From: Escherichia phage CJY920
DNA: 64,000 nucleotides
Sequence record: PQ349265.1
Direction: 5' to 3' (one strand)
Shown here: piece after piece, positions 1-64,000 of the stretch
How the letters are laid out: each line of letters begins with the position of its first letter
Numbering within the stretch: position 1 is the stretch's first letter
Translations under genes and position numbers: made by a program
The notes under the pieces: model-generated
Databases searched by the model: none
The model's input: only the letters and a program-made list of their open reading frames with translations
Told to the model about the DNA's origin: nothing

Positions 1-234
1 CTTATTATCGGTAAACGTGTCCAAGGTGAAGTTCCTGAACTGTGTGTAATTCACTCTGTTGGTCCTGATGTTCCTGAAGGTTTCTGCGAAGTTGGTGATT
101 TGACTTCTCTTCCAGTTGGTCAAATTCGAAACGTTCCGCATCCTTTTGTAGCTCTGGGTCTTAAGCAGCCAAAAGAAATTAAACAAAAATTCGTTACTTG
201 TCACTATAAAGCTATTCCGTGTCTTTATAAGTGA
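1..234 (+). CDS. 31: GroES-like co-chaperonin gp31, 3' fragment (5' end lies outside window)
   Basis: Frame-1 ORF open from window edge to TGA at 232-234; C-terminal peptide ...[13 protein letters not shown] recognised as T4 gp31-like. Confidence 0.8.
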
Positions 235-381
235 TATAAATAATAATATGAATTGGGTGTCGGAATAATAAGTTAACCGAACAATTCTACGTGGTAGTCT
301 ACAACTGAGAGATCTGTCGAAAGAAGATGAAATTCAGAAGAACGTGACTACCGAGTTTTAATCTCTAACGAGAATTTTTAA

Positions 382-630
382 ATGATTAAACAATTACAAC
401 ACGCTCTTGAACTGCAACGAAACGCATGGAATAATGGTCACGAAAACTATGGTGCATCTATTGATGTTGAAGCCGAAGCTCTTGAAATCCTGCGTTATTT
501 CAAACATCTGAATCCTGCTCAAACTGCACTAGCTGCCGAGCTTCAGGAAAAAGATGAACTTAAGTATGCTAAGCCTCTGGCTTCTGCTGCACGAAAAGCA
601 GTTCGTCACTTTGTGGTAACACTGAAATAA
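382..630 (+). CDS. rIII: rIII-like lysis-inhibition accessory protein (82 aa)
   Basis: ATG at 382; 82-aa ORF directly next to gene 31 as in T4; size and synteny only. Confidence 0.5.
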   Translation: MIKQLQHALELQRNAWNNGHENYGASIDVEAEALEILRYFKHLNPAQTALAAELQEKDELKYAKPLASAARKAVRHFVVTLK

Positions 631-1028
631 TTTATTGGAGAGTCACTGCCTTAGTGTGAAGTTAAAACGAGGAGCCGTCGAACTGTCTGATTAATGATTT
701 GCGAATCATTATAGTTTTAAGACCCCGGCAGTTTTACGGTGTACCTCTTGAATGTTATTCTTATAGCGGCAAGTGCATGCTACCCCGAGGTGATGGCCAA
801 TCGGGAGTACGCCTCAAGGCCTATATATCCATCAGTATATATCTTATCCTCGAGAAATCGAACCCGGAACCTTTAAGCTAACGGTGTGCAACAGATAAGA
901 GCTATAAGGTATGATGACGGGTTTATGGTTATCCTGGTCGTTAAATATCCAAAAACCTATGTTCCCCTTGAGGGCTTGCGCAGGCAATGCCAATAAGTCC
1001 TGCATTTTCATTTAAAAGAGAATTTATA

Positions 1029-1205
1029 ATGGCAAAACAAGCTAAAGCAAAGAAAGCAGTTGAAAAGAAAGTTGGTGATTCTAAACGCGCTGGTTACAAG
1101 CGTGGGTCGAACTCTCGTATCAATCAAACTGTTGAGAAGATCATGCGCCGAGCACGTGCGGTTCTTCGAGATGATGCTTCTCGTTTTGGTAAGCAGAAAG
1201 CATAA
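1029..1205 (+). CDS. small lysine-rich basic protein (58 aa), hypothetical
   Basis: ATG at 1029 in frame with track ORF 987..1205; followed by hairpin terminator. Confidence 0.35.
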   Translation: MAKQAKAKKAVEKKVGDSKRAGYKRGSNSRINQTVEKIMRRARAVLRDDASRFGKQKA

Positions 1206-1208
1206 GTT

Positions 1209-1235
1209 GAGGACTCCTTCGGGAGTCCTTTTTTA
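1209..1235 (+). terminator. rho-independent terminator (GGACTCC-ttcg-GGAGTCC + T-run)
   Basis: Perfect 7-bp stem, tetraloop and T6 read directly. Confidence 0.6.
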
Positions 1236-1250
1236 TTTTCCAAAGATTGC

Positions 1251-1290
1251 ACAAAGTTGTTTACAGTATGGTTCCTTTGTGATAGTATTA
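1251..1290 (+). promoter_or_regulatory. early-type promoter (GTTTAC -35 at 1259-1264, TAGTAT -10 at 1283-1288) with conserved upstream CACAAAGTT element
   Basis: Motif read directly; same element recurs at about 61353 and 61723. Confidence 0.45.
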
Positions 1291-1375
1291 TCTTACACAA
1301 ACAAAGGAGAATAAAATGAAAACGATTAATCGGGTTACGGTCATTGGGCTGATGTTGAAATTATAAGTATTGAAA

Positions 1376-1834
1376 ATGTCTGAGCTAGAAATAAGAAGCA
1401 ATTTTAGATGGCCATCATGTGCATTAAGCAATTTCGCCCAATGGCCTTTCGTTATGGATGGTATCCAATTTGGAGGTCTCGAAGGATTCCTCCAAGGATG
1501 TAAGGTGAAAAATGTTGAACAGCAAAGACGTATATTTGGGTTATCCGGGCTTGCCGCCCAACAAGCTGGAAGGTCTTATGCTAGAGCTCAGGACCGTGGC
1601 ACGTTGTTCTGGCTTGGAACTCCGTTTTCAAGATATTCCGAAGCATGGAAAGAATTATACACAAATGCATATTTTGAAGCAGCGATCCAAAACAGGGGTT
1701 TTCGTGATGCATTACAAGCCTCGAAAGGAAAAGTTTTGAAGCACAGCATGGCTAGTGGTCTAACAAAAGATGATACAATACTAACCGAAGCTGAATTTAT
1801 TGATGTGTTAAACCTATTAAGAGACTCTCTATGA
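1376..1834 (+). CDS. NADAR/YbiA-like (DUF1768-like) domain protein
   Basis: Motif LSNFAQWPFVMDGIQFGGLEGFLQGCK resembles the YbiA/NADAR signature (SNF..P...DG...E..FQ..K); first ATG at 1376 (track start 1370 is TTG). Confidence 0.5.
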   Translation: MSELEIRSNFRWPSCALSNFAQWPFVMDGIQFGGLEGFLQGCKVKNVEQQRRIFGLSGLAAQQAGRSYARAQDRGTLFWLGTPFSRYSEAWKELYTNAYFEAAIQNRGFRDALQASKGKVLKHSMASGLTKDDTILTEAEFIDVLNLLRDSL

Positions 1835-2679
1835 AGCCAACTATTTTGACTGATATTGATGGAGTATGTTTAAGCTGGCAATCAGGCCTTCCTTATTTTG
1901 CTCAGAAATATAATCTTCCGTTAGAACATATTTTAAAAATGATCCAAGATGAGAAATTTATTTCTCCAGGTAAACTCTTTAATTGTGATGAAGAACTTGG
2001 TGTCAAGTTAATTGAAAAATACAATCGTTCAGATTTTATTCGTTACTTGTCTCCGTATAAAGATGCCCTGTGTGTAATTAACAAATTAAAAGAAGATTAT
2101 AATTTTGTAGCTGTTACAGCATTGGGTGATTCTATTGATGCTCTATTAAATCGTCAATTTAATTTGAATGCTCTTTTTCCTGGTGCCTTCTCAGAAGTAA
2201 TGATGTGTGGTCATGATTCTTCAAAAGAAGAGTTGTTTAAAAAGGCAAAAGAGAAATATAACGTAATTTGTTATATTGACGATCTCGCTCACCACTGCGA
2301 CCACGCGAGTGAAATATTAAATGTTCCGGTTTATTGGATGGCTCGAGGAGAACGTGACAATATTCCAAAAACTGCTCAGCGAGTTTATACATGGAATGAT
2401 GTAGAAAATAAGCTTTTTTCGCCGAAGGAAAATAAAGAAAGTTTTGATAGTGAAAAAGCTATAAAAGATTTAATTGAGAAGATGGTTAAAAACGATTCTT
2501 TTCCTTGGAACACTACCTGGAGAACGCCTGGATTAAATCCTTATAATCATCTATATCATCTATATCATCCATATCAGACACATCCGTTTCAGACATGGAA
2601 CTATATTAAACCTGGTGGCATAGAGTATTTGTATAATAGACCTACTAGTGGTGATAATATTTTTCAAGGAGCATTCTAA
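1831..2679 (+). CDS. HAD-superfamily phosphatase/nucleotidase-like protein with Tyr/His-rich C-terminal tail
   Basis: N-terminal LTDIDGV matches HAD motif I (DxDG); 282 aa. Confidence 0.5.
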   Translation: MKPTILTDIDGVCLSWQSGLPYFAQKYNLPLEHILKMIQDEKFISPGKLFNCDEELGVKLIEKYNRSDFIRYLSPYKDALCVINKLKEDYNFVAVTALGDSIDALLNRQFNLNALFPGAFSEVMMCGHDSSKEELFKKAKEKYNVICYIDDLAHHCDHASEILNVPVYWMARGERDNIPKTAQRVYTWNDVENKLFSPKENKESFDSEKAIKDLIEKMVKNDSFPWNTTWRTPGLNPYNHLYHLYHPYQTHPFQTWNYIKPGGIEYLYNRPTSGDNIFQGAF

Positions 2680-2948
2680 TGTTTGTTGTTCATACTATTT
2701 ATGAAAATGAAGATAATACTACACGTGATTACGGTCACGTAAATCAATTTTTTAGATGCAATCCAGAATTCCGTGCTCAAAAAGACGAACGAATTTTTAA
2801 AAAATGTGTAGAACAAGGTTTCATTTACGTCAAGCACTGGATGCAAGGAAATAAAGTTAGAACTACATATCATAAGTCTTTGCCTGAGCTTAATGATGAA
2901 TTGATTTATAATAGAAATGTAAATCAAACTCTGAAGGATGAACAATGA
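2679..2948 (+). CDS. hypothetical protein (89 aa)
   Basis: ATG at 2679, tightly packed between flanking genes. Confidence 0.4.
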   Translation: MFVVHTIYENEDNTTRDYGHVNQFFRCNPEFRAQKDERIFKKCVEQGFIYVKHWMQGNKVRTTYHKSLPELNDELIYNRNVNQTLKDEQ

Positions 2949-4405
2949 TTCTTAAAATTCTGAATGAAATAGCATCTATTGGATCAACTAAGCAGAAGCA
3001 AGCAATTCTTGAAAAGAATAAAGATAATGAATTGCTTAAACGAGTATATCGTCTGACTTATTCTCGTGGGTTACAGTATTATATCAAGAAATGGCCTAAG
3101 CCTGGTATTGCTACCCAGAGTTTTGGAATGCTGACCATTACCGATATGCTTGACTTTATTGAATTTACGTTAGCTACTCGGAAATTGACTGGAAATGCAG
3201 CAATTGAGGAATTAACTGGATATATCACTGATGGTAAAAAGGATGATGTTGAAGTTTTGCGTCGAGTTATGATGCGAGACCTTGAATGCGGTGCTTCAGT
3301 ATCTATTGCAAATAAAGTTTGGCCAGGTTTAATTCCTGAACAACCTCAAATGCTGGCAAGTTCTTATGATGAAAAAGGCATTAGTAAGAATATCAAGTTT
3401 CCAGCTTTTGCCCAGTTAAAAGCTGATGGGGCTCGGTGTTTTGCTGAAGTCAGAGGAGATGAATTAGATGATGTTCGTCTTTTATCACGAGCTGGTAATG
3501 AATATCTAGGATTAGATCTTCTTAAGGAAGAGTTAATCAAAATGACCGCTGAAGCCCGCCAGATTCATCCAGAAGGTGTGTTAATTGATGGCGAATTGGT
3601 ATACCATGAGCAAGTTAAAAAGGAACCAGAAGGCCTAGATTTTCTTTTTGACACTCCTGAAATTAGCAAAGCTAAAGACTTCGCAGAAGTAGCTGAATCT
3701 CGTACTGCTTCTAATGGAATCGCTAATAAATCTTTAAAGGGAACTATTTCTGAAAAAGAAGCTCAATGCATGAAGTTTCAGGTCTGGGATTATGTCCCGT
3801 TGGTAGAAATATACGGTCTTCCGGCGTTTCGTTTAAAATATGATGTACGTTTTTCTAAACTAGAACAAATGACATCAGGATATGATAAAGTAATTTTAAT
3901 TGAAAACCAGGTAGTAAATAACCTAGATGAAGCTAAGGTAATTTATAAAAAGTATATTGACCAAGGTCTTGAAGGTATTATTCTCAAAAATACCGATGGA
4001 TTGTGGGAAAATGCTCGTTCAAAAAATCTCTATAAATTTAAAGAAGTAATTGATGTTGATTTAAAAATTGTAGGAATTTATCCTCACCGTAAAGACCCTA
4101 CTAAAGCCGGTGGATTTATTCTTGAATCAGAATGTGGAAAAATTAAAGTAAATGCTGGTTCAGGCTTAAAAGATAAAGCCGGTGTAAAATCACATGAACT
4201 TGACCGTACTCGCATTATGGAAAACCAAAATTATTATATTGGAAAAATTCTAGAATGTGAATGCAACGGTTGGTTAAAATCTGACGGCCGCACTGATTAC
4301 GTTAAATTATTTCTTCCGATTGCGATTCGTTTACGTGAAGATAAAACTAAAGCTAATACATTCGAGGATGTATTTGGTGATTTTCATGAGGTAACTGGTC
4401 TATGA
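2945..4405 (+). CDS. 30: ATP-dependent DNA ligase
   Basis: 486 aa (T4 ligase is about 487 aa as I recall); adenylation motif KADGAR; synteny with alt. Confidence 0.9.
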   Translation: MILKILNEIASIGSTKQKQAILEKNKDNELLKRVYRLTYSRGLQYYIKKWPKPGIATQSFGMLTITDMLDFIEFTLATRKLTGNAAIEELTGYITDGKKDDVEVLRRVMMRDLECGASVSIANKVWPGLIPEQPQMLASSYDEKGISKNIKFPAFAQLKADGARCFAEVRGDELDDVRLLSRAGNEYLGLDLLKEELIKMTAEARQIHPEGVLIDGELVYHEQVKKEPEGLDFLFDTPEISKAKDFAEVAESRTASNGIANKSLKGTISEKEAQCMKFQVWDYVPLVEIYGLPAFRLKYDVRFSKLEQMTSGYDKVILIENQVVNNLDEAKVIYKKYIDQGLEGIILKNTDGLWENARSKNLYKFKEVIDVDLKIVGIYPHRKDPTKAGGFILESECGKIKVNAGSGLKDKAGVKSHELDRTRIMENQNYYIGKILECECNGWLKSDGRTDYVKLFLPIAIRLREDKTKANTFEDVFGDFHEVTGL

Positions 4406-4590
4406 AAGCTTACTTAGAAACAATTGTCATTGCTCAAAAAGAAGGTGGAGATGTTTCTACTTCTGTATCACAAGTCATTCTCGAATTTGTAGATGCATAT
4501 GCTTATAATAAATTTACAGAAACATTTGATGCCTATGAAAAAGGACCAAAGTTTGAAATATATCGTACTCTCTTACCACTAGATTACTAA
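4402..4590 (+). CDS. hypothetical protein (62 aa)
   Basis: ATGA overlap with ligase stop; terminator directly downstream. Confidence 0.35.
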   Translation: MKAYLETIVIAQKEGGDVSTSVSQVILEFVDAYAYNKFTETFDAYEKGPKFEIYRTLLPLDY

Positions 4591-4606
4591 AGGCCTTCGG
4601 GCCTTT
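4589..4606 (+). terminator. hairpin terminator (AAAGGCC-ttcg-GGCCTTT)
   Basis: Inverted repeat read directly. Confidence 0.5.
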
Positions 4607-4611
4607 AATTT

Positions 4612-4619
4612 TATAAATA
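4612..4619 (+). promoter_or_regulatory. T4 late promoter box TATAAATA upstream of alt paralog 1
   Basis: Exact TATAAATA about 20 nt upstream of the ATG at 4640. Confidence 0.6.
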
Positions 4620-4639
4620 GAATAAACACTAGAGAGGAT

Positions 4640-6736
4640 ATGATGGAACTCATTACAGAATTATTTGACGAAGATACTACTCTTCCGATTACAAACTTAA
4701 ATCCAAAGAAGAAAATACCACAAATTTTTTCAGTTCATGTTGATGACGCAATTGAACAACCAGGCTTTCGTTTATGTACCTATACATCTGGAGGTGATAC
4801 TAACCGTGATTTAAAGATGGGCGATAAAATGATGCATATTGTTCCTTTTACATTAACTGCTAAAGGTTCAATTGCTAAATTAAAAGGTCTCGGTCCAAGC
4901 CCAATTAATTATATCAATTCAGTTTTTACTGTTGCAATGCAGACGATGCGTCAGTATAAAATTGATGCCTGTATGCTCCGTATTCTTAAGTCTAAAACTG
5001 CCGGTCAAGCTCGACAAATTCAAGTTATTGCTGATAGACTTATCCGTAGTCGTTCAGGTGGCAGATACGTCCTTCTTAAGGAACTCTGGGATTATGATAA
5101 AAAGTATGCATATATTCTTATACATCGCAAAAATGTATCACTAGAAGACATTCCAGGAGTTCCGGAAATTAGTACCGAGCTCTTTACTAAAGTTGAATCG
5201 AAAGTCGGCGATGTTTATATCAATAAAGATACTGGAGCTCAAGTAACTAAAAATGAGGCAATTGCAGCATCTATTGCACAAGAAAACGATAAACGTTCTG
5301 ACCAAGCTGTAATCGTTAAAGTTAAAATTTCCCGTAGAGCAATTGCACAAAGTCAGTCATTGGAATCTTCTAGATTTGAAAGTGAATTATTCCAGAAGTA
5401 TGAATCTACTGCAGCTAATTTCAATAAACCTGCTACAGCTCCTTTAATTCCCGAAGCAGAAGAAATGAAACTTGGAATTAATTCAATAGCTTCTAAAACT
5501 AAGGCAGCAAAAATTATTGCCGAAGGAACCGCAAATGAACTTCATTATGATTATAAATTCTTTTCAAAAAGTGAGGTTAATGAAGTTTCTGAAAAAATTA
5601 AAGATGTAATTCTTAATGCGATTAAAAATGAACCGACTACTTCAATAAAATGTTTAGAGAAGTATGCAGCAGCTATTAATAAATTCTTTGAAGAATATAA
5701 AGATACTTGGCTTGATAAACATAATAAAACCCGTAAAGGACAGCCAGATGAAGTCTGGGAAGAAATGACTAAAAATTCCTGGAACGCAGCAAAAACTAAA
5801 TTCCTCAAAAGAATGATTTACAGCTTTTCTGGAATTGGTGCAGGTCCAATGATTGATATTACTATTGCCCGTGATGGTTCTAAATATACTCCATCACAAA
5901 AGCGCGGCATTAGAGAGTATTGTGGTTCAGGATATACTGACATCAATAATCTTCTTTTAGGACGCTACAATCCAGAACGATATGATGTAATGAGTGAAAA
6001 AGAAATTGAATCTGCTATAAATAACTTAGATTCAGCTTTTGAAAATGGTGACCGTATACCGGAAGGAATTACAGTTTATCGTGCACAAAGTATGACTGCT
6101 CCTATATACGAAGCACTAGTTAAAAATAAAGTGTTCTATTTCAGAAATTTTGTATCTACTTCTTTAACTCCTATCATTTTTGGACGTTTTGGAATTACAC
6201 ATGCTGGTATTGGTCTTTTAGAACCAGAAGCTCGTAATGAATTGACAGTTGATAAAAATGAAGAAGGAATAACTATTAATCCAAACGAAATAAGAGCGTA
6301 TAAAGAAAATCCTGAATACGTTAAAGTTCAAATAGGATGGGCAATTGATGGAGCTCATAAAGTTAATGTTGTATATCCAGGAAGTCTCGGAATAGCAACA
6401 GAAGCTGAAGTTATTCTACCACGCGGATTGATGGTCAAAGTTAATAAAATAACTGATGCTTCTAATAATGACGGAACAACATCTAATAACACAAAACTCA
6501 TTCAAGCTGAAGTTATGACTACAGAAGAACTCACCGAATCGGTAATTTATGACGGTGACAGTCTAATGGAAACTGGTGAAGTAGTTGCAATGACAGGTGA
6601 TATTGAAATAGAAGACAGAGTTGACTTTGCATCATTTGTTTCATCAAATGTTAAACAAAAAGTAGAATCATCTCTTGGAATTATTGCGTCTTGCATAGAT
6701 ATTACAAACATGCCTTACAAGTTCGTTCAAGGATAA
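4640..6736 (+). CDS. Alt-like mono-ADP-ribosyltransferase, paralog 1 (698 aa)
   Basis: ART R-S-E motifs (TVYRAQ, FVSTSL, EAEVILPRG); N-terminus MELITE resembles a prohead-protease cleavage site. Confidence 0.8.
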   Translation: MMELITELFDEDTTLPITNLNPKKKIPQIFSVHVDDAIEQPGFRLCTYTSGGDTNRDLKMGDKMMHIVPFTLTAKGSIAKLKGLGPSPINYINSVFTVAMQTMRQYKIDACMLRILKSKTAGQARQIQVIADRLIRSRSGGRYVLLKELWDYDKKYAYILIHRKNVSLEDIPGVPEISTELFTKVESKVGDVYINKDTGAQVTKNEAIAASIAQENDKRSDQAVIVKVKISRRAIAQSQSLESSRFESELFQKYESTAANFNKPATAPLIPEAEEMKLGINSIASKTKAAKIIAEGTANELHYDYKFFSKSEVNEVSEKIKDVILNAIKNEPTTSIKCLEKYAAAINKFFEEYKDTWLDKHNKTRKGQPDEVWEEMTKNSWNAAKTKFLKRMIYSFSGIGAGPMIDITIARDGSKYTPSQKRGIREYCGSGYTDINNLLLGRYNPERYDVMSEKEIESAINNLDSAFENGDRIPEGITVYRAQSMTAPIYEALVKNKVFYFRNFVSTSLTPIIFGRFGITHAGIGLLEPEARNELTVDKNEEGITINPNEIRAYKENPEYVKVQIGWAIDGAHKVNVVYPGSLGIATEAEVILPRGLMVKVNKITDASNNDGTTSNNTKLIQAEVMTTEELTESVIYDGDSLMETGEVVAMTGDIEIEDRVDFASFVSSNVKQKVESSLGIIASCIDITNMPYKFVQG

Positions 6737-6739
6737 ATC

Positions 6740-8797
6740 ATGGAACTTATTACAGAATTATTTGACGGCGCTTCGGCGCCGGTTGTTAACTTAAATCCTA
6801 AGCATAAAATACCTCAAATTTTTGCTATTCAAGCCGGTGAAGAAAGCGTGCTTCCTGGATTTAGATTTTGTACATACACCTCTGGCGGTGATACAAATAA
6901 AAATGTTAAGCCAGGCGATAAAATGATGCATATCGTAATGATAGGTGTTAATGAGAAACTATCATTAGTTAAACTTAAAAACTTGGGTGGAAATCCAATT
7001 GGTGTCATTAATGCGGTTTTTGATACTGCTCTTCAAACAATGAAACAGTATAAAATTGACGCATGCCTATTCCGCGTGCTAAAGAGTAAAACAAACGGTG
7101 CAGCTCGTCAAATGCAAGTTATTGCCGACCGTTTAGTACGTACTAAAGGAGCAGGTCGATATGTTCTTTTAAAGGAAATCTGGGACTATGATAAAAAGTA
7201 TGCATATATTATGGTTTACCGTAAAAATGCCAATTTAGAAGACATTCCAGGTGTACCTCCTATTTCAACTGAGTTATTCACAAAAGTTGAATCAAAGGTT
7301 GGTGATGTTTATGTAGACGTTAAAACAGGTAATGCTGTTCCTAAAGCTGTTGCTGTTGCTGCTTCTATTGCTTTAGAAAATGATAAGCGTACGGATCAAG
7401 CTGTTATTCAGAAAACTAAAATTAGTCGTCGATTAGCAGCACAAGCTCAATATTCTACTGTCGATGCTTCACTTCAGGGTGATAGCTTCGCTGCTAAGAA
7501 ATATCAAGAGTTTGAATCTAAAGTTCCGGTATATAAAGCAGAAGGACCAATGAACTCCGGTGTTATTCAAGTTGGTTCAAACTTCAGCAAAGGAGCTATC
7601 GGTGGTATGAGGAGTGCTTCTCGTTTTAAATCTAATGATTATGAATTAGAAAGCTTCCGAAATCATATTGCATTGGCTCATGCACGTTTACGTGATCCAT
7701 CTATCAAGTTACAGAGCGATATAACATATCAAGGTTCTCAGGAATATTTAAAGAATAAAGAATTTTTTGATTATAAAACTGATAAAATTTTAAGCGATCT
7801 TGCTGACATTAATATTTCTAATAGCTTTGATGTTATTAAGAAAATTGTCAATGATTTAGTTAAAGGTTCTAAAGCCACACCAGATGAAAAGGTAGCTATT
7901 GTTCAATTTGTCATGAATGGCGTTTATAAATTGATTAATGAATCTGCTTCTCAAGCGTATGAATACGCAAGCACCGAAGTAACTCCAAAAGGATTAACTC
8001 AGGCTGAGTCTGATGTAATTGAAGATTATTGTGCAGATTCATATGTTGAAATGAACTCGTTCCTTTTAGGTAAACCAGATTCTACTCGTGAAGAATATAT
8101 GGAACGAGCTATTAAACACATCGAGACAATGGATTCTGCCTTTGCCAAAGGATCAGTTCTTCCTCCAGGAACTACACTTTATCGTGGACAAGAAGTTACC
8201 TTTAAAACTTTACGTCATAATATTGAAAATAAAATGTTCTATTTCAAGAACTTCGTATCCACATCGCTTAAACCAAATATCTTCGGTGAGTATGGTAAAA
8301 ACTATATGGCTCTAGATGATTTCAGTGCAGTATTTTCTGGTGAAGGAGAAGGTTCAGTTGATGCTGAAGATTTAATGCATATGGGTAGTCATTCTGCTTA
8401 TGCGAATGAAGATGCTGAAACTAGCGTAGGTATGGTAATTAAAGGAGCTGAGCGAATCAAAGTTATCGTTCCAGGACATTTATCAGGATTTCCATCAGAA
8501 GCTGAAGTTATTCTACCGCGTGGAATTTTGCTGAAGATTAATAAAGTGAGTACGTACATGATGAAAGAAACTGCTTATAATAAGTATCTAATCGAAGGCA
8601 CAATCGTTCCTCCTTCTGAACAATTAGAAGAATCGGTATATGATGGCGACCATCTAATGGAAACTGGTGAAGTTCGTCCAATGGCTGGATTTAATCAATT
8701 CCTTGTAGAAGAATCAAAAGAAGAGGAAAACGAAGTTTCTCAAATCTTGGCTTCTTTGGTTAACATCAACGGAATGTCTAAAAAGTTCAAGATGTAG
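6740..8797 (+). CDS. alt: Alt ADP-ribosyltransferase, paralog 2 (685 aa)
   Basis: Paralog of the upstream ORF; TLYRGQ, FVSTSL, EAEVILPRG; length near recalled T4 Alt (682 aa). Confidence 0.8.
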   Translation: MELITELFDGASAPVVNLNPKHKIPQIFAIQAGEESVLPGFRFCTYTSGGDTNKNVKPGDKMMHIVMIGVNEKLSLVKLKNLGGNPIGVINAVFDTALQTMKQYKIDACLFRVLKSKTNGAARQMQVIADRLVRTKGAGRYVLLKEIWDYDKKYAYIMVYRKNANLEDIPGVPPISTELFTKVESKVGDVYVDVKTGNAVPKAVAVAASIALENDKRTDQAVIQKTKISRRLAAQAQYSTVDASLQGDSFAAKKYQEFESKVPVYKAEGPMNSGVIQVGSNFSKGAIGGMRSASRFKSNDYELESFRNHIALAHARLRDPSIKLQSDITYQGSQEYLKNKEFFDYKTDKILSDLADINISNSFDVIKKIVNDLVKGSKATPDEKVAIVQFVMNGVYKLINESASQAYEYASTEVTPKGLTQAESDVIEDYCADSYVEMNSFLLGKPDSTREEYMERAIKHIETMDSAFAKGSVLPPGTTLYRGQEVTFKTLRHNIENKMFYFKNFVSTSLKPNIFGEYGKNYMALDDFSAVFSGEGEGSVDAEDLMHMGSHSAYANEDAETSVGMVIKGAERIKVIVPGHLSGFPSEAEVILPRGILLKINKVSTYMMKETAYNKYLIEGTIVPPSEQLEESVYDGDHLMETGEVRPMAGFNQFLVEESKEEENEVSQILASLVNINGMSKKFKM

Positions 8798-8826
8798 TTT
8801 ACAAGTCCCTCGTGTTGTGTTATAAT
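8797..8826 (+). promoter_or_regulatory. early-type promoter (GTTTAC at 8797-8802, TATAAT at 8821-8826)
   Basis: Motifs with 18-nt spacer read directly. Confidence 0.4.
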
Positions 8827-8857
8827 AATCTTACTGACATAACATGAGGAACACAAA

Positions 8858-9148
8858 ATGAAATCTTCTTTGCGCTTTTTAGGCCAAGAACTTGTAGTTG
8901 AAGGCGTTATTCCTGCTGATAACACTTTTAATGAAGCAGTTTATGATGAATTTATCAAAATTTTTGGAACAGATAAAAAGTTCGGAATTTTTCCTTCTGA
9001 AAATTTTTCAAAGCCAGAGCAGACTGAAAGCATTTTCCAGGGTGTAGTAACAGGTAAATTTGAGTCAGAAGCTCCGGTAAAAATTGAAGTTTATATTGAA
9101 GATAGTTTAGTTGCTTCAGTTTCCGCTTTTATTTCATTCCGTAAATAA
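8858..9148 (+). CDS. hypothetical protein (96 aa)
   Basis: ATG at 8858 with GAGGA RBS. Confidence 0.4.
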   Translation: MKSSLRFLGQELVVEGVIPADNTFNEAVYDEFIKIFGTDKKFGIFPSENFSKPEQTESIFQGVVTGKFESEAPVKIEVYIEDSLVASVSAFISFRK

Positions 9149-9154
9149 AAACAT

Positions 9155-9172
9155 GGGGACCTTTCGGTCCCC
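9155..9172. terminator. bidirectional hairpin (GGGGACC-tttc-GGTCCCC) between convergent genes
   Basis: Read directly. Confidence 0.5.
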
Positions 9173-9176
9173 ATTG

Positions 9177-10142
9177 TTATATTGCTCCTAATATTTTACT
9201 TTGCGAGTTGACAATTCCCGTCATAGTATTAATGTTTGAAATGCTTCCTGCAGTTCCTCCTAATCTACTAAGTCGTGAAAGCGAATTAGATAGTCCAGTA
9301 ACACCTCCACTATTTCCGAGAACGCTTTGAATGCCATTTATAGCAGCAGATTCAAGCCACTCAAGCGCAGCTTGTCTATCAACCGCTCCAGCCTGCATGA
9401 CTCTATACGCAAAAGTAACATCAAATGTAGTTATTTGGTTATCTCCATCATATGATAACTCAGGAGCGCTCACTGACACTGGAATGCATCCGGTGAACAT
9501 CACAGCAGTATGAGGTAATCCATTACGAGCATGAAGATTAACCTGAATATCTGCCTCGACATCTTGTGGCAAAGCACGCAGTCCAGTTACTGGGTCTTGA
9601 ACAGCATTAACCCAGTCTTGCATTGCACGATAATTACATGCTTCTGAATCCATTCTAAATGAAATAACCAAAGGGTCTAATTCTCTCCCAGTTATACGAA
9701 TATTAGGAGAATTATAGTTCCAGTCAGTTTCATAGGATAATCTATTCTCTGGCATTTTTACTGAATATATCATCAATCCAGATGAGTTATATGCCATATT
9801 AAAGAAGTCAATTAAATATGTACCAACTGTAAATGAGCCCAATAAACTTTGAACTGTACGTTGACTCATGGCACCAATAAGATATTTACTAACTCCTGAT
9901 TTTCTTATCAGTTTTTGTGTGCCAGCAGTAATTAGCGTGGTAATTCCCTGATTAATATCGACTTGAGTCAATCCTAACCAATCTGAATTTAAACCCAAGT
10001 TATTATAAGAAAAGTTGCTAATTGAACTTATCAACGAAGAGCTTTTAGTTGATGGAGTTGTCGCAAAAACGCAGCTAAACATATTATTACGTTGGAAATC
10101 TGCGTTTATTGCTTGATTATTAAATTCCTCTAAAGAATACAT
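9177..10142 (-). CDS. 54: baseplate tail-tube initiator gp54
   Basis: 321 aa; position and length match T4 gp54. Confidence 0.8.
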   Translation of the reverse strand: MYSLEEFNNQAINADFQRNNMFSCVFATTPSTKSSSLISSISNFSYNNLGLNSDWLGLTQVDINQGITTLITAGTQKLIRKSGVSKYLIGAMSQRTVQSLLGSFTVGTYLIDFFNMAYNSSGLMIYSVKMPENRLSYETDWNYNSPNIRITGRELDPLVISFRMDSEACNYRAMQDWVNAVQDPVTGLRALPQDVEADIQVNLHARNGLPHTAVMFTGCIPVSVSAPELSYDGDNQITTFDVTFAYRVMQAGAVDRQAALEWLESAAINGIQSVLGNSGGVTGLSNSLSRLSRLGGTAGSISNINTMTGIVNSQSKILGAI

Positions 10143-11236
10143 TAAAAAGTCCCCGCATATAAAGAAGCACGGTTTAACGTGATAATTTCTCTCATAGTAA
10201 TCTCAAGAGTAAATGTACTAGGGAGGTTTGGAGCAATAGCTAATCCGTTAAAGTTACCATTAGGTGTTTTATCAAATCTGATGCTCTGTATTTGGCATGG
10301 GCCAAATATTTCCGTTTTTCCATCAAACTTAGATGTTGCACCAAAGTTTTTCACCATCCAAATTGTCGGGTTTGAAACTACTAGAACGTTAGTTAAACTC
10401 GATGTCATTTTCTCAAATAGTGTTTTATTTTTAGCTGCGTCTTCCGGAGATAAAGGTTCAATTAACGTAGAACGATACCAATCATCTAAATACCCCTTTA
10501 TTTCAGCAGCATATTGAGATTTGCCCGTTTCACCATAAGAAAAATAGTTAAAATATTGATAGATATTAATAATAGCCATTAAATCTTCTGTGGAACGTGG
10601 AGTCAAATCCCATGTAAACACTTTAGTTCTATTCTCAGCACCACCATACATACTTCTGGCTGTCGTATAAATCTGTTCATTATTATCAGCCATTATACCT
10701 TGTGTTATACTTTCCAGTGCCCCAAATACTGCAGTTGAAGCAATATTACTTAGCACACCAGTAGCAGTACCTCCGCCTCTGCTGATAAGACTTTCTTGAA
10801 CATCATTAAATCTATGTGATGATGTATCAACATCGGATTTAGATCTTGGTAAAAGAATATTTGCAACAGGTGCTTTACTTATTGTTCCTGAATTATTATC
10901 TGATATTAATCCATTTGACAGTTTTGATACTGTATTACTGATAGTGTTTCTGGCTGTACGTAAAATACTCGAAGATGAAGAAGAGTAGTTAGATCTCATC
11001 AATCTAAGACTTCCAGAATCCCTAGATGACATATTGTATGCAGTAAATAATAATCCATTCTTATATAGATCTGTTACCTGGAAGTCCCCTGTAGTGTCAT
11101 TACCACTAGCACGCCCAGTTGGAAACTGGGCAGTGTATGTTTTAGTTGCTACTTCTGATTTAGTACTCTGTCCGGCTGAAATTTTCTCACCTGACTTTTT
11201 AATTAAATCAGCAGTTATTTCTTTAACAATTGCCAT
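10142..11236 (-). CDS. 48: baseplate tail-tube cap gp48
   Basis: 364 aa; synteny 54-48-29. Confidence 0.8.
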   Translation of the reverse strand: MAIVKEITADLIKKSGEKISAGQSTKSEVATKTYTAQFPTGRASGNDTTGDFQVTDLYKNGLLFTAYNMSSRDSGSLRLMRSNYSSSSSSILRTARNTISNTVSKLSNGLISDNNSGTISKAPVANILLPRSKSDVDTSSHRFNDVQESLISRGGGTATGVLSNIASTAVFGALESITQGIMADNNEQIYTTARSMYGGAENRTKVFTWDLTPRSTEDLMAIINIYQYFNYFSYGETGKSQYAAEIKGYLDDWYRSTLIEPLSPEDAAKNKTLFEKMTSSLTNVLVVSNPTIWMVKNFGATSKFDGKTEIFGPCQIQSIRFDKTPNGNFNGLAIAPNLPSTFTLEITMREIITLNRASLYAGTF

Positions 11237-11244
11237 ATTATTCC

Positions 11245-13017
11245 TTAATTAACTCCAGTCGCATCAAATACACCAGGAGCAGTCGTGCTCGTAACAGGTG
11301 TCATATTATGAACGACAGTATTTTTCTTAATAACATTATTAGTATTATTGATCGAAGGAGATACTTGTTGAACAGGAGCTTGCTGTGCTTTGTTCTTTTC
11401 TATTACCTGGACTTGTTTTGCTTCTGGCGATTTAGCAGAAGTTTCAGGCTTGGCGTTAGGCTGATTTTTCTTGAGCTCTTGATAAGTAGCATCAATTTTA
11501 GAAAATCTAGCAGCAAGTTCCTTTTTAACTGCCGGTGAATTATTTAAATCTGGGTCATCCATCCGTTTTTTAAGGTCTTCATAGGCAGCTTCAACTGATT
11601 TAACTGTTGAGTCTTTACTCATATCAGCCGAATCAGCATATTTTTCAAAGCGAATCATCGCGGCGCGCGCTTCATTAGCCTTCATTAAAGCATTTTTTCT
11701 TTCTTCAGGTGAAAGTTGCTTTAATTTTTCTTCTTCTGCTGCACGTTCTTCGTCGGTAGTTAGTGCTTCTTTATTATCAACGCCACGAATCCAGTTAGAT
11801 GCACGAGTTTTCCAGTTCGCAATTTTGTCTAGTCCTTCTGCTATTGGACCAAGGTCTCCATTCATTCGTTTATCTTGATAATTTGCAACTTTTTCCTGGT
11901 CTTCTTTATTGAGAGATGCTCCAGTAGAATTTTGGAAATTTTCTAGCGCTCTTCCTTCTACTTCATCAGCGGTATCCTTCATGCCAGGAATGACTCGAAG
12001 AATTGCAGCAGATAATTTAGCCATTCCAAGCTGAATAAGTTCTCCTAAATTATAAAGAACCTTTCCAAGCCCTTCTACAATAGCTACCGTCAAACCGCCC
12101 CAATCTCCCTCTTCCCAGAATTTTTTAATTTCATCAATAGAACTAAAGATGCTCTGTAATAAAGGACCCCATGTTCCTGTTTCACTAGAGAATTTAGTAA
12201 AGTCTGTACTAAATAAATCCCATGCCTGCGAAAATTTATCTGACCAATATTTAAAGTGAACCATCAGCAGATCTATTCCAACAACAACAGCCAATATCAT
12301 TGCAGTCATTTTAGCAGCTTCAATAGCAGCACTGACGGTGTACTTAAATAGCATGCTTGATATTTTATCAGTAATTGAAATGGATTTTTTAAATCCAAAA
12401 TCAACTGTCTTTGTTAATTTATCTAAAGCTTGAGATAATTTTAAGTTAAATGCGTCTTTTTTCTGTTTTTCTTCTGGCGATTCTTGTTTAGGTTCAACTG
12501 GCTGAGGGGTAGGGAAAAAATCAGCATCAGGATCATTATTAACTGCTTCAGGAGCCGGTAATAAAGGACCCACAGATTCAGCTGTATCGTCCTCAACAAC
12601 TTTAACAGGAATAGCGCTTTCAACCGTGGCTAAACTAGTTCCTGTTTGTTGAATTCCGGCTGTCTGGATTTTTTGCTCGAGTAAACTGGTTAATTTATCT
12701 AATTTGCTCCCGAGTGATTCACCGATTTCTTTATTAATATTGTTGCCAATTTCAACAGTTTCAGCAATTAACTCAGAACCAGCAGTAGTATCACTCACTG
12801 CACTTTCTACATTGTCAATTGCTCCAATTATTTCATTCGATTTTTCTTCGACAGTTTGAGCAATTAATTCAGAAGCAGCTTGAGCATCATCCAATTTCGT
12901 AGATATATCGTTAAGTCCAGATAAAGTGTTAGAAGCGGATTTAGCCGCTTCCTGTGTTGGTTTATTATCTGAAATAACTTTTCTACGCATCGTTTGCATT
13001 TCTTGTGGCTTTTTCAT
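11245..13017 (-). CDS. 29: tail tape-measure / baseplate hub protein gp29
   Basis: 590 aa matching T4 gp29. Confidence 0.8.
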   Translation of the reverse strand: MKKPQEMQTMRRKVISDNKPTQEAAKSASNTLSGLNDISTKLDDAQAASELIAQTVEEKSNEIIGAIDNVESAVSDTTAGSELIAETVEIGNNINKEIGESLGSKLDKLTSLLEQKIQTAGIQQTGTSLATVESAIPVKVVEDDTAESVGPLLPAPEAVNNDPDADFFPTPQPVEPKQESPEEKQKKDAFNLKLSQALDKLTKTVDFGFKKSISITDKISSMLFKYTVSAAIEAAKMTAMILAVVVGIDLLMVHFKYWSDKFSQAWDLFSTDFTKFSSETGTWGPLLQSIFSSIDEIKKFWEEGDWGGLTVAIVEGLGKVLYNLGELIQLGMAKLSAAILRVIPGMKDTADEVEGRALENFQNSTGASLNKEDQEKVANYQDKRMNGDLGPIAEGLDKIANWKTRASNWIRGVDNKEALTTDEERAAEEEKLKQLSPEERKNALMKANEARAAMIRFEKYADSADMSKDSTVKSVEAAYEDLKKRMDDPDLNNSPAVKKELAARFSKIDATYQELKKNQPNAKPETSAKSPEAKQVQVIEKNKAQQAPVQQVSPSINNTNNVIKKNTVVHNMTPVTSTTAPGVFDATGVN

Positions 13018-13547
13018 TCAAATAATCCAATAATATTGCCAATTCCGGTTATTGGACCATTAGGGCCAGGAATTGCTAAAGTTGTAAAAATATCATTTGC
13101 CCATTTTAAAACGAATGCTGGCATCTCAAGAAAATTAATTTCTTTAACTTCATCATTGACCTTAAGCAAGCATTTGGATAACATATCGCTCACAGTTAAA
13201 AATTGTTCAAATTTTCCAGGCGGTCTAAAATAAAATGTATTTCCTTGGTATTGAAATTCTAATCTTTGGCATACATAAACATCATTAATGTCATAAGTAT
13301 AACCATCTATTTCTTTACGAGATTTAATCTTTCCATTAAATTCCAATAAATGAATTGAAACGAAATCAACTTCTGCTGGTGATAAATTCGGACAAATAGA
13401 ATCAATAAGAAGTTTTAAATTTTCATCAGGACCTTTAACATCTTTTAAAATGTTATAATGTTTAAGACCCATTTTAGGAATAGAAACTTCTTTATTGCTT
13501 ATTGGAAGAACTACTTTCTTCAGTGGTAGTATCAGATTTAAATTCAT
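13014..13547 (-). CDS. 28: baseplate distal hub subunit gp28
   Basis: 177 aa; synteny; 56-nt overlap with gene 27. Confidence 0.75.
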
Positions 13548-14667
13548 TTTTAACCTTAACTGGGTCTATTGTTTCCAGTTTCGTTGCATTAGTGAACATA
13601 TATAGATGAGTTACCGAATTATTATTGGATAATTCATGGATGACTTCATCAACGTAAAATTCTGTTTTAAATTGGTTTTTACTATCATTAAAAATAATTT
13701 TAACGCCAGGAGTCAAGTTAAAATTACCGACAGTAGAACATTTAGCATAACCATCGTATTGTGCCATAGTTTGAAGACGAATAGCTTCTTCATATCCATT
13801 CCTATAAGTCATTTCAGAATAAGCACCTGACCTTGATACTACAATAGAGTTTTCTCCCTTTCCTGTAGTAATCATTGGCAATGAAGAATCTAAAAATGAA
13901 TGCGCATAGATAGTAGCGTTTTTCATTGGGTCGCGTTTGTGAGGATTTGATTTAGTCAACCAAACGAAATCATATGCTAATGGATATTTTAATTCTTGGA
14001 TGAATTGACCTATTAAAGATGGCTCACCGACAATCATTGGATATGGTTCTTGATTTATCATCATATCATAGTCCATCATGTTAACTCCCATGATGTCTTG
14101 CCATACAAATACAAATTTGTCACTTCCTACAGCTAGAGCAACTTCTCTGACATACGACAAATAGTTTTCAAATGTGCTAGTCCATGGAATATCAGGAACA
14201 TAAGCATTTATAGCATTTATTGCTGGAGTTAATAACGTGCGATCCTGATAAATGACACCAAGCATTTCCTTTATAGATTCACCTGCATCAGAGAAAAACG
14301 GTCTGCCAAATTTAAGATTTTCTATAGAATGAATAGTTCCCAATTCAATAGCAATGATGTTATCACCCTTTGAATCTACAGATACAGAAAAATGCTTACA
14401 TCCATAAATTCGTGTTTTAACATTATTAATATCGTTTGCATTAGCTACAGAAATCTGAATTATTTCATTTCCATCCATTTTTGTATGGATATTTTTAGAA
14501 TCATAAAACTGCAGCATTCCTTCATTTCGGCCATAAAGAGAATCCCGCATAGTTAATGTGGTAATAGTAGCAGCTAATTCAACAAATCTATTATTACTCC
14601 AAGAGTCGTAGCTATCAAATAATTTAACGCTGAGATTTGGATATCCTGGGCGTTGCAACATACTCAT
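13492..14667 (-). CDS. 27: baseplate hub subunit gp27
   Basis: 391 aa matching T4 gp27. Confidence 0.85.
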
Positions 14668-15416
14668 TATTGTTTATCCTTCTCAATCAGTTTTAATACG
14701 AATCCGCGCTCGGCAGGAATCATTTTCATTATTGAATTTAAGCTATAATTACTTTTTACGAGTGTGTGATTAATTTGATAAAAAGTAAATATCTCATCTG
14801 GGTTAACTAATAGCTTAAACACATCTACTATATCAGTGTATTTTTTTACATACTTATCACAGCAGGACATATGTAGAGTTAAATTAATAGGATTCATTGC
14901 ATCGAGAATTTTTTCTAATGTTTCTATCTCGATGGCGTCAACGAGTTCTATTTGACTTGATTCGCTAATTTCCTTCCAATCATACCAAGTTTCATCTACT
15001 TGAACAGAATGAATATTTTCAGTAATCATCTTTGCTTTATTTTCATAAAACTCAGAAGGAAACTTTAATTTAATTTTAACATTAGCTACATCAAAAACAG
15101 GTTCCTTTAATTCTTTTTGATATATTTCAAATGGAACTGTCTTTTCTTTTTTACATTTTGGACATACAAATGTGACCGGTACTTTAGTTTTACCTATTGA
15201 CCCTACAAATACCTGCAAAAATATAAATGGTTGCCAAGTCTTCGGATAATCTCCAAAATAATCGGCAATTAAATCAGCAATTATTTCTTTTTGTTCTTGT
15301 GGTGACCGATGTTCTATATCGTTTCGAACTAACAAAAAATCTCGATAATCTTCTACCGTAAATGGTTTAAAACGATGAACACCATCTGGTAATTTACAAC
15401 GAATAATGTTTGCCAT
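14667..15416 (-). CDS. 51: baseplate hub assembly catalyst gp51
   Basis: 249 aa; synteny. Confidence 0.8.
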
Positions 15417-15433
15417 AGATGCTCCTTTTATTC

Positions 15434-15445
15434 TATTTATAAATA
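15434..15445. promoter_or_regulatory. overlapping divergent late promoter boxes (TATAAATA on both strands) between genes 51 and 26
   Basis: tatttataaata read directly; TATAAATA at 15438-15445 (+) and 15434-15441 (-). Confidence 0.55.
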
Positions 15446-15466
15446 TGATAAATAAAGGAGCTAAAT

Positions 15467-16093
15467 ATGTATGAATACAAATTTGATGTGAGAGTTGGTT
15501 CTAAAATAATCAACTGTCGCGCATTTACTCTTAAAGAATATCTAGAACTTATTACTGCTAAAAAGAACGGTTCAGTAGAAGAGATCGTTAAAAAGCTAAT
15601 TAAAGACTGTACAAATGCAAAAGATTTAAACCGCCAAGAATCAGAACTACTGCTGATTCATTTATGGGCGCATTCTCTTGGAGAAGTTAATCACGAAAAC
15701 TCCTGGAAGTGCACCTGTGGAACTGAAATATCAACCCATATAAATCTATTACATACACAAATAGATGCACCAGAAGACCTCTGGTATACACTGGGTGACA
15801 TTAAAATTAAGTTCCATTACCCTAAAATTTTTGATGATAAAAACATAGCCCACATGATAGTATCATGCATAGAAACGATTCATGCTAACGGGGAAAGCAT
15901 TCCAGTTGAAGACTTAAATGAAAAGGAACTAGAAGATTTATATTCTATCATCACAGAGTCAGATATTGTAGCTATAAAAGATATGCTTTTAAAACCTACC
16001 GTTTATTTGGCTGTTCCAATTAAGTGTCCAGAGTGTGGAAAAACCCATGCTCACGTAATAAGAGGCCTCAAAGAGTTCTTTGAGTTACTATAA
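15467..16093 (+). CDS. 26: baseplate hub subunit gp26
   Basis: 208 aa; AAGGAG RBS. Confidence 0.8.
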
Positions 16094-16491
16094 TGGCAAA
16101 TATTAATAAGCTTTATTCTGATATTGACCCGGAAATGAAAATGGATTGGAACAAAGATGTTTCCAGATCACTTGGATTAAGGTCAATTAAAAACAGTCTT
16201 TTGGGAATTATTACAACAAGAAAAGGTTCAAGACCGTTTGACCCTGAATTTGGATGTGATTTATCAGACCAGCTTTTTGAAAATATGACTCCTCTTACTG
16301 CTGACACAGTTGAGCGCAATATTGAAAGCGCAGTAAGAAACTATGAGCCACGTATTGATAAATTATCAGTTAATGTGATACCAGTTTATGATGATTATAC
16401 TCTGATAGTAGAAATACGCTTTTCGGTCATCGATAACCCTGATGATATTGAGCAGATAAAACTGCAACTGGCTTCCAGTAATAGGGTATAA
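16093..16491 (+). CDS. 25: baseplate wedge subunit gp25
   Basis: 132 aa matching T4 gp25. Confidence 0.85.
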   Translation: MANINKLYSDIDPEMKMDWNKDVSRSLGLRSIKNSLLGIITTRKGSRPFDPEFGCDLSDQLFENMTPLTADTVERNIESAVRNYEPRIDKLSVNVIPVYDDYTLIVEIRFSVIDNPDDIEQIKLQLASSNRV

Positions 16492-16517
16492 TGCTTCACG
16501 TTAAAACGTGGTATAAT
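16491..16517 (+). promoter_or_regulatory. T4 middle promoter: MotA box aTGCTTCA (16491-16498) plus -10 TATAAT (16512-16517) upstream of uvsY
   Basis: MotA-box consensus (a/t)(a/t)TGCTT(t/c)A about 12 nt upstream of TATAAT. Confidence 0.65.
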
Positions 16518-16557
16518 GAATCTAAGTCCATCCAATAACAATTGAATAGAGAACAAT

Positions 16558-16971
16558 ATGAGATTAGAAGATCTTCAAGAAGAATTGAAGAAAGATGTGT
16601 TTATAGATTCGACTAAATTACAGTATGAAGCAGCTAATAATGTGATGTTATATAGTAAATGGCTTAATAAGCATTCAAGTATTAAAAAGGAAATGCTTAG
16701 AATTGACGCACAGAAAAAAGTTGCTCTTAAAGCTAGATTAGACTACTACTCGGGACGAGGAGATGGTGATGAATTTAGTATGGACCGTTACGAGAAATCA
16801 GAAATGAAGACAGTTCTATCAGCTGATAAGGATGTTTTAAAGGTTGATACCTCGTTACAGTATTGGGGAATTTTATTAGATTTCTGTAGCGGAGCTCTTG
16901 ATGCTATTAAATCACGCGGATTTGCTATTAAGCATATTCAAGACATGCGAGCATTTGAGGCTGGAAAATAA
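16558..16971 (+). CDS. uvsY: recombination mediator UvsY
   Basis: 137 aa matching T4 UvsY; middle promoter upstream. Confidence 0.85.
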   Translation: MRLEDLQEELKKDVFIDSTKLQYEAANNVMLYSKWLNKHSSIKKEMLRIDAQKKVALKARLDYYSGRGDGDEFSMDRYEKSEMKTVLSADKDVLKVDTSLQYWGILLDFCSGALDAIKSRGFAIKHIQDMRAFEAGK

Positions 16972-17195
16972 TGAGATATAGCATTGATGATGCTTTTAAT
17001 TATGAAGAAGAATTCGAAACGGAAATTCAATTCTTAATGAAAAAGTATAATCTCAAGCGTCAGGATATTCGTATCCTGGCCGACCATCCATGCGGTGAAG
17101 ATGTACTTTATATTAAAGGAAAATTTGCCGGATATCTTGATGAATATTTTTATTCTAAAGATATGGGCATTGATATGCATATGAGAGTTGTATAA
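16971..17195 (+). CDS. hypothetical protein (uvsY.-1-like, 74 aa)
   Basis: ORF overlapping uvsY stop; synteny. Confidence 0.5.
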   Translation: MRYSIDDAFNYEEEFETEIQFLMKKYNLKRQDIRILADHPCGEDVLYIKGKFAGYLDEYFYSKDMGIDMHMRVV

Positions 17196-17198
17196 ATA
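17191..17198 (+). promoter_or_regulatory. late promoter box TATAAATA
   Basis: Exact match, about 34 nt upstream of the small ORF at 17232. Confidence 0.5.
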
Positions 17199-17231
17199 GA
17201 TATAGATATATATAATTCAGAGGAGACAATC

Positions 17232-17399
17232 ATGTCAGATAAGATTTGTGTTGTCTGTAAAACTCCAATCGATTCTGCATTGGTTGTTGAAACAGACAAA
17301 GGTCCTGTACATCCTGGGCCTTGTTATAATTACATTAAAGAACTACCAGTTTCAGAAAGTTCGGAAGAACAATTAAATGAAACACAACTTTTGCTATAG
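17232..17399 (+). CDS. small Cys-containing protein (55 aa; uvsY.-2-like position)
   Basis: ATG at 17232 with AGGAGA RBS; not in supplied ORF track (below 60 aa). Confidence 0.45.
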   Translation: MSDKICVVCKTPIDSALVVETDKGPVHPGPCYNYIKELPVSESSEEQLNETQLLL

Positions 17400-17454
17400 T
17401 GTGACCTTTAGTCTATAGTTTTGGCCCTTCCTTTTTGGTTGGGCCTTTTTTAAT

Positions 17455-17685
17455 TTAAAAGCTTTCTTCTACTTCATCGTCTGAATCTTCTAATTCAGCT
17501 CTTTTTCCTGCCAAAGCATCTCTCACAGAGATGTCATCAGTATCTTTTAATTCAGTTTCTTTAACTCTTTTCTTATAATAAGCTTCAAGTTCTTCTAAAC
17601 CTTCTAATGTTTGACAAGAGGCAATTTTACCCATAAATTCATCAATAGAAGCTTCATAAAGAAATTGTTTAAATCCTAGTAACAT
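17455..17685 (-). CDS. uvsW.1: UvsW.1 small protein (76 aa from first ATG)
   Basis: Track ORF starts at TTG; first ATG gives 76 aa, the recalled T4 UvsW.1 length. Confidence 0.65.
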   Translation of the reverse strand: MLLGFKQFLYEASIDEFMGKIASCQTLEGLEELEAYYKKRVKETELKDTDDISVRDALAGKRAELEDSDDEVEESF

Positions 17686-17710
17686 CTTTTTCTCCAAAGG
17701 GCCGAAGCCC

Positions 17711-19222
17711 TTATAAATTAACTGTTTTCATTACGTAATTAAATTTTTCATCTGCGTAGCGCTGAATACGATCAATGCCGTGTTTTAAAAGATAGTTCAA
17801 ATGAACGTATTTCTTTTTCGTATTAGCAGATTTTGGTCTAACGCCCGCGTCATCTATGAGGTCCCAGACCGTTGCGATTGTTTTAGAACCATGCTTACGT
17901 AATACACGACCGATTGTTTGTAATACAATGATTTTTGATTTAACGCCGTGCGCTAAAACAACATGATGCAGATTTTTAACTGAAATACCAGTAGAAAATA
18001 CACCATAACTCGCTACTATAATTATTCCTTTACCGTTTTCAGCTAAGGTTTTCATTACGTTGCGGGTTTCGGTATCAACTTCCCCTGATACGTAATAAAC
18101 TTTATCGTATTCATTTTTAATTAAATCGAAAATAGCTTTACCGTGTGATACGTGTTTAAACATGACAAAAGCGTTTTCATCTTTTTGCGCAAGCTTAATA
18201 GCTAATTTAGCGATCCATTTATTTCTTTTACTGAGCCCAGTAATAATTTTTATTTCTTCTTGGTAAGTTTTTCCCTTTAATTTAGTAGTGAACTCATCGG
18301 GATAGCGAAGAAAAATACTATTAATTTTTAGCTCAGTTACTTGTCCATCTTCCATTAATTTAGAAGTCGTTACTGGCTTAAATATTTCACCAAACATTCC
18401 AACATACTGCATGATATTAGCTTTGCCATCACGTAATGAACCAGACAAACCGAATTTGAACATGCAGTTATTTAAACCTGATATGATAGATGAAATACTT
18501 TTTCCTGTAGCAAGATGGCATTCATCATTCATCATCATTCCAAACTGTGAGAACCATTCTTTTGGTTGTTTTACTACAGTTTGCCATGTACCAACAACGA
18601 CTGGCGCATCATTTTTATATTTATCATCTTTTGATGCTCCGCCACCGATTTTCTTTATCATTGCATGACTGAATAAACGATAGTCAACGAAGTCATCAGC
18701 CATCTGAGTTGTCAGAGCAGTTGTTGGAACAATGATAAGAATTTTACCTTCATAATTTTCCAAATAATATCGCGCAAGCAAAGCTTGAATTAAAGATTTA
18801 CCAGCAGATGTTGGAAGATTAAGAATTCTACGACGATTAACTAATCCTTCGAACACTGCATCTTTTTGATACCAGTGTGGTTCAATTCTTTTATTTCCTG
18901 AATAGATTTCTAATTTAGAAAGCCATTCATCAAAATCTTTTCTTGATAATTCTTCTTTTTCATTAATTTGTGGGTCAATCCAGGCTTTATAACCAAAGTT
19001 ATCACAGAACTTTTTAATTTGCCCGACTAAGCCGAATGGAAGAAGACGATTATAATCTAAAAGACGGATTCGTCCATCCCAGTTGCCATATCTGAAGCGA
19101 GGATTAAACCTATATCCATCAGCTTCAAAGCTAAAGAAATCACGGAGTTCATGAAATGTACTTTCTTCACAATCAATTCTCACGTGACTAAAATCATAAA
19201 AATGTACTTTAATGTCAGTCAT
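17711..19222 (-). CDS. uvsW: UvsW SF2 helicase
   Basis: 503 aa; Walker A-like PTSAGKS and DECH box. Confidence 0.9.
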   Translation of the reverse strand: MTDIKVHFYDFSHVRIDCEESTFHELRDFFSFEADGYRFNPRFRYGNWDGRIRLLDYNRLLPFGLVGQIKKFCDNFGYKAWIDPQINEKEELSRKDFDEWLSKLEIYSGNKRIEPHWYQKDAVFEGLVNRRRILNLPTSAGKSLIQALLARYYLENYEGKILIIVPTTALTTQMADDFVDYRLFSHAMIKKIGGGASKDDKYKNDAPVVVGTWQTVVKQPKEWFSQFGMMMNDECHLATGKSISSIISGLNNCMFKFGLSGSLRDGKANIMQYVGMFGEIFKPVTTSKLMEDGQVTELKINSIFLRYPDEFTTKLKGKTYQEEIKIITGLSKRNKWIAKLAIKLAQKDENAFVMFKHVSHGKAIFDLIKNEYDKVYYVSGEVDTETRNVMKTLAENGKGIIIVASYGVFSTGISVKNLHHVVLAHGVKSKIIVLQTIGRVLRKHGSKTIATVWDLIDDAGVRPKSANTKKKYVHLNYLLKHGIDRIQRYADEKFNYVMKTVNL

Positions 19223-19251
19223 GTCTAAATACCATGTAATAAATATATCTA

Positions 19252-19259
19252 TATTTATA
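19252..19259 (-). promoter_or_regulatory. late promoter TATAAATA (minus strand) upstream of uvsW
   Basis: Plus-strand tatttata 30 nt from the uvsW ATG. Confidence 0.55.
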
Positions 19260-19272
19260 CTGAGGAAATATT

Positions 19273-19953
19273 ATGATAGATAAAGATTATATTGCAGAGC
19301 TGAAGGCTCTTGATGATAATAAAGAAGCTAAGGCTAAATTAGCTGAATATGCTGAACAGTTTGGTATAAAGGTCAAAAAGAATAAATCTTTTGATAATAT
19401 CGTTAATGATATTGAAGAAGCCCTCCAGAAGCTCGCTAGTGAACCTATGCCAGAGACTGATGGGTTATCTATTAAAGACTTAATCAATGCTGCTGATGCC
19501 GCAGAGGGGTTAAAATATGACGATGAAGAAGTCAATCCAGAAGCAGCACTTCTGATTGATTCTCCGGTTAAATCTGATATTAAAATTGAAGTAGTAGAAA
19601 CGGATAAAATTCCCGAAAATACAGATGTTTTGATTGAAGATACTCCTTTTGTTGAAGAAAAATTTGAACAGGCTGTAGCTGAGATTATTGAATCTGAAAA
19701 GCCGTCTGTATTTACTCTTCCGGAAAACTTTAGTCCGAATCTTCAGCTGATTGGAAAAAATCCAGGATTCTGCACTGTTCCTTGGTGGATTTATCAATGG
19801 ATAGCTGAAACTCCGGATTGGAAATCTCACCCAACTAGTTTTGAACACGCGTCGGCACACCAAACTTTATTTAGCTTAATTTACTACATTAACCGTGACG
19901 GATCAGTTCTAATTCGTGAAACACGCAATTCTTCTTTCGTAACATTAAAATAA
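19273..19953 (+). CDS. inh: Inh, inhibitor of prohead protease
   Basis: 226 aa and position next to hoc. Confidence 0.7.
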   Translation: MIDKDYIAELKALDDNKEAKAKLAEYAEQFGIKVKKNKSFDNIVNDIEEALQKLASEPMPETDGLSIKDLINAADAAEGLKYDDEEVNPEAALLIDSPVKSDIKIEVVETDKIPENTDVLIEDTPFVEEKFEQAVAEIIESEKPSVFTLPENFSPNLQLIGKNPGFCTVPWWIYQWIAETPDWKSHPTSFEHASAHQTLFSLIYYINRDGSVLIRETRNSSFVTLK

Positions 19954-19962
19954 GGATAACTT

Positions 19963-21093
19963 ATGACTTTTACAGTTGATATAACTCCTAAAACACCTAC
20001 TGGAGTTATAGATCAGACTCAGCAGTTTACTGCTACACCCAGTGGTCAAACTGGAGATGGACCTATTACATATGTTTGGACTGTAGACGGTGCTCAACAG
20101 GAAGAAACGTCAGCAACTTTTAATTATGTATTAAAAGGACCTGCCGGTCAAAAGACTATTAAAGTAGTTGCAACAAATCAAGTTGCCGATAGTAGTCCCG
20201 AAACAGCTGAAATTAGTACAACTATCACAGTTCAAAATAAGACACAAACAACTACTTTAGCCGTAACTCCTGCTAGTCCTGCTGCTGGAGTAATTGGAAC
20301 TCCTGTTGAATTTACCGCTGCCTTAGCTTCTCAACCATCAGGTGCATCTGCTACGTATCAGTGGCATGTAGATGGTTCTCCTGTGAGCGAAGCAACTAGT
20401 GCTACATTCAATTACACTCCTACTACAAGCGGAGTTAAAAAAATTAAGTGTGTAGCTCAAGTAACAGCGACAGATTATGATGCACTAAGCGTTACTTCTA
20501 ATGAAGTATCACTGACTGTTAATAAGAAGACAATGAATCCACAGGTTACATTGACTCCTCCTTCTATTAATGTTCAGCAAGATGCTTCGGCTACATTTAC
20601 TGCTAACGTTACGGATGCTCCGGAAGAAGCGCAAATTACGTATTCATGGAAGAAAGATTCTTCTCCTGTAGAAGGGTCAACTAATGTATACACCGTTGAT
20701 ACATCATCTGTTGGAAGTCAAACTATTGAAGTTACTGCAACTGTTACTGCCACTGATTATGATAGCAAAACTATTACAGCAGAAGGCCAAGTTCAGGTAA
20801 CTGATAAAGTTGCTCCGGAACCAGAAGGTGAATTACCTTATGTTCATCCTCTTCCACATCATAGCTCAGCTTATATCTGGTGCGGTTGGTGGGTTATGGA
20901 TGAAATCCAAAAAATGACTGAAGAAGGTAAAGATTGGAAAACTGAAGATCCAGATAGTAAATACTACCTGCATCGTTACACTCTTCAGAAGATGATGAAA
21001 GACTATCCAGAAGTTGATGTTCAAGAATCACGTAATGGATACATCATTCATAAAACTGCTTTAGAAACTGGTATCATCTATACCTATCCATAA
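19963..21093 (+). CDS. hoc: Hoc, highly immunogenic outer capsid protein with tandem Ig-like domains
   Basis: 376 aa; repeated segments each ending TATDYD. Confidence 0.85.
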   Translation: MTFTVDITPKTPTGVIDQTQQFTATPSGQTGDGPITYVWTVDGAQQEETSATFNYVLKGPAGQKTIKVVATNQVADSSPETAEISTTITVQNKTQTTTLAVTPASPAAGVIGTPVEFTAALASQPSGASATYQWHVDGSPVSEATSATFNYTPTTSGVKKIKCVAQVTATDYDALSVTSNEVSLTVNKKTMNPQVTLTPPSINVQQDASATFTANVTDAPEEAQITYSWKKDSSPVEGSTNVYTVDTSSVGSQTIEVTATVTATDYDSKTITAEGQVQVTDKVAPEPEGELPYVHPLPHHSSAYIWCGWWVMDEIQKMTEEGKDWKTEDPDSKYYLHRYTLQKMMKDYPEVDVQESRNGYIIHKTALETGIIYTYP

Positions 21094-21097
21094 TCTC

Positions 21098-21118
21098 AGG
21101 GGCTTCGGCCCCTTTCTT
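21098..21118 (+). terminator. hairpin terminator after hoc (GGGGC-ttcg-GCCCC + T-run)
   Basis: Read directly. Confidence 0.55.
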
Positions 21119-21181
21119 CATTTTGAAAGCACACAAAACACAATCAGAAAACGATGTATATAATGGCACCAACTCGATAAC

Positions 21182-21397
21182 ATGAGATTGATTATGAGAA
21201 CTGAGGTTGTGGTGTTTACTCTTCATGAGTCTGGAAAGTCATTCATTGAAATTGCTCGTGAATTGAACTTACAGGCGAAAGAAGTGGCTGTATTATGGGC
21301 TCGAGCTATGACTGCTAAGAATAAATTTGAGACTCGAGAAAAAGTTGTCTATAGAAAAAGACATATTAATAAGAAGGTGAAAAATGGAACAGTATGA
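21182..21397 (+). CDS. hypothetical protein (71 aa)
   Basis: ORF between hoc and rnlB. Confidence 0.4.
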   Translation: MRLIMRTEVVVFTLHESGKSFIEIARELNLQAKEVAVLWARAMTAKNKFETREKVVYRKRHINKKVKNGTV

Positions 21398-21662
21398 TCT
21401 TTATGAAAATGAATCTTTTGCTAATCAATTACGCGAAAAAGCACTTAAAAGCAAACAGTTTAAGCTAGAGTGTTTTATTAAAGATTTTTCGGAACTTGCT
21501 AATAAAGCAGCTGAACAAGGTAAAACATATTTTAGTTATTATTGCACTGCTCGCGATAAATTGATTACTGAAGAAATTGGTGATTGGCTGAGAAAAGAAG
21601 GATTTAGCTTTAAAGTCAATAGTGACCAGCGTGATGGTGATTGGTTAGAAATTACATTTTGA
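21384..21662 (+). CDS. hypothetical protein (92 aa)
   Basis: ORF between hoc and rnlB. Confidence 0.4.
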   Translation: MEQYDLYENESFANQLREKALKSKQFKLECFIKDFSELANKAAEQGKTYFSYYCTARDKLITEEIGDWLRKEGFSFKVNSDQRDGDWLEITF

Positions 21663-21671
21663 GGATTAATT

Positions 21672-22676
21672 ATGTTTAAAAAGTATAGCAGTCTTGAAAA
21701 TCATTACAATTCTAAATTCATTGAAAAACTTTACAGTTTAGGATTGACTGGCGGCGAATGGGTAGCTCGTGAAAAGATTCATGGCACAAATTTCTCACTA
21801 ATTATTGAACGCGATAAAGCAACTTGTGCTAAACGTACTAGACCGATTCTTCCTGCTGAAGATTTCTTTGGGTATGAAATTATTCTAAAGAATTACGCTG
21901 ATTCCATTAAAGCAGTACAAGATATTATGGAAACTTCGGCAGTTGTATCTTATCAAGTCTTCGGCGAATTCGCTGGACCTGGCATTCAGAAGAATGTCGA
22001 TTATGGTGATAAAGATTTTTATGTATTTGACATTATTGTTACTACAGAAAGTGGTGATGTGACTTATGTCGATGATTATATGATGGAATCATTCTGTAAT
22101 ACATTCAAATTTAAAATGGCTCCACTTTTGGGTCGTGGTAAATTTGAAGAACTTATTAAATTGCCAAATGATTTAGATTCTGTCGTCCAGGATTATAATT
22201 TTACAGTAGACCATGCTGGATTAGTTGATGCAAATAAATGCGTTTGGAATGCCGAAGCAAAAGGCGAAGTATTTACTGCTGAAGGATATGTATTGAAACC
22301 TTGTTATCCTTCTTGGATGCCTAACGGAAATCGTGTAGCTATTAAATGCAAGAACTCTAAATTTAGTGAAAAGAAAAAGTCTGATAAGCCTATTAAAGCT
22401 AAAGTTGAGCTGTCAGAAGCTGATAATAAATTGTTGGGAATTTTAGCTTGCTACGTTACACTGAACCGAGTAAATAACGTTATTTCTAAAATTGGTGAAA
22501 TTGGTCCAAAAGATTTTGGAAAGGTGATGGGACTAACTGTTCAAGATATTTTGGAAGAAACTTCTCGTGAAGGTATTACTCTAACTCAAGCGGATAATCC
22601 TTCTTTGGTTAAAAAGGAATTAGTTAAAATGGTACAAGATGTACTTCGTCCGGCTTGGATTGAATTGGTAAGTTAA
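21672..22676 (+). CDS. rnlB: RNA ligase 2
   Basis: 334 aa; nucleotidyltransferase lysine motif EKIHGTN. Confidence 0.85.
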
Positions 22677-22680
22677 ATAA

Positions 22681-22702
22681 AAAGGGACCGAAAGGTCCCT
22701 TT
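22681..22702. terminator. bidirectional hairpin (AGGGACC-gaaa-GGTCCCT) between rnlB and gene 24
   Basis: Read directly. Confidence 0.55.
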
Positions 22703-22705
22703 GTT

Positions 22706-23989
22706 TTATTCATCAACGATAATTTTTGGTAATTTAACACCTAATAAAACAGACAAATCTGAACGACCCGCCATTTTATCCATGTCTCCACCATCAATTA
22801 TTCTTGCTTCTTTTTCATCTTTTGCTACAGTGTAAGGATTTGCAGATAAAGCATATCTAACCAATAAACCGATAGATGGTTGTAAGCTTTCTGGATCAAC
22901 TACAACTTTAAATGCACCTACATGTTCAGGGTCATCTAAGTCAAGACCTTCTGTATACGGAGCATAGAAAATTGATCCAACAATTTCTTTTTCGCCAATA
23001 TTTTCTACCACGCCAACGATTACATAATCTAATGGGCTGTTAGTATCGCAATAAAGCGGTAAACCATTAGCTAAGAACCCGTAGGCATTTTGTGAAAGAT
23101 ATTTATCATCTTCTGGTTTATGTTTTAACCAACCTGATGCAGCAAGAATCGCAGCGGCACGAGCTGAAGCAACACAGAACGTTGCTGTATAAGTTGATTC
23201 TTTTTGGATATGTGAAACCATTTCACATACCATTCGGTATAATGAACGACCAGCTTCAGGTGCAGATGCATAACTCAAATCAATGAAACCGGTATCAGTA
23301 ATTCCTGTAACTTTATAGCGTTTTGATACTGTAATCAAAGACTGTAAAATATCTTTATTGATTTCATCCGCCATTTCAGTTGCAAGCAAATCTTCCAGGA
23401 AATTAGGAGCATCGAATCCATTTGCTTCTAAATCTTGTGCTAATTCAACTGTGATGCCAGTTTTAAGTTTACGAGATTTAACTGCGGTTTGCCATTTATT
23501 AATCTGGAATCTAGCATCAGCAATTTCGCTATCAGAGCTTTCAAATTTGCTTGTTACCGCAGCATCAGAAAATAGACGAACCTTTAAAAGAACAATTGCA
23601 ATCTGAAGAGCTAATTCTAAATCACTTTCTTCAATGGTAGCAAATGGTGTATCTTCTAATACTTTATAAACGATATTATTATATTTGAATAAATCGCCTT
23701 TATTGAGAGTTAATTTAGACTCTTCTGTTAATTCTGTGATTTGTTCTCGGTCTACGTATCCAGCTTCGCCAGCGTAAGTAGCACCAGTTTTAAATGTAAA
23801 TTCGTTATCTGGGTTAAGGTATTTGATACCATAAAAAGCAGCAACAGGTTGATTAGTTCTTTGCGTTGCTACAATGTCAGAATATATTAATTTAGTTGTA
23901 GCGCGAGTCAAAGCAACGAGATTTGGGCGACCGATTGAGTTGCTATTCGTTGTGGTTGATTCGCGCAGAAGTTCGTTGATTTTAGCCAT
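22706..23989 (-). CDS. 24: head vertex protein gp24
   Basis: 427 aa matching T4 gp24; late promoter upstream. Confidence 0.85.
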   Translation of the reverse strand: MAKINELLRESTTTNSNSIGRPNLVALTRATTKLIYSDIVATQRTNQPVAAFYGIKYLNPDNEFTFKTGATYAGEAGYVDREQITELTEESKLTLNKGDLFKYNNIVYKVLEDTPFATIEESDLELALQIAIVLLKVRLFSDAAVTSKFESSDSEIADARFQINKWQTAVKSRKLKTGITVELAQDLEANGFDAPNFLEDLLATEMADEINKDILQSLITVSKRYKVTGITDTGFIDLSYASAPEAGRSLYRMVCEMVSHIQKESTYTATFCVASARAAAILAASGWLKHKPEDDKYLSQNAYGFLANGLPLYCDTNSPLDYVIVGVVENIGEKEIVGSIFYAPYTEGLDLDDPEHVGAFKVVVDPESLQPSIGLLVRYALSANPYTVAKDEKEARIIDGGDMDKMAGRSDLSVLLGVKLPKIIVDE

Positions 23990-24016
23990 TGTATTTTCCT
24001 TGTTGAAATATAATAC

Positions 24017-24024
24017 TATTTATA
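24017..24024 (-). promoter_or_regulatory. late promoter TATAAATA (minus strand) for gene 24
   Basis: Plus-strand tatttata 28 nt from the ATG. Confidence 0.55.
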
Positions 24025-24088
24025 AAGTTATTTACAAGACCAAAGTAATATGATATTATATTCATATACAAATGGAGTGGTGTTTAAA

Positions 24089-24751
24089 ATGAAATATTTA
24101 ATATATCAAATTACTAATATCATCAATGGAAAAATTTACATCGGAGCTCATGCTACTCTTGACGAAAACGATGGTTATATGGGTTCTGGCGTAAACATCA
24201 AAAAATCCATCAAAAAATATGGTATTCATAACTTTAAAAAAGAAATTCTTTATTCTTTCTCCTCATCTGAGGAGATGTATAAAATGGAAGCTTTACTAGT
24301 CAATGAGGAATTCGTTATGAGAACTGATACTTATAATGCTGCTATTGGTGGTAGAGGAAATCCAGTTATAGTTCATTTGCAAGATCCTTCATATCGTAAT
24401 ATGTTATCAATGCGAACAAAAGAAGGAATGACTGCGGAAGTTAAACGAAAAATATCAAAGGCAAAAACAGGCGTTAAGCAATCTGATGAAACTATCGCGA
24501 AGCGAGTTAAAGGGCGCAATGAATATTATAAAACACATGTTCATCCACGAAAAAATAAACCTATATCGATTTCACATCGTAAAGCTATTTCTGAAAAACT
24601 TAGCGGTATTAAAAAATTTATTCCAATATGTATAAAGGGTGTCAAATTTGATAATCCTGATTACGCAGCGGAGCATTTTAAAGTTAGTCCTAAAACTATT
24701 CGCAATTGGATAAATGCGGATGATATGCCTGATTGCTATCGTATAAAATAG
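24089..24751 (+). CDS. segD: GIY-YIG homing endonuclease, SegD-like
   Basis: GKIYIGAH...YMGSG GIY-YIG motifs; between genes 23 and 24 where I recall T4 segD; ATG at 24089 preceded by GGAG. Confidence 0.75.
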   Translation: MKYLIYQITNIINGKIYIGAHATLDENDGYMGSGVNIKKSIKKYGIHNFKKEILYSFSSSEEMYKMEALLVNEEFVMRTDTYNAAIGGRGNPVIVHLQDPSYRNMLSMRTKEGMTAEVKRKISKAKTGVKQSDETIAKRVKGRNEYYKTHVHPRKNKPISISHRKAISEKLSGIKKFIPICIKGVKFDNPDYAAEHFKVSPKTIRNWINADDMPDCYRIK

Positions 24752-24754
24752 AAA

Positions 24755-24774
24755 AAGGGAACCCGAAGGTTCCC
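24755..24774. terminator. bidirectional hairpin (GGGAACC-cgaa-GGTTCCC)
   Basis: Read directly. Confidence 0.55.
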
Positions 24775-24800
24775 TAAAATTGTGCTTCTATCGTTAGAGA

Positions 24801-26366
24801 TTAGATACCTTTAACATATACACGTCTAAAGTAAGCGTTTTTACCAAGGCTATTCAGAATAGAAGGCATACCGCTCTGGATGCGAGAAGCCGGAGCCTGA
24901 GCAGCGGATTCTGCAAATGGGTTGATACCGATACCGTAACGAGTTTTGAATCCCATTACTGGTTGGAAGTTCTTCGGATCGGAACCACGCAGCGGAGTCA
25001 GAGCTACATATGGAGCATAGTAAATACCAGCATCCATTTCGTTCGGACCTTTATAACCTACAGTGAAATAATCCTGTTTAGCATACTGGTCGATATATAC
25101 ACGGTATTTACCACCCAGAACACCAGCAAATACTGACTTGGTAGTATCAGTGTTAAAGCCGGTAGCCAGACCCTGTGCAGCATAAGAAATGCCAGTATCA
25201 ACTGAAGCCAGAACGTTAACTACGTTACGGGAAGCGATAATGAAGTTACCTTCACCACGACCGGTCTGACGAGCAATTTCAACTGCTTCTTTGTCAATCT
25301 GGAACAACAGAGCTTTAAAGGATTCACCCGCCCAGCGAGCACCACGAATATCAATCGGATCCTGGAAGTCAAATACACCAGCTTTAGAACCTGGAGTCAG
25401 GGTCATACCAGATTTACCAACCTGAGCTGAGTAGTTAATCCAATCAACAACTTCACGGTTGATTTCCAGCATGATTTCGGTAGCCAGAATACCAGACAGT
25501 TCAGCATCAGCATCCATACCGTGAACAGCGCGGAGGTCTTGTGCTAATTCGATAGAGTAAGCAGCTTTCAGCTGGCGAGATTTAGCTTCGATAACTTGTT
25601 TATCGATACGGAAGCCCATTTCATTCCATGGGTTATCGGTAGAACCGTTGAAACCTTCCTGAAGTTCAGCGATAGAAGTAGCCATACCTTCAGCGATTTC
25701 TACCAATGCACCAGCTTCCATTTGTTTCTTAATTTCAGCATCTAATTTAGCTGCATCAGTTGCGCTTGCACTAATTGTTACTTGAGCAGAAGCCTGCAGA
25801 TACACAGTACCAGTGTCCTGGAAGAAGTGAGTATAGATATCACCTACTGTGGTTTCTGTGCTAGCAGCCAGAGCCGGGAATTTCTTAGCAGCACCCTGAC
25901 CAGAGAACATTGCATCTGGGCCATACATTGGGTGGAATGCTTCTTTAGCACCGGAAGCGATTGGGTCTTTACCATATACTGCGCGCAGTGCGAATACCTG
26001 GCCAGTCGGGCTGTTCATCGGCTGAACACCGCAAATATCGAAAGCAATCAGGTTAGGAATAGCACGACGTACCATACCCATAACAGCTGGGCCAATCTGA
26101 GTTACTGCGCCAGAAGTCTGACCAGCAGCGATGTTAGTAGCATTGTAACCGTGGTCACCACCGATTTCAGCTTCTGTTAAGAAAGAACCGAACGCCTGAG
26201 CGATTTTTTCGTCTTTGTACTCTGGAGCTGTCTGGAAATCTTTTTCCTGGTTTTCAAAGATTTTAGCGATAATCGCTTGTTTGCTATTAGCAATTTCCGG
26301 TAAACCTTCACCTTCCAGTAATGGCTTCCATTTGTTCAAAAGTTCAGCTTTAGTTTTGATAGTCAT
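24801..26366 (-). CDS. 23: major capsid protein gp23
   Basis: 521 aa matching T4 gp23; synteny 20-67-68-21-22-23. Confidence 0.9.
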   Translation of the reverse strand: MTIKTKAELLNKWKPLLEGEGLPEIANSKQAIIAKIFENQEKDFQTAPEYKDEKIAQAFGSFLTEAEIGGDHGYNATNIAAGQTSGAVTQIGPAVMGMVRRAIPNLIAFDICGVQPMNSPTGQVFALRAVYGKDPIASGAKEAFHPMYGPDAMFSGQGAAKKFPALAASTETTVGDIYTHFFQDTGTVYLQASAQVTISASATDAAKLDAEIKKQMEAGALVEIAEGMATSIAELQEGFNGSTDNPWNEMGFRIDKQVIEAKSRQLKAAYSIELAQDLRAVHGMDADAELSGILATEIMLEINREVVDWINYSAQVGKSGMTLTPGSKAGVFDFQDPIDIRGARWAGESFKALLFQIDKEAVEIARQTGRGEGNFIIASRNVVNVLASVDTGISYAAQGLATGFNTDTTKSVFAGVLGGKYRVYIDQYAKQDYFTVGYKGPNEMDAGIYYAPYVALTPLRGSDPKNFQPVMGFKTRYGIGINPFAESAAQAPASRIQSGMPSILNSLGKNAYFRRVYVKGI

Positions 26367-26384
26367 TTGTGTTAACCTTTAAAA

Positions 26385-27194
26385 TTAGAAACGAGATGCG
26401 ACTTTCGCATATACACTTACAATATCTTCTGCACCAGGTGCAGCTTTATCTTCTACAGCTTCAGTGACGAAATTCAGTCCGGCTGCTTCAGTATCAGGAG
26501 TATTTATACCCTCAGTAATAGTGCTTTCATCTTTATTAGACTTCTTCACCATTTCTACGATGGCACTCAATTTACTTGAGAATTCATCTGAATAATCCAT
26601 ACCTTCGACCAGAGCAGAGACTTTTTCTTTTTGAGACTCAGTCAGATCTTTAGTACTTTCGCTCAATGCCACTTCACGCTGCACATAATTGATATATGCG
26701 TCACGCTTATTGAGTTCTTCGAACAGACGAGCTGATTCTTCTTTATGTTCTTGCAGCTCTTCTTCCATTTCAGCTACAACATCAACTGATTCTTCTGGAA
26801 CAACAACGTTGTGTTCAACAAAGAGCTCTTTTAATCCACCAAGCATGGATTCAAACAGTTCGGCTTTGATGCCTTTATCAACTGCTAATTTATTTTCGGC
26901 GAGCCATTCTTTCGCAAGATGGTCGATGAATTTAGAAGCTTGCTCAGCGATTTTCTTCTCAGCTTTTTCTTCGGCTTCTTCTTTATTTTTTTCTACTTCT
27001 TCTTCTGCTTTTTCAGCAATTTTAGCGATATGAGATTCAGCTAATTTAACGGCGTGCTGCTTGACGGTAGCTTCGAATACAGTGCCGAAAGTTTCTTTTG
27101 CTTCCGGAGAAATATTAACTGATTCGAAAATACTATCAAGAGCAACGGAAGCATCAATTTTTTGCGCTTCAGCAATCAGTTGTTCTTTAAGCAT
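26385..27194 (-). CDS. 22: prohead core scaffold protein gp22
   Basis: 269 aa; acidic coiled-coil-like composition. Confidence 0.85.
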   Translation of the reverse strand: MLKEQLIAEAQKIDASVALDSIFESVNISPEAKETFGTVFEATVKQHAVKLAESHIAKIAEKAEEEVEKNKEEAEEKAEKKIAEQASKFIDHLAKEWLAENKLAVDKGIKAELFESMLGGLKELFVEHNVVVPEESVDVVAEMEEELQEHKEESARLFEELNKRDAYINYVQREVALSESTKDLTESQKEKVSALVEGMDYSDEFSSKLSAIVEMVKKSNKDESTITEGINTPDTEAAGLNFVTEAVEDKAAPGAEDIVSVYAKVASRF

Positions 27195-27221
27195 TTTGTA
27201 GTCCTGTTGTTTAGATAATAA

Positions 27222-27229
27222 TATTTATA
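27222..27229 (-). promoter_or_regulatory. late promoter TATAAATA (minus strand) for gene 22
   Basis: Plus-strand tatttata 28 nt from the ATG. Confidence 0.55.
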
Positions 27230-27863
27230 ACGCTTTTTTCATGGCCTCTGCGAGAGCCATATAGGCGTCATCGGCACTTGTATCGGCTTCCGCCGTCTGT
27301 GATTCGGTAATTTCCTTAGGAGTTACCCATGCATCTGGAGCACTTGGACCCCATACTGCATCAACACCTACAGTTAATTTAAATCCTTCGTTTACGATAC
27401 GATAACCTTTATTTGTGTCAGTCAATGAACCTAATCCACGAGAAGAAACTCCTGGAATCCATCCGGCACGAATATTAGCTGCTAATTTATCTCCAGGACC
27501 ATGGTCACCTTCAATAACACGAGCTCGTCCGTATACGTCATTTCCTTTCCACCACATATCTTCTATAATGATAGCGGCTTGCATCGGGTCAACATTAGCG
27601 CGTGGAGGATGATTTAATTCTCCGAGAGCTTGTTTAGTTAAAACTTGCTCATTGATATAGTCTTTTACCGCTTTTTCTAATATGCGTTTTGGATAAAGAC
27701 GTTTATTTCTATTGACGACTTCCGCTTGCATGAATATTCCTTCGATGTATAAACCAGGTTTTAAACCTAGGTCTTTTCCATCGTGAGATTCAAGCATTGG
27801 CACGCCATCAATAATTTCGCCAGGTTGACCCCAAGTTTCAATTAGTAATTGGGGTTCATTCAT
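27225..27863 (-). CDS. 21: prohead protease gp21
   Basis: 212 aa; synteny. Confidence 0.85.
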   Translation of the reverse strand: MNEPQLLIETWGQPGEIIDGVPMLESHDGKDLGLKPGLYIEGIFMQAEVVNRNKRLYPKRILEKAVKDYINEQVLTKQALGELNHPPRANVDPMQAAIIIEDMWWKGNDVYGRARVIEGDHGPGDKLAANIRAGWIPGVSSRGLGSLTDTNKGYRIVNEGFKLTVGVDAVWGPSAPDAWVTPKEITESQTAEADTSADDAYMALAEAMKKAL

Positions 27864-28288
27864 TAGCTTAATCCTAATGCTTTACGGCGTTTAAGAGCTT
27901 TTTTACGCTTACGCTGAGCACGAGATTGACCTGCTGGATTGGCAATCTTCGTTTTGGTAGCTTTGCGAGCAATTTGTCTACGTTTTGCTTTAGACAGCCC
28001 AGTGGTTTGAAATGCATTACGTTCGCGCGTTTTGCGGTCTTTAGTACGTGTAATTTCACCACGAGCTGAAACATGCTTAACAATGAATTCATTTAACGGC
28101 ATATTTTCATTAATAGAAGCTAATGCAACTGCTAAATCAGTTTCATCATCAAGCATATTCTCGACAATTGTATTTATATCGTCTTTATTTAAAGCAGAAG
28201 ACAATTCGTCAAAGCGACCCTGTGCTTCAGGAATAAGTGCTTCGACATTCTCGAGAACTAATTCATGAGTTTCAGGGATCAGAAGCAT
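27863..28288 (-). CDS. 68: prohead core protein gp68
   Basis: 141 aa; synteny. Confidence 0.75.
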
Positions 28289-28529
28289 TATTCATCATCC
28301 TCGTCTTCGTCATCTTCGTCAGAGTCTTTGTCTTTTTTGTCGTCTTTATCATCACTATCTTCGTCATCATCCTCGTCTTCAGGTTCTTCACCTTCGATTA
28401 AGAAATTACGAGCGATAGCGATTTTTTCTTCTTTAATTAAATCAATCGTTCTTGCAGCCATGGCTTCAGCAAATAATTTACGAGCGGCTACGAGGTCGTT
28501 TGATTTAATAGCTTCAATTAAACCTTCCA

Positions 28530-28530
<1 letters not shown>
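28288..28530 (-). CDS. 67: prohead core protein gp67 (highly acidic)
   Basis: 80 aa with long D/E run. Confidence 0.75.
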
Positions 28531-30155
<1,625 letters not shown>

Positions 30156-30187
30156 TTAAGCAGGATGGGGATTTCTCCCCATTCATT

Positions 30188-30679
30188 TTATTCCCAATAA
30201 TCGAGAGCGAGAGTTACTTCAAAGGTTTGGATTTCATTGTTTGAATCCCAATCTAATTGAAGTTCACCCACGTTAGTAGGCCACAAGCCTTTAATTTCGA
30301 CTTCTTTTGTTACAGTTTTAGCGTCACGAGCATATTGGCGAACAACAGCGCTCTTTTTATATTCTGCTGGTTTTCCACCAGTAATTTCGTTCCCTTGCCC
30401 AGCAGCAATGCTTTGCCAATCAACAAACTTCTGGCGAGCATCATGTGCTTCATCGTTCATTACTGTAATAGTCCAGTCATCGAATGTACGATCGCCTGCT
30501 ACGTTAATTTTACGGTTCATAAATCCGACTGGAATTTTTTCTACAATACCAGCTGGTAAAGCAGTGGCTTTACATTGAAACGTAAAATTTTGTCCAAGAT
30601 AAGAAATTTCTACTTGGAATAAGTTAGGTCGAGCAAAATCACCAGATTCAAACGCTCGTGTTACATCATCTACAAACAT
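30188..30679 (-). CDS. 19: tail tube protein gp19
   Basis: 163 aa matching T4 gp19. Confidence 0.9.
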   Translation of the reverse strand: MFVDDVTRAFESGDFARPNLFQVEISYLGQNFTFQCKATALPAGIVEKIPVGFMNRKINVAGDRTFDDWTITVMNDEAHDARQKFVDWQSIAAGQGNEITGGKPAEYKKSAVVRQYARDAKTVTKEVEIKGLWPTNVGELQLDWDSNNEIQTFEVTLALDYWE

Positions 30680-30693
30680 ATTAGCCTCTGTAG

Positions 30694-30701
30694 TATTTAT
30701 A
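30694..30701 (-). promoter_or_regulatory. late promoter TATAAATA (minus strand) for gene 19
   Basis: Plus-strand tatttata; a second copy at 30753-30760. Confidence 0.5.
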
Positions 30702-30761
30702 TCCCTATGTTTAACCTAGGGCATATAGAATTAAAGAATTAAGGATATAGTGTATTTATAT

Positions 30762-30779
30762 GGCCTGCCGAAACAGGCC
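30762..30779 (-). terminator. hairpin (GGCCTG-ccgaaa-CAGGCC) downstream of inserted HNH gene
   Basis: Read directly. Confidence 0.45.
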
Positions 30780-30786
30780 TTTAGAA

Positions 30787-31278
30787 TCATTCTAGTAAAT
30801 CCCAAAGATCTACGCTATTTCTTTTTGACTTTTCTCGGTTAGATTCCCAAGTGATTATTTCTAAATTTTTTACGCTTGCTATAATTTCCGGCGGAATTAA
30901 ATTATCAAATCCATATTTGATAGATACTTTATGATCGAGTTGGTAAGCACCTTCTACACCGCACACTCCTATTTTATCAGCATTCGGCCATTTTGACCAA
31001 ATTTTTCTTATTTTAGCTGACTTAGTTATAGAATGAACTCTACTAGCATATAATGCAAACTCTTTTCTTTTACCAGTCCATCGAGGATGTTTATCGCCTC
31101 TTTGCCATGGTCTGCTTATTCCGGATTGAACTTCCGAATTTTTAATAGCAACTTGTTTAATACTACATTTTCTACATGCATGTGTGGGTGTTCTATTTAA
31201 AAGCTGAATGCTTCTACTAAATTTAATACCGCACAAATCACATTTAGCGTCAACTATTTTATTACTATTCTTTGGCAT
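30787..31278 (-). CDS. HNH-family homing endonuclease-like protein with N-terminal zinc finger (163 aa)
   Basis: CDLCG...HACRKC zinc finger; YQLDHK...NLEIITWESN HNH-like motif; lies between genes 18 and 19. Confidence 0.65.
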   Translation of the reverse strand: MPKNSNKIVDAKCDLCGIKFSRSIQLLNRTPTHACRKCSIKQVAIKNSEVQSGISRPWQRGDKHPRWTGKRKEFALYASRVHSITKSAKIRKIWSKWPNADKIGVCGVEGAYQLDHKVSIKYGFDNLIPPEIIASVKNLEIITWESNREKSKRNSVDLWDLLE

Positions 31279-31410
31279 TAATTCTATTGGAACAGATACT
31301 GTATCATGTTATGATACTTTATATCCTAGAATTGTCGACCACATTTTTGAATGATTTCTTGGTTTTATTGTAACAAACTTAGAAATAATCACTTGTTTCC
31401 TCGAGAATAG

Positions 31411-31424
31411 GGGCCGAAGCCCCA
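31411..31424 (-). terminator. hairpin (GGGGC-cgaa-GCCCC) downstream of gene 18
   Basis: Read directly. Confidence 0.45.
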
Positions 31425-31431
31425 CAATCAA

Positions 31432-33411
31432 TTAACCTGCAAGACCAGTTAACTCATCGAAATCTGCGCCAGTAGCAGTTGCGACGAAATTAAGTTGGAT
31501 ATAATTTATACTACGAGCCGGTTGGATGTAGAATGTTGCAACAAACTCATTTCTATCAATTACTGACGGAGTGTTATTTGTTGTATCGCAAACTACACGA
31601 TATTCATAAATTCCACCGAGAGCTTTAATTCCCTGTAAGTATTGGGCAGTTTCTGTGCGGAATGATGAACGAGTAAACGCGTTGTTTAATTCGAATAAAC
31701 GATATTTTGAACTACGTCCGATATTCGTTTTCAACATATTAAACAGACGACGAACGTTAATACGATCAAATGGAGAAGGAACAGAAGTAGCTGTTTTATC
31801 ACCATACAATACGTAACCATCACCACCTGTACCGGTTACCGGGTTGATAGCTTCTTGATATAAACGGTCGCGCTGAGCCTGGCGAGTTTCAATAGCAAGT
31901 TTAATAACGTTAAGAATCTGGCCGCGATTATAACCAGCTGGAGACATCCAAGTCTGAGAAACGTTATCAGTTCTTGCGCATAAACCTGCAATATCAGCTG
32001 CTAATGGAACCCAGCGATTTACATCATTATATTTGTCATACTGATATTTGTAGTTACCATCAATTGCTGCATAGGTTGAACTGATATTAAAGTTATTATC
32101 AGTGTATGAACCTGCTGCAGTTCTCCAATTGACTAAGTTATCAACAGCACGAGTTACAGGAATTCCAACTACAGTTTCACGCGGTGGTGAGCACAATACT
32201 AAGCAATCTTGGCGAGCATCCCCAATTGAAACGACGTGTTTTTGGACAGTAGATGCTGTTTCTAAAGATTCACCGGCACAAGAACCCGCAATAAACAACT
32301 GAACGTCAACAGATTCACGGTCAGCAAAGAAGTCCCAGGCTTCCATCAAATCTCCTGCTGTTACTTCAGCATTTGATGATAATCCACCAGACAGAGTTAA
32401 AATTCCAGAGAAGCCTTCTGGCCAGTTTTGCGCAGTTGCAAAAATATATTCTGAACCACCTTTTGCGAAAAAGTCATCAATATAGATGTTGCTATCGTAA
32501 ATATCTTTTTCACCACGCTTTGTTGAAAGAACAACGCTTTGAACAATAGCATCATTACGACGAACTATAATAGCGTATTGTGAATCAGTTTGTGGTCCAT
32601 ATCCAAACACTGCTTTGGCAGTAGATGCGCGTGTTCCGCCACCTGGATAAATTGGGAGTAATGCAGAAGCTCCTTTTGCGTAGTCAGCTTTAGATACAAT
32701 TTCGATTTCAATTTTATCGCCTAACTCGCCTGGATAAAGAGCTACTACTCCTGGAATTCCATATTTTTCGAGATTTGCTTGAAATTCAACCGCTGTCACA
32801 GCAGCTTCAGCATTTTCAATTTCAGCTAATAAAATACCGGAATCAGTAATAATTTTTCCAAGAGTTATTACTGCAGCTAAACCAGAGGAAGACGAAGAAA
32901 TTTCCGCGGTCCAGTTAGAACCTAATGCTGGATATTCACCGACTTCTTTCGCTTTAGCGATAATTTTTGCGGTAGGAATATTAATTTTCTTAATTTTTCC
33001 ATCAGCATCTACTTCGGTAATTTTACCCTCTGTTTCAACATTTTCTGAAACATACTTAACCGTGATTTTATCTCCAACCGCGTAGTTACTACCTGGGGCT
33101 GAAATAGTGTATTCAATATTACCAGCAATCGGAGATGAGTTTTTAGCGGTATCTCTATCGACAGCACGCACAACTCGCAAATCATTTCCATATTGTAAGA
33201 AATTCATTGCAGACATAAAATAATCAGCAGTTTCAGCTGTAGGTTGACCAAAAGTATTAACTAAATCTACTTCATTTGTAACCTGTTTAATCTGAAAAGC
33301 AGGACCCCACTGGAATTTACCGGCCAAAGCTGCTGTACCAGTAGAGTTATTAACAACGGTGCTTTGAACCGTAGTTTCTTTGAGCTCAATGCCCGGAGAT
33401 AATAAAGTCAT
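31432..33411 (-). CDS. 18: tail sheath protein gp18
   Basis: 659 aa matching T4 gp18. Confidence 0.9.
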   Translation of the reverse strand: MTLLSPGIELKETTVQSTVVNNSTGTAALAGKFQWGPAFQIKQVTNEVDLVNTFGQPTAETADYFMSAMNFLQYGNDLRVVRAVDRDTAKNSSPIAGNIEYTISAPGSNYAVGDKITVKYVSENVETEGKITEVDADGKIKKINIPTAKIIAKAKEVGEYPALGSNWTAEISSSSSGLAAVITLGKIITDSGILLAEIENAEAAVTAVEFQANLEKYGIPGVVALYPGELGDKIEIEIVSKADYAKGASALLPIYPGGGTRASTAKAVFGYGPQTDSQYAIIVRRNDAIVQSVVLSTKRGEKDIYDSNIYIDDFFAKGGSEYIFATAQNWPEGFSGILTLSGGLSSNAEVTAGDLMEAWDFFADRESVDVQLFIAGSCAGESLETASTVQKHVVSIGDARQDCLVLCSPPRETVVGIPVTRAVDNLVNWRTAAGSYTDNNFNISSTYAAIDGNYKYQYDKYNDVNRWVPLAADIAGLCARTDNVSQTWMSPAGYNRGQILNVIKLAIETRQAQRDRLYQEAINPVTGTGGDGYVLYGDKTATSVPSPFDRINVRRLFNMLKTNIGRSSKYRLFELNNAFTRSSFRTETAQYLQGIKALGGIYEYRVVCDTTNNTPSVIDRNEFVATFYIQPARSINYIQLNFVATATGADFDELTGLAG

Positions 33412-33439
33412 TTTTAATCCTCTTTAATATGCTTTAATA

Positions 33440-37600
<4,161 letters not shown>

Positions 37601-37641
37601 GATTTCTCCTAATCTGGGCTTTAATTAGTTTATAATATTTA

Positions 37642-40153
<2,512 letters not shown>

Positions 40154-40168
40154 TTAAAAATCCTTTGG

Positions 40169-40184
40169 GGCCTTGCGGCCCCAT
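40169..40184 (-). terminator. hairpin (GGGGCC-ttgc-GGCCCC) downstream of wac
   Basis: Read directly. Confidence 0.45.
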
Positions 40185-40185
40185 G

Positions 40186-41643
40186 TTATGCTGGTGATAA
40201 AAAGGTAGAAAGTAGTACCCATTCGCCGTCTTTACGAACGTAAGCTTGGCCATCTTTTGGAGCTTCAGGGATATAACCTGCTTCCTGTAAAGTCTGAACA
40301 TCCCCCTGTAATGAAGATACATTACTTTTAATACTACGCATTTCTTGATTAATAGAAGAAATGTTAGTTTCATTAGCTTTTATTGAATTAGTTAATCCGC
40401 GCTCTTCTACCGTTGAACCATTTGGATTTGTGCCGCTTACTAGTTTATTTAGTGCAACAACTTGGCCTTTAATTCCAGTAGTGTTATTACCAATTTCAAC
40501 TTGTAAGTTTTGAACATCATTGTTCAGTCTATTAACTGAAGTTTCAACAGTTGAAACCCTATTTAAAAGAGACCCAGGAGGAGAAGGCTGACCTCCACTA
40601 GAATCAGTTCCAACGATTTGGTTTAGCCATGAAACGTTTGCTCGTAGTCCAGATGAAGTGTTTTCACCAACAATTCCATTTAAAAACTCAATTGATGTTG
40701 TATTATCTTTAATTCTACCTTTAATACTAGAAGGAATATCATCTGAGCCAATTGACGTTTCAATGACAGTCAATCGTTGTTTAATACCTCCGCTTTTATT
40801 TAGTTCATCATTTAAAGCTGAAACTTCTCGTGTATTAGTGTTAACATCTGTGATTATTGAAGTATTTCCTGGATATCCAATAGAAGTTTTGATAGATTTA
40901 ATTTCGGAATTAAGATTAATCTGCGATTGATCTAAATTATGAACACGTGAATATATGCTTTCACTGAATGAAGATGGTCTTTGTCCAAGTTCTTGTCTAA
41001 GATTTCCGACTTCAATTGTCAGTGAACCTACATCAGATTCAATAAATTTTTCTTCCAAATCACTTAGACGTATTCCTTGGGAAGTTATAGCATCTGTATT
41101 ATTAATGATGCGGTGCTTCATCCCCGTGCTGCTATTTCCTACAACAGGAAGACCATTAATGTCTTGTCCAGCATATTGTCCTAATTCCCTTTTAATCCAT
41201 AACAAATCATTTCTAATCGTTCTATAAACTGAATTTGCTTGCGAATTGAATGGACCAATATCAGAAAGAATATTATCAACCGTAGTATTTGTGCCATTTA
41301 ATATATCAGTATGTTCATTCGTGAGTGTCTTTAAATTTGATATATCATTTTTATTAACACTGATCTGTGATAGCGCTTCTATATCTCCTGATACATCTAA
41401 AATGCCTTGAATGGTTTTAATATCTTCCTGAGATGTTTCAATGGCAGTTTTAAGAATTCCTACATTTTCATCGAGAACCTCGACATTTTTAAACACGGAA
41501 ACAGTTGGTCTATTCATTGACCCATCGCTTCCATACTTAGTACTAGCTCCTAGTATTTCTTCACCGTTTTTAATCCATGAAATACGTTCCTGGCCTTCGC
41601 CAGGAACGCTATCAACAAAAGGTAACTCTTTTAATTCAATCAT
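40186..41643 (-). CDS. wac: fibritin (whisker antigen control) with C-terminal foldon
   Basis: 485 aa; C-terminus [27 protein letters not shown] is the T4 foldon. Confidence 0.95.
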
Positions 41644-41652
41644 TTGTAATCC

Positions 41653-43209
41653 TTAGTAATGAATTTTAATAATATAGTTTAATGATATATTCCATGGTCT
41701 AGTTTCATAACCAATTAATCCTTCACGGTTTAACGTGCCAAACGAGTCACGAGCACCACCCATTTCAAATCCGTCGTTAGTAAAGAACAAATGGTTGTCC
41801 CAGTCGGCGCTTCTACCATTGCCTAAATATCCACTGCCATTAGATGCGCCAAACGGTGCATAACCTCTGTTATTTCCATTTTCCCCCCAGGCACCAACAT
41901 GTTTATGGTATGACATTTGTTGTGCCTGAACACCACCAACATGCATTCCGTCACATCCTACACCAAGTCTATCCTTCCCGTAACCATCTTGTCCTCGTTG
42001 ATTTAAAATATGACCTCCTGTGCCAGCTCCTCTGACGAAAAGACCTCGCATATCAGGAATGCCAGGGTTATTCCAATCACCACCAAATCTTGTTCCAACT
42101 GTGTTTCTATAATCAGGATATTGATCTCCTGACACGGTTCCGCCGTGGCACATAATCCAACCCGGAGGTGCTGAATCACCCGCAAACATCATAATAGTTC
42201 CAACTGGAACCCTTTCGGACGCATATCTTTCAGTGGCAACAGGTTGATCGCCATTTTTCCACATACCGCCGCGTGACCAAATTCCATTTGCTGTAAGATG
42301 GTCTAAATTTAAAGAACCATTAATAGTTTGTCCACCACGAGTATTAATTACATCTGCGTTCCATGCTAATGCTCCAGAGCTATCACCTTCAGGGGCAATA
42401 CCGGCTTGCGTCGTTAATTTAACTACTCCACGCATAGAACCAGTAGCTCCTCGACCATTTAGTGTTTCGCCCGTTACTGCAACATCTCCCAAATTACTGT
42501 TAATTTCCGATTGTGTTCCTAAACGTATAACACCCTTATATTCTTGTGTTGCAACAGAATTCATAAAGGTATACGGAGAAATTGCATATCCTTCGCGGAG
42601 AGTTCCTTGACGAGTTTGCGCAACAGTAGATAATTGAACTACACCTCTCACAGATTCTGATGCAGTATCTTCGGAAGGAGCTATTTGTGAAATTAATTTT
42701 ATTGCAAGTTTTTGTGTTTTTAATGGAGTCATTGCCGTAGTATCATCAACGCCAGCTAAAGCTGCAGGTGTAGATGATATTTTAATAACCCCGTTTGATG
42801 ACTCAGACGAATATCTATTTTGGAACACATCGTCAGTGTGGTATTTCAGTTTTTGCGGCGTTATTGATGAATTATTATCTGAGCCTTCTAATGTTTCTTC
42901 ATTTGTTGAATAACGCGTTAAACCATATTTAGTTTCAGTAGCATTTGGATATAGTAATCTTGTTGCTAATGTAGCTGGCGTAACGATTTTAGAATTATTA
43001 GTTCCATCTAAAACTTCTTGCTCTGACGCAATCATTGCTATTCCTTTAACTTCCATAGTTGCATCAGGAATACCATTTACGCCGATATTACTTATTTTTG
43101 ATAATGCAGACTGCACTGTCGTGACAGTGTCAGGAAAATTCGATCCTACTGGATCGAATTTAACATATTTTGATTCATTTGATACGTGCTGATATGTATT
43201 GTTACTCAT
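41653..43209 (-). CDS. 12: short tail fibre protein gp12
   Basis: 518 aa; synteny wac-12-11. Confidence 0.85.
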
Positions 43210-43865
43210 GCTATTCTCTCAAAATAATAAAATACCGTAGGTTGTGTGTGACTATCTAGCGTGACAGTTTGCGCACCTAATAATTGCCAAGTTCCGTATC
43301 CAGGTTTAGAAGGAGAAATTATTTCTTGTTTGAAAGTAATTCCTTTATCAGAGTATTGTTCTAAGATATGTTCTTGGTTATCTAAATACTTAACTTGTAT
43401 TTTATTTCCTATGGTAGGATGGTCTTCAAATGAATCAATTGCAATAAATTTTGCAACCATTTCCTGCAGAGCTGTTCTAACGGCACTGGTAAATTCGATT
43501 GAAGTCATTCCGTTAGTAGCTTTAACAGGAATGCCAAACATGTTAACAATAACTGGGTCACCTGGTTTGGCTGAAGTATCATTGACAGTTCCTTCAAATG
43601 ACCAATAGTCTGTTTGCTGCACGCCAGTAGGAGATACACCGCTTATATTAACTAATACAGCTCCAACTTGTTGCTCTGCCATATTTCTAACATCATTGAT
43701 AGCAGATTCTACATTTGGGTCATAAAAACCTTTTGCTATTTGTGAAATTGTTACAGCACCTACTGGCTGATTATTCATAACCGAAATATCATTTTTCTTA
43801 GTTCTAAAACCAAGAAAATCTGCTAAGCGGGAAATAACTCCCGCTTTATTATTAAGTAAACTCAT
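43206..43865 (-). CDS. 11: baseplate wedge / short-tail-fibre connector gp11
   Basis: Start at ATG 43865 gives 219 aa; TAATG overlap with gene 10 stop. Confidence 0.8.
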
Positions 43866-45670
43866 TATGCAATCCTTATCCAACGGTATACAGTAATAGA
43901 CGGTTGAATATTACTAATATTAGCAGGAGGAGTATGTGAAGAGTTTGTTGTTGCGTAGTCTTCACGGTATTTTGTATATATAGGACCAGTTTCATCTGGG
44001 TCATATTGGCAACCTCCAATAATAACTGATCCGTTTTCGTCTTCAATTAAAACTCTTTCATCGGTTTTAGTCGCAGGAAGATTTGCATTCTCAAGTGTTA
44101 CTGATGTTGTTCCAACTGTTCCACCGGCAGTATGTGAAGGATTTCCGCTAAAATCTAAATCATTATTGTTTAAAGCAAAGTTTGGATCCGTAACATCATC
44201 ATTCCATCCTACTAAAACTTGTCCTTTACCAAATAATTTCCATGAACCAAACCCCATATAAGTCACCGGATTATTTGGGTTTATAGCATTTTCATAAATT
44301 GAACCAACAGGATAAATGCTGTCGAAAATAGATGATATTGAATTATACATTCTAGTATAAGAATCAACTTTTTCAACATTTGGCCAACCGATTTTATCAA
44401 AATCTGTTAAGGCTACATCACCAGTAACTTCGGTAGATGATCCTTTGCTAACATAACGGTCATCCGTTAATTCAATAATGTCATCTTTTTCTAAAAGAGT
44501 TCCTAAATCATTATTGAACCACGTTATAACGATTATATCACCTGATTCAAATTTTCTATCAAATAAAAGACTGGTAGGTTTTCCATCTTCATATTCTATA
44601 GAATAATCTGTGTTTGATTCTTTCCATTCGCCACCAAGAGATATACAACCTTCTCGCGTATCTGAACTAGCGCCTTCACACAAAAACAGAGGATATCCAG
44701 CGGTTCCAGCCTGCTGCTGTAAAATTCCATTAAAACGAACCTCAAGAGAATTAGGATTAATGGGTTCACCAGGAATTAATCCAAATGCAGAAAATGGAAT
44801 TGATTTCATCGCCGATAAATCAGTAACATAAATGCTTCCTTCTAAAGAAGTCTTTGATGTTAGTTTTGAATCTAGTACTTTTATTTGGCGTCTTGTATAT
44901 GAACTTCTCCATTGTGATACACCATCCATAAATGTTTCAATTTGAACGGTGTCACCAATATTACAAGGCTGTCTTAATCGAATATTAAATCCATCAAGAG
45001 GAACTAATTCGCCTTCATTTTCGCCCGGAGAGCCAAAGTCACTATTTTCGCTAAATACATCACCGTAATACAATTCGTTACCACGATGTTTTACTCTGAT
45101 GTTATTGACATTATAACTAGTTCCATTGAAAACATCTAAAAAGTCTGTTTGCCCTTGAACTTCGACTAAAAATTCTTTGCGAGCTACATTACTAATATCT
45201 GAACTAATAATTTTGTCAATTTGTTTATTTTTGACATATTCCCAACGTCCTGGAGCGCAATAAACGAGCTCTAAATCACTAAATTGAATATTAATTTCAA
45301 CTGACGATGACGACCCTTTAATTGTATCTCCGGAAGCAGCTACTAAAGTAACTGGATTGATGTTCCATGTAGCGAATACGTCTCTAGCTCTAATTACCTT
45401 GTTGTAATCATTAACAGTTCCTTTAGGAAGTTGTAGAGTTACTCTTCCAGAAGAGGTATTAATAGCGTATGATTTTCCCCATTCTGCCGTTAGTGTTTGT
45501 CCAGATGAAGCATCATAAGTTTTCCAGGCACCGGCTGAATATGGAACATCTCCATCACCAAGTTCATAATAAAGTTCATCAAAGTTTTCATTTATTTTTA
45601 TACCACCTTTACGCAGGTAGTCACCGGTACCATCATCAACAACATTACCGATATTAATATTTTGTTTCAT
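43865..45670 (-). CDS. 10: baseplate wedge protein gp10
   Basis: 601 aa; synteny. Confidence 0.85.
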
Positions 45671-46536
45671 TATTGAGCCACCCCGATTTTCTGCGTAGCG
45701 ATAACTTTAACTGCTGCTCTCATACCGACAGTTGAAGAACTTATAGTCGCCGTTACATAATTTTCTTTAATACTAAATGCAATATTAGCGATTTCGTCTT
45801 CTTCGGTTTCATTCCCAACCCGCATGACAGCATATTCAGAAGAAATGACCGTTGAATTAACAGTATCTACAAGAATATTTATTTCTGCTGTTTTAATTTT
45901 TCTTCCATCTACCGATTGGCAAGTAACTAACAATTTAGCCATGTTATATTCAGTACGATGAAATAATGGAATGTCAACTGATCCGGATGTAGAAATATTC
46001 CATGTACCTTCAGCCGGTGATTCCTTTTGGCCAAACATACTTTCAATAGAATAATTCCAAACTGACGTAGAATTATCAGATGAAATACAACGTAAAGTAA
46101 CTTTACTATATGGGCTAGTTACTACCAAATTACCTGAAACACCTTTAATTGAATCAATCGCTTGAATCGTTAAAGGATTGGTAACTGATATAGATCCATT
46201 TGAGTTAATAAATTCAACGCAATCACCAAGTTCGCCTCTTTCAATGATAACTTTAACACCTACAGCAGAGGTATCAATATCATGTCTAGTACCAACTTTC
46301 ACCGGAGTTGCGTACTCTGTGATAGAATGCTTTTGATAATATCCAGTAGCATGGATAATTTGGCCGTCAGCACCAGTACCATTTGCTACTGCCATTTTAC
46401 GCTGATCGCCAAACGCGTTATAAATTGCATTAAAATCACTATTAATTTTATTACCACCGTCGAATAAGATATCACCAGTAGAAGCGTTACCAATTTCGCC
46501 GGTATCAATCAATTTCTTTGGTTCTTGAATGAACAT
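45670..46536 (-). CDS. 9: baseplate wedge / long-tail-fibre socket gp9
   Basis: 288 aa matching T4 gp9. Confidence 0.85.
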   Translation of the reverse strand: MFIQEPKKLIDTGEIGNASTGDILFDGGNKINSDFNAIYNAFGDQRKMAVANGTGADGQIIHATGYYQKHSITEYATPVKVGTRHDIDTSAVGVKVIIERGELGDCVEFINSNGSISVTNPLTIQAIDSIKGVSGNLVVTSPYSKVTLRCISSDNSTSVWNYSIESMFGQKESPAEGTWNISTSGSVDIPLFHRTEYNMAKLLVTCQSVDGRKIKTAEINILVDTVNSTVISSEYAVMRVGNETEEDEIANIAFSIKENYVTATISSSTVGMRAAVKVIATQKIGVAQ

Positions 46537-46560
46537 AGCGGTTTCCTTATGAGTTTATAG

Positions 46561-46568
46561 TATTTATA
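46561..46568 (-). promoter_or_regulatory. late promoter TATAAATA (minus strand) for gene 9
   Basis: Plus-strand tatttata; hairpin GGGAGCCC-at-GGGCTCCC (46577-46594) just upstream acts as gene 8 terminator. Confidence 0.5.
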
Positions 46569-46599
46569 AAGAAAAAGGGAGCCCATGGGCTCCCTTAAT

Positions 46600-47604
46600 T
46601 TAAAATGTAAACAGAATATTGATTTCTTCCGTTTGATCCATTGCCATAATAATAGGTGGCCTATTTTCCATATAAATCATTTCGCCCGAATGCCTCATTA
46701 AATCTTCCGGATCATAGTAATCCTTTTCAGCTTTAACGTTTGGGTCATTTGGATGAACTTTAGCTTCAAGAGGATTCGTGATTATCGATATTTGTCTAAA
46801 TCCTTTATTTCCTGGCAATGCAGCTTCAGGAAAATAAACTGAATCTAAGTATGCTTTAAAACGAATAGTATTTGCCTTAACCCGGTAAATTAATCCAAAA
46901 TCATCTTGCTGCCAAGTGAGGTTATCTTCATACCCCCATCTAGTCGGATCTTCTTTTAATTCCTCAGGCCAAGGAACCACGATATATTCATTCGTGCATC
47001 TGTTTATAGATACATCAGGCGGAATCTCAAAAAGATATTCCCATACATACCCGTCTCCAGGTTCGATTGTTCCTTCCGCGTCTCCTCGACCTTCAGGAGG
47101 AGTCATTGACCTAACAGAAGGAGTCCATTTTCCACCTAACTTAAGGCATTCATCCTTATTAGTTAAAGACTCAATTGAACACATTCCGGTATCAGGAACA
47201 TCTAAACAACGATATACTAACCAGCCTGCGCCTGATTCGGTAGCGTTGTAAGGAGCTGAGTTACACACTACAATATCGTTAATTCTAAATGTGTATGGAT
47301 CCGGATATCTAGTATCTCCCCAATCACGACGAGGAATAACTGCATCAAGCATAGATGGAAGAACCTTCACGGTTCCCATCATATGAGTCCACATGTCAGT
47401 TACACCTAACACAGAATCAGTGGGATAAGGTGGGGCAAATCCCACCTCATTTTCGTTTGATGACCACGGTTCTGATCTTCCAAATGTAATAAAGATAGTG
47501 TTTTTATCCGGACCACTTCCAATTGAATTATAAAAATTCAACATTTTTTCTGTTCTAAATTTTGAAGTAACTATCGCACGATAGATAACACTTGAATCAT
47601 TCAT
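46600..47604 (-). CDS. 8: baseplate wedge protein gp8
   Basis: 334 aa matching T4 gp8. Confidence 0.85.
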   Translation of the reverse strand: MNDSSVIYRAIVTSKFRTEKMLNFYNSIGSGPDKNTIFITFGRSEPWSSNENEVGFAPPYPTDSVLGVTDMWTHMMGTVKVLPSMLDAVIPRRDWGDTRYPDPYTFRINDIVVCNSAPYNATESGAGWLVYRCLDVPDTGMCSIESLTNKDECLKLGGKWTPSVRSMTPPEGRGDAEGTIEPGDGYVWEYLFEIPPDVSINRCTNEYIVVPWPEELKEDPTRWGYEDNLTWQQDDFGLIYRVKANTIRFKAYLDSVYFPEAALPGNKGFRQISIITNPLEAKVHPNDPNVKAEKDYYDPEDLMRHSGEMIYMENRPPIIMAMDQTEEINILFTF

Positions 47605-50600
47605 CTATTTTAACCTGTGTTGGATTTTCAGGGTCTCTTGGATTTCCTATATTATCTTTTAGACGTTTATTAACTAAATCCCTAAATTGTGCAAATGTTG
47701 TTCCAGATGCATCAAATAGAGGACTCATTAATTTACGTCGTTCAGAAGGCAATTGACCTTGAAATATTGAATTATTATTTTCAGCATTATAGTCATCAGG
47801 AAGAGGATATTCTACGCCAGCCATTGGGCCAGGTTCATAAATTGCTTCGCCTGTTACTGAATCATGCTCAATTTCACCGGTTGGAGTCAATTTAGCTACT
47901 CTATCAGCGTATTCAGTAGGCAATCCAGAATCCCATTTATAGTTTTTGTATTTATTAATTATAGTCTCTGTATGTTTAAGAGTTAAACCAACATTAATAA
48001 ACATTGTTAAAAGAGTAATTGCTATAAATCCAAATCCTACTGGATGAACAAAACGAATAACGTCAGATTTCCAGCGGGAAGAAGGTAAATTGGATTTAAT
48101 TTTCATTACATAATATGATCGACTTCTATTAATATAGTCTATATTATTTTGAAGCAAATCTTTTCCTTTAACCCCACGAATAATTTCGCCTTCAAAACTA
48201 GGGAGTCTTTCTGCTTTAACTTCTTGACCGGCAATCAATCTTCCCAAAAGATTATGAATAGTTACGGTCCACTGCAATTTACCATTAGAATAGCTTCTTT
48301 CTATATAAGTAACATTACATCTTCCTGTAGCTGTATAAATCGTTTGTCCTACTAAGTCTTCAGTCAAAGAATCAGATTGAATGATTATATCATATTCAGT
48401 ACCAGCCCCAGATTCAATTTCAATTTCAACTTCTTCATTATAAAGAACTTTAAAAAGAAATTTGTATGATGCTTCAATTCCTTTAGTAGAATAAAAATCA
48501 TAGCTGCGTGATTCGAAAAATCTTGCAACAGCATCGCGTTTGTCAGCATTCAAATAAATGTTTCTTTTATATATCTCTGACCACAAATATTCCCATGCAT
48601 GCTCTTCTCGTGGATATTTGTTACGAATTAAATTTCGTAAATTGTTATACTGAGTTCCATATCCATCAGAAAGATACTGAATATATGCTTCGCAAAATGC
48701 CTCAAAATTCGAATCCTGTAACAAATAAGAATCAGGCATCATTGTGCCAATCAATGGTCTTAAATCAGGGTCAGCTAATCCACGCTCTTCTTCAGGCGAC
48801 CAAGGAGTTTCATGCTCTTGGTTTTGTAAAAATGCTTTTAAAAATACTTCAGTTGGCTTCCAAATAATTTCTACAGCGTCTCTAACACGATAGTTAAAAT
48901 CATAATAAGAAATTATTTCACCGGAGGCTTTATAGAAAAGCATCCCAGATGCATATTTTTTAAATCCAGTGAATTTAACATTTGGCATTACTATAGTACA
49001 ATCGCCATCATCCCAGTATTCATGAACTAATCTATCTGGTGATGTTTCAGGAATGTTTTCTATAACTTTAGTATATTTTAAATCAGCATAAACTACTACA
49101 ACCCTATCAGAGTTGTTTATCCAACAACGTGTGTTAGATTTTTTAGACCAGTTAAAGAATGGTTCAGCGTAGTATTTCATCGGCTGAGGAGTAAAAGTTT
49201 CCCAATCAGACTTTTCATCTGCTATAAATGCCATCATATGATAATGCTTATCAGCTAACCATTCACGAGGAAATTCATATTTAACAGCACCGATTAACTG
49301 ATATTTTGCTGCAGTTTCAGGGTCATTAACAACATTATCACTTAAAAATTTAAAATTACTCGATGATAGAGAAACTAATTTACCATCAGTTGACATATTC
49401 GCATATCCAGGTTGAATACGTCTTCTTTCTTCTTCAGTGTTGCCAAAAACTCTTTTCCATGTTTTTGTGTCATGATTTAAAACATATATTCCTTTATCAA
49501 CAGAATCAATTATTTTTGATGTTCTAGGATTAGCATTTAATGTTTCAACTTCACCAATAATAAGAGCAAAAACTTTATCACCGACAGAATCCATTTTATA
49601 GCATACTGCTTTAGGATTTCCGGTTATAGTCATAGTATCAGGTTCAAAAAGCCTTTCCGAATATGTCGGAGATAATGGATCAGAATCTATAGGTGCATTA
49701 CTCGTTTTTATGTATCTAACTTTGTCTCTGGCGACAACGTAAATGTAATCATCGGTGCAAGTAATAGCTTCTGCAATGCGATATACATTCGCTGGCAAAG
49801 TTGCGTAAGTGGCAAAAATTTCTACATCAAATCCTAAATGTAATTGGTCGCCAAGTTTAGCGAATGTTATATCCTGAGAACTAAATCTGACATCATCAGC
49901 TGACCATCTAACATCAGTAGATTTGCGGCCGTAGAAAATCTTGTCGTATCCTAGAACGTATGTTGTGTTCGCAGATTGGTAATATACAGTCTTAGATAAA
50001 GGATATCCTACACGGTCATTGAAGAGCTTTACAGCTTTCCAGGTTTGACCTTTATCATTGGATACTTTAACTACAGGTTGATAACGCTCAAAAAGATATA
50101 GAATCCCTTCTGATTCCATCAAATAAACTCGATTAATATCCTTACATACTTGCTGAATAGAACCTTGTATTTCATGATACTCATTTTCACCAATAATAAA
50201 ATTGCTTATTGATGAAACGTCAACATATGACGGGCTGAATTGAAATGATTCATTCATCAATGCAGCCATTATAGTGTCATTATTAAAATTAACATAATCA
50301 GAATTATTAAGAGTAAATTTTTCCTGAATGAATTTATTAGCTAATTGCATTTCAATCATGTTTTGAAATGTATAAGCGTTTGTAGCAAAAGTTTCAAACT
50401 CTTCGGTATAAATCCAATCAGACTGCTCAAAATCCTGTGCAGCTGTAGCTACTCTAATAATGTACGATGTCAATGGATTAGCATTATCAAAAAAGAAGCT
50501 GTTATTTGCAGTATATCCTAAGTTAATCCATCGGTATTGATTGCTCGGGAGATTTTCCCCCGAGTTTGTTTTTGTCTCAGCGATTTCTACAAAATAGTAG

Positions 50601-50695
50601 AAATTAGCACCAACGTCATCCCAGCGTACTTGCACCTGATTTGCGGATAACTTGGAAATTCTGAGACTAGTGACTGAAGGTGCTTTTACTGTCAT
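47597..50695 (-). CDS. 7: baseplate wedge initiator gp7
   Basis: 1032 aa matching T4 gp7. Confidence 0.9.
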   Translation of the reverse strand: MTVKAPSVTSLRISKLSANQVQVRWDDVGANFYYFVEIAETKTNSGENLPSNQYRWINLGYTANNSFFFDNANPLTSYIIRVATAAQDFEQSDWIYTEEFETFATNAYTFQNMIEMQLANKFIQEKFTLNNSDYVNFNNDTIMAALMNESFQFSPSYVDVSSISNFIIGENEYHEIQGSIQQVCKDINRVYLMESEGILYLFERYQPVVKVSNDKGQTWKAVKLFNDRVGYPLSKTVYYQSANTTYVLGYDKIFYGRKSTDVRWSADDVRFSSQDITFAKLGDQLHLGFDVEIFATYATLPANVYRIAEAITCTDDYIYVVARDKVRYIKTSNAPIDSDPLSPTYSERLFEPDTMTITGNPKAVCYKMDSVGDKVFALIIGEVETLNANPRTSKIIDSVDKGIYVLNHDTKTWKRVFGNTEEERRRIQPGYANMSTDGKLVSLSSSNFKFLSDNVVNDPETAAKYQLIGAVKYEFPREWLADKHYHMMAFIADEKSDWETFTPQPMKYYAEPFFNWSKKSNTRCWINNSDRVVVVYADLKYTKVIENIPETSPDRLVHEYWDDGDCTIVMPNVKFTGFKKYASGMLFYKASGEIISYYDFNYRVRDAVEIIWKPTEVFLKAFLQNQEHETPWSPEEERGLADPDLRPLIGTMMPDSYLLQDSNFEAFCEAYIQYLSDGYGTQYNNLRNLIRNKYPREEHAWEYLWSEIYKRNIYLNADKRDAVARFFESRSYDFYSTKGIEASYKFLFKVLYNEEVEIEIESGAGTEYDIIIQSDSLTEDLVGQTIYTATGRCNVTYIERSYSNGKLQWTVTIHNLLGRLIAGQEVKAERLPSFEGEIIRGVKGKDLLQNNIDYINRSRSYYVMKIKSNLPSSRWKSDVIRFVHPVGFGFIAITLLTMFINVGLTLKHTETIINKYKNYKWDSGLPTEYADRVAKLTPTGEIEHDSVTGEAIYEPGPMAGVEYPLPDDYNAENNNSIFQGQLPSERRKLMSPLFDASGTTFAQFRDLVNKRLKDNIGNPRDPENPTQVKIDE

Positions 50696-52674
50696 TGTGA
50701 TATAGGCTCCAAATCGATAGTTAAGTATTGTGGACGTAAATCATTTTCAAATACAATCAGTGAACCATCGCGTGTGAAAATAACATCGTCTATTGGATCA
50801 GAATATAGCTCAATAGTCTGAACCTCAAATTTATCGGATGTTAAATTAATTTTAGCGATATTCCAATAAATCATGTCAGCTGGATAATTTATTTCACCGA
50901 TAACGTAGTATTTGTCGCGTCCATCGGAACTTGCTAATTTATTAAAATCATTGCCTGTATATGGCTGAATGTTTTCATTTTCTGTAACATCACCCGAAGC
51001 AAATGGACCAATAATAACTTTGCCAATTCCTTTAGAATCTCTGTCTGTTGATACTATACGAACGTCGTATAGTATATCTTCTTCTAAACCAGTATCAGGA
51101 TTTACAACCTTTCGTCCAGAATTAAATGAAAACGTATTAGATTCCATAGAACGGTCTTTTATTTGATTATTGTATTTAATACCTGCTTCAGGCGTTTTAT
51201 AGAAGTTTTGTACTTCACGAACAATTTGAATTGTCGCTGATGAGCCAATGATAGAATGATCTGCATCATCTACATATGTCAACATCTTAGATTTAGCGAA
51301 AGATGAGTTAAAAATTTCTACATCTTCGGTATAATAACGATCAATTTTATCAATTATTTGACCTTCGAGCCACTGTTCGGATTCTTGCAGCTTATTTAAA
51401 GCATATGTGACTTTTAAATTAGTCTTAATAAAAAGGTAATTAGGAGAAATAATTGATGGTGTAATAGGAGCTAAATTATAGTCTTTGAGATAATTTTTAA
51501 TATCTTCACGCTGTACAGTAGTTAAATACAGACCTGATTTAGGTTTAGCAGCAATAAATGCATAACCGGGTTTTGTAGAATCAGTGAAAGTTTGAACTGC
51601 TTGAATAATAGAACCAAATCTCTCTGAAACGAATGTATCATAATCAGTCGCAGTTACGCAGCGTTGTTGGGTTTCGCGTTTAATAGTACCCAATTCGCGA
51701 ATACGCTCAATATCTTCTGGGTCACCGCCGCCATCTGCTCCAACGAAATCTGGGTCGTCGTTTGGATTTTCATTAATATTGATGACAGTTATATTTGTTA
51801 ATGTATCTGCGTATGAAAATCCGACTGCGCCATTCGCATCTGCACCGTTAGTACTGATGTACTCAATAACAATCGTAGAGTTCTGGGTAGGTTTAAGACC
51901 TCCAATGTAATTAGCGGTCAATGCTCCTTCTGCCGCATTAACAGAAATCTCACCTTCACCAAAATAAAATTCAGTATTTCCATCAATAGTTTCACGCATG
52001 TAGTAAATTGTTGATGTAGAACCAGCATGAACCATTGACTTTCTTGTCCAGTTAATCCATTCTGCTCCATCAACGTACAGTTTAACTTGGTTTCTATCTA
52101 TATTTTTGTCATAAATGATAATCGGTGTTAATTTATCATAAATGATTTCAGTTCTTACTATACGTCCCTGGGCTAATTTTAAACGCGGAAAATATTGGTT
52201 ATTTTTATCACGAATAGCAATAACATCTTCGGTAGAAACGAAGTTATATGGATTAACAGAAGTATCCTTTGCATATGCTAAAAAGCGAGTTCCGCGAGGA
52301 ATAGTAATGTAATTCCTATTCAATGCGTCGGTGCATGTTAACATAATTTCGGTCTGCGCAGCGGATTTTGAAGTAGGTAAATATCCGTTATCTTGCGCAG
52401 CTTGAACAACTGAACTTCGTAAGTTAGCAGTACGCATAAAGCTTTCATACAAGGCAGCATTACCAAACTGCTGAATGTACAACGTATTATAAGCTAAAAG
52501 GTCACACAGAACGTTTAATCTTGAACCTTCAAAATCATAATCCAAAAATTCATTTTGGCCATTAAGCCATTCAATGAGGTTTTGTTTTATTTCAGCAAAT
52601 GTACCCCCGACGAATATCTCGGGAATAGCATTTGCTGTTCGTGTTAATTGATAATTTACAGGGGTATTTGCCAT
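50692..52674 (-). CDS. 6: baseplate wedge protein gp6
   Basis: 660 aa matching T4 gp6. Confidence 0.9.
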   Translation of the reverse strand: MANTPVNYQLTRTANAIPEIFVGGTFAEIKQNLIEWLNGQNEFLDYDFEGSRLNVLCDLLAYNTLYIQQFGNAALYESFMRTANLRSSVVQAAQDNGYLPTSKSAAQTEIMLTCTDALNRNYITIPRGTRFLAYAKDTSVNPYNFVSTEDVIAIRDKNNQYFPRLKLAQGRIVRTEIIYDKLTPIIIYDKNIDRNQVKLYVDGAEWINWTRKSMVHAGSTSTIYYMRETIDGNTEFYFGEGEISVNAAEGALTANYIGGLKPTQNSTIVIEYISTNGADANGAVGFSYADTLTNITVININENPNDDPDFVGADGGGDPEDIERIRELGTIKRETQQRCVTATDYDTFVSERFGSIIQAVQTFTDSTKPGYAFIAAKPKSGLYLTTVQREDIKNYLKDYNLAPITPSIISPNYLFIKTNLKVTYALNKLQESEQWLEGQIIDKIDRYYTEDVEIFNSSFAKSKMLTYVDDADHSIIGSSATIQIVREVQNFYKTPEAGIKYNNQIKDRSMESNTFSFNSGRKVVNPDTGLEEDILYDVRIVSTDRDSKGIGKVIIGPFASGDVTENENIQPYTGNDFNKLASSDGRDKYYVIGEINYPADMIYWNIAKINLTSDKFEVQTIELYSDPIDDVIFTRDGSLIVFENDLRPQYLTIDLEPISQ

Positions 52675-52682
52675 TTTAAATC

Positions 52683-52976
52683 CTATTTAATGAATACTTT
52701 AGATGATGCCTGAGCCACAGTATCACCGCATGATATTGGATCAGCCATTTGAACAGCTTTCTTTCCATTGACATATACCTTAGAAGTTCTAGGTTGTGTC
52801 ACTCCGCCATGTGTTTCATATGGCTTTTTAATTTCTGTATGTTCTGTAATTGGATCACCTGCTACGAGAACAGCAATTCCTCCAGTGAATACTTTACTTT
52901 GTGTAGCATTCACAACTGTTGGAGGCCATACTTCATGGCCAGCAGTAACACACTTATCATAACTTAATCCTGACAT
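52683..52976 (-). CDS. 5.4: PAAR-repeat spike tip protein gp5.4
   Basis: 97 aa; position upstream of gene 6. Confidence 0.75.
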
Positions 52977-53554
52977 TTATAATACCCCGCTTTAACTCGC
53001 CCCTTTAAGGTACTATAATTTATATTAAGAGCTTTAGCTGCGATTTTAATACTTTTATATAAAACGCCGTTGATAATAATAGATTTAGCATTAGGGGCTA
53101 TTTTGCCATACATTGGGTTATTGGCGCCGCACATCTTCGGAGTTTTACCTCTAGGCCCTCTAGGCCCTCTTTTTCTAGACGATTTAATGCTAATTTTCAA
53201 TCTAGTTTCACGCGAATGAGATTTACCGTAAAATCCATTTTTAACACCCGCTGTGCTATGTTTTGGGAAGCCACCGATACCACCTAGTTTCATATTATAA
53301 GTTTTCTCAGATTTAACAAATTCCTCTGTGACTATTTCTGCCTCTGCGTCATACATAGCTTTTTCAGATTCAAAGAATTTTATAATATGCTTATAAAAAT
53401 TATCTATGCCATATTTTTTAATGGCATTTTTAATGGCAACGCCAGAACCCATATACCCATCATCCAAATTTGAAGTTTTATGGACACCTACATAAATTTT
53501 TCCCGTTGTTTTATTAGTTATTGAATACAAATAAAAATATTTATGGCCTCTCAT
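52964..53554 (-). CDS. GIY-YIG homing endonuclease (Seg-like) with NUMOD-like repeats and C-terminal HTH
   Basis: [17 protein letters not shown]...YMGSG; [17 protein letters not shown]; C-terminal [17 protein letters not shown]. Confidence 0.75.
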
Positions 53555-54059
53555 ACACGTAGCTTCTCAATTTATTAGCCCAACGACTCCAATTTCCAAC
53601 TATAGTTTTTGTATAATTTTTAACAAGAGTTTTTCTTATTGGAGCTGGAGGATTCGTTGGTTCAGTAGTATCAGAAGATGACCTAGAATTACTGCCAGAA
53701 CCTCCAGATTCACTTTGTTCTTGGTAGTCATATATTAATGTTACTTCGTAAGTGAATGTCTTCTGGAGGTTTTGAGGAGCTTTCCATAGATATAACTGAG
53801 TATTAGAATCAGTTGGAAGGTCTTCCCATGAAGCAGCAGTTTTAAATTCATTATCTAAACGATATTTCAACGCGTCATTTCCAAATCCAAACACAGATTC
53901 ATACGTTCCATATAAACGATTTTCTTCTACTAAAACCCCAGGAGTTTCTTCGTAACTAGTTATATTTATAGATACTAACGTTTCACCTGTTTCTAATTGA
54001 GCGGTAAAGGTGACGTCGATAGAAGAACCTTCCATGGATTCTCCTAAATCAGCGCTCAT
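53541..54059 (-). CDS. hypothetical protein (5.1-like position), 172 aa from first ATG
   Basis: Track start is TTG; first ATG at 54059. Confidence 0.5.
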   Translation of the reverse strand: MSADLGESMEGSSIDVTFTAQLETGETLVSINITSYEETPGVLVEENRLYGTYESVFGFGNDALKYRLDNEFKTAASWEDLPTDSNTQLYLWKAPQNLQKTFTYEVTLIYDYQEQSESGGSGSNSRSSSDTTEPTNPPAPIRKTLVKNYTKTIVGNWSRWANKLRSYVYERP

Positions 54060-54069
54060 TGGAAGTATA

Positions 54070-54936
54070 TTAGCCAATTGTTGAATTCTCTAATGATGTA
54101 AATTTATAATCACATTTTTTCAACGCTTTTAAAATTGCGTTATAACTTACATCCGGGAGGTCGTGTTCAATTGCTTTTTCTCTAAACCATTTGTATTTCT
54201 GTGGATGTGGTTTTCCCAAATCCTCCCAAAGTTTTTTGACTTTTTCTATACTAATCCAAGGTTCAACTGATCTTAGTTTTTTATTTCTAGCATCTAATCT
54301 CGATTTTCTTATCAAAGGATCATTCCATGATTGTTTCGTTCCTTCTATTTTTCCTGGATGATTGATTAATTTGTTTCTATATTCATCGGATTTCCATAAA
54401 GATTTAACGGTATTAGAAATACGAATTTTTAATGTTGGATCATTTTCAAAAGCAGTTTTCATCGCATTACTCATTTTCTTTCGATATTCTGGTGATGCGC
54501 ATCTTTCTTTGTTTATTTTAGATATTTTCTCTGAAAATTCTTTAGTTGACGTTGATTTAGCTAATGCCTTCAATTGAGCTTTCCTATATTCAGGATTAGA
54601 CCACATTCTCTTCAAATCTTCGGATGAAAAACCATCACCGCCGGATTTTATATTGGTACATAGAATGTCAGATGATTTATATTTCGAAATCCAATACCTT
54701 TCTCTTAAATTAAGAATTTCATAAGTAGAAACAAATTCAATTATTTCAAAATCTATTTTATAACCAGGTTTATTGCGTATCTTTTTAATATAATCACCGG
54801 AACCTATATACTTGTCATTTTCTAAATCAAAATATCTAGATTCATGTTTACCAATATAAACACGTACTAATCCTTTTGGATTAGTAACGGTTGTTTTATA
54901 TATGTATCTAAATTGAACAGTGTTAGATTTTTTCAT
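54070..54936 (-). CDS. GIY-YIG-type homing endonuclease with repeated W..PEYR NUMOD3-like motifs (288 aa)
   Basis: RVYIGKHES...YIGSGDYI; repeats MWSNPEYRKAQ, CASPEYRKKM, WKSDEYRNKL; AGAGGTG RBS. Confidence 0.65.
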   Translation of the reverse strand: MKKSNTVQFRYIYKTTVTNPKGLVRVYIGKHESRYFDLENDKYIGSGDYIKKIRNKPGYKIDFEIIEFVSTYEILNLRERYWISKYKSSDILCTNIKSGGDGFSSEDLKRMWSNPEYRKAQLKALAKSTSTKEFSEKISKINKERCASPEYRKKMSNAMKTAFENDPTLKIRISNTVKSLWKSDEYRNKLINHPGKIEGTKQSWNDPLIRKSRLDARNKKLRSVEPWISIEKVKKLWEDLGKPHPQKYKWFREKAIEHDLPDVSYNAILKALKKCDYKFTSLENSTIG

Positions 54937-54951
54937 AATTCACCTCTGAAT

Positions 54952-54959
54952 TATTTATA
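54952..54959 (-). promoter_or_regulatory. late promoter TATAAATA (minus strand) overlapping gene 5 stop, upstream of the GIY-YIG gene
   Basis: Plus-strand tatttata 16 nt from the endonuclease ATG. Confidence 0.45.
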
Positions 54960-56685
54960 AACCTACGTCTATACGGCTACCATCAATTGTGTATTGACCA
55001 GATGAAATAGAACTCATAGATGCCATTTTTTCTGTCCAATCGCCACCAACGTCCCAGTCAACTGTCCCAGCAACTTTCCAAGAAAGATTTCCATTTACTG
55101 TATTAGTCTGATTTCCTTCAACTAAAGTGGTAGCATCCCCTTTAACTGTAATGTCAGCATTACCTTCAACTACAATAGTAACATTACCTTTGACTAGGAT
55201 AGTTCCATTACCTTCAACCGTCTTAGTTTCATCGCCACGTACAAATATTGTATTGCTTCCATCTATTTGGTGGAGACGATTATCCATGTTGTAATAAATT
55301 TCTGATCCACCGACGTTAGTCTTTTTATCGCCAGCTACCAAAAAATTACCATCAGCATTTGTTATATCATACAAATTATCAACAGTTTTTCTTGTTCTTC
55401 TTCCTGACGGTGATACTTCTTCATAAGTTCCAGTTGGATGAACTAATCTATATCGTTCTTGCCCAGGGGTATCATCAAATTCTTGGATATGTCCGCTTTC
55501 AGTTTCCATTGTATGCACATAAGGATATTCACCTTTATATGAAGAAACTGGTTCTTTGAATAAAATTCTCGAGTCATTTGGAATAGGAGGGTCAGCAGGG
55601 TCAGAAGATTTAGCTACAGTAGCAGCCATTGCTGACAAAGACCTAGCTGGTGTTTTAACTTCAATACCGTATGATTCCAAATTACCCGTAAGAATAATCA
55701 TGGTAACACGGGATGCACGGCCTTTTGTTTGTTGATACCACAATGAATCACGACCAGCTTTATATGCTTTTTCCCAATCTCCGGCTAACATAGCTGTTAA
55801 CATTGTGCTAAATTTAGCTACACCGCCAACACCCATCTGAAATGCCATATTTTCTAATGCCATTTGACGAGAACGATTAACTGCTTGCCAAACTGGGCCA
55901 ACTTTAGAATGTGATTTAATGTCACGTTGCATATCAGCCAAATCGCGTTCAAATAAAGTTACCGCTTCTTCCATTGTAATAGAACCTGGATTTCCGGTAA
56001 TTTCACGACCAACTTGTTTTGATAAAACTTTATTAATTTGGTTCATATCACGAACTGGCTGCTTCATGATAAGATGACCAATACCAATTGTCGGATATCC
56101 TTCTGTATCCCAATAAACTTTTAGTCTTAATCCTTCATCACGGCGAAGCATTTCAGCCATTGACATATTTGGATTATCATCAGTTGGAATTTCTGATAGC
56201 GGTCTATCATCGGGATTTATCGCAGTGTCTAGATTGCTATCTTGGATAATATTAGAAGACGAATCATATCCTACTTCTCCGCCTTGGTTTAATACGTTAG
56301 TATCATTTCCTAAACGTCTAGGATACTGTCCGGTTGGGTCAGAAAATCCTTCAAGTCTATTCGGTTTTTCGCGAACTATTCCACCATACGTGCCAAGGAC
56401 AATTCCGTTAGTTTTCCATTTGTCTAAAAAATGACCATAAACTCTAGTTCCTTCTACCGGTCCAGTAACAGAACCTCCAATTCCAGACATTGCTGCAGAA
56501 GTTATAGGTTGAATAACTGACATCCATGGTAATTTTTCAGTTGGAATACCCATTACATCACCTTGTGCTCTTTGAGGTGGATGCAAACCAACCACACGAA
56601 CACGAACACGACCTAATTTTAATGGGTCCATTCTATCTTCAACAACACCAACAAACCAGTTGAGGTTATTACTTATCATTTCCAT
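54955..56685 (-). CDS. 5: baseplate central spike / tail lysozyme gp5
   Basis: 576 aa; N-terminus MEMISNNLNWFVGVVEDRMDPLKLGRVRVRV recognised as gp5. Confidence 0.9.
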   Translation of the reverse strand: MEMISNNLNWFVGVVEDRMDPLKLGRVRVRVVGLHPPQRAQGDVMGIPTEKLPWMSVIQPITSAAMSGIGGSVTGPVEGTRVYGHFLDKWKTNGIVLGTYGGIVREKPNRLEGFSDPTGQYPRRLGNDTNVLNQGGEVGYDSSSNIIQDSNLDTAINPDDRPLSEIPTDDNPNMSMAEMLRRDEGLRLKVYWDTEGYPTIGIGHLIMKQPVRDMNQINKVLSKQVGREITGNPGSITMEEAVTLFERDLADMQRDIKSHSKVGPVWQAVNRSRQMALENMAFQMGVGGVAKFSTMLTAMLAGDWEKAYKAGRDSLWYQQTKGRASRVTMIILTGNLESYGIEVKTPARSLSAMAATVAKSSDPADPPIPNDSRILFKEPVSSYKGEYPYVHTMETESGHIQEFDDTPGQERYRLVHPTGTYEEVSPSGRRTRKTVDNLYDITNADGNFLVAGDKKTNVGGSEIYYNMDNRLHQIDGSNTIFVRGDETKTVEGNGTILVKGNVTIVVEGNADITVKGDATTLVEGNQTNTVNGNLSWKVAGTVDWDVGGDWTEKMASMSSISSGQYTIDGSRIDVGL

Positions 56686-57259
56686 AAGATTTCTCCATTA
56701 TACGTATAAGGTCGTTCATAAATGAATTGATGTCTGATTTTGCTATTATTTTTATTTGACGAAGTTTTTCATTTTCAAGAACAGCCGATTCATACGTATC
56801 GACCGCAGCAAGTGCTCCTTCGTATTGAGGATATTTTCTAGCTTTATCGCCTTTATCATACCAAACATACGGATTATCATCGTATGATATTAAATTATAA
56901 AATTTTTCACCGTTCTCATTCACATGATACACTATTTGGTCTCCACCTATGTTTTTGTATTTTTGTATAGATGCTTGATAAGCAGCTTCTTGTGAAGTAA
57001 TCCATCCATAATACGGATCATAATTATCATTACACATCAATAAAACCCAATACAACTGCGGATTTCCATATATAGCATTTGCTAATTCTTCCGGGCGTGG
57101 TGAACCTTTAATATAATAAGTACGTAAGCGATATCCCGCAAGAGCGCGTTTGAAATAGTCTTTATAGTTTCTAAAAATATCTGTCATAGGAATAGTCGGC
57201 GCGTTTTTATTCACCGTTTTGGCCGCATATTCAATCGGATCAAAAAATGTAAAGAGCAT
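56669..57259 (-). CDS. 53: baseplate wedge protein gp53
   Basis: 196 aa matching T4 gp53. Confidence 0.85.
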   Translation of the reverse strand: MLFTFFDPIEYAAKTVNKNAPTIPMTDIFRNYKDYFKRALAGYRLRTYYIKGSPRPEELANAIYGNPQLYWVLLMCNDNYDPYYGWITSQEAAYQASIQKYKNIGGDQIVYHVNENGEKFYNLISYDDNPYVWYDKGDKARKYPQYEGALAAVDTYESAVLENEKLRQIKIIAKSDINSFMNDLIRIMEKSYGNDK

Positions 57260-57272
57260 GGGCCCTCCTGTT

Positions 57273-57295
57273 TATAAATATATTATCTATTTATA
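57273..57295. promoter_or_regulatory. divergent late promoters: TATAAATA 57273-57280 (+, gene 4) and 57288-57295 (-, gene 53)
   Basis: Both boxes read directly at typical distances from the start codons. Confidence 0.55.
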
Positions 57296-57306
57296 AGGAG
57301 AATCCA

Positions 57307-57759
57307 ATGGCATATTCTGGAAAATGGGTTCCTAAAAATATATCAAAATATAGAGGTGACCCTAAAAAAATTACGTATAGATCAAATTGGGAAAAATTCT
57401 TTTTTGAATGGTTAGATAAAAATCCAGAAATTATTGCATGGGGTAGTGAAACAGCAGTAATTCCTTATTTTTGTAATGCAGAAGGGAAAAAACGTAGATA
57501 CTTCATGGATATTTGGATGAAAGATTCTTCTGGACAAGAATTTTTTATTGAAATAAAGCCTAAAAAAGAAACACAACCACCAATTAAACCAGCACATCTA
57601 ACAACTGCAGCGAAGAAAAGATTTATGAATGAAATTTATACATATTCAGTTAATACTGACAAATGGAAAGCAGCTCAAGCTTTAGCTGAAAAGCGTGGAA
57701 TAAAATTTAGAATTTTAACAGAAGATGGATTACGAGCTCTTGGCTTTAAGGGGGCATAA
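57307..57759 (+). CDS. 4: head completion protein gp4
   Basis: 150 aa matching T4 gp4. Confidence 0.8.
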
Positions 57760-58586
57760 TGGCTATTTTTCAAATAATTAATGAAAGCACTCCCCAAGTT
57801 CCAAAGGTTAAGCAATCATTAAACGAAAAGAAATGGATTCAGATAGGTCTTGAATACAAAAAGGCCAAAGCAAAAGGAATGTCAGGAAAGCAATTTGCTG
57901 AAGAAAGAGGAATCAAATATTCTACGTTTACTTCAGCAATGTCAAAATATGCTTCAGGAATTAAAACAGCCGAAAAGATTCAAAATCTTGAATCAAAACC
58001 AATGAATAAACTCAATAAGCAAGAAAGACAACTGCTTATGATAAATTCATTCAGACAAACATTGCGTGATAAAATTCGTAATGAAGGCGCAGCAATTAAT
58101 AATAAAACCAGAAAGTGGTTTGCTGAAACTATTAAACAGGTAAAAGGACATAAAGTTGTTCGCCCGCAGCCGGGACGAATATATGCTTTTGCTTACGATG
58201 CTAAACACAAGGAAACTCTTCCTTATTGGGATAAATTTCCTTTGATAATTTACCTCGGTTTAGGTAAACATAATTTAATGTATGGATTGAACTTGCACTA
58301 TATTCCACCTAAAGCTCGTCAACAGTTTTTAGAAGAGCTTTTAAAGCAATATTCAAATACACCTACTATTACTAATAAAACGAAATTAAAAATTGATTGG
58401 AGTCAAGTGAAAGGATTTAGGGGTGCAGACCAAATGATTAAGGCATATATACCCGGTAATATTATGGGTAGCCTTGTTGAAATCGCCCCGAAAGACTGGG
58501 CGAACGTTGTATTAATGCCACTCCAAAGCTTCTACTCCAAAGGAAAACGTTTCTCTGCAAACAAAGTTTGGAGCAATGTACGATGA
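57759..58586 (+). CDS. 2: DNA end protector protein gp2
   Basis: 275 aa; synteny 4-2-3. Confidence 0.75.
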
Positions 58587-59242
58587 ATTATGAAAAAATT
58601 TATAATTCACTAATTGATAGGGCTCGCAATAGAGCCCTTATTGGATATAAAGAAAGACATCATATTATTCCGAAATGTTTAGGCGGTAGTAATGATGCTT
58701 CTAACTTGGTTGATTTAACTCCAGAAGAGCATTATGTTGCACATCAGCTATTAGTAAAAATACACCCAAATTCTTTAAAATTATCTTATGCAGCCATAAA
58801 AATGACGGTTTCAACTAAATATGTTAGGAGAAATAATAAAGTTTATGGTTGGTTAAAAAGAAAACATGCAAATAATATTTCAAATACACAAACTGGACGA
58901 AAATATTATAATAATGGTAAAAGATGTATAAAATTGCATGATGGAGATATAATTCCTGAGGGATTTATTTTAGGAAGAGGATGGAGTCCGACACAAGGCA
59001 CAACTCATTCTAGAAAAAATGATACATTTAAAAACAAAAAGCTTCAATCTGCTTTAGCTAATAAACGGTGGGAAAAAGAAAAGAAAATAATGTTAGATAA
59101 CTTTGGAGTTAGCACTATTGATGAAGCAAAGAAAATTGTTCTTGATTTTAAATCAACTTGTCATCCAAGATATTGGCGAAAGCCAACTTTAGAAAAATTT
59201 CCATTTATGACTTCTGCTCGTTTAAGAAGTCTAATAAATTAA
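58583..59242 (+). CDS. HNH homing endonuclease-like protein (Mob-like), paralog of the gene at 38640-39227
   Basis: ATG at 58583 (ATGA overlap with gp2 stop); [13 protein letters not shown]...[31 protein letters not shown]. Confidence 0.7.
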
Positions 59243-59348
59243 TTCTATTATCTTCCATTCTTTTCTATTGTTTGTTCTAATTGGAATTGAATGGAAGGGA
59301 CTTAGACCCATTATACCACCAACATTTATAAAGCATTATGAGGAATAT

Positions 59349-59879
59349 ATGTCGCAAGAACTACAACAAATTTTTAACCAAGCAAATACAACTAACTTTG
59401 TAGTATCAATACCGCATAGTAATACTACATCTGCTTTTACTTTAAATGCTCAGTCAGTTCCTATTCCAGGAATTAGGATACCTGTTACTGATACCGTGAC
59501 TGGGCCGTTTGGACTAGGCCGAGCACAGCGTCCAGGAGTTACATTTGAGTACGACCCACTCATTGTGAGATTTATAGTTGATGAAGAGCTTAAGTCGTGG
59601 ATAGGAATGTATGAATGGATGCTAGGAACTAGTAACTATCTTACAGGCGAAAATACTGCCCAAAAAACAGGTCCTGAATACATTACGCTTTACATTTTAG
59701 ATAATAGTAAAACTGAAATCGTGATGTCAATAAATTTTTATAAGCCTTGGGTTTCTGACCTGTCTGAAGTAGAATTTAGCTACACGGAAGATTCAGACCC
59801 GGCTTTAGTATGTACTGCAACGATTCCTTACACCTATTTTCAAGTAGAAAAAGATGGAAAAATTATAGCAGAAGTTTAA
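59349..59879 (+). CDS. 3: tail completion / sheath terminator protein gp3
   Basis: Start at ATG 59349 (GAGGAA RBS) gives 176 aa as recalled for T4 gp3. Confidence 0.75.
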   Translation: MSQELQQIFNQANTTNFVVSIPHSNTTSAFTLNAQSVPIPGIRIPVTDTVTGPFGLGRAQRPGVTFEYDPLIVRFIVDEELKSWIGMYEWMLGTSNYLTGENTAQKTGPEYITLYILDNSKTEIVMSINFYKPWVSDLSEVEFSYTEDSDPALVCTATIPYTYFQVEKDGKIIAEV

Positions 59880-59894
59880 TGCTTCAGTTTCATG

Positions 59895-59903
59895 TGTTAT
59901 AAT
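59895..59903 (+). promoter_or_regulatory. extended -10 promoter (TGtTATAAT) upstream of gene 1
   Basis: Read directly. Confidence 0.4.
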
Positions 59904-59928
59904 CTTAACTAAATTTGAGGAGAAACAC

Positions 59929-60653
59929 ATGAAACTAATCTTTTTAAGCGGTGTAAAGCGTAGTGGAAAAGATACTACCGCAGATTTTATCATGGAAAAT
60001 TATTCTGCAGTTAAATATCAACTTGCTGGTCCTATTAAAGATGCATTGGCTTATGCATGGGGCGTATTCGCAGCAAACACTGACTATCCTTGCTTAACTC
60101 GTAAAGAGTTTGAAGGAATTGACTATGATCGTGAGACTAATTTGAATCTGACTAAATTAGAAGTAATTACGATTATGGAACAAGCATTTTGCTATCTTAA
60201 TAGTAAAAGCCCAATTAAAGGCGTGTTTGTTTTTGATGACGAAGGAAAAGAATCAGTTACTTTCGTAGCATTTAACAAGATTGCTGACGTTATAAATAAT
60301 ATTGAAGATCAATGGTCAGTCCGTCGTCTGATGCAAGCCCTAGGTACGGATTTGATTGTTAATAACTTCGACCGCATGTATTGGGTAAAATTATTTGCTT
60401 TAGATTATCTTGATAAATTTAACTCAGGTTATGATTATTATATCGTTCCTGATACTCGTCAAGATCATGAAATGGATGCGGCTAGGGCGATGGGTGCTAC
60501 AGTAATTCATGTAGTTCGTCCTGGTCAAAAATCCAATGATACTCATATTACAGAAGCTGGATTGCCAATTCGTGATGGCGATTTAGTAATTACAAACGAT
60601 GGTTCTCTTGAAGAACTTTTTTCTAAAATTAAAAATACACTAAAGGTACTATA

Positions 60654-60654
<1 letters not shown>
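59929..60654 (+). CDS. 1: deoxynucleoside monophosphate kinase gp1
   Basis: 241 aa; P-loop GVKRSGKDT. Confidence 0.85.
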
Positions 60655-61351
<697 letters not shown>

Positions 61352-61363
61352 TTTCACAAAGTT

Positions 61364-61393
61364 GTTTACACGTTGATGAGGTAGTGATACTAT
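61364..61393 (+). promoter_or_regulatory. early promoter (GTTTAC 61364-61369; TACTAT 61388-61393) with conserved upstream element
   Basis: TTCACAAAGTTGTTTACA element read directly. Confidence 0.5.
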
Positions 61394-61423
61394 TATCTCA
61401 TCAAAATTAATTAGGAAAATAAA

Positions 61424-61711
61424 ATGAAAACTTTCAAAGAATTTACTTCTACAACTACCCCGGTTTCTACTATTACTGAAGCTACTCTTACTTCTGAAGT
61501 TATTAAAGCAAATAAAGGACGAGAAGGTAAACCAATGATTAGTTTGGTTGATGGCGAAGAAATCAAAGGTACTGTTTACCTAGGTGATGGGTGGTCTGCT
61601 AAAAAGGATGGTGCTACAATCATTATCTCTCCTGCTGAAGAAACTGCGTTGTTTAAAGCTAAACACATTTCTGCGGCACATCTCAAGATTATTGCTAAAA
61701 ATCTTTTGTAA
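61424..61711 (+). CDS. ipI: internal head protein I (IPI)-like, 95 aa
   Basis: 95 aa next to 57B as in T4; early promoter upstream. Confidence 0.6.
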   Translation: MKTFKEFTSTTTPVSTITEATLTSEVIKANKGREGKPMISLVDGEEIKGTVYLGDGWSAKKDGATIIISPAEETALFKAKHISAAHLKIIAKNLL

Positions 61712-61729
61712 TAAATATTTCACAAAGTT

Positions 61730-61759
61730 GTTTACATAGGGTTTTAGTTGTGATACTAT
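61730..61759 (+). promoter_or_regulatory. early promoter, second copy of the same element (GTTTAC 61730-61735; TACTAT 61754-61759)
   Basis: Same 18-mer as at 61353. Confidence 0.5.
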
Positions 61760-61787
61760 TACCCTATCAACTACCGAGGAGAATAAA

Positions 61788-61973
61788 ATGAAACGTTGTG
61801 AATTAATTCGAAATGTTGCTATTGCAATTTCTGCTTCCGCTTTTAGTTTTTCAATGTTTGTTGGATTTATATGCGGATTATTGACTACAGCAGAAAATGT
61901 GTTTTCACTTGTAGTAGCATTTTTAATTGGTTTAATTGCTATCGTTATGGATAAAATTTCTAAAGGTGAATAG
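61788..61973 (+). CDS. small hydrophobic (membrane) protein, 61 aa
   Basis: GAGGAG RBS; hydrophobic stretch. Confidence 0.45.
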   Translation: MKRCELIRNVAIAISASAFSFSMFVGFICGLLTTAENVFSLVVAFLIGLIAIVMDKISKGE

Positions 61974-61974
61974 A

Positions 61975-62358
61975 ATGTATAAAGTGTACGCAGATTATCA
62001 GGCTAATCCATCTAAAAAGCCGAATTGTCAAATAGGATGGGCTCATGATACTTTGCTTGAAGCAGTAGATGCTGCTCAAAAATTAGGATATAAATATGTA
62101 GAGATTGTTCAACTACCATCAGGAACAGTTATTACTCTTGAAGAGTTCAATAATATTAAACCGAACTTTTTACTTTTTGCGGGTGATAATTATTATCCTC
62201 GTGGTGGATATTCTGATTTAATCGCGAAAGCCGCTACTGAAGATGAACTTCGTAATATTATCAAAGAAAATGAAAATAAACCGATGTATGGTTCTAATCG
62301 TTTTGACTGGTGGCAAATTGTAAATGCCCATACTCATACTATTGTTGATGAAGGCTGA
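61975..62358 (+). CDS. hypothetical protein (127 aa from ATG 61975)
   Basis: AGGTGA RBS before the ATG. Confidence 0.45.
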   Translation: MYKVYADYQANPSKKPNCQIGWAHDTLLEAVDAAQKLGYKYVEIVQLPSGTVITLEEFNNIKPNFLLFAGDNYYPRGGYSDLIAKAATEDELRNIIKENENKPMYGSNRFDWWQIVNAHTHTIVDEG

Positions 62359-62360
62359 TA

Positions 62361-62648
62361 ATGATTCTTTATGCTAAAGTATCGTCCGTTGAAAATGGAT
62401 ATAAATATGATCAAGATGCGGCTAAAGCCTTGATTAATGATTATGGCATTTTAACATGTTTTGAAGTTGAAAAGGTTTACATTGACCGTTCATCTTCTCA
62501 AGTTAAATTAGTAAAGGAAGACCGTAAATTTAATACAGTAAATTTTGATTTCTTTATTGAAACAGAAAAAGGTCCTCTTGAATATGATATTTTCAAGAAT
62601 CCTTTGAGTCTTGAATGCATCGTAAACATGTATTATCATAAATGGTAA
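62361..62648 (+). CDS. hypothetical protein (95 aa)
   Basis: ORF just upstream of the tRNA cluster. Confidence 0.45.
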   Translation: MILYAKVSSVENGYKYDQDAAKALINDYGILTCFEVEKVYIDRSSSQVKLVKEDRKFNTVNFDFFIETEKGPLEYDIFKNPLSLECIVNMYYHKW

Positions 62649-62745
62649 ATATGCTTTAAGAATTATTTGTTATTATTAACTCATATCGCACTGATTAATA
62701 CCCTCTATCATCAAGGGTTCTTGCTTGAGAGCCTTTGTTAATAAT

Positions 62746-62818
62746 TGGGAATTAGCCAAGTTGGTAAGGCATAGCACTTTGACTGCTAGATGCAAAGGTT
62801 CAAGTCCTTTATTCCCAG
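62746..62818 (+). tRNA. tRNA-Gln (anticodon UUG)
   Basis: Acceptor TGGGAAT/ATTCCCA pairs perfectly; anticodon loop cTTTGac; T-arm AAAGG-ttcaagt-CCTTT. Confidence 0.8.
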
Positions 62819-62819
62819 C

Positions 62820-62906
62820 GCGAGAATGGCCAAATTGGTAAAGGCACAGCACTTAAAATGCTGCGGAATGATTTCCTTGTGGGTTCGAGTCCCACTTCTC
62901 GTACCA
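62820..62906 (+). tRNA. tRNA-Leu (anticodon UAA), type II with long variable arm, CCA encoded
   Basis: Acceptor GCGAGAA/TTCTCGT; anticodon stem CAGCA/TGCTG with loop cTTAAAa; T-arm GTGGG-ttcgagt-CCCAC. Confidence 0.8.
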
Positions 62907-62911
62907 AATTT

Positions 62912-62983
<72 letters not shown>

Positions 62984-62995
62984 AAATTTAATTTA

Positions 62996-63068
62996 CTCCG
63001 TGTAGCTCAGTAGGTAGAGCACCTCACTTGTAATGAGGACGTCGGCGGTTCGATTCCGTCAATCAGCA
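62996..63068 (+). tRNA. tRNA-Thr-like (anticodon UGU) with non-complementary acceptor stem; possible pseudo or chimeric tRNA
   Basis: D-arm, anticodon arm (CCTCA-cTTGTAa-TGAGG) and T-arm well formed, but 5' CTCCGTG cannot pair with 3' AATCAGC. Confidence 0.4.
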
Positions 63069-63074
63069 TATCAA

Positions 63075-63148
63075 GGCCCTGTAGCTCAACGGTTAGCAGC
63101 AGTCCCCTCATAAGGGAAAGGTTACCAGTTCGAATCTGGTCTGGGTCA
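63075..63148 (+). tRNA. tRNA-Ile/Met-like (anticodon CAU)
   Basis: Acceptor GGCCCTG/CTGGGTC pairs 6 of 7; anticodon loop cTCATAa; T-arm ACCAG-ttcgaat-CTGGT. Confidence 0.6.
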
Positions 63149-63189
63149 TATTTTGAGAACATAAATACTCTTAGAAATAGGAGATATTT

Positions 63190-63756
63190 ATGTTCCATTA
63201 CACTTATAAAATAACAAATAAAATTAATAATAAAATTTATATTGGTGTGCATTCTACCGAAAATTTAGATGATGGATATATGGGTTCTGGTAAATTATTA
63301 AAAAGAGCCCAAGATAAGTATGGTATAGAAAATTTTTCTAAAGAAATATTAGAGTATTTTGATGATAAAGAATCTATGCTTGAAGCCGAGAAAAATATTG
63401 TCACAGAAGAGTTTTTAAATAGATCAGATGTGTATAATTTAAAACTTGGCGGTGAAGGTGGATGGGACCATTTAAATATTCCTGGGATGCTAAACCGGAA
63501 GAAAGATGCTAGCTTAAAAGGAGCTAAATCGTTTAAGTCACGGTTTGAAAATGATATTTTACTTCAAGAAAAATATCGTAAAATTGGTTCAAATGTATTT
63601 AAACGTTTGTGGTCAACTCCTGAATATAGGGAAAAATTTTTAAATAATAGCAGATTTTTAAATAAGCATCATACTCCTGAAACTATTAATAAAATGAAAG
63701 AAATTCACGCTAAAATAATCACCAGAAAGGAGAAAAGAATTCCCAATTTGGTATGA
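63190..63756 (+). CDS. segB: GIY-YIG homing endonuclease, SegB-like, inside the tRNA cluster
   Basis: YTYKITN...KIYIGVH...YMGSG; located in the tRNA cluster where I recall T4 segB. Confidence 0.7.
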   Translation: MFHYTYKITNKINNKIYIGVHSTENLDDGYMGSGKLLKRAQDKYGIENFSKEILEYFDDKESMLEAEKNIVTEEFLNRSDVYNLKLGGEGGWDHLNIPGMLNRKKDASLKGAKSFKSRFENDILLQEKYRKIGSNVFKRLWSTPEYREKFLNNSRFLNKHHTPETINKMKEIHAKIITRKEKRIPNLV

Positions 63757-63854
63757 TGTGGATTCATTCATTAGATGAAAAAGTTTCTAAACGTATTAAG
63801 AAAACTGACCCAATTCCAGAAGGATGGTTTAAAGATCGAAAAATGAAATTTTAA
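63753..63854 (+). CDS. 33-aa ORF in another frame overlapping the segB-like stop; possible detached C-terminus
   Basis: ATGATG at 63753; ends 3 nt before tRNA-Arg. Confidence 0.25.
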   Translation: MMWIHSLDEKVSKRIKKTDPIPEGWFKDRKMKF

Positions 63855-63857
63855 TTA

Positions 63858-63934
<77 letters not shown>

Positions 63935-64000
63935 AACAAGAAACCGGGTCGCTACCGGTAAGTCGTCGGACTGATGTTCCCTGGGTAAGGAATTGTGTTA

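Follow-up and report, generated by a model that had tools for sequence, protein, structure and literature searches.

Organisation of the locus

The stretch of DNA analysed here (the window) comprises 64,000 nucleotides of Escherichia phage CJY920 (PQ349265.1), whose genome is that of a Tequatrovirus (T4-like), and all features described below lie on its plus strand. Gene 30.3 (adfN; 1376-1834) runs from an ATG at 1376 to a stop at 1834 and encodes a protein of 152 residues, or 154 if translation begins at the upstream TTG at 1370, which is predicted by analogy to be a phage-clade NADAR DNA ADP-ribosylglycohydrolase. An earlier sequence-only reading had described a 153-residue ORF with a NADAR-like motif; both the ORF and the motif stand, while the length is corrected to 152. 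The ribosome-binding context at 1376 is weak. Within the gene, a putative out-of-frame ORF of 75 codons (1512-1739) is the counterpart of 30.3', which is annotated in T4 as 'internal translation, in a different reading frame, within gene 30.3'.

Directly downstream, and as that reading had noted, lies a HAD gene, 30.2 (1831-2679; 282 residues, with LTDIDGV at residues 6-12), whose ATG overlaps the adfN stop in the sequence ATGA. It is followed by gene 30.1 (2679-2948; DUF3045), whose ATG shares a single nucleotide with the 30.2 stop (TAATG), by gene 30 (2945-4405), which encodes an ATP-dependent DNA ligase (PF01068) and whose start overlaps the 30.1 stop, and by alt.1 (4402-4590; PF24647, 'Phage blade protein'). 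The ligase is 98-99.8% identical to those of T4 and NBG2. The alt.1 gene is the last of the packed 30.3-30.2-30.1-30-alt.1 run, which is closed by an intrinsic-terminator-like hairpin (4588-4607). Beyond it, a TATAAATA motif (4612-4619), which fits the consensus for T4 late promoters and presumably functions as one, sits 20 nt 5' of the first alt ATG (4640). Two tandem full-length Alt-type ADP-ribosyltransferase genes follow (4640-6736 and 6740-8797), both matching PF03496, with products that are 41% identical to each other. The proximity of a DNA ligase and two ADP-ribosyltransferases was therefore correctly recognised from the letters, although the Alt gene pair is a transcription unit separate from adfN.

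Upstream of adfN, a 30.9-like ORF (987-1205) ends at an intrinsic-terminator-like hairpin (1209-1230; GAGGACTCCTTCGGGAGTCCTT followed by a T run), which recurs with identical sequence in phage NBG2, where the annotation lists it as a terminator. Directly after this hairpin, and 88 nt 5' of the adfN ATG, a sigma-70 or T4-early-type promoter-like site is present (1260-1288; TTTACA-17 nt-TAGTAT with an upstream TG), in line with the early promoter proposed from the sequence. The assignment of this candidate draws on its position and conservation in addition to its consensus, since a promoter scan found 14 sites where 14.9 were expected in shuffled sequence. An equivalent site precedes gene 30.8 in T4 and NBG2, and over the T4 stretch compared only one spacer base differs from the window. 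The literature available for searching held no usable record of an early promoter mapped 5' of 30.8 in T4.

The short distance between this site and adfN is due to the loss of genes 30.4-30.8; in T4 the early-promoter-like site lies approximately 1.5 kb upstream of 30.3. Between the two, a 16-codon mini-ORF (1317-1367; MKTINRVTVIGLMLKL followed by a stop) joins the first 5 codons of 30.8 in frame to the last ~11 codons of 30.4, and alignments to NBG2 and T4 show it to be the remnant left by a deletion of ~1.4 kb, which took out genes 30.8-30.4 and extends to 9 nt before the adfN ATG. The junction is spanned in one other phage, LH2, out of 592 matching records. The window is thus a natural variant that confirms the dispensability of genes 30.4-30.8 and in which the promoter context of adfN is altered.

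Gene 30.3 is the orthologue of T4 adfN

The motif that first drew attention to this ORF, LSNFAQWPFVMDGIQFGGLEGFLQGCK, spans residues 17-43 of window gp30.3 and is not a chance motif, as judged from the Pfam family match of the protein and its identity to T4 gp30.3. Window gp30.3 matches PF08010 (Phage_30_3) with an E-value of 4.3e-69 and 231.1 bits against a cut-off of 36, covering positions 1-138 of the 138-position profile. It shares 148 of 152 residues (97%) with T4 gp30.3 in an alignment that is gapless to residue 152, and the copy in phage GEP001 is 100% identical. The four differences from T4 (T82V, E89P, R107K and M125I) are conservative or peripheral and none falls at a conserved position. 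T4 and the window also have in common the length of the protein and the downstream genes 30.2, 30.1, ligase and alt.1, and differ in the upstream genes 30.4-30.8, which the window lacks. These comparisons identify ORF 1376-1834 as orthologous to T4 gene 30.3.

All three residues of functional interest, E36, K43 and H123, are retained. In an alignment of 59 homologues E36 and H123 do not vary, and conservation of K43 reaches at least 90%. An AF2 model of window gp30.3 (pLDDT 92.8, pTM 0.88) places H123 within the last beta-strand (residues 120-123) and predicts an intact C-terminal helix (residues 138-151), with block-mean pLDDT values of 87-97. This helix is relevant because the RB69 allele, which is without its last 15 residues, is inactive (PMC11257639). 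Window adfN might likewise be an inactive or decaying allele that leaves the phage sensitive to DarTG1, a reading suggested by the rearrangement that reaches almost to its start codon and by the short 30.3 coding sequences in some records (126 codons in NBG2 and 109 in LH2). However, the window frame is open from ATG 1376 to the T4-equivalent stop and includes the C-terminal helix absent in RB69 together with E36, K43 and H123. The short LH2 coding sequence reflects a choice of start in the annotation, given that LH2 DNA translates to the full 152 residues, and NBG2 30.3 also aligns over all 152. With frame and C-terminus intact, an inactive RB69-like allele is refuted at the sequence level and we consider it extremely improbable.

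Gene 30.3 encodes a NADAR-superfamily protein

The original assignment to NADAR/YbiA was made from a short signature, and it is upheld by fold, by profile and by the Pfam matches of family members. In a Foldseek search of the PDB with the gp30.3 model, the top three matches are the solved NADAR structures, namely YbiA (2b3w), P. nicotianae (8bau) and G. lovleyi (8bat), with probabilities of 0.97-1.00, whereas the next match has a probability of no more than 0.05. The best of these is YbiA, with an E-value of 4.7e-5 and a TM-score of 0.69. YbiA is also the sole PDB sequence matched by a profile of the gp30.3 family, over the SNF...E..FQ..K motif (E 0.0018), and the EHYFQAQK segment of YbiA aligns with E36/K43 of gp30.3. 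More broadly, the two proteins have in common the motif SNFa.wP...DG......E.(F/Y)(L/F)Q..K. They are nevertheless just 17% identical, and where the last strand of YbiA carries a Glu (PMC11125620), gp30.3 has H123. YbiA is moreover a gene of the host, of housekeeping or SOS-operon type, with a role in riboflavin intermediates, and gives no protection from DarT1 in vivo (PMC11125620). DarG1-type NADARs have an Asp at the same position (PMC11125620; PMC11543638), so that window gp30.3 bears the signature His of the phage clade.

Pfam NADAR (PF08719) matches 23 of the 59 gp30.3 family members, with a best E-value of 1.5e-7, and one homologue (P0062) bears both the PF08010 family domain and NADAR as precomputed domains. 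The window protein alone, however, did not match PF08719 at E-values up to 10, and gave no NADAR match in NCBIfam or by phmmer against the PDB; profiles or structure are consequently needed to link it to NADAR. The HMM and structure checks proposed for this ORF have thus come out positive for structure and, at the level of the family, for PF08719, but negative for the window protein against that model. This absence reflects divergence and not exclusion, with Pfam modelling the family separately as PF08010. Membership of window gp30.3 in the NADAR superfamily is fully supported, and the identity, fold, conserved residues and gene context of adfN are direct observations on the window. The PHROGs search labelled both gp30.3 and gp30.2 solely as 'unknown function'.

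Gene 30.2 encodes a predicted HAD-superfamily phosphatase

HAD proteins are recognised by four motifs, comprising DxDx(T/V) in motif I, S/T in motif II, K/R in motif III and an acidic pair in motif IV, where a second Asp in motif I distinguishes phosphotransferases from dehalogenases. All four are found in window gp30.2, at D8/D10, T96, K132 and D150-D151, with motifs that read DIDGV, VTAL and YIDDL. Across 59 gp30.2 homologues there is no variation at D8, D10, G11, K132, D150 or D151, and T96 is conserved in at least 90%. The window protein is 96% identical to T4 gp30.2 and the family is present in ~1,450 T4-like phage records. In the structural model, residues 1 to ~195 form a Rossmann-like HAD core (pLDDT >90) that carries a helical cap insertion following motif I; beyond this core lie a single helix (residues 207-220) and a disordered Pro/aromatic-rich tail.

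Foldseek matches the model to HAD proteins at E-values of ~1e-8, and a profile of the gp30.2 family aligns with cytosolic deoxyribonucleotidase (2jao) over DxDGV..W/F.SGL at an E-value of 0.057. Pfam matches among the 59 family members include Hydrolase PF00702 (15 members, best E 1.2e-4), NT5C (11) and HAD_2 (7), while window gp30.2 itself matched no model in Pfam or NCBIfam. Motifs, fold and family-level Pfam matches therefore agree with the earlier naming of this neighbour as a HAD-type phosphatase. NT5C proteins (PF06941; mouse and human cdN and mdN, S. epidermidis 3bwv) share with gp30.2 the HAD core, the position of the cap after motif I, and a DxDGV motif with an aromatic residue at +8 ahead of SGL, and among the structural matches deoxyribonucleotidases of this kind have the lowest rmsd and the highest identity. 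They differ in that gp30.2 carries an additional C-terminal region of ~85 residues, made up of the helix and disordered tail. We conclude that gp30.2 is a predicted phosphatase of the HAD superfamily, closest to the 5'(3')-deoxyribonucleotidases, the preference for NT5C over other cap-bearing HADs being marginal. In a full-text literature search the term 'gp30.2' was absent from the papers listed, and no usable study of the protein or biochemical data on it emerged.

Discussion

The window adfN gene re-identifies a gene that has already been characterised, and its anti-DarTG1 role is not new. [quoted passage not shown] Deletion of adfN from T4 or T2 causes a ~4-log loss of plaquing on DarTG1, and RB69 is rescued by ectopic AdfN but not by the E36A or K43A mutants (PMC11257639). 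DarT1-modified DNA loses its ADP-ribose to purified AdfN (PMC11257639), and hydrolysis of guanine-ADP-ribose in vitro has been described along with the phage-clade His (PMC11125620; PMC11543638). In a transposon screen of T4 on DarTG1, 30.3 had a log2FC of -7.25 with an adjusted p of 0 (HIDEN-SEQ preprint). The T4 protein was predicted as a NADAR between 2012 and 2023, found active in vitro in 2024 and necessary and sufficient against DarTG1 in 2024-25, and the genome-wide transposon screen confirmed it. One of these studies lists a T4 gp30.3 construct spanning residues 1-208, at odds with a length of 152 residues (PMC11125620).

Through this 97%-identical orthologue, the view of the ORF as a candidate counter-defence against a DNA-ADP-ribosylating toxin is vindicated, as is the removal of ADP-ribose from guanine (PMC11257639; PMC11125620), and the deletion and plating on a DarTG host that had been suggested is already published for T4 and T2 with the predicted result. 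We are highly confident that window adfN is a T4-type anti-DarTG1 NADAR, this being the best explanation for the data as a whole. By analogy with the T4 protein, the window allele would be expected to have the same activity and phenotype. In the mechanism that we envisage, the host DarT1 toxin would ADP-ribosylate guanines in replicating phage DNA and AdfN would cut the ADP-ribose-guanine bond, such that replication could go on and the phage would resist the abortive-infection defence. AdfN would act as an enzyme, via E36, K43 and probably H123, and not by binding the toxin. The gene is probably transcribed early, as the first in the overlapping run adfN-30.2-30.1-ligase-alt.1 that ends at the terminator.

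The main substrate of AdfN may instead be something other than ADP-ribosylated DNA, such as adducts on RNA, soluble immune signals derived from ADP-ribose or, as in the case of E. coli YbiA, reactive riboflavin intermediates, with DarTG1 resistance arising as a side activity. NADARs reportedly also reverse cytidine ADP-ribosylation, according to the title of a later study that we count in favour of this possibility. The best structural match of gp30.3 is indeed YbiA, known for the detoxification of riboflavin intermediates (PMC11125620; PMC11543638), and a 2022 survey proposed low-molecular-weight ADP-ribose derivatives as the preference of phage NADARs. Furthermore, in the absence of infection AdfN fails to neutralise DarT1 (PMC11257639; PMC11125620); hydroxymethylcytosine DNA has been suggested as a requirement of its in-vivo substrate. 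However, the necessity and sufficiency against DarTG1, the failure of catalytic mutants and the removal of ADP-ribose in vitro are all direct (PMC11257639). The phage clade is also closest to the DarG1-type NADARs (PMC11257639). Any extra substrates would add to the established role of AdfN and not replace it, and a different main substrate therefore seems quite unlikely.

The DarG1-type NADAR antitoxins, which include G. lovleyi 8bat and E. coli C7, share with AdfN both the fold and guanine-ADP-ribose hydrolysis (PMC11257639; PMC11125620). The E88/K95 pair of the E. coli C7 NADAR (PMC11543638) and the E36/K43 pair of the window are each 7 residues apart. Besides the Asp-to-His difference at the third catalytic position, AdfN is an orphan that lacks a linked toxin, is shorter (152 residues compared with the 219-residue 8bat chain) and does not rescue uninfected cells from DarT1. 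T-even phages also protect themselves from DarT toxins with AdfA (gp61.2) and AdfM (Tk.4), which serve the same purpose as AdfN by other means (PMC11257639; HIDEN-SEQ preprint). AdfA is not an enzyme and binds DarT1, in contrast to the enzymatic AdfN, while AdfM is a macrodomain directed at the thymidine-modifying DarTG2, against which AdfN is not effective (PMC11257639; HIDEN-SEQ preprint).

The sequence-only reading had further grouped adfN with its neighbours in a cluster themed on ADP-ribose and nucleotide processing. In such a module gp30.2 might act on the ADP-ribose once set free, or on a phosphorylated intermediate, while resealing of the DNA might fall to the ligase and AdfN might balance Alt. 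The genes are tightly packed, with the ATGA overlap between 30.3 and 30.2 and further overlaps as far as alt.1, and Tequatrovirus, Morganella phage MP1 and an Acinetobacter T4-like phage all retain the order 30.3-30.2-ligase-Alt. Yet T4 insertions in the neighbouring genes are neutral on DarTG1, with log2FC values of -0.12 for 30.2, -0.01 for 30.1, +0.02 for alt.1 and -0.01 for alt, compared with -7.25 for 30.3 (HIDEN-SEQ preprint). The terminator at 4588-4607 and the separate TATAAATA motif before alt also set a boundary between adfN and the Alt genes. In addition, 30.3 lies away from 30.2 in Tulanevirus, Karamvirus, Klebsiella phage Shark_ER15, where it is found among tRNA genes, and Krischvirus, where it directly precedes the ligase gene, making the two genes non-adjacent in four of the seven T4-like lineages sampled. 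That plasmid-borne AdfN alone restores RB69 (PMC11257639) is a weaker point, as RB69 may carry its own 30.2. Taken together, the published transposon results for T4, the boundary marked by the terminator and the late-promoter motif, and the non-conserved adjacency lead us to reject a functional cluster with Alt, ligase and the HAD gene. The module is already largely refuted for DarTG1 and we judge it very improbable. The HAD-fold neighbour is real, but a functional link with adfN is not supported.

Outside the anti-DarTG1 mechanism, gp30.2 would be a Mg-dependent HAD phosphomonoesterase, probably acting on a nucleotide-like phosphoester. In T4 the gene is non-essential, with insertions at 72 of 72 sites. 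Such a protein could, for example, remove a particular (deoxy)nucleotide, or a defence signal derived from a nucleotide, in the early phase of infection. The overlap between 30.2 and adfN in T-even phages could point to an early programme, shared by the two genes, that counters defence systems other than DarTG1. Similarly, the deletion of 30.4-30.8 may be an adaptive rewiring that places adfN directly behind an early promoter and supplies AdfN sooner or in larger amounts. We regard a specific, as yet undescribed role for gp30.2 or a shared programme of this kind, with the deletion possibly as adaptive rewiring, as unlikely. As a widespread phage HAD phosphatase, gp30.2 is nonetheless, along with the local rearrangement, the part of the locus that lies beyond the published explanation.

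With the biology of T4 gp30.3 settled, the window contributes one more allele, 97% identical to AdfN, and an instance in which a short motif was enough for a reader of raw sequence to recognise a true anti-defence gene. Its value is also one of annotation, in correcting GenBank entries for 30.3, many of which are listed as 'hypothetical' or mislabelled as 'DprA-like' or 'anti-CBASS acb1'.

AdfN is a NADAR protein

Region 900-4600 of the window matches 762 phage records at up to 98% identity, nearly all of them Tequatrovirus (T4-like) phages of Escherichia, Shigella and Yersinia. Compared with the T4 reference annotation, the plus-strand order is rIII (382-630), a 30.9-like ORF (987-1205), 30.3, 30.2, 30.1, gene 30 (DNA ligase), alt.1 and two alt genes. 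Gene 30.3, renamed adfN for anti-DarT factor NADAR (PMC11257639), runs on the plus strand from its ATG at 1376 to its stop at 1834. It includes the LSNFAQWPFVMDGIQFGGLEGFLQGCK segment quoted in the sequence-only reading; the product, AdfN, has 152 residues rather than 153. The match of this ORF to PF08010 ('Bacteriophage protein GP30.3') covers the full model (E 4.3e-69), which sets it far from a chance motif. AdfN is identical to T4 gp30.3 at 148 of 152 residues without gaps, and to the copy in phage GEP001 throughout (100%).

Searched alone, the AdfN sequence matched neither the Pfam NADAR model nor any PDB sequence. A profile of 59 homologues matched E. coli YbiA (2b3w) across the SNF...DG...E..FQ..K segment (E 0.0018), and 23 of these 59 proteins matched Pfam NADAR PF08719 (best E 1.5e-7). 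The sole credible PDB matches of the AdfN AlphaFold model (pLDDT 92.8, pTM 0.88) are exactly the three solved NADAR structures, those of YbiA, P. nicotianae NADAR with ADP-ribose and the G. lovleyi DarT1-linked NADAR. Profile, family members and model, as three independent tests, agree that the gp30.3 family belongs to the NADAR superfamily, the fold originally proposed for the ORF. E36 and H123 are invariant in the family and K43 is conserved in at least 90% of members, with H123 placed in the last beta-strand of the predicted structure. The equivalent position is His in phage NADARs, Glu in YbiA-type and Asp in DarT1-linked NADARs (PMC11125620, PMC11543638).

A role in counter-defence had been proposed for the ORF. 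This core interpretation is right, and for the T4 and T2 orthologue it is already experimentally established as protection against DarTG1, a defence whose toxin DarT1 ADP-ribosylates guanines in phage DNA. When the sensitive phage RB69 was crossed with resistant T2 and T4, resistance to DarTG1 mapped to 30.3, and the suggested plaque assay of a deletion is already published for the orthologue, with plaquing of T4 or T2 lacking adfN on DarTG1 reduced by about four logs (PMC11257639). AdfN supplied from a plasmid fully rescues RB69 while E36A and K43A mutants fail, and the purified protein removes ADP-ribose from DarT1-modified DNA but does not bind DarT1 (PMC11257639). The RB69 allele is inactive owing to a frameshift that takes off the last 15 residues (PMC11257639). 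An independent study found that phage NADAR de-ADP-ribosylates guanine and not thymidine in vitro (PMC11125620). In a T4 transposon screen, 30.3 was non-essential on plain K-12 and completely depleted on DarTG1, with a log2FC of -7.25 and an adjusted p of 0 (10.1101/2025.11.20.689424; DarTG1 values from HIDEN-SEQ supplementary file 7, the table after that for RnlAB, indexed Data S6 Control_vs_DarTG1). As the window protein retains E36, K43, H123 and the complete C-terminal helix, and its four substitutions relative to T4 (T82V, E89P, R107K and M125I) lie outside conserved columns, its sequence makes it very probable that this allele is functional.

The T4-annotated 30.3', a 75-codon out-of-frame ORF, is preserved inside adfN (1512-1739). 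Homologues are mislabelled 'DprA-like DNA recombination-mediator protein' in Acinetobacter phi1_092060 and 'anti-CBASS protein acb1' in Klebsiella Roth17, and shortened coding sequences are annotated in phages NBG2 and LH2. In the Toxins 2024 paper (PMC11125620) the construct for T4 gp30.3 is said to span residues 1-208; the T4 protein has 152 residues.

Organisation of the adfN gene run

The genetic elements named in the sequence-only reading are all real, including a downstream ligase (PF01068) and two downstream ADP-ribosyltransferases. Genes 30.3, 30.2, 30.1, 30 and alt.1 are joined by start-to-stop overlaps, the 30.2 ATG overlapping the 30.3 stop as ATGA. This run of five is bounded by a promoter-like site (TTTACA-17-TAGTAT with TG upstream, 1260-1288) and a terminator-like hairpin (4588-4607), and is probably one early transcription unit. 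The early promoter noted upstream of adfN is a putative one, recognised by consensus, position and conservation. The last gene of the run, alt.1 (4402-4590, plus strand), encodes a 62-aa protein with a hit (E 1.9e-29) to PF24647, a recent Pfam family named 'Phage blade protein'.

Directly after the hairpin lies TATAAATA (4612-4619), which matches the T4 late-promoter consensus, 20 nt upstream of the alt start. Together these elements would form a sharp boundary between early and late units at 4588-4640, with a predicted late promoter. The position of alt behind a terminator and its own TATAAATA motif is consistent with Alt being a late, virion-packaged protein. The tandem Alt-type genes (4640-8797, plus strand) encode full-length proteins of 698 and 685 aa, both PF03496 and 41% mutually identical, whereas in T4 the second copy is reduced to the fragments alt.-1 and alt.-2.

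A shared function in ADP-ribose and nucleotide processing, as had been proposed for this cluster, is not supported; the DarTG1 screen, the placement of alt in a separate unit and variable adjacency all argue against it. On DarTG1, T4 insertions are neutral in 30.2 (-0.12), 30.1 (-0.01), alt.1 (+0.02) and alt (-0.01) (10.1101/2025.11.20.689424). Gene 30.3 occurs in 1,510 T4-like phage records and 30.2 in 1,455. Of seven lineages sampled, three have the two side by side (Tequatrovirus, Gualtarvirus MP1 and an Acinetobacter phage); the other four have no 30.2 homologue within 4 kb of 30.3. Its neighbours are nrd genes in Aeromonas Tulanevirus, small ORFs in Karamvirus, tRNA genes in Klebsiella phage Shark_ER15 and, directly downstream, ligase in Krischvirus. 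The window arrangement is inherited T4 synteny.

A promoter-proximal adfN variant

Two points extend beyond published adfN work, the first being a promoter-proximal variant of the gene. Genes 30.8-30.4, a segment of some 1.4 kb present in T4, NBG2 and nearly every other record, are missing from the window, where the deletion lies in 1206-1375. Its scar is a 16-codon fusion ORF, 30.8'-'30.4 (1317-1367), identified by alignment to T4 and NBG2, in which the first five codons of 30.8 are in frame with the last 11 or so of 30.4. Among 592 matching records, this junction is shared by phage LH2 (OQ378934.1) alone. The deletion brings the promoter-like site found ahead of 30.8 in T4 to a position 88 nt upstream of adfN; here it comes just after another terminator-like hairpin (1209-1230).

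None of the lost genes is essential in T4 (10.1101/2025.11.20.689424), where 30.4 is directly upstream of adfN and overlaps it. Insertions in 30.4 are moderately depleted on DarTG1 (log2FC -1.79, adjusted p 0.014), and those in 30.5 gave a log2FC of -3.0 that was not significant (10.1101/2025.11.20.689424). The 30.4 depletion is probably a polar effect on adfN, which in turn points to upstream read-through as the source of adfN expression in T4.

The HAD-fold neighbour gp30.2

The second point is the assignment of gp30.2 (1831-2679, plus strand, 282 aa), which begins with MKPTILTDIDGV, as a HAD phosphatase. Direct Pfam and NCBIfam searches with gp30.2 matched no model, and the protein falls in PHROG 420, labelled 'unknown function'. 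Across 59 homologues six residues never vary (D8, D10, G11, K132, D150 and D151) and T96 hardly does; these residues represent HAD motifs I-IV, and the second Asp of motif I is a mark of phosphotransferases. In the predicted structure, residues 1-195 form a confidently modelled core, into which a helical cap is inserted behind motif I; a helix (207-220) and a disordered tail rich in Pro and aromatic residues follow. Conserved motif residues and the model bear out the HAD assignment first made from the sequence.

The only specific family to recur for gp30.2 is 5'(3')-deoxyribonucleotidase (NT5C). The gp30.2 family profile matches mouse cdN 2jao (E 0.057) with DxDGV..(W/F).SGL aligned, 11 of the 59 members match NT5C (best E 1.2e-4), and deoxyribonucleotidases give the lowest rmsd and highest identity among the structural matches. 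An affinity to NT5C is suggested, though not proven, by these matches. T4 30.2 is non-essential, with insertions at 72 of 72 sites (10.1101/2025.11.20.689424).

Window gp30.2 is 96% identical to that of T4, the main difference being a four-residue HLYH insertion in the tail (residues ~240-244, window ~2548-2571), which at the DNA level is a short tandem repeat (catctatatcat ctatatcat). Tail length varies among homologues, and the HAD core of about 195 residues is conserved.

Follow-up and report, generated by a model that had tools for sequence, protein, structure and literature searches.

Tandem Alt-type ADP-ribosyltransferase genes in Escherichia phage CJY920 and the deletion allele of the second copy in phage T4

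The alt region of Escherichia phage CJY920 (PQ349265.1; the 64,000-nucleotide stretch analysed here is called the window) contains two adjacent, intact Alt-type genes. With a probability of roughly 80%, we read this as the ancestral intact state of the T-even alt region, in which both tandem genes would encode packaged, gp21-trimmed and injected ADP-ribosyltransferases, the second being an old paralog with different substrates. The tandem pair is an ordinary and already annotated arrangement among the relatives of T4, and not a new one. T4 is the exception among them, as it carries a natural deletion allele of the second copy.

The pair occupies the genomic position of the Alt family, between gene 30/alt.1 and alt.-3/gene 54, adjoining baseplate genes and with a late-promoter motif upstream. 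Gene 30 (DNA ligase, 2945-4405) is followed by an alt.1 homolog taken from the ORF list (62 aa, 4402..4590, + strand; Pfam PF24647, E 2e-29), which overlaps the gene 30 stop and matches alt.1 of T4 and PP01 in position. An intrinsic-terminator-like hairpin (4588..4607, +; AAAGGCC-TTCG-GGCCTTT and a T-run) closes the gene 30/alt.1 unit, and its sequence is kept in T4, T2, PP01, phiD1 and SHFML-11. Nolan 2006 predicted a terminator 5′ of alt in five of six T4-like genomes (PMC1524935). Directly after the hairpin comes the T4 late-promoter motif TATAAATA (4612..4619, +), 23 nt 5′ of the alt start codon and conserved in position across T4 and relatives, consistent with the late promoter that the initial annotation had placed before the first copy. 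Promoter and terminator calls in this region are motif matches.

Copy 1, the alt ortholog (697 aa, 4643..6736, +), and copy 2, the second Alt-type gene (685 aa, 6740..8797, +), are separated by a 3-nt gap after the copy 1 stop codon. AAGGA sits 7 nt before the copy 2 ATG, and a sequence scan found no terminator between the two genes. Further downstream, an early-type sigma-70 promoter match (8798..8826, +; TTTACA-17 nt-TATAAT, 11/12, with TG) precedes the alt.-3 homolog (96 aa, DUF5498, 8858..9148, +), which corresponds in position to T4 alt.-3. This is the top-scoring promoter-like site between 4300 and 9300, a motif match only, in a region where sigma-70-like matches occur at chance level (17 found, 18.8 expected). 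A bidirectional terminator-like hairpin (9153..9174, between alt.-3 on the + strand and gene 54 on the − strand) is the first + strand terminator-like site downstream of the alt late promoter, and both Alt genes are probably co-transcribed late from TATAAATA at 4612, reading through to this point.

The initial annotation had described two adjacent full-length ORFs, and both are present on the + strand (4640..6736, 698 aa from the first ATG, and 6740..8797, 685 aa). Both proteins begin MELITELFD, as it had stated, when copy 1 is counted from its second ATG. The copy 1 ORF opens ATGATGG, a sequence also found in T4, T2, PP01, phiD1 and SHFML-11, in all of which the annotated Alt start is the second ATG. 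Mass spectrometry of T4 Alt located its N-terminal cut at ITE-6, numbered from MELITE (PMC5694885). Given this numbering and the start used in the relatives, the copy 1 product is most likely the 697-aa form.

Both copies match positions 2-674 of the 674 positions of phrog_802 (E 8e-273 for copy 1, 2e-254 for copy 2) and the ADPrib_exo_Tox family PF03496 (E 9e-38 and 129.9 bits; E 2e-20 and 73.2 bits), each above the gathering threshold of 23.4 bits. Alignment with T4 Alt (NP_049811, 682 aa), a capsid-packaged and injected arginine mono-ADP-ribosyltransferase, gave 70% identity across 682 aa for copy 1, its positional ortholog, and 41% across 679 aa for copy 2, a separate paralog that has the whole architecture in common with it. 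The copy 1 N-terminal domain (residues 1-244, 4643..5374, +), including the 6-residue propeptide MELITE, is 100% identical to T4 Alt at the protein level, and the last ~80 residues are 94-97% identical. The R, S-T-S and E-x-E residues, the ITE-6 and LTE motifs, the upstream terminator and TATAAATA are likewise common to the two, but the cassette formed by the variable central helical region and the ART domain (residues 245-632, 5375..6538, +) is of another allele in copy 1. Here identity to T4 Alt is 14-47% in the centre and ~67% in the ART core, ~430 nt are not alignable by blastn, and pS reaches 0.58 against 0.12 in the N-terminal part. As a separate observation, the copy 1 catalytic cassette exists as distinct alleles swapped between genera, and the N-terminal domain groups by genus.

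Copy 2 is built on the same plan, with an N-terminal domain that starts with the same MELITE propeptide (residues 1-244, 6740..7471, +) and a central helical region followed by an ART domain (residues 245-631, 7472..8632, +). AlphaFold returned the N-terminal domain at pLDDT 83.6 and pTM 0.83. The structure model of copy 2, the only copy modelled, was built on an alignment of 18 sequences and has a pLDDT of 76, and its low-confidence termini (1-11 and 630-685) coincide with the predicted propeptides. In the model, the ART domain matches Vis, C3bot, CDTa, iota Ia and VIP2 with a Foldseek probability of 1.0, the best match being Vis (4xzk, E 2e-7). The catalytic fold and motifs are common to Alt and the C3-like and binary-toxin ARTs, at E 2e-7 to 1e-4, TM ~0.6 (target) and 13-19% identity. 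Where these toxins have a translocation or adaptor domain, Alt has an N-terminal domain specific to phages, together with gp21 propeptides, and it is delivered from the capsid rather than through a B-component or secretion system. The N-terminal MuF (Phage_Mu_F) domain of MuF-fused head-packaged effectors, which are polyvalent-protein-like, was not found in the Alt proteins.

The ART triad reported by the initial annotation is complete in both proteins. It consists of VYRAQ (R480, codon 6080-6082), FVSTSL (S505, 6155-6157) and EAEVILPRG (E587, 6401-6403; E589, 6407-6409) in copy 1, and of LYRGQ (R482, 8183-8185), FVSTSL (S507, 8258-8260) and EAEVILPRG (E587, 8498-8500; E589, 8504-8506) in copy 2. 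As neither copy lacks R, S-T-S or E-x-E, their identity as Alt paralogs survives this check. R and E-x-E are conserved in 12 of 12 aligned Alt copies, as is S-T-S except in Dhakavirus altb, which has S-A-S, and the positions of all four residues of each copy are invariant in the 18-sequence alignment. A sequence search of the PDB aligned R and E-x-E of copy 1 with the Arg and E-x-E of CdtA. E-x-E, not Q-x-E, is the signature of arginine-specific R-S-E ADP-ribosyltransferases. In T4 Alt, the E577A change abolishes ADP-ribosylation (PMC11404850). ModA and ModB have been assigned to the R-S-E clade, as has Alt (PMC5512222). BLASTP and phmmer detected no similarity of ModA or ModB to copy 1, copy 2 or T4 Alt, and the window contains no ModA/ModB homolog; the T4 proteins are early ARTs of ~200 aa without an N-terminal packaging domain, whereas copies 1 and 2 are multi-domain proteins of ~690 aa.

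gp21 cleaves T4 Alt at ITE-6 and LTE-619 to leave a 68.2 kDa product (PMC5694885), and cutting the T4 sequence at these published sites gave the same mass. Putative gp21 motifs stand at both ends of the two window proteins: ITE-6 in each, LTE-632 in copy 1 (predicted cut after codon 6536-6538) and LEE-631 in copy 2 (predicted cut after codon 8630-8632). LEE-631 aligns with the T4 cut position and adjoins an invariant YDGDxLMETGE motif.

Compared with each other, the copies are 41% identical overall (BLASTP, E 3e-159), far beyond chance. The initial annotation's estimate of 60-65% for the N-terminal third is close to the 66% measured over residues 1-244, and the divergence that it saw in the central and C-terminal regions is borne out: identity is 8% across the central residues 245-410, 35% for the ART core and 37% for the C-terminal tail. 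Different substrates for the two copies, which it had suggested, are plausible from the sequences, because within the ART domain the copies diverge most from S-T-S to E-x-E (19% identity).

The initial annotation was right in identifying the pair, but the duplication, which it would have discounted had it been universal in T4-type genomes, is nearly so. Copy 2 is intact at at least 95% identity in 401 phage records, T2 among them, and most Tequatrovirus records (~401 of ~499, about 80%) have the intact pair, which Dhakavirus has as well. At the DNA level, the window's pair shares 97-98% identity with many deposited genomes. RefSeq labels both genes "Alt-like RNA polymerase ADP-ribosyltransferase", and the pair carries annotation in hundreds of genomes; two such genes are annotated in T2, PP01, phiD1, Shfl2 and others, and in JS98 they are named alta and altb. 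These pairs show the same tandem in the same context, with no architectural difference. Dhakavirus genomes carry an alta/altb pair or, in one case (PSD2002), three copies. Dhakavirus altb departs from copy 2 in the S-A-S motif and in a longer acidic insert before E-x-E, and the third copy of PSD2002 is shorter (631 aa) and without the YDGD…KF tail. Papers of 2006 and 2014 mentioned the duplication, which has been reported in Aeromonas phage 44RR, RB49, Acinetobacter phage Ac42, JS98 and Bp7 (PMC1524935; PMC4177764).

In T4, copy 2 was broken by the loss of 1 nt in an A-run, causing a frameshift, and by a 1,699-bp deletion. The missing segment corresponds to 7088..8786 (+) of the window and has imperfect 9-bp direct repeats at both bounds (CTAAAGAGT at 7079-7087 and CTAAAAAGT at 8778-8786). 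Only the first 116 codons remain, downstream of alt, where copy 2 lies in the window: T4 alt.-1 (NP_049810) is 95% identical to copy 2 residues 1-56, and alt.-2 (NP_049809) is 98% identical to residues 62-116, its C-terminus (…SSKCSLQVPRVVL) being an out-of-frame read-through into the spacer between copy 2 and alt.-3. PHROG families 23015 and 15247 match copy 2 with E 2e-40 and 3e-38. Existing annotation calls alt.-1/alt.-2 "an old duplication of the first part of gene alt"; we reject this description, as they are instead the deletion remnant of a full-length gene. A query spanning the T4 junction matched without interruption in 91 of the 499 related records (about 18%), and the null alleles seen were of one kind only, with one shared junction. 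As T4 and these 91 records are without copy 2 at no obvious cost, phages can do without the gene in some hosts at least.

The age of the pair can be read from how its parts group. Centre, ART domain and tail group by copy, copy 1 with alta/PSD_b and copy 2 with altb/PSD_c, and each group has its own ending in both genera (KF[VI]QG for copy 1, KFKM for copy 2). In these regions copy 2 is ~47-58% identical to Dhakavirus altb, its ortholog, so the duplication is older than the genus split and copy 2 is an old paralog. The N-terminal domains behave otherwise: they are 66% identical between copies 1 and 2 and 64% within Dhakavirus, but either window copy is only 41-48% identical to the Dhakavirus copies. 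Taken alone, this pattern would suit a duplication that arose recently within the lineage of this phage group, and not an ancestral pair, a reading that we regard as highly improbable given the grouping by copy across genera and an N-terminal part with only 69% DNA identity and saturated synonymous sites (pS 0.63). Old gene conversion, or co-evolution with the capsid core, accounts better for N-terminal domains that group by genus.

T4 Alt is packaged in the head in ~40 copies and injected with the DNA. By analogy, each window protein would consist of a 6-residue N-terminal propeptide, an alpha/beta domain of ~240 residues that we infer to be the module putting Alt into the prohead core, a variable helical linker, a C3/VIP2-type R-S-ExE ADP-ribosyltransferase domain and a C-terminal propeptide of ~55-65 residues. 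Both would become part of the prohead core and be cut by gp21 at I-T-E(6) and L-x-E(~631) to mature enzymes of 70.2 kDa (copy 1) and 69.2 kDa (copy 2), and, once injected with the DNA, both would mono-ADP-ribosylate arginines of host proteins using NAD+. T4 Alt is known to modify the alpha subunit of host RNA polymerase, among other host proteins (PMC10468400; PMC11404850). Judged by its divergence, copy 2 most likely has a substrate set that differs from that of copy 1.

Two other accounts of copy 2 were weighed against this one. Alt is described both as an enzyme and as a core protein (PMC11404850), and N-terminal domains only 66% identical could differ in core affinity, so copy 2 might be made and catalytically active without being injected, with a late role in the producing cell, or might serve mainly as a structural part of the prohead core. 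We consider this unlikely, because copy 2 retains the MELITE propeptide, the invariant N-domain residues and L-x-E at the T4 gp21 cut position, and lies in the putative late transcription unit of copy 1, all features that accompany packaging of T4 Alt. Copy 2 could also be a redundant duplicate that contributes nothing and is drifting to loss, with T4 as the end state. T4 and the 91 records are indeed viable with the frameshift and 1.7-kb deletion, and T4 alt is non-essential for head assembly (PMC5694885). Drift is nevertheless hard to credit: dN/dS for copy 2 is 0.03-0.06 over six orthologs (dS 0.10-0.25), strong purifying selection equal to that on copy 1 (0.02-0.06 against same-allele orthologs); the gene is full length and without internal stops in 6 of 6 genomes examined, besides the ~401 records; Dhakavirus keeps an ortholog with the same motifs and …KFKM tail; and a single null junction was seen, not many independent decays. 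Within the reading of two injected enzymes, a more tentative possibility is that copy 2, as a second effector, has host targets of its own, perhaps a component of host defence or translation and not RNA polymerase, and that its polymorphism and the cassette exchange between genera reflect an arms race with hosts.

These results bring some modest clarifications: alt.-1/alt.-2 are what is left of a once full-length gene, the T4 deletion is a natural allele that other records share, and the catalytic cassette and the N-terminal domain differ in evolutionary history. Our literature search found no virion proteomics or biochemistry of copy 2 and no functional study of a second Alt enzyme. Knowledge of phage-injected ADP-ribosyltransferases comes largely from T4, itself without an intact second copy, and T2 and the majority of the other T-even relatives probably inject a pair of them, whose substrate-facing loops differ greatly. 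If copy 2 is indeed a second effector, T4 naturally lacks one of the ADP-ribosyltransferases that T-even phages inject, which would explain why no studies of copy 2 were found.

In CJY920, whose window belongs to a Tequatrovirus (T4-like) genome, the alt locus carries a tandem pair of Alt-type genes; this arrangement is the ancestral form of the T-even locus, common and already annotated, and T4 has a natural deletion allele of it. Two adjacent full-length open reading frames on the plus strand, copy 1 at 4640/4643-6736 and copy 2 at 6740-8797 (685 aa), encode proteins that both begin with MELITELFD, as the initial annotation had described. The copy 1 frame opens with ATGATGG, an opening shared by T4 and every relative checked; Alt is annotated to begin at the second ATG, a start that is also anchored by experiment, and copy 1 is therefore 697 aa long rather than 698. 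Both proteins match PHROG 802 ('Alt-like RNA polymerase ADP-ribosyltransferase') from end to end and pass Pfam PF03496 (E 9e-38 for copy 1 and 2e-20 for copy 2). They share 41% identity over their full length (BLASTP, E 3e-159), distributed very unevenly: 66% across residues 1-244, close to the 60-65% judged by eye for the N-terminal third, against 8% in the centre (residues 245-410), 35% in the ADP-ribosyltransferase (ART) core and 37% in the tail, the regions where divergence had been noted.

Neither copy lacks catalytic residues. The Arg, S-T-S and E-x-E motifs claimed for both are found in both, as VYRAQ (copy 1) or LYRGQ (copy 2), FVSTSL and EAEVILPRG, and they are invariant in an 18-sequence alignment; the Arg and ExE of copy 1 also line up with their counterparts in CdtA, a toxin with a solved structure. 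In T4 Alt, a change numbered E577A by its authors removes activity (PMC11404850). In NP_049811 (T4 Alt; T4 sequence L001, 2455-4503, minus strand) we counted the ExE glutamates as E574 and E576, with Val at residue 577, and the mismatch is probably a numbering offset in that paper or its construct. Comparison had been proposed with T4 Alt and with ModA/ModB: both copies align to the Alt family, but similarity to ModA/ModB is undetectable at the pairwise sequence level, and the window holds neither of these genes. A sequence search of the PDB returned no solved Alt, no match for copy 2 and only weak CdtA and iota Ia matches for copy 1. Pfam gave no match to the isolated N-terminal domains and only sub-threshold noise for the isolated centres (4HB_MCP_1, E 0.004; CesA, E 0.008; both below cut-offs), and a newer family, PF26846, appears in the precomputed annotations.

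The pair lies downstream of DNA ligase gene 30 (2945-4405) and alt.1 (4402-4590), both on the plus strand. A terminator hairpin (4588-4607) immediately precedes a match to the late-promoter motif TATAAATA at 4612-4619, in agreement with the late promoter reported before the first copy, and this order is kept in T4, T2, PP01, phiD1 and SHFML-11. The two copies are separated by 3 nt, an AAGGA box precedes copy 2, and a search between them found no terminator-like site; the first plus-strand terminator past the pair is at 9153-9174. With these observations, every factual element of the initial annotation, together with the identification of an Alt pair, was confirmed. A second TATAAATA, at 6016-6023 within copy 1 and about 720 nt before the start of copy 2, might serve as a late promoter inside the gene. 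By our own estimate, however, 1-2 such 8-mers would occur by chance per 12 kb of this AT-rich DNA, and we did not count it as a promoter of copy 2. Directly downstream of copy 2 is a plus-strand homolog of alt.-3 (8858-9148, 96 aa), beyond which lie baseplate genes 54 and 48 on the minus strand. It is preceded (8798-8826) by the best early-type promoter match of the region, TTTACA-17-TATAAT, 11/12 with TG. T4 mutants with a C-terminal extension of alt.-3 evade the CmdTAC defence by blocking CmdA degradation (PMC11618068).

Elsewhere in the window, a tRNA cluster at 62746-63934 comprises Gln(ttg), Leu(taa), Gly(tcc), a CAT-anticodon tRNA and Arg(tct), with a 188-aa ORF (63190-63756) between the last two. 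T4 has eight tRNAs. The cluster looks reduced relative to that of T4, with the window stopping at 64000.

Judged from its sequence, copy 1 is orthologous to T4 alt, yet mosaic. The first 244 residues of the two proteins are 100% identical and the last ~80 residues 94-97% identical, whereas the centre is merely 14-47% and the ART core about 67% identical; about 430 nt of the DNA cannot be aligned, and synonymous divergence rises from 0.12 in the N-terminal part to 0.58 in the ART core. The counterparts of copy 2 in T4 are alt.-1, with 95% identity to copy 2 residues 1-56, and alt.-2, with 98% identity to residues 62-116. The T4 record describes these two genes as 'an old duplication of the first part of gene alt'. 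Alignment of T4 DNA with the window shows them instead to be the stump of a full-length second gene. One A has been lost from an A-run in T4, which accounts for the frameshift between alt.-1 and alt.-2, and T4 also has a 1,699-bp deletion bounded by imperfect repeats of 9 bp, CTAAAGAGT (7079-7087 in the window) and CTAAAAAGT (8778-8786). Past the deletion, alt.-2 is read out of frame into the spacer preceding alt.-3, which gives it its odd C-terminus.

The entire 4.8-kb region is present in one piece, at no less than 80% coverage, in 343 phage records (best identity 97.8%). In 401 records, T2 among them, we found the last, diverged 446 residues of copy 2 at 95% identity or above. A query across the T4 deletion junction matched without interruption in 91 of 499 records; these 91 include T4 stocks, RB55, RB59 and independent isolates such as slur03/08/14, SG1 and VEc20. 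The second gene is therefore intact in ~80% of records, and ~18% carry a single T4-type deletion allele. Many RefSeq records are annotated with 'Alt-like RNA polymerase ADP-ribosyltransferase (x2)', and outside Tequatrovirus the genes of JS98 are named alta and altb. Paralogs of alt were reported in RB49, 44RR and T4 by Nolan et al. 2006 (PMC1524935), and a duplication in Ac42, JS98 and Bp7 by Jin et al. 2014 (PMC4177764). On these annotations and papers, the duplication was already known. In PSD2002 (Dhakavirus wg01; sequence L008, 744-6856), three Alt-like genes lie in tandem; their products are 631, 693 and 707 aa long and are all labelled 'hypothetical protein'. The first of them, PSD_a, is shorter and without the YDGDxLMETGE…KF tail, and keeps YR, STS and ExE.

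Per-segment identities and neighbour-joining trees place the duplication further back. The centre, ART core and tail cluster by copy across genera, copy 1 with alta and PSD_b and copy 2 with altb and PSD_c, and each copy has its own ending, KF[VI]QG for copy 1 and KFKM for copy 2. The split between Tequatrovirus and Dhakavirus therefore came after the duplication, and this clustering led us to reject a recent duplication. The N-terminal domains (window 4643-5374 and 6740-7471), unlike the rest of the protein, cluster by genus: the pair in the window is 66% identical and that of JS98 64%, against 41-48% across genera. Ancient gene conversion within the tandem pair could explain this grouping, as could co-evolution with a genus-specific prohead core. 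Synonymous differences were at saturation in every paralog and cross-genus comparison (pS 0.63-0.74), with within-genome pairs marginally lower at 0.635-0.650. The fold of this domain (copy 2 model, residues 1-244) also occurs in big unrelated myoviruses, in large proteins that are uncharacterised; these phages include phiEa2809, Dickeya RC-2014, Vibrio VP-1 and Kuja, and Agrobacterium Atu_ph07 (Foldseek probability 1.0, TM 0.4-0.5, identity 9-16%), and some of the proteins are annotated with zeta-toxin, deaminase or ParB/Srx domains. The Alt N-terminal domain may be a shared head-delivery module.

The centre and ART core of copy 1 (5375-6538) behave like an exchangeable module in comparison with T4 (L001) and with PSD_b of PSD2002 (L008, 2648-4729). 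The ART core of PSD_b is 95% identical to that of copy 1 at the protein level (pS 0.34, pN 0.025), while the N-terminal domains are merely 48% identical (pS 0.73), a pattern that indicates a comparatively recent exchange of the catalytic cassette across genera. Within Tequatrovirus, the window or T2-type allele of this cassette is found at 95% or higher in 306 records and the T4-type allele, at the same level, in 160; a third allele, roughly 80-90% identical to the window type, occurs in about 34. Either major allele co-occurs with an intact copy 2, for example in SHFML-11.

In C3-like ARTs, the substrate-recognition (ARTT) loop sits between S-T-S and E-x-E. Conservation within the ART domain is lowest in this stretch, where copies 1 and 2 are 19% identical and copy 1 is 38% identical to T4 Alt; the stretch is strongly acidic in copy 2 and carries a longer insert in Dhakavirus altb. 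Its divergence fits different target sets of the two copies, short of proving them.

We rejected the reading of copy 2 as a pseudogene. Across six orthologs, its pairwise Nei-Gojobori dN/dS is 0.030-0.058 (dS 0.10-0.25), indistinguishable from the 0.023-0.062 of same-allele copy 1 orthologs, and the copies examined have no internal stops. Mass spectrometry of T4 Alt located trimming by the prohead protease gp21 at ITE-6 and LTE-619, yielding a 68.2 kDa protein (Ali et al. 2017, PMC5694885), a mass that we reproduced from the sequence. Copy 2 retains ITE-6 exactly. Its LEE-631 aligns with the C-terminal site and is closely followed by the YDGDxLMETGE motif, which all aligned copies share except the short PSD_a of PSD2002; the predicted mature masses are 70.2 kDa for copy 1 and 69.2 kDa for copy 2. 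The AlphaFold model of copy 2 (pLDDT 76.3, pTM 0.68) is confident outside residues 1-11 and 630-685, which coincide with the predicted propeptides, and its ART domain matches Vis, C3bot, CDTa, iota Ia and VIP2 with probability 1.0.

Both copies would most likely be expressed late, packaged in the prohead, trimmed by gp21 and injected, and would act as arginine mono-ADP-ribosyltransferases; for copy 2 we infer all of these steps, from expression, packaging and cleavage to injection and activity. Our literature search found no work on the function or the proteomics of a second Alt: a paper on injected proteins covers Ip proteins only (PMC12373910), and PMC7917993 has nothing on Alt. With the duplication itself known, the remaining interest of the locus lies in this second enzyme, which is probably injected and on which our search found no study.

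What the first reader, a model, noticed from the sequence alone, without database searches (positions are those of the whole stretch)
30680..31431. Self-contained HNH endonuclease cassette inserted between tail sheath (18) and tail tube (19)
A 163-aa HNH-like protein with an N-terminal zinc finger (30787..31278) lies between genes I recall as adjacent in T4. It is flanked by its own hairpins (31411-31424 after gene 18; 30762-30779 after the HNH gene) and a duplicated late promoter box before gene 19 (30753-30760 and 30694-30701). The layout looks like a freestanding homing endonuclease that brought or duplicated promoter and terminator signals so that gene 19 expression is kept.
Basis: partly seen in the sequence, partly recalled or inferred. 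Interest (0 to 1): 0.5.

Follow-up and report, generated by a model that had tools for sequence, protein, structure and literature searches.

The report
Known T6-type homing endonuclease gene, broken
The gene between the tail sheath and tail tube genes is the optional "ORF19.1" selfish nuclease gene long known from phage T6, here cut short by a premature stop codon; the promoters and second hairpin beside it are ordinary T4 sequence, so the finding is real but ordinary.

Summary
T4 lacks the gene. Compared with T4 and RB14, a 644-nt block (30788-31431) replaces 8 nt (TACGGTGC) right after the gene 18 stop.

Three corrections:
2. The 108 nt before gene 19 are identical in T4 and RB14, which have no insert. 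This stretch holds the hairpin at 30762-30779 and both TATAAATA boxes, so they are native and not brought or duplicated.
3. The insert has no promoter. It carries only a UUCG hairpin, a ribosome-binding site and the ORF.

Verdict: a free-standing HNH homing endonuclease gene, already catalogued but never tested, and probably inactive in this phage.

The parts
31432..33411 (-). Gene 18 (tail sheath), upstream neighbour. Its TAA stop (31432-31434) is the left edge of the insertion.
   Evidence: ORF list. Annotated as gp18 in T6, RB14 and T4.
33440..33447 (-). TATAAATA late-promoter box before gene 18. It is the nearest upstream late promoter that could drive transcription into the insert.
   Evidence: There is no other box on the - strand between 30761 and 33439.
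30788..31431 (-). The inserted block: 644 nt that replace TACGGTGC of insert-less T-even genomes.
   Evidence: Junctions of 10 insert-carrying and 6 insert-less phages share the same two boundaries. GC is 0.335, against 0.395 for gene 18 and 0.392 for gene 19.
31410..31423 (-). Element-borne stem-loop GGGGC-UUCG-GCCCC, directly after the gene 18 stop and upstream of the ribosome-binding site. It has no T-run.
   Evidence: It is absent from insert-less genomes. A stable hairpin occupies the same place in the four other loci examined: the same hairpin sequence in Shewanella phage Thanatos-2, and different sequences in myPSH1140, L011 and L012.
31399..31402 (-). Shine-Dalgarno GAGG, 6 nt before the GTG start.
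30787..31392 (-). Full ORF19.1 reading frame: 201 codons plus TGA. It is intact in T6 and DCP2 and interrupted in this window.
   Evidence: The PHROG 5104 match starts at profile position 46 of 228 for the 163-aa ORF.
31309..31311 (-). In-frame TAA (codon 28) where T6, DCP2 and Aplg8 read TAT (Tyr). A single-base nonsense change.
   Evidence: None of 62 GenBank records is identical over 31280-31340; the best have one mismatch.
30787..31278 (-). Residual 163-aa ORF, starting at Met39 of the full protein. There is no Shine-Dalgarno sequence before this ATG.
31165..31242 (-). C4 zinc finger (C13, C16, C35, C38 of the 163-aa ORF).
   Evidence: Near-invariant cysteines. Weak DUF4379 treble-clef and zinc-ribbon hits in relatives. 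Two strands plus a helix in the model.
30829..30936 (-). HNH-type (beta-beta-alpha-metal) core: D115-H116 ... N138 ... N147-R-x-K150.
30762..30779 (-). Native T4 stem-loop with a UUCG loop. Not part of the insert.
   Evidence: Identical in T4 and RB14. Fold z = -3.2.
30753..30760 (-). Native late-promoter box 1 before gene 19.
30694..30701 (-). Native late-promoter box 2 before gene 19.
30188..30679 (-). Gene 19 (tail tube), downstream neighbour.

Best explanation
This is the T6-type ORF19.1 element: a promoter-less, free-standing HNH homing endonuclease gene.

What is shown:
- The insert consists of a stem-loop, a ribosome-binding site and a 201-codon ORF.
- It sits immediately after the gene 18 stop, upstream of the native gene 18/19 hairpin and the two native late promoters. 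Gene 19 therefore keeps its own signals untouched.
- The protein has an N-terminal beta-alpha-beta plus C4 zinc-finger module, a helical linker and a C-terminal HNH (D-H...N...N) active site.
- In this phage a T-to-A change made codon 28 a TAA stop.

What is inferred:
- The N-terminal module binds DNA.
- The intact enzyme is made late, from read-through of the gene 18 transcript, and the stem-loop attenuates that read-through.
- In mixed infections it nicks or cuts the uninterrupted 18/19 junction of insert-less relatives (...GGTTAA-TACGGTGC-ATTCTAAAGG...). Repair then copies the gene in.
- The window copy yields at most a 27-residue peptide plus poorly initiated 163-aa protein that lacks two strands and a helix of the N-terminal module. 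It is most likely an inactive, freshly decaying copy.
For: Insertion and boundaries:
- T4, RB14, RB59, HY01, AR1 and Shinka read TAA+TACGGTGC+ATTCTAAAGG.
- Ten carriers have 644-656 nt between the same two boundaries.

Sporadic distribution:
- 117 of 676 matching phage records span the insert.
- 69 carry allele A and about 49 carry allele B. The remaining matches of 90% identity or more cover only the last 108 nt.

Nuclease fold:
- D115, H116, N138 and N147 are invariant across 79 homologues of 26-58% identity, besides one 99% copy.
- The AF2 models are confident (pLDDT 88.7 and 93.4) and show a strand-strand-helix core.
- PF01844 and PF13395 are the two most frequent Pfam families among the isolated C-terminal domains (9 and 7 of 47, best E 3.7e-4).
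- Three of the 79 relatives scanned carry NUMOD3 modules, which are typical of homing endonucleases.

Site fidelity:
- Homologues of 38-63% identity lie between gp18 and gp19 in Karamvirus myPSH1140, Shewanella phage Thanatos-2 and two metagenomic T4-like contigs.

No promoter:
-. This matches the 'promoter-less cassette' habit of seven T4 seg/mob genes, and the hairpin just before the ribosome-binding site of seg43(25) (PMC2988022).

Target at the junction:
- No base within 1400 nt on either side separates the 10 carriers from the 6 non-carriers.

Decay:
- The TAA is found in none of 62 records.
- DCP2 encodes the same protein apart from Tyr28.
- Pu-Krd-SF6 has an independent Gln89 stop.
- Residues 1-38 are conserved and fold at pLDDT above 92.
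Against: - No curated profile (Pfam, NCBIfam) reaches threshold for the window protein.
- Foldseek against the PDB found nothing, and the profile search of PDB sequences gave only zinc-finger or leucine-rich-repeat noise.
- No cleavage, homing or expression data exist in the library I could search.
- Insertion cannot be told from precise deletion by comparison alone.
- The nonsense codon could be a sequencing error.
- Re-initiation at Met39 cannot be excluded.
Confidence: 0.72

Rival explanations
1. The block is an ORF cassette moved by ordinary homologous recombination at stem-loop or promoter motifs (PeSL-type modular shuffling). The protein's nuclease plays no part in its spread.
For: - The insert begins with a GGGG...CCCC stem-loop, the motif described for PeSLs (PMC2839356).
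- In myPSH1140 and contig L012 the homologous gene is preceded by a strong sigma-70-type promoter plus stem-loop (10/12 and 11/12 matches). That is a complete PeSL.
- The native site also holds a UUCG stem-loop.
- Alleles A and B are mosaics that share only their ends.
Against: - The two flanking stem-loops share only about 6 nt.
- The insert-less junction carries 8 nt (TACGGTGC) found in neither flank of the insert, so simple loop-to-loop recombination does not give the observed products.
- The HNH residues are invariant over thousands of relatives, which argues that the nuclease is under selection.
- The locus is in the conserved virion module, not a hyperplastic region.
Confidence: 0.12
2. 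The gene is ancestral at this site, and T4-type genomes lost it by deletion. The pattern reflects loss rather than invasion.
For: The same site is occupied in at least three genera and in metagenomic relatives, so the association is old. Nonsense alleles show that loss of function is going on.
Against: - About three quarters or more of Tequatrovirus records lack it, all six examined with the same clean 8-nt junction.
- Flanks of carriers and non-carriers are interleaved, with no fixed differences. This needs repeated exchange rather than one old deletion.
- The two views are not exclusive: the homing cycle includes loss.
Confidence: 0.1
3. The protein is a domesticated nuclease that serves the phage, for example by excluding competing phages or processing DNA, rather than a purely selfish element.
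For: HNH nucleases have been recruited for phage functions. T-even homing enzymes are known to cause marker exclusion of relatives, and SegB aids immune escape in T6 (PMC13096335).
Against: It is dispensable: it is absent from T4 and most relatives, and two independent nonsense alleles occur in viable isolates. It shows no linkage to any partner gene.
Confidence: 0.08

Closest known systems
[not shown]
   Same: Same gene, same site and same boundaries, at 98-99% nucleotide identity. Other records label the same gene 'HNH endonuclease' (Ptacy1496) or 'homing endonuclease' (ADUt, allele B). Petrov et al. 2010 count one 'other HNH' putative homing endonuclease gene in T6 (PMC2993671). Whether that entry is ORF19.1 is my assumption.
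   Different: The window copy has a TAA at codon 28.
T4 MobA-E and I-HmuI-type HNH homing endonucleases
   Same: Free-standing HNH genes in intergenic sites of T-even genomes. Several are promoter-less and ride on upstream transcripts. [quoted passage not shown]
   Different: The Mob proteins have the HNH domain at the N-terminus and a C-terminal DNA-binding region (PMC2988022). Here the order is reversed (zinc finger first, HNH last). The window protein shows no PF13392 (HNH_3) or NUMOD4 hit, and only 1 of 47 related C-terminal domains hits HNH_3, at E 0.59.
Gme HNH (4h9d) and phage GVE2 HNH (5h0o) nicking endonucleases; Cas9 HNH domain
   Same: These are the best structural matches to the C-terminal domain. 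The motif DH-x21-N-x8-NRxK has the same Asn-to-Asn spacing as I recall for SpCas9 N854/N863 (from memory). A Cas9 HNH chain gave the only nuclease match by sequence (E 0.58).
seg43(25) of Aeromonas phage 25 and the PeSL cassettes of RB49/phi1
   Same: A stable hairpin lies immediately upstream of the ribosome-binding site without sequestering it (PMC2988022). A GGGG..CCCC stem-loop acts as a transcription attenuator next to a mobile ORF (PMC2839356).
   Different: The window copy has no early promoter. Relatives in myPSH1140 and L012 do.

Membership tests
HNH / beta-beta-alpha-metal nuclease superfamily | Catalytic His (usually D-H) at the end of the first strand | tested here: met
   D115-H116 is invariant in alignments of 38, 79 and 85 homologues and lies in predicted strand 112-116.
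HNH / beta-beta-alpha-metal nuclease superfamily | Structural Asn, then a metal-binding Asn or His in the following helix | tested here: met
   N138 and N147 are invariant. N147 lies in helix 144-150.
HNH / beta-beta-alpha-metal nuclease superfamily | Fold similarity to solved HNH nucleases | tested here: met
   [not shown]
HNH / beta-beta-alpha-metal nuclease superfamily | Match to a curated HNH sequence profile above threshold | tested here: not met
   The window protein has no HNH hit in Pfam or NCBIfam. Relatives give only sub-threshold PF01844 and PF13395 hits (best E 3.7e-4). The family is outside current curated models.
HNH / beta-beta-alpha-metal nuclease superfamily | Metal-dependent DNA nicking or cleavage | not testable with these tools
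   Needs biochemistry.
Free-standing homing endonuclease gene | Present or absent at one precise intergenic site among close relatives whose flanks are otherwise the same | tested here: met
Free-standing homing endonuclease gene | The enzyme cuts the allele that lacks the gene, while the carrier allele is immune | not testable with these tools
   Indirect only: the insertion itself is the sole consistent difference between carriers and non-carriers within 1.4 kb.
Free-standing homing endonuclease gene | Super-Mendelian inheritance with co-conversion of flanking markers in mixed infection | not testable with these tools
   Needs phage crosses.
T4 Mob / I-HmuI-type HNH endonucleases | N-terminal HNH_3-type domain with C-terminal NUMOD-type DNA-binding modules | tested here: not met
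   The window protein has no HNH_3 or NUMOD hit; among related C-terminal domains HNH_3 appears once, at E 0.59. The catalytic domain is C-terminal.
PeSL regulatory cassette | Strong sigma-70-type early promoter joined to a stem-loop upstream of the ORF | tested here: not met
   Only the stem-loop is present in the window. Both parts are present in relatives L004 and L012.
Intact ORF19.1 | Uninterrupted 201-codon frame from the GTG | tested here: not met
   TAA at codon 28.

The most novel reading that the evidence does not exclude
ORF19.1 stands for a large HNH lineage that has never been tested experimentally and is missed by Pfam and NCBIfam (6391 cluster representatives at E <= 1e-3).

- Its architecture is reversed relative to the Mob enzymes: zinc-finger recognition module first, nuclease last.
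- One sub-branch has tracked the sheath/tube junction across at least three named genera of T4-like phages plus metagenomic relatives.
- That sub-branch swaps recognition modules between two alleles, and swaps its expression signals between lineages: none, an early promoter with stem-loop, or late-promoter boxes.
- The window copy would then be a snapshot of the first step of the decay phase of the homing cycle.
Probability: 0.4. Interest if true: 0.35.

Novelty: already known. Interest (0 to 1): 0.2.

Why it matters
- It adds one more homing-type nuclease to the T-even inventory and shows that current profile libraries miss its family.
- Its target, if confirmed, would be a compact intergenic site between two essential tail genes. 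That would be useful as a marker-exclusion or engineering handle in T-even phages.
- For annotation, the 163-aa ORF in this genome should be labelled as a disrupted copy of gene 19.1.
- The promoters before gene 19 should be read as native T4 late promoters.

Tried and rejected
- Pfam, NCBIfam and single-sequence PDB searches of the 163-aa protein gave only zinc-finger noise and a chance Prim-Pol match.
- Profile searches of PDB sequences with the whole family picked up mitoribosomal zinc-finger proteins. With the C-terminal domain alone they picked up leucine-rich repeats, because the segment IGxxxNLQxLxxxxN mimics a repeat. Neither result is meaningful.
- Foldseek against the PDB returned nothing below E = 1. 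The afdb50 library was unavailable.
- A sigma-70-like match inside the ORF (31338-31311, 10/12) is not above chance: 7 sites found against 6.1 expected.
- I looked for single-base differences tied to presence of the insert, as would protect a distant target site. There were none within 1400 nt on either side.
- Literature searches for ORF19.1 or for an 18/19 homing endonuclease found no experimental paper.

Full report
**What is there.** The window is a T6-like Tequatrovirus segment with the virion genes on the minus strand:
- gene 20 at 28530-30116
- gene 19 at 30188-30679
- the 163-aa ORF at 30787-31278
- gene 18 at 31432-33411

The closest record over 1.8 kb is Escherichia phage DCP2 (98.8%). 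T6, PST and many others follow at about 98%. TATAAATA occurs 23 times in the window against 10.3 expected by chance.

**It is an insertion relative to T4, with sharp edges.** T4's own junction reads GGTTAA-TACGGTGC-ATTCTAAAGGCCTGTTTCGGCAGGCCATATAAATA...TATAAATACTACAGAGGCTAATATG. RB14, RB59, HY01, AR1 and Shinka have the same 8-nt filler and the same boundaries (AR1 differs at one base inside the native hairpin). Ten carriers have 644-656 nt in place of TACGGTGC between the same two boundaries: the window, T6, DCP2, PST, Aplg8, Pu-Krd-SF6, vB_SsoM_113, ADUt, RB3 and HY03. The insert is therefore window 30788-31431. Its GC content is 0.335, against 0.39-0.40 for genes 18 and 19.

**What the insert does and does not carry.**
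- The 108 nt at 30680-30787 are identical in T4 and RB14, and 98-100% identical in the insert-less records listed. This stretch includes the hairpin at 30762-30779, a second weak hairpin and both TATAAATA boxes.
- These signals are native to T4. They are not imported and not duplicated by the insertion.
- The insert lies upstream of them, so gene 19 keeps its own promoters regardless.
- Inside the insert there is no TATAAATA. The nearest one upstream on this strand is 33440-33447, before gene 18.
- No sigma-70-type promoter stands above chance.
- The insert contributes only a GGGGC-UUCG-GCCCC stem-loop just after the gene 18 stop, a GAGG ribosome-binding site, and the ORF.

[quoted passage not shown] It also matches the hairpin placed just before the ribosome-binding site of seg43(25) (PMC2988022). 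A stable hairpin at this position is conserved in relatives. Shewanella phage Thanatos-2 has the same GGGGCTTCGGCCCC, and myPSH1140, L011 and L012 have different sequences. In myPSH1140 and L012 the hairpin is joined to a strong early-type promoter (10/12 and 11/12 matches with TG). That is a PeSL-like unit, whose stem-loop acts as a terminator or attenuator in RB49/phi1 (PMC2839356). L011 instead has TATAAATA boxes. Expression signals thus differ between lineages, and the window copy has none of its own.

- In the window the same frame runs from GTG 31392. Codon 28 is TAA (31311-31309), where T6, DCP2 and Aplg8 read TAT.
- DCP2 encodes an otherwise identical protein.
- A 61-nt probe centred on this base finds 62 records. 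None is identical, and the best have one mismatch.
- The missing 38 residues are conserved across the family (MIISKxVxxK...LGY). In the full-length model they form a strand-helix-strand at pLDDT above 92, within the N-terminal part that precedes the zinc finger.
- The PHROG 5104 match of the 163-aa ORF starts at profile position 46.
- No ribosome-binding site precedes the ATG at 31278.
- Pu-Krd-SF6 carries an independent stop at codon 89.

The window copy is therefore most likely a recently inactivated allele, unless the TAA is a sequencing error.

**Is it an HNH nuclease?**
- Curated profiles say nothing about the window protein.
- The family is large: 6391 representatives at E <= 1e-3. In 79 homologues, all but one of them at 26-58% identity, only C16, D115, H116, N138 and N147 are invariant. 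C13, C35, C38, W144 and K150 are nearly so.
- The models place D-H at the end of strand 112-116, N138 before strand 139-143, and N147 in helix 144-150. That is the beta-beta-alpha-metal layout.
- Scanned alone, 9 of 47 C-terminal domains hit PF01844 and 7 hit PF13395. All are below threshold, but these are the two commonest families.
- Three of the 79 relatives scanned carry NUMOD3 modules.

I take the HNH assignment as well supported, but not by a curated profile. The architecture (zinc finger first, nuclease last) is the reverse of the Mob enzymes.

**Distribution and mobility.**
- 117 of 676 matching records span the insert.
- 69 carry allele A, and about 49 carry allele B (ADUt, RB3 and HY03; 216 codons as annotated in ADUt, 205 in RB3 and HY03).
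- The remaining matches of 90% identity or more cover only the native 108 nt.
- Alleles A and B share the first 60 nt and the last 210 nt or so at 90% identity or more. The 390 nt encoding the N-terminal module are only about 40% identical.
- Homologues of 38-63% identity lie between gp18 and gp19 in Karamvirus myPSH1140 (unannotated there), in Thanatos-2 and in two metagenomic T4-like contigs.
- Among 10 carriers and 6 non-carriers, no base within 1400 nt on either side is fixed between the two classes.

The only consistent difference is the insertion itself. This points to a recognition site that spans the insertion point. That conclusion is an inference.

Noticed in passing
window 33443-36295 (-): The large terminase gene 17 is split. 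The N-part (35402-36295) ends ...[14 protein letters not shown]...(41 aa) and then stops. A 206-aa ORF (34816-35436) has a Tn7 TnsA-like endonuclease domain (PF08722, E 8e-10). The C-part (33443-34828) starts with 107 extra residues ending ...[17 protein letters not shown]4 reads [17 protein letters not shown] without interruption, and the extein parts are 255/256 and 349/354 identical to T4. This looks like a split intein with a free-standing endonuclease gene in between, the 'fractured gene' type of Dassa et al. 2009 (PMC2677866). Only 16 of 493 T-even records have it. Thanatos-2 gp17 is split in a similar way.
   Followed up: partly
L014 (Escherichia phage Pu-Krd-SF6), ORF19.1: An independent nonsense codon (Gln89 to stop) in the same gene, plus a 2-nt indel in the native 18/19 spacer. 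The gene is left unannotated in that record.
   Followed up: partly
L004 2198-2980 (Enterobacter phage myPSH1140, NC_055739): An intact 199-codon homologue of ORF19.1, with an early-type promoter and stem-loop, is not annotated in the RefSeq record. The same phage also has about 650 nt of unannotated DNA between genes 19 and 20.
   Followed up: partly
L010 1345-1965 and L012 5268-5843: Extra ORFs of 206 and 191 aa with no Pfam hit lie between gp19 and gp20 in two metagenomic T4-like contigs. This suggests a second variable site next to the tail tube gene.
   Followed up: no
window 38414-38674 (-): An 86-aa ORF rich in CxxC/HxxxC pairs ([13 protein letters not shown]...CPHCG...CPHCS...). It overlaps the start of the neighbouring 267-aa virion-gene ORF (37642-38445). 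It could be a small zinc-finger protein or a remnant of a mobile gene.
   Followed up: no
L016 (Shigella phage vB_SsoM_113), hairpin after gene 18: One extra C in the 3' arm of the element-borne hairpin (GGGGCTTCGGCCCCC), giving a 645-nt insert.
   Followed up: no

Follow-up and report, generated by a model that had tools for sequence, protein, structure and literature searches.

Between genes 5 and 5.4 of Escherichia phage CJY920 (PQ349265.1), two genes coding for GIY-YIG proteins lie on either side of a small ORF, which raises the question of whether such a pair belongs to the regular content of this interval, marks a site to which homing endonuclease genes are drawn, or results from separate insertions. 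The window, i.e. the whole stretch of DNA that was analysed, spans 64,000 nt, and all the features of the 5-5.4 interval described below are located on its minus strand.

Gene content of the 5-5.4 interval

The order along the minus strand is gene 5, a 288-aa ORF (54070-54936), gene 5.1, a 196-aa ORF (52964-53554) and gene 5.4, in agreement with a previous sequence-only reading that had placed two different GIY-YIG genes around a small ORF. The latter is the conserved gene 5.1 of the baseplate module (53541..54035), coding for a 164-aa protein of unknown function (PHROG 1168), the likely start of which, shared with T4, is the ATG at 54035 rather than the TTG at 54077. The downstream neighbour, gene 5.4 (52683..52976), codes for the PAAR spike tip according to its annotation and to Pfam (PAAR_motif, E=4e-10). 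As a whole, the two ORFs are homing endonuclease genes of the free-standing GIY-YIG type that were inserted separately, at the junctions 5/5.1 and 5.1/5.4. They had been described as unrelated, a view that had to be abandoned: a GIY-YIG core is common to both (BLASTP, E=1e-4) and they belong to the same PHROG (314).

Four arrangements of the interval were found among the records with at least 95% identity. T2 carries neither gene, T6 only the 288-aa gene, and T4 and ESh33 only segC, to which the 196-aa gene corresponds; synteny across T-even phages, a comparison suggested earlier, thus reveals a variable gene content. The earlier statement that T4 has at most one seg gene at this position is accurate (one, segC). 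That both genes could be normal T4 content applies to segC and not to the 288-aa gene, which is the T6ncORF142 of T6. Among 513 records, the site upstream of gene 5.1 (5/5.1) is empty in 481, occupied in 29 and reduced to a deletion scar in three, while intact segC was found in 34 records and both genes together in four, these frequencies being approximate since duplicate RefSeq/GenBank entries were counted, as were many laboratory isolates of T4. Both genes are optional insertions. One of the four two-gene records is T4_ev151, the name of which suggests an evolved or recombinant T4.

The proximity of the two genes had also suggested a recurrent hotspot, i.e. an interval to which homing endonuclease genes are attracted more strongly than to other intergenic junctions. 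In favour of this reading, two different Seg-type genes are found at two junctions 0.5 kb apart and, in another T4-like lineage, the slot 5.4/6 holds a different, 225-aa Seg-like gene, which makes three separate slots across T4-like lineages. However, Seg genes are dense everywhere, with two more Seg-like genes elsewhere in the 64-kb window, in the tRNA cluster and at 24026-24748 (four in all), and the 15 endonuclease genes of T4 are spread across its genome (PMC2988022). Each slot has a different target sequence, so that no common site is reused, and both genes are rare (~6-7% of the records), with four co-occurrences observed vs. about two expected under independent assortment. A special attraction of this interval is thus unlikely, and the clustering of Seg genes may reflect the general density of these elements beside conserved genes.

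The explanation that appears very probable from the sequence is that two independent free-standing GIY-YIG homing endonuclease genes were inserted at both junctions flanking gene 5.1, in which case recombination among Tequatroviruses would let the two elements assort independently, which would be why this phage has both. Two insertions at 5-5.4 are ordinary T-even phage biology, only their combination being uncommon; both genes are of known kinds, with no new kind of system involved, and the pair matters little beyond annotation.

An intact segC at the 5.1/5.4 junction

The 196-aa gene (52964..53554) is an intact, full-length segC with a GIY-YIG domain, a NUMOD3 motif and a C-terminal HTH, as judged from Pfam and alignment. 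It had been recognised as a compact Seg-like GIY-YIG protein ending in an HTH, and Pfam bears this out: SegE_GIY-YIG (27 bits, cut-off 25) and NUMOD3 (32.4, cut-off 20.4) pass their thresholds, and the I-TevI DNA-binding HTH (I-TevI_DNA-bd) scores 25.1, just under its cut-off of 27. The protein also matches PHROG 314 (E=2e-54); a phmmer comparison of SegC with the PDB sequences gave no match. On these sequence grounds, the gene is the orthologue of that of SegC, the T4 homing endonuclease. SegC of T4 is listed as a free-standing GIY-YIG homing endonuclease located between 5.1 and 5.4 (Shcherbakov et al. 2002, as cited in PMC2988022), and the same T4 review presents segC as the gene of an active enzyme of this type, inserted and cutting at 5.1/5.3.

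The two genes have the same slot and the same junctions, with 95.2% identity over the 126 residues of the partial T4 record and 96.6% nucleotide identity from gene 5.1 through 5.4. As in T4, the gene is promoterless and its start lies within the 3'-terminal part of 5.1, with its first five codons overlapping the end of gene 5.1 and its last 13 nt the start of gene 5.4. Concerning its allele group, which is distinct from that of T4, the protein is 100% identical to that of phage SP21535 and 95.9% identical to the Manna allele, and its N-terminus, joined to a T2/T6-type 5.1 end, is MRGHK vs. MPMQDHK in T4.

The junctions were defined by aligning this phage with T4, ESh33 and T4_ev151. Compared with the empty 5.1/5.4 junction, CCATAAATGTCAGG, in which TAA and ATG are cleanly abutted, segC corresponds to a 564-nt insertion (52975..53544) bounded by the 6-nt repeat ATAAAT (53539-53544 and 52975-52980). 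The element is a 564-nt cassette with neither a start nor a stop codon of its own, placed at the abutment of the 5.1 stop and the 5.4 start; as it sits exactly there, it splits the empty junction. This junction is given as the target region of SegC in published work (PMC2988022), where its cleavage by the T4 enzyme appears in a review table (Table 1).

The T4 reference annotation displays a 140-aa segC followed by a separate gene, '5.3', vs. a single intact gene of 196 aa with its C-terminal HTH in the present phage. The difference comes from GGGCCTAGAGGGCCTAGAGG (53148..53167 here): the T4 reference lacks one C at this spot, hence the two annotated genes, which a 1-nt deletion has made out of a single one. 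This deletion is confined to the T4 reference sequence (two records of the same T4 sequence), segC being intact in the 34 records mentioned above. The textbook annotation is corrected accordingly: what is called '5.3' in T4 codes for the C-terminal DNA-binding domain of SegC and is not a separate gene.

The 288-aa protein and its relatives

The gene at the 5/5.1 junction (54070..54936) is a T6-type, 'seg-like', free-standing GIY-YIG homing endonuclease gene, whose 288-aa product is orthologous to that of T6ncORF142 (99.3% amino acid identity). Copies in T6, ACG-C40, fPS-2, ZN18, vB_SsoM_113 and others range from 99 to 100% amino acid identity. In T6, too, the gene lies between 5 and 5.1 and gene 5 has its end recoded in the same way; nothing substantive differs otherwise, except that T6 is devoid of segC, with which the 288-aa gene co-resides here. 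No experimental characterisation of T6ncORF142 was found in the literature searched; for this gene of a classical phage, the present data point to a probable new endonuclease whose target can be predicted (the 3' end of gene 5).

The catalytic domain (residues ~9-100; 54637..54912) contains YIY11-13, YIG27-29, E79 and N95 which, together with YxGSG, are invariant in an alignment of 13 homologues down to 26% identity. The earlier assignment to the GIY-YIG type is well founded: besides these motifs, the protein matches PHROG 314 'homing endonuclease' (E=1e-25) and its profile matches the catalytic domain of I-TevI (1LN0, E=1.7e-6), with YIY11-13 and YIG27-29 aligned to the GIY/YVG motifs, and E79 and N95 to E75 and N90, E75 being the residue mutated in 1MK0. 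The alpha/beta fold with a three-stranded sheet expected of GIY-YIG proteins is also present. R35, in the column of I-TevI Arg27, is kept in close relatives, but this column is not conserved in distant homologues; in the homologue alignment, Seg-type proteins show YxGSG where I-TevI has its R27 region.

The catalytic domain is followed by a helical repeat region (residues 105-225; 54262..54624) comprising WSNPEYR, CASPEYR, WKSDEYR and WNDPLIR, modelled as helices, and by a C-terminal three-helix domain (residues 226-288; 54073..54261), probably a winged-helix/HTH DNA-binding domain. Three NUMOD3-like W..PEYR repeats had been proposed. Three copies of [WC]..[PD]EYR were indeed found, at residues 112, 146 and 181, with the degenerate WNDPLIR at 204, but Pfam detects no NUMOD3 among them: searches with the whole protein and with residues 1-112 gave neither GIY-YIG (PF01541, PF19835) nor NUMOD3 at E<=10, and the protein did not match any other Pfam model. 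Two distant NUMOD3-bearing homologues align across this stretch, and the designation 'NUMOD3-like' is plausible for the repeats from their sequence; the region is presumed to be an extended DNA-binding linker, NUMOD3-like at best. In NCBIfam, the sole match is a weak one to a group-I-intron-endonuclease model (E=0.0016). The structure model is of moderate quality (mean pLDDT 67, pTM 0.33), Foldseek found nothing with the whole model, and among 5.8 billion proteins only 13 clusters of full-length homologues were found.

Among known enzymes, the protein is 28-31% identical, over ~60% of its length, to annotated segE and segF products (RB68, VR7), and its N-terminal GIY-YIG domain shows the YxGSG signature typical of Seg proteins. 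It also has the modular architecture of SegE/SegF and I-TevI (nuclease, extended linker, small C-terminal DNA-binding domain). The genomic slot differs from that of SegE/SegF, as presumably does the target, and in comparison with these proteins and with I-TevI the linker is longer, its W..PEYR repeats are not called NUMOD3 by Pfam and no zinc finger is evident.

Insertion, loss and transfer at the 5/5.1 junction

The 288-aa gene is a ~900-nt insertion in the last codons of gene 5. With it come a synonymously recoded substitute for the gene 5 terminus, a strong ribosome-binding site and the TATAAATA box, and its ORF reads out through the old gene 5 ATTGGCTAA. In alignments, gene 5 ends with GGATCGAGGATTGACATTGGCTAA (..GSRIDIG*) in the empty allele and with the recoded GGTAGCCGTATAGACGTAGGTTTATAA (..GSRIDVGL*; 54955..54981) in this phage, i.e. 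~8 changes in ~24 nt. These changes are strictly linked to the 288-aa gene, as the recoded end is found in 29/29 occupied Tequatrovirus records and in the three scars, vs. the empty allele in 481 records, and the block may represent the recognition site of the 288-aa enzyme. An import of the recoded end from a Mosigvirus-type donor was considered and rejected: the Mosigvirus JS09, devoid of these homing endonuclease genes (HEGs), has GGATCTCGTATTGATATTGGGTAA, which resembles the empty T4 allele and not the recoded block.

As noted earlier, a late-promoter-type box, TATAAATA (54952..54959), overlaps the gene 5 stop codon (54955-54957). According to the alignment, it is not in the empty allele and belongs to the inserted cassette; its sequence makes it a putative late promoter. 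The strong ribosome-binding site reported ahead of the ORF is the Shine-Dalgarno GAGGTG (54941..54946), four bases before the ATG. The alignments put the right-hand junction of the insertion at ATTGGCTAA (54070..54078), two codons and a stop with which the 288-aa ORF terminates here and gene 5 terminates in empty alleles. A longer duplicated and decayed gene 5 terminus, covering the last 30-odd nt of the ORF, was dismissed: sharing is certain for the final ATTGGCTAA alone, the 22 preceding nt matching the gene 5 end at 12/22 positions, no more than chance would give in AT-rich DNA.

For both genes, we infer homing after the SegA-G model. During a mixed infection, the enzyme would cut close to the insertion point in a co-infecting relative whose allele is empty, and the break would be repaired from the endonuclease-bearing genome, so that the endonuclease gene and short flanks would be copied across. 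In the case of the 288-aa enzyme, the position of the recoded block, the sole indication, would place the cut in the empty allele near GGATCGAGGATTGACATTGGC; cleavage by free-standing Seg enzymes can occur a long way from the gene (PMC2988022). In the carrier, the split of the site and, in the case of the 288-aa gene, its recoding would confer protection. Intronless homing and marker exclusion are attributed to SegF/SegG (Belle et al. 2002 and Liu et al. 2003, as cited in PMC2988022), and a similar mode may apply here by analogy, in which a phage lacking the endonuclease is cut in a conserved neighbouring gene and the flanks are co-converted during repair. Unlike in SegF/SegG, the diverged block of the 288-aa gene is only ~24 nt long and lies directly at the insertion point. 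For the 288-aa enzyme, nuclease activity and cut site are predictions, as are the use of the promoter box and homing itself.

Loss of the gene occurs by repeat-mediated deletion, as shown by the three scars between 8-nt repeats. The direct repeat TTATAAAT brackets the gene (left copy at 54953..54960, right copy at 54102..54109) with its copies 851 nt apart, and their recombination yields exactly the scar of ESh36 and 215Ecol030PP. That deletion does happen would suit an ancestral two-gene arrangement, from which the common 'empty' genomes would be deletion derivatives, but this is extremely improbable. A scar retains 34 nt of the ORF as well as the recoded terminus of gene 5 and is therefore distinguishable from the empty allele, which is identical over 46 nt in 453 of its 481 records; the empty 5.1/5.4 junction is, for its part, a clean abutment. 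Moreover, both genes are absent from ~150 Mosigvirus records (junction read in JS09) and from 22 of 24 IMG/VR loci of other T4-like phages, where the order is simply 5-5.1-5.4. Two independent insertions thus remain the preferred explanation, and the natural empty, occupied and scar alleles are useful material for studies of homing-endonuclease population dynamics or of T-even marker exclusion.

One of ~154 Mosigvirus records (ZQ3) carries the 288-aa gene, with short Tequatrovirus-type flanks that, by analogy with homing, look like co-conversion tracts. Two further signs point to mobility: its dS is 0.93, vs. 1.3-2.1 for the flanking genes, and the 3' half of the gene is 93-97% identical across genera against a background of ~70%. 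With a dN/dS of 0.096, the gene is under purifying selection.

These values also bear on whether the ORF could be a decayed or domesticated relative that no longer homes, i.e. a protein binding DNA without nuclease activity or having a phage-beneficial role in the late baseplate operon. The failure of Pfam to recognise its GIY-YIG domain, an Arg27 equivalent that is not clearly conserved, a late-promoter-type box of its own inside a structural operon, and a low occupancy (29/513) with three deletion scars, as for a dispensable element that is not sweeping, would all fit such a protein. However, GIY, YIG, Glu and Asn are invariant down to 26% identity and aligned to the catalytic residues of I-TevI, a dN/dS of ~0.1 holds over a dS of ~0.9, the ORF is intact in 29/29 carrier records, and both the recoded, target-like block linked to it and its passage between genera together with foreign flanks are traces of an active homing element. 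Decay or domestication is distinctly improbable on this evidence.

From its sequence, we lean slightly towards the 288-aa gene coding for an active, unnamed Seg-family homing endonuclease that would cut the tail-lysozyme gene 5 at its highly conserved 3' end in T-even phages without the 288-aa gene. If so, a single locus would display the whole life cycle of such a homing element, from uninvaded (481 records) to invaded with a recoded, resistant flank (29) and to a resistant 8-nt-repeat deletion scar (three), together with jumps between Tequatrovirus and Mosigvirus followed by the conversion of the DNA-binding half only.

Layout of the interval and distribution of the two genes

The window covers a segment of a Tequatrovirus (T4-like) genome in which the ORF listing places the baseplate genes on the minus strand: gene 53 (56669-57259), gene 5 (54955-56685), an ORF of 288 aa (54070-54936), gene 5.1 (53541-54035), an ORF of 196 aa (52964-53554) and the PAAR gene 5.4 (52683-52976; Pfam E=4e-10), followed by genes 6 and 7 on the same strand. 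Gene 5.1 is given here with the ATG start annotated in T4 and T6, which has a GGAG ribosome-binding site; an alternative, longer ORF call reaches a TTG at 54077. The sequence-only reading had described two GIY-YIG genes around a small ORF between genes 5 and 5.4, and this observation is confirmed: its coordinates for both endonuclease ORFs are correct. Also correct are the TATAAATA box (54952-54959), which shares bases with the stop codon of gene 5, and GAGGTG as ribosome-binding site of the 288-aa ORF. As for TATAAATA, 23 copies are present in the whole window vs. 10.3 expected (0 of 100 shuffles reached 23), an excess consistent with a late-gene region; one of them lies within gene 5.1 (53963-53970, minus strand).

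A megablast search with the interval, whose nearest record is Shigella phage SP21535 (99.0% identity), matched 658 records, with an identity of at least 95% in 494, and the spread of these matches fell into four coverage classes. Site states were counted with targeted short queries, the counts being approximate since RefSeq/GenBank duplicates and many T4 isolates are included: the upstream site (gene 5/5.1 junction) is empty in 481 records (453 identical over 46 nt), occupied in 29 (recoded end of gene 5 together with the gene), and reduced to a scar, i.e. the recoded end without the gene, in 3, while intact segC is found in 34. The set of 29 occupied records coincides exactly with the set in which the gene has an amino acid identity of at least 95%. 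Both genes occur together in SP21535, LH2, Manna and T4_ev151 (four records vs. about two expected under independent assortment), and the same two-gene arrangement is present in these four public genomes. The earlier interpretation stands as far as two independent optional insertions are concerned, only one of which is present in T4; it gives way in that T4 itself has one of the genes, its segC, and T6 the other, an annotated seg-like gene.

The downstream gene and T4 segC

The 196-aa protein exceeds the Pfam thresholds of SegE_GIY-YIG and NUMOD3, stays slightly below that of the I-TevI DNA-binding HTH, and matches PHROG 314 'homing endonuclease' (E=2e-54). From 5.1 through 5.4, window and T4 align at 96.6% identity, and the T4 annotation of this slot lists 5.1, segC (423 nt, 140 aa), 5.3 (171 nt, 56 aa) and 5.4. 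In the alignment, T4 'segC' and '5.3' together correspond to the single window ORF, the split being due to one absent C in GGGCCTAGAGGG(C)CTAGAGG (T4 NC_000866, locus L005, 4590-4650), a stretch that is intact in the window (53148-53167, minus strand). Only AF158101 and NC_000866, two entries for one and the same T4 reference sequence, have the 34-mer with the deletion, and the intact 35-mer is present in 34 records, at least a dozen of them independently sequenced T4 isolates, all with one unbroken ORF of about 196 aa. Since the deletion is limited to the T4 reference, the window gene is the normal, full-length SegC, and T4 '5.3' is its C-terminal HTH domain; the missing C reflects an error in sequencing or else a mutation confined to the reference stock.

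In the T4 mobile-element review, segC is listed as an active free-standing GIY-YIG endonuclease, inserted at 5.1/5.3 and cutting there; the gene lacks its own promoter, and there is an overlap with the ORF upstream of it (PMC2988022). In genomes without segC (T2, T6, Mosigvirus ZQ3), the 5.1 stop directly adjoins the 5.4 start, giving CCATAAATGTCAGG. Exactly at this junction, the window has 564 nt bounded by the 6-nt repeat ATAAAT, and the segC ORF takes its start from the end of 5.1 and its stop from the start of 5.4. The 5.1 end joined to window segC (53541-53570, minus strand) is of the T2/T6 type (..SYVYERP*) vs. ..KYAYARP* in T4-type segC carriers, hence a SegC N-terminus MRGHK in the window and MPMQDHK in T4. 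This change of type identifies a recombination junction no more than a few bases away from the segC insertion point. The T2 gene 5.1 (T2 NC_054931, locus L006, 2077-2370) is annotated as only 97 aa, one base (GATTCT-ATACTC; alignment column about 1220) being absent from this record vs. all others aligned; either T2 can do without the gene or its record contains an error.

The upstream gene, its junctions and its deletion scars

For the 288-aa protein, a Pfam search gave no match, but PHROG 314 was again found (E=1e-25). By tblastn, 99-100% identical copies are present in T6, ACG-C40, fPS-2, ZN18, vB_SsoM_113 and others, annotated 'seg-like hypothetical protein, T6ncORF142' in T6 and 'putative Seg-like homing endonuclease, GIY-YIG family' in vB_SsoM_113, whereas genes annotated segE or segF in other T4-like phages (RB68, VR7) show 28-31% identity. 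The upstream gene is the T6-type seg-like gene, for which no characterising paper was found in the literature collection searched. Only 13 homologue clusters were retrieved from a set of 5.8 billion proteins, and YIY11-13, YIG27-29, Y43xGSG47, E79, N95 and GG99-100 are invariant in their alignment. A profile search gave a match to the I-TevI catalytic domain (1LN0, 1MK0; E=1.7e-6), with E79 and N95 aligned with I-TevI E75 and N90. The AlphaFold model is of moderate quality (mean pLDDT 67), residues 9-88 forming a beta-beta-alpha-beta-alpha unit (pLDDT ~80). Inter-domain helices carry WSNPEYR (112), CASPEYR (146), WKSDEYR (181) and WNDPLIR (204); Pfam made no NUMOD3 call in these W..PEYR-type repeats, and homologues bearing NUMOD3 align across the region. 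Of the earlier description as two unrelated endonucleases, the distinctness of the genes holds and the unrelatedness does not, the GIY-YIG core, and only this core, being common to both (BLASTP E=1e-4).

Empty alleles (T4, T2, ESh33) read ...CAATACACAATTGATGGATCGAGGATTGACATTGGCTAATATACTTCC..., with a gp5 end GSRIDIG*, and occupied ones align as ...CAATACACAATTGATGGTAGCCGTATAGACGTAGGTTTATAAATAATTCAGAGGTGAATTATG...[ORF]...AATTCAACAATTGGCTAATATACTTCC..., so that gene 5 receives a recoded terminus, GSRIDVGL*, from the cassette. This recoding amounts to about 8 changes in about 24 nt, synonymous except for Ile to Val and one extra Leu. The TATAAATA box and the ribosome-binding site are also brought by the cassette, and the 288-aa ORF closes with the two codons and the stop that once terminated gene 5. 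As all Tequatrovirus alleles are identical 5' of the recoded block, the divergence is sharply local.

The three scar records, all Tequatrovirus (ESh36, L009 2500-2601; 215Ecol030PP, L010 2500-2601; LF73P3, OZ035756), read GGTTTATAAAT joined to TTACATCATTAGAGAATTCAACAATTGGCTAA; of the 288-aa ORF they retain only the final 34 nt, and the recoded terminus of gene 5 is kept as well. In the window, two TTATAAAT copies 851 nt apart (54953-54960 and 54102-54109) bracket the gene, and the scar sequence is the exact product of recombination between them, an 851-nt deletion. The scar records the loss of the homing endonuclease gene with the recoded site kept, and such alleles should still resist cleavage. 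Standard intronless homing is established for SegC-type enzymes, and we infer that the upstream gene would move in the same way.

Probable transfer across genera and the other invaded junctions

Among about 154 Mosigvirus records, only ZQ3 (L007 3304-4167) carries the upstream gene, in the same slot. Its flanks there are short and of the Tequatrovirus type (5', ACAATTGATGG; 3', ATTGGCTAATATACTTCC), vs. ACTGTTGACGG...ATTGGGTAATATATGGCACAAATACTTCC at this site in JS09, a Mosigvirus without the gene, and look like co-converted flanks. Between window and ZQ3, the 288-aa gene has a dN/dS of 0.096 and a dS of 0.93, and genes 5, 5.1, 5.4 and 6 a dS of 1.3-2.1, these being rough values near saturation. 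The gene is mosaic: identity is about 70%, the background level, in the 5' nuclease half and 93-97% in the 3' DNA-binding half. The high similarity of the 3' half alone points to a recent exchange of that half only, and the ZQ3 gene suggests that the element crossed between genera and that only its 3' half was converted afterwards.

In an outgroup survey of 24 IMG/VR loci from diverse T4-like phages, the order 5-5.1-5.4-6 is kept throughout; the upstream gene is present in one locus, and segC at the 5.1/5.4 slot in none of the 24. One of the 24, from another lineage of T4-like phages (IMGVR_UViG_2706795394_000001, L023 4291-4968), has a different, 225-aa Seg-like GIY-YIG gene at the 5.4/6 junction. 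In its C-terminus (HPIWQSYDILFKLWKENDKPGW...FPNTAYDKMIKQFK), the product is similar to the C-terminal domain of the 288-aa protein.

Elsewhere in the window, Seg-like GIY-YIG genes are located on the plus strand at 63181-63753, in the segB slot of the tRNA cluster, flanked by tRNA-Met(cat) and tRNA-Arg(tct), and at 24026-24748, in the late-gene region on the opposite strand; the latter may, judging by the T4 map, be segD-like. This brings the Seg-type genes of the 64-kb window to four. Concerning the proposed insertion hotspot, 5/5.1, 5.1/5.4 and 5.4/6 are each occupied, and three junctions of the module have therefore been invaded in different lineages; against a special hotspot stand the two further Seg-like genes of the window and the 15 endonuclease genes spread over the T4 genome (PMC2988022).
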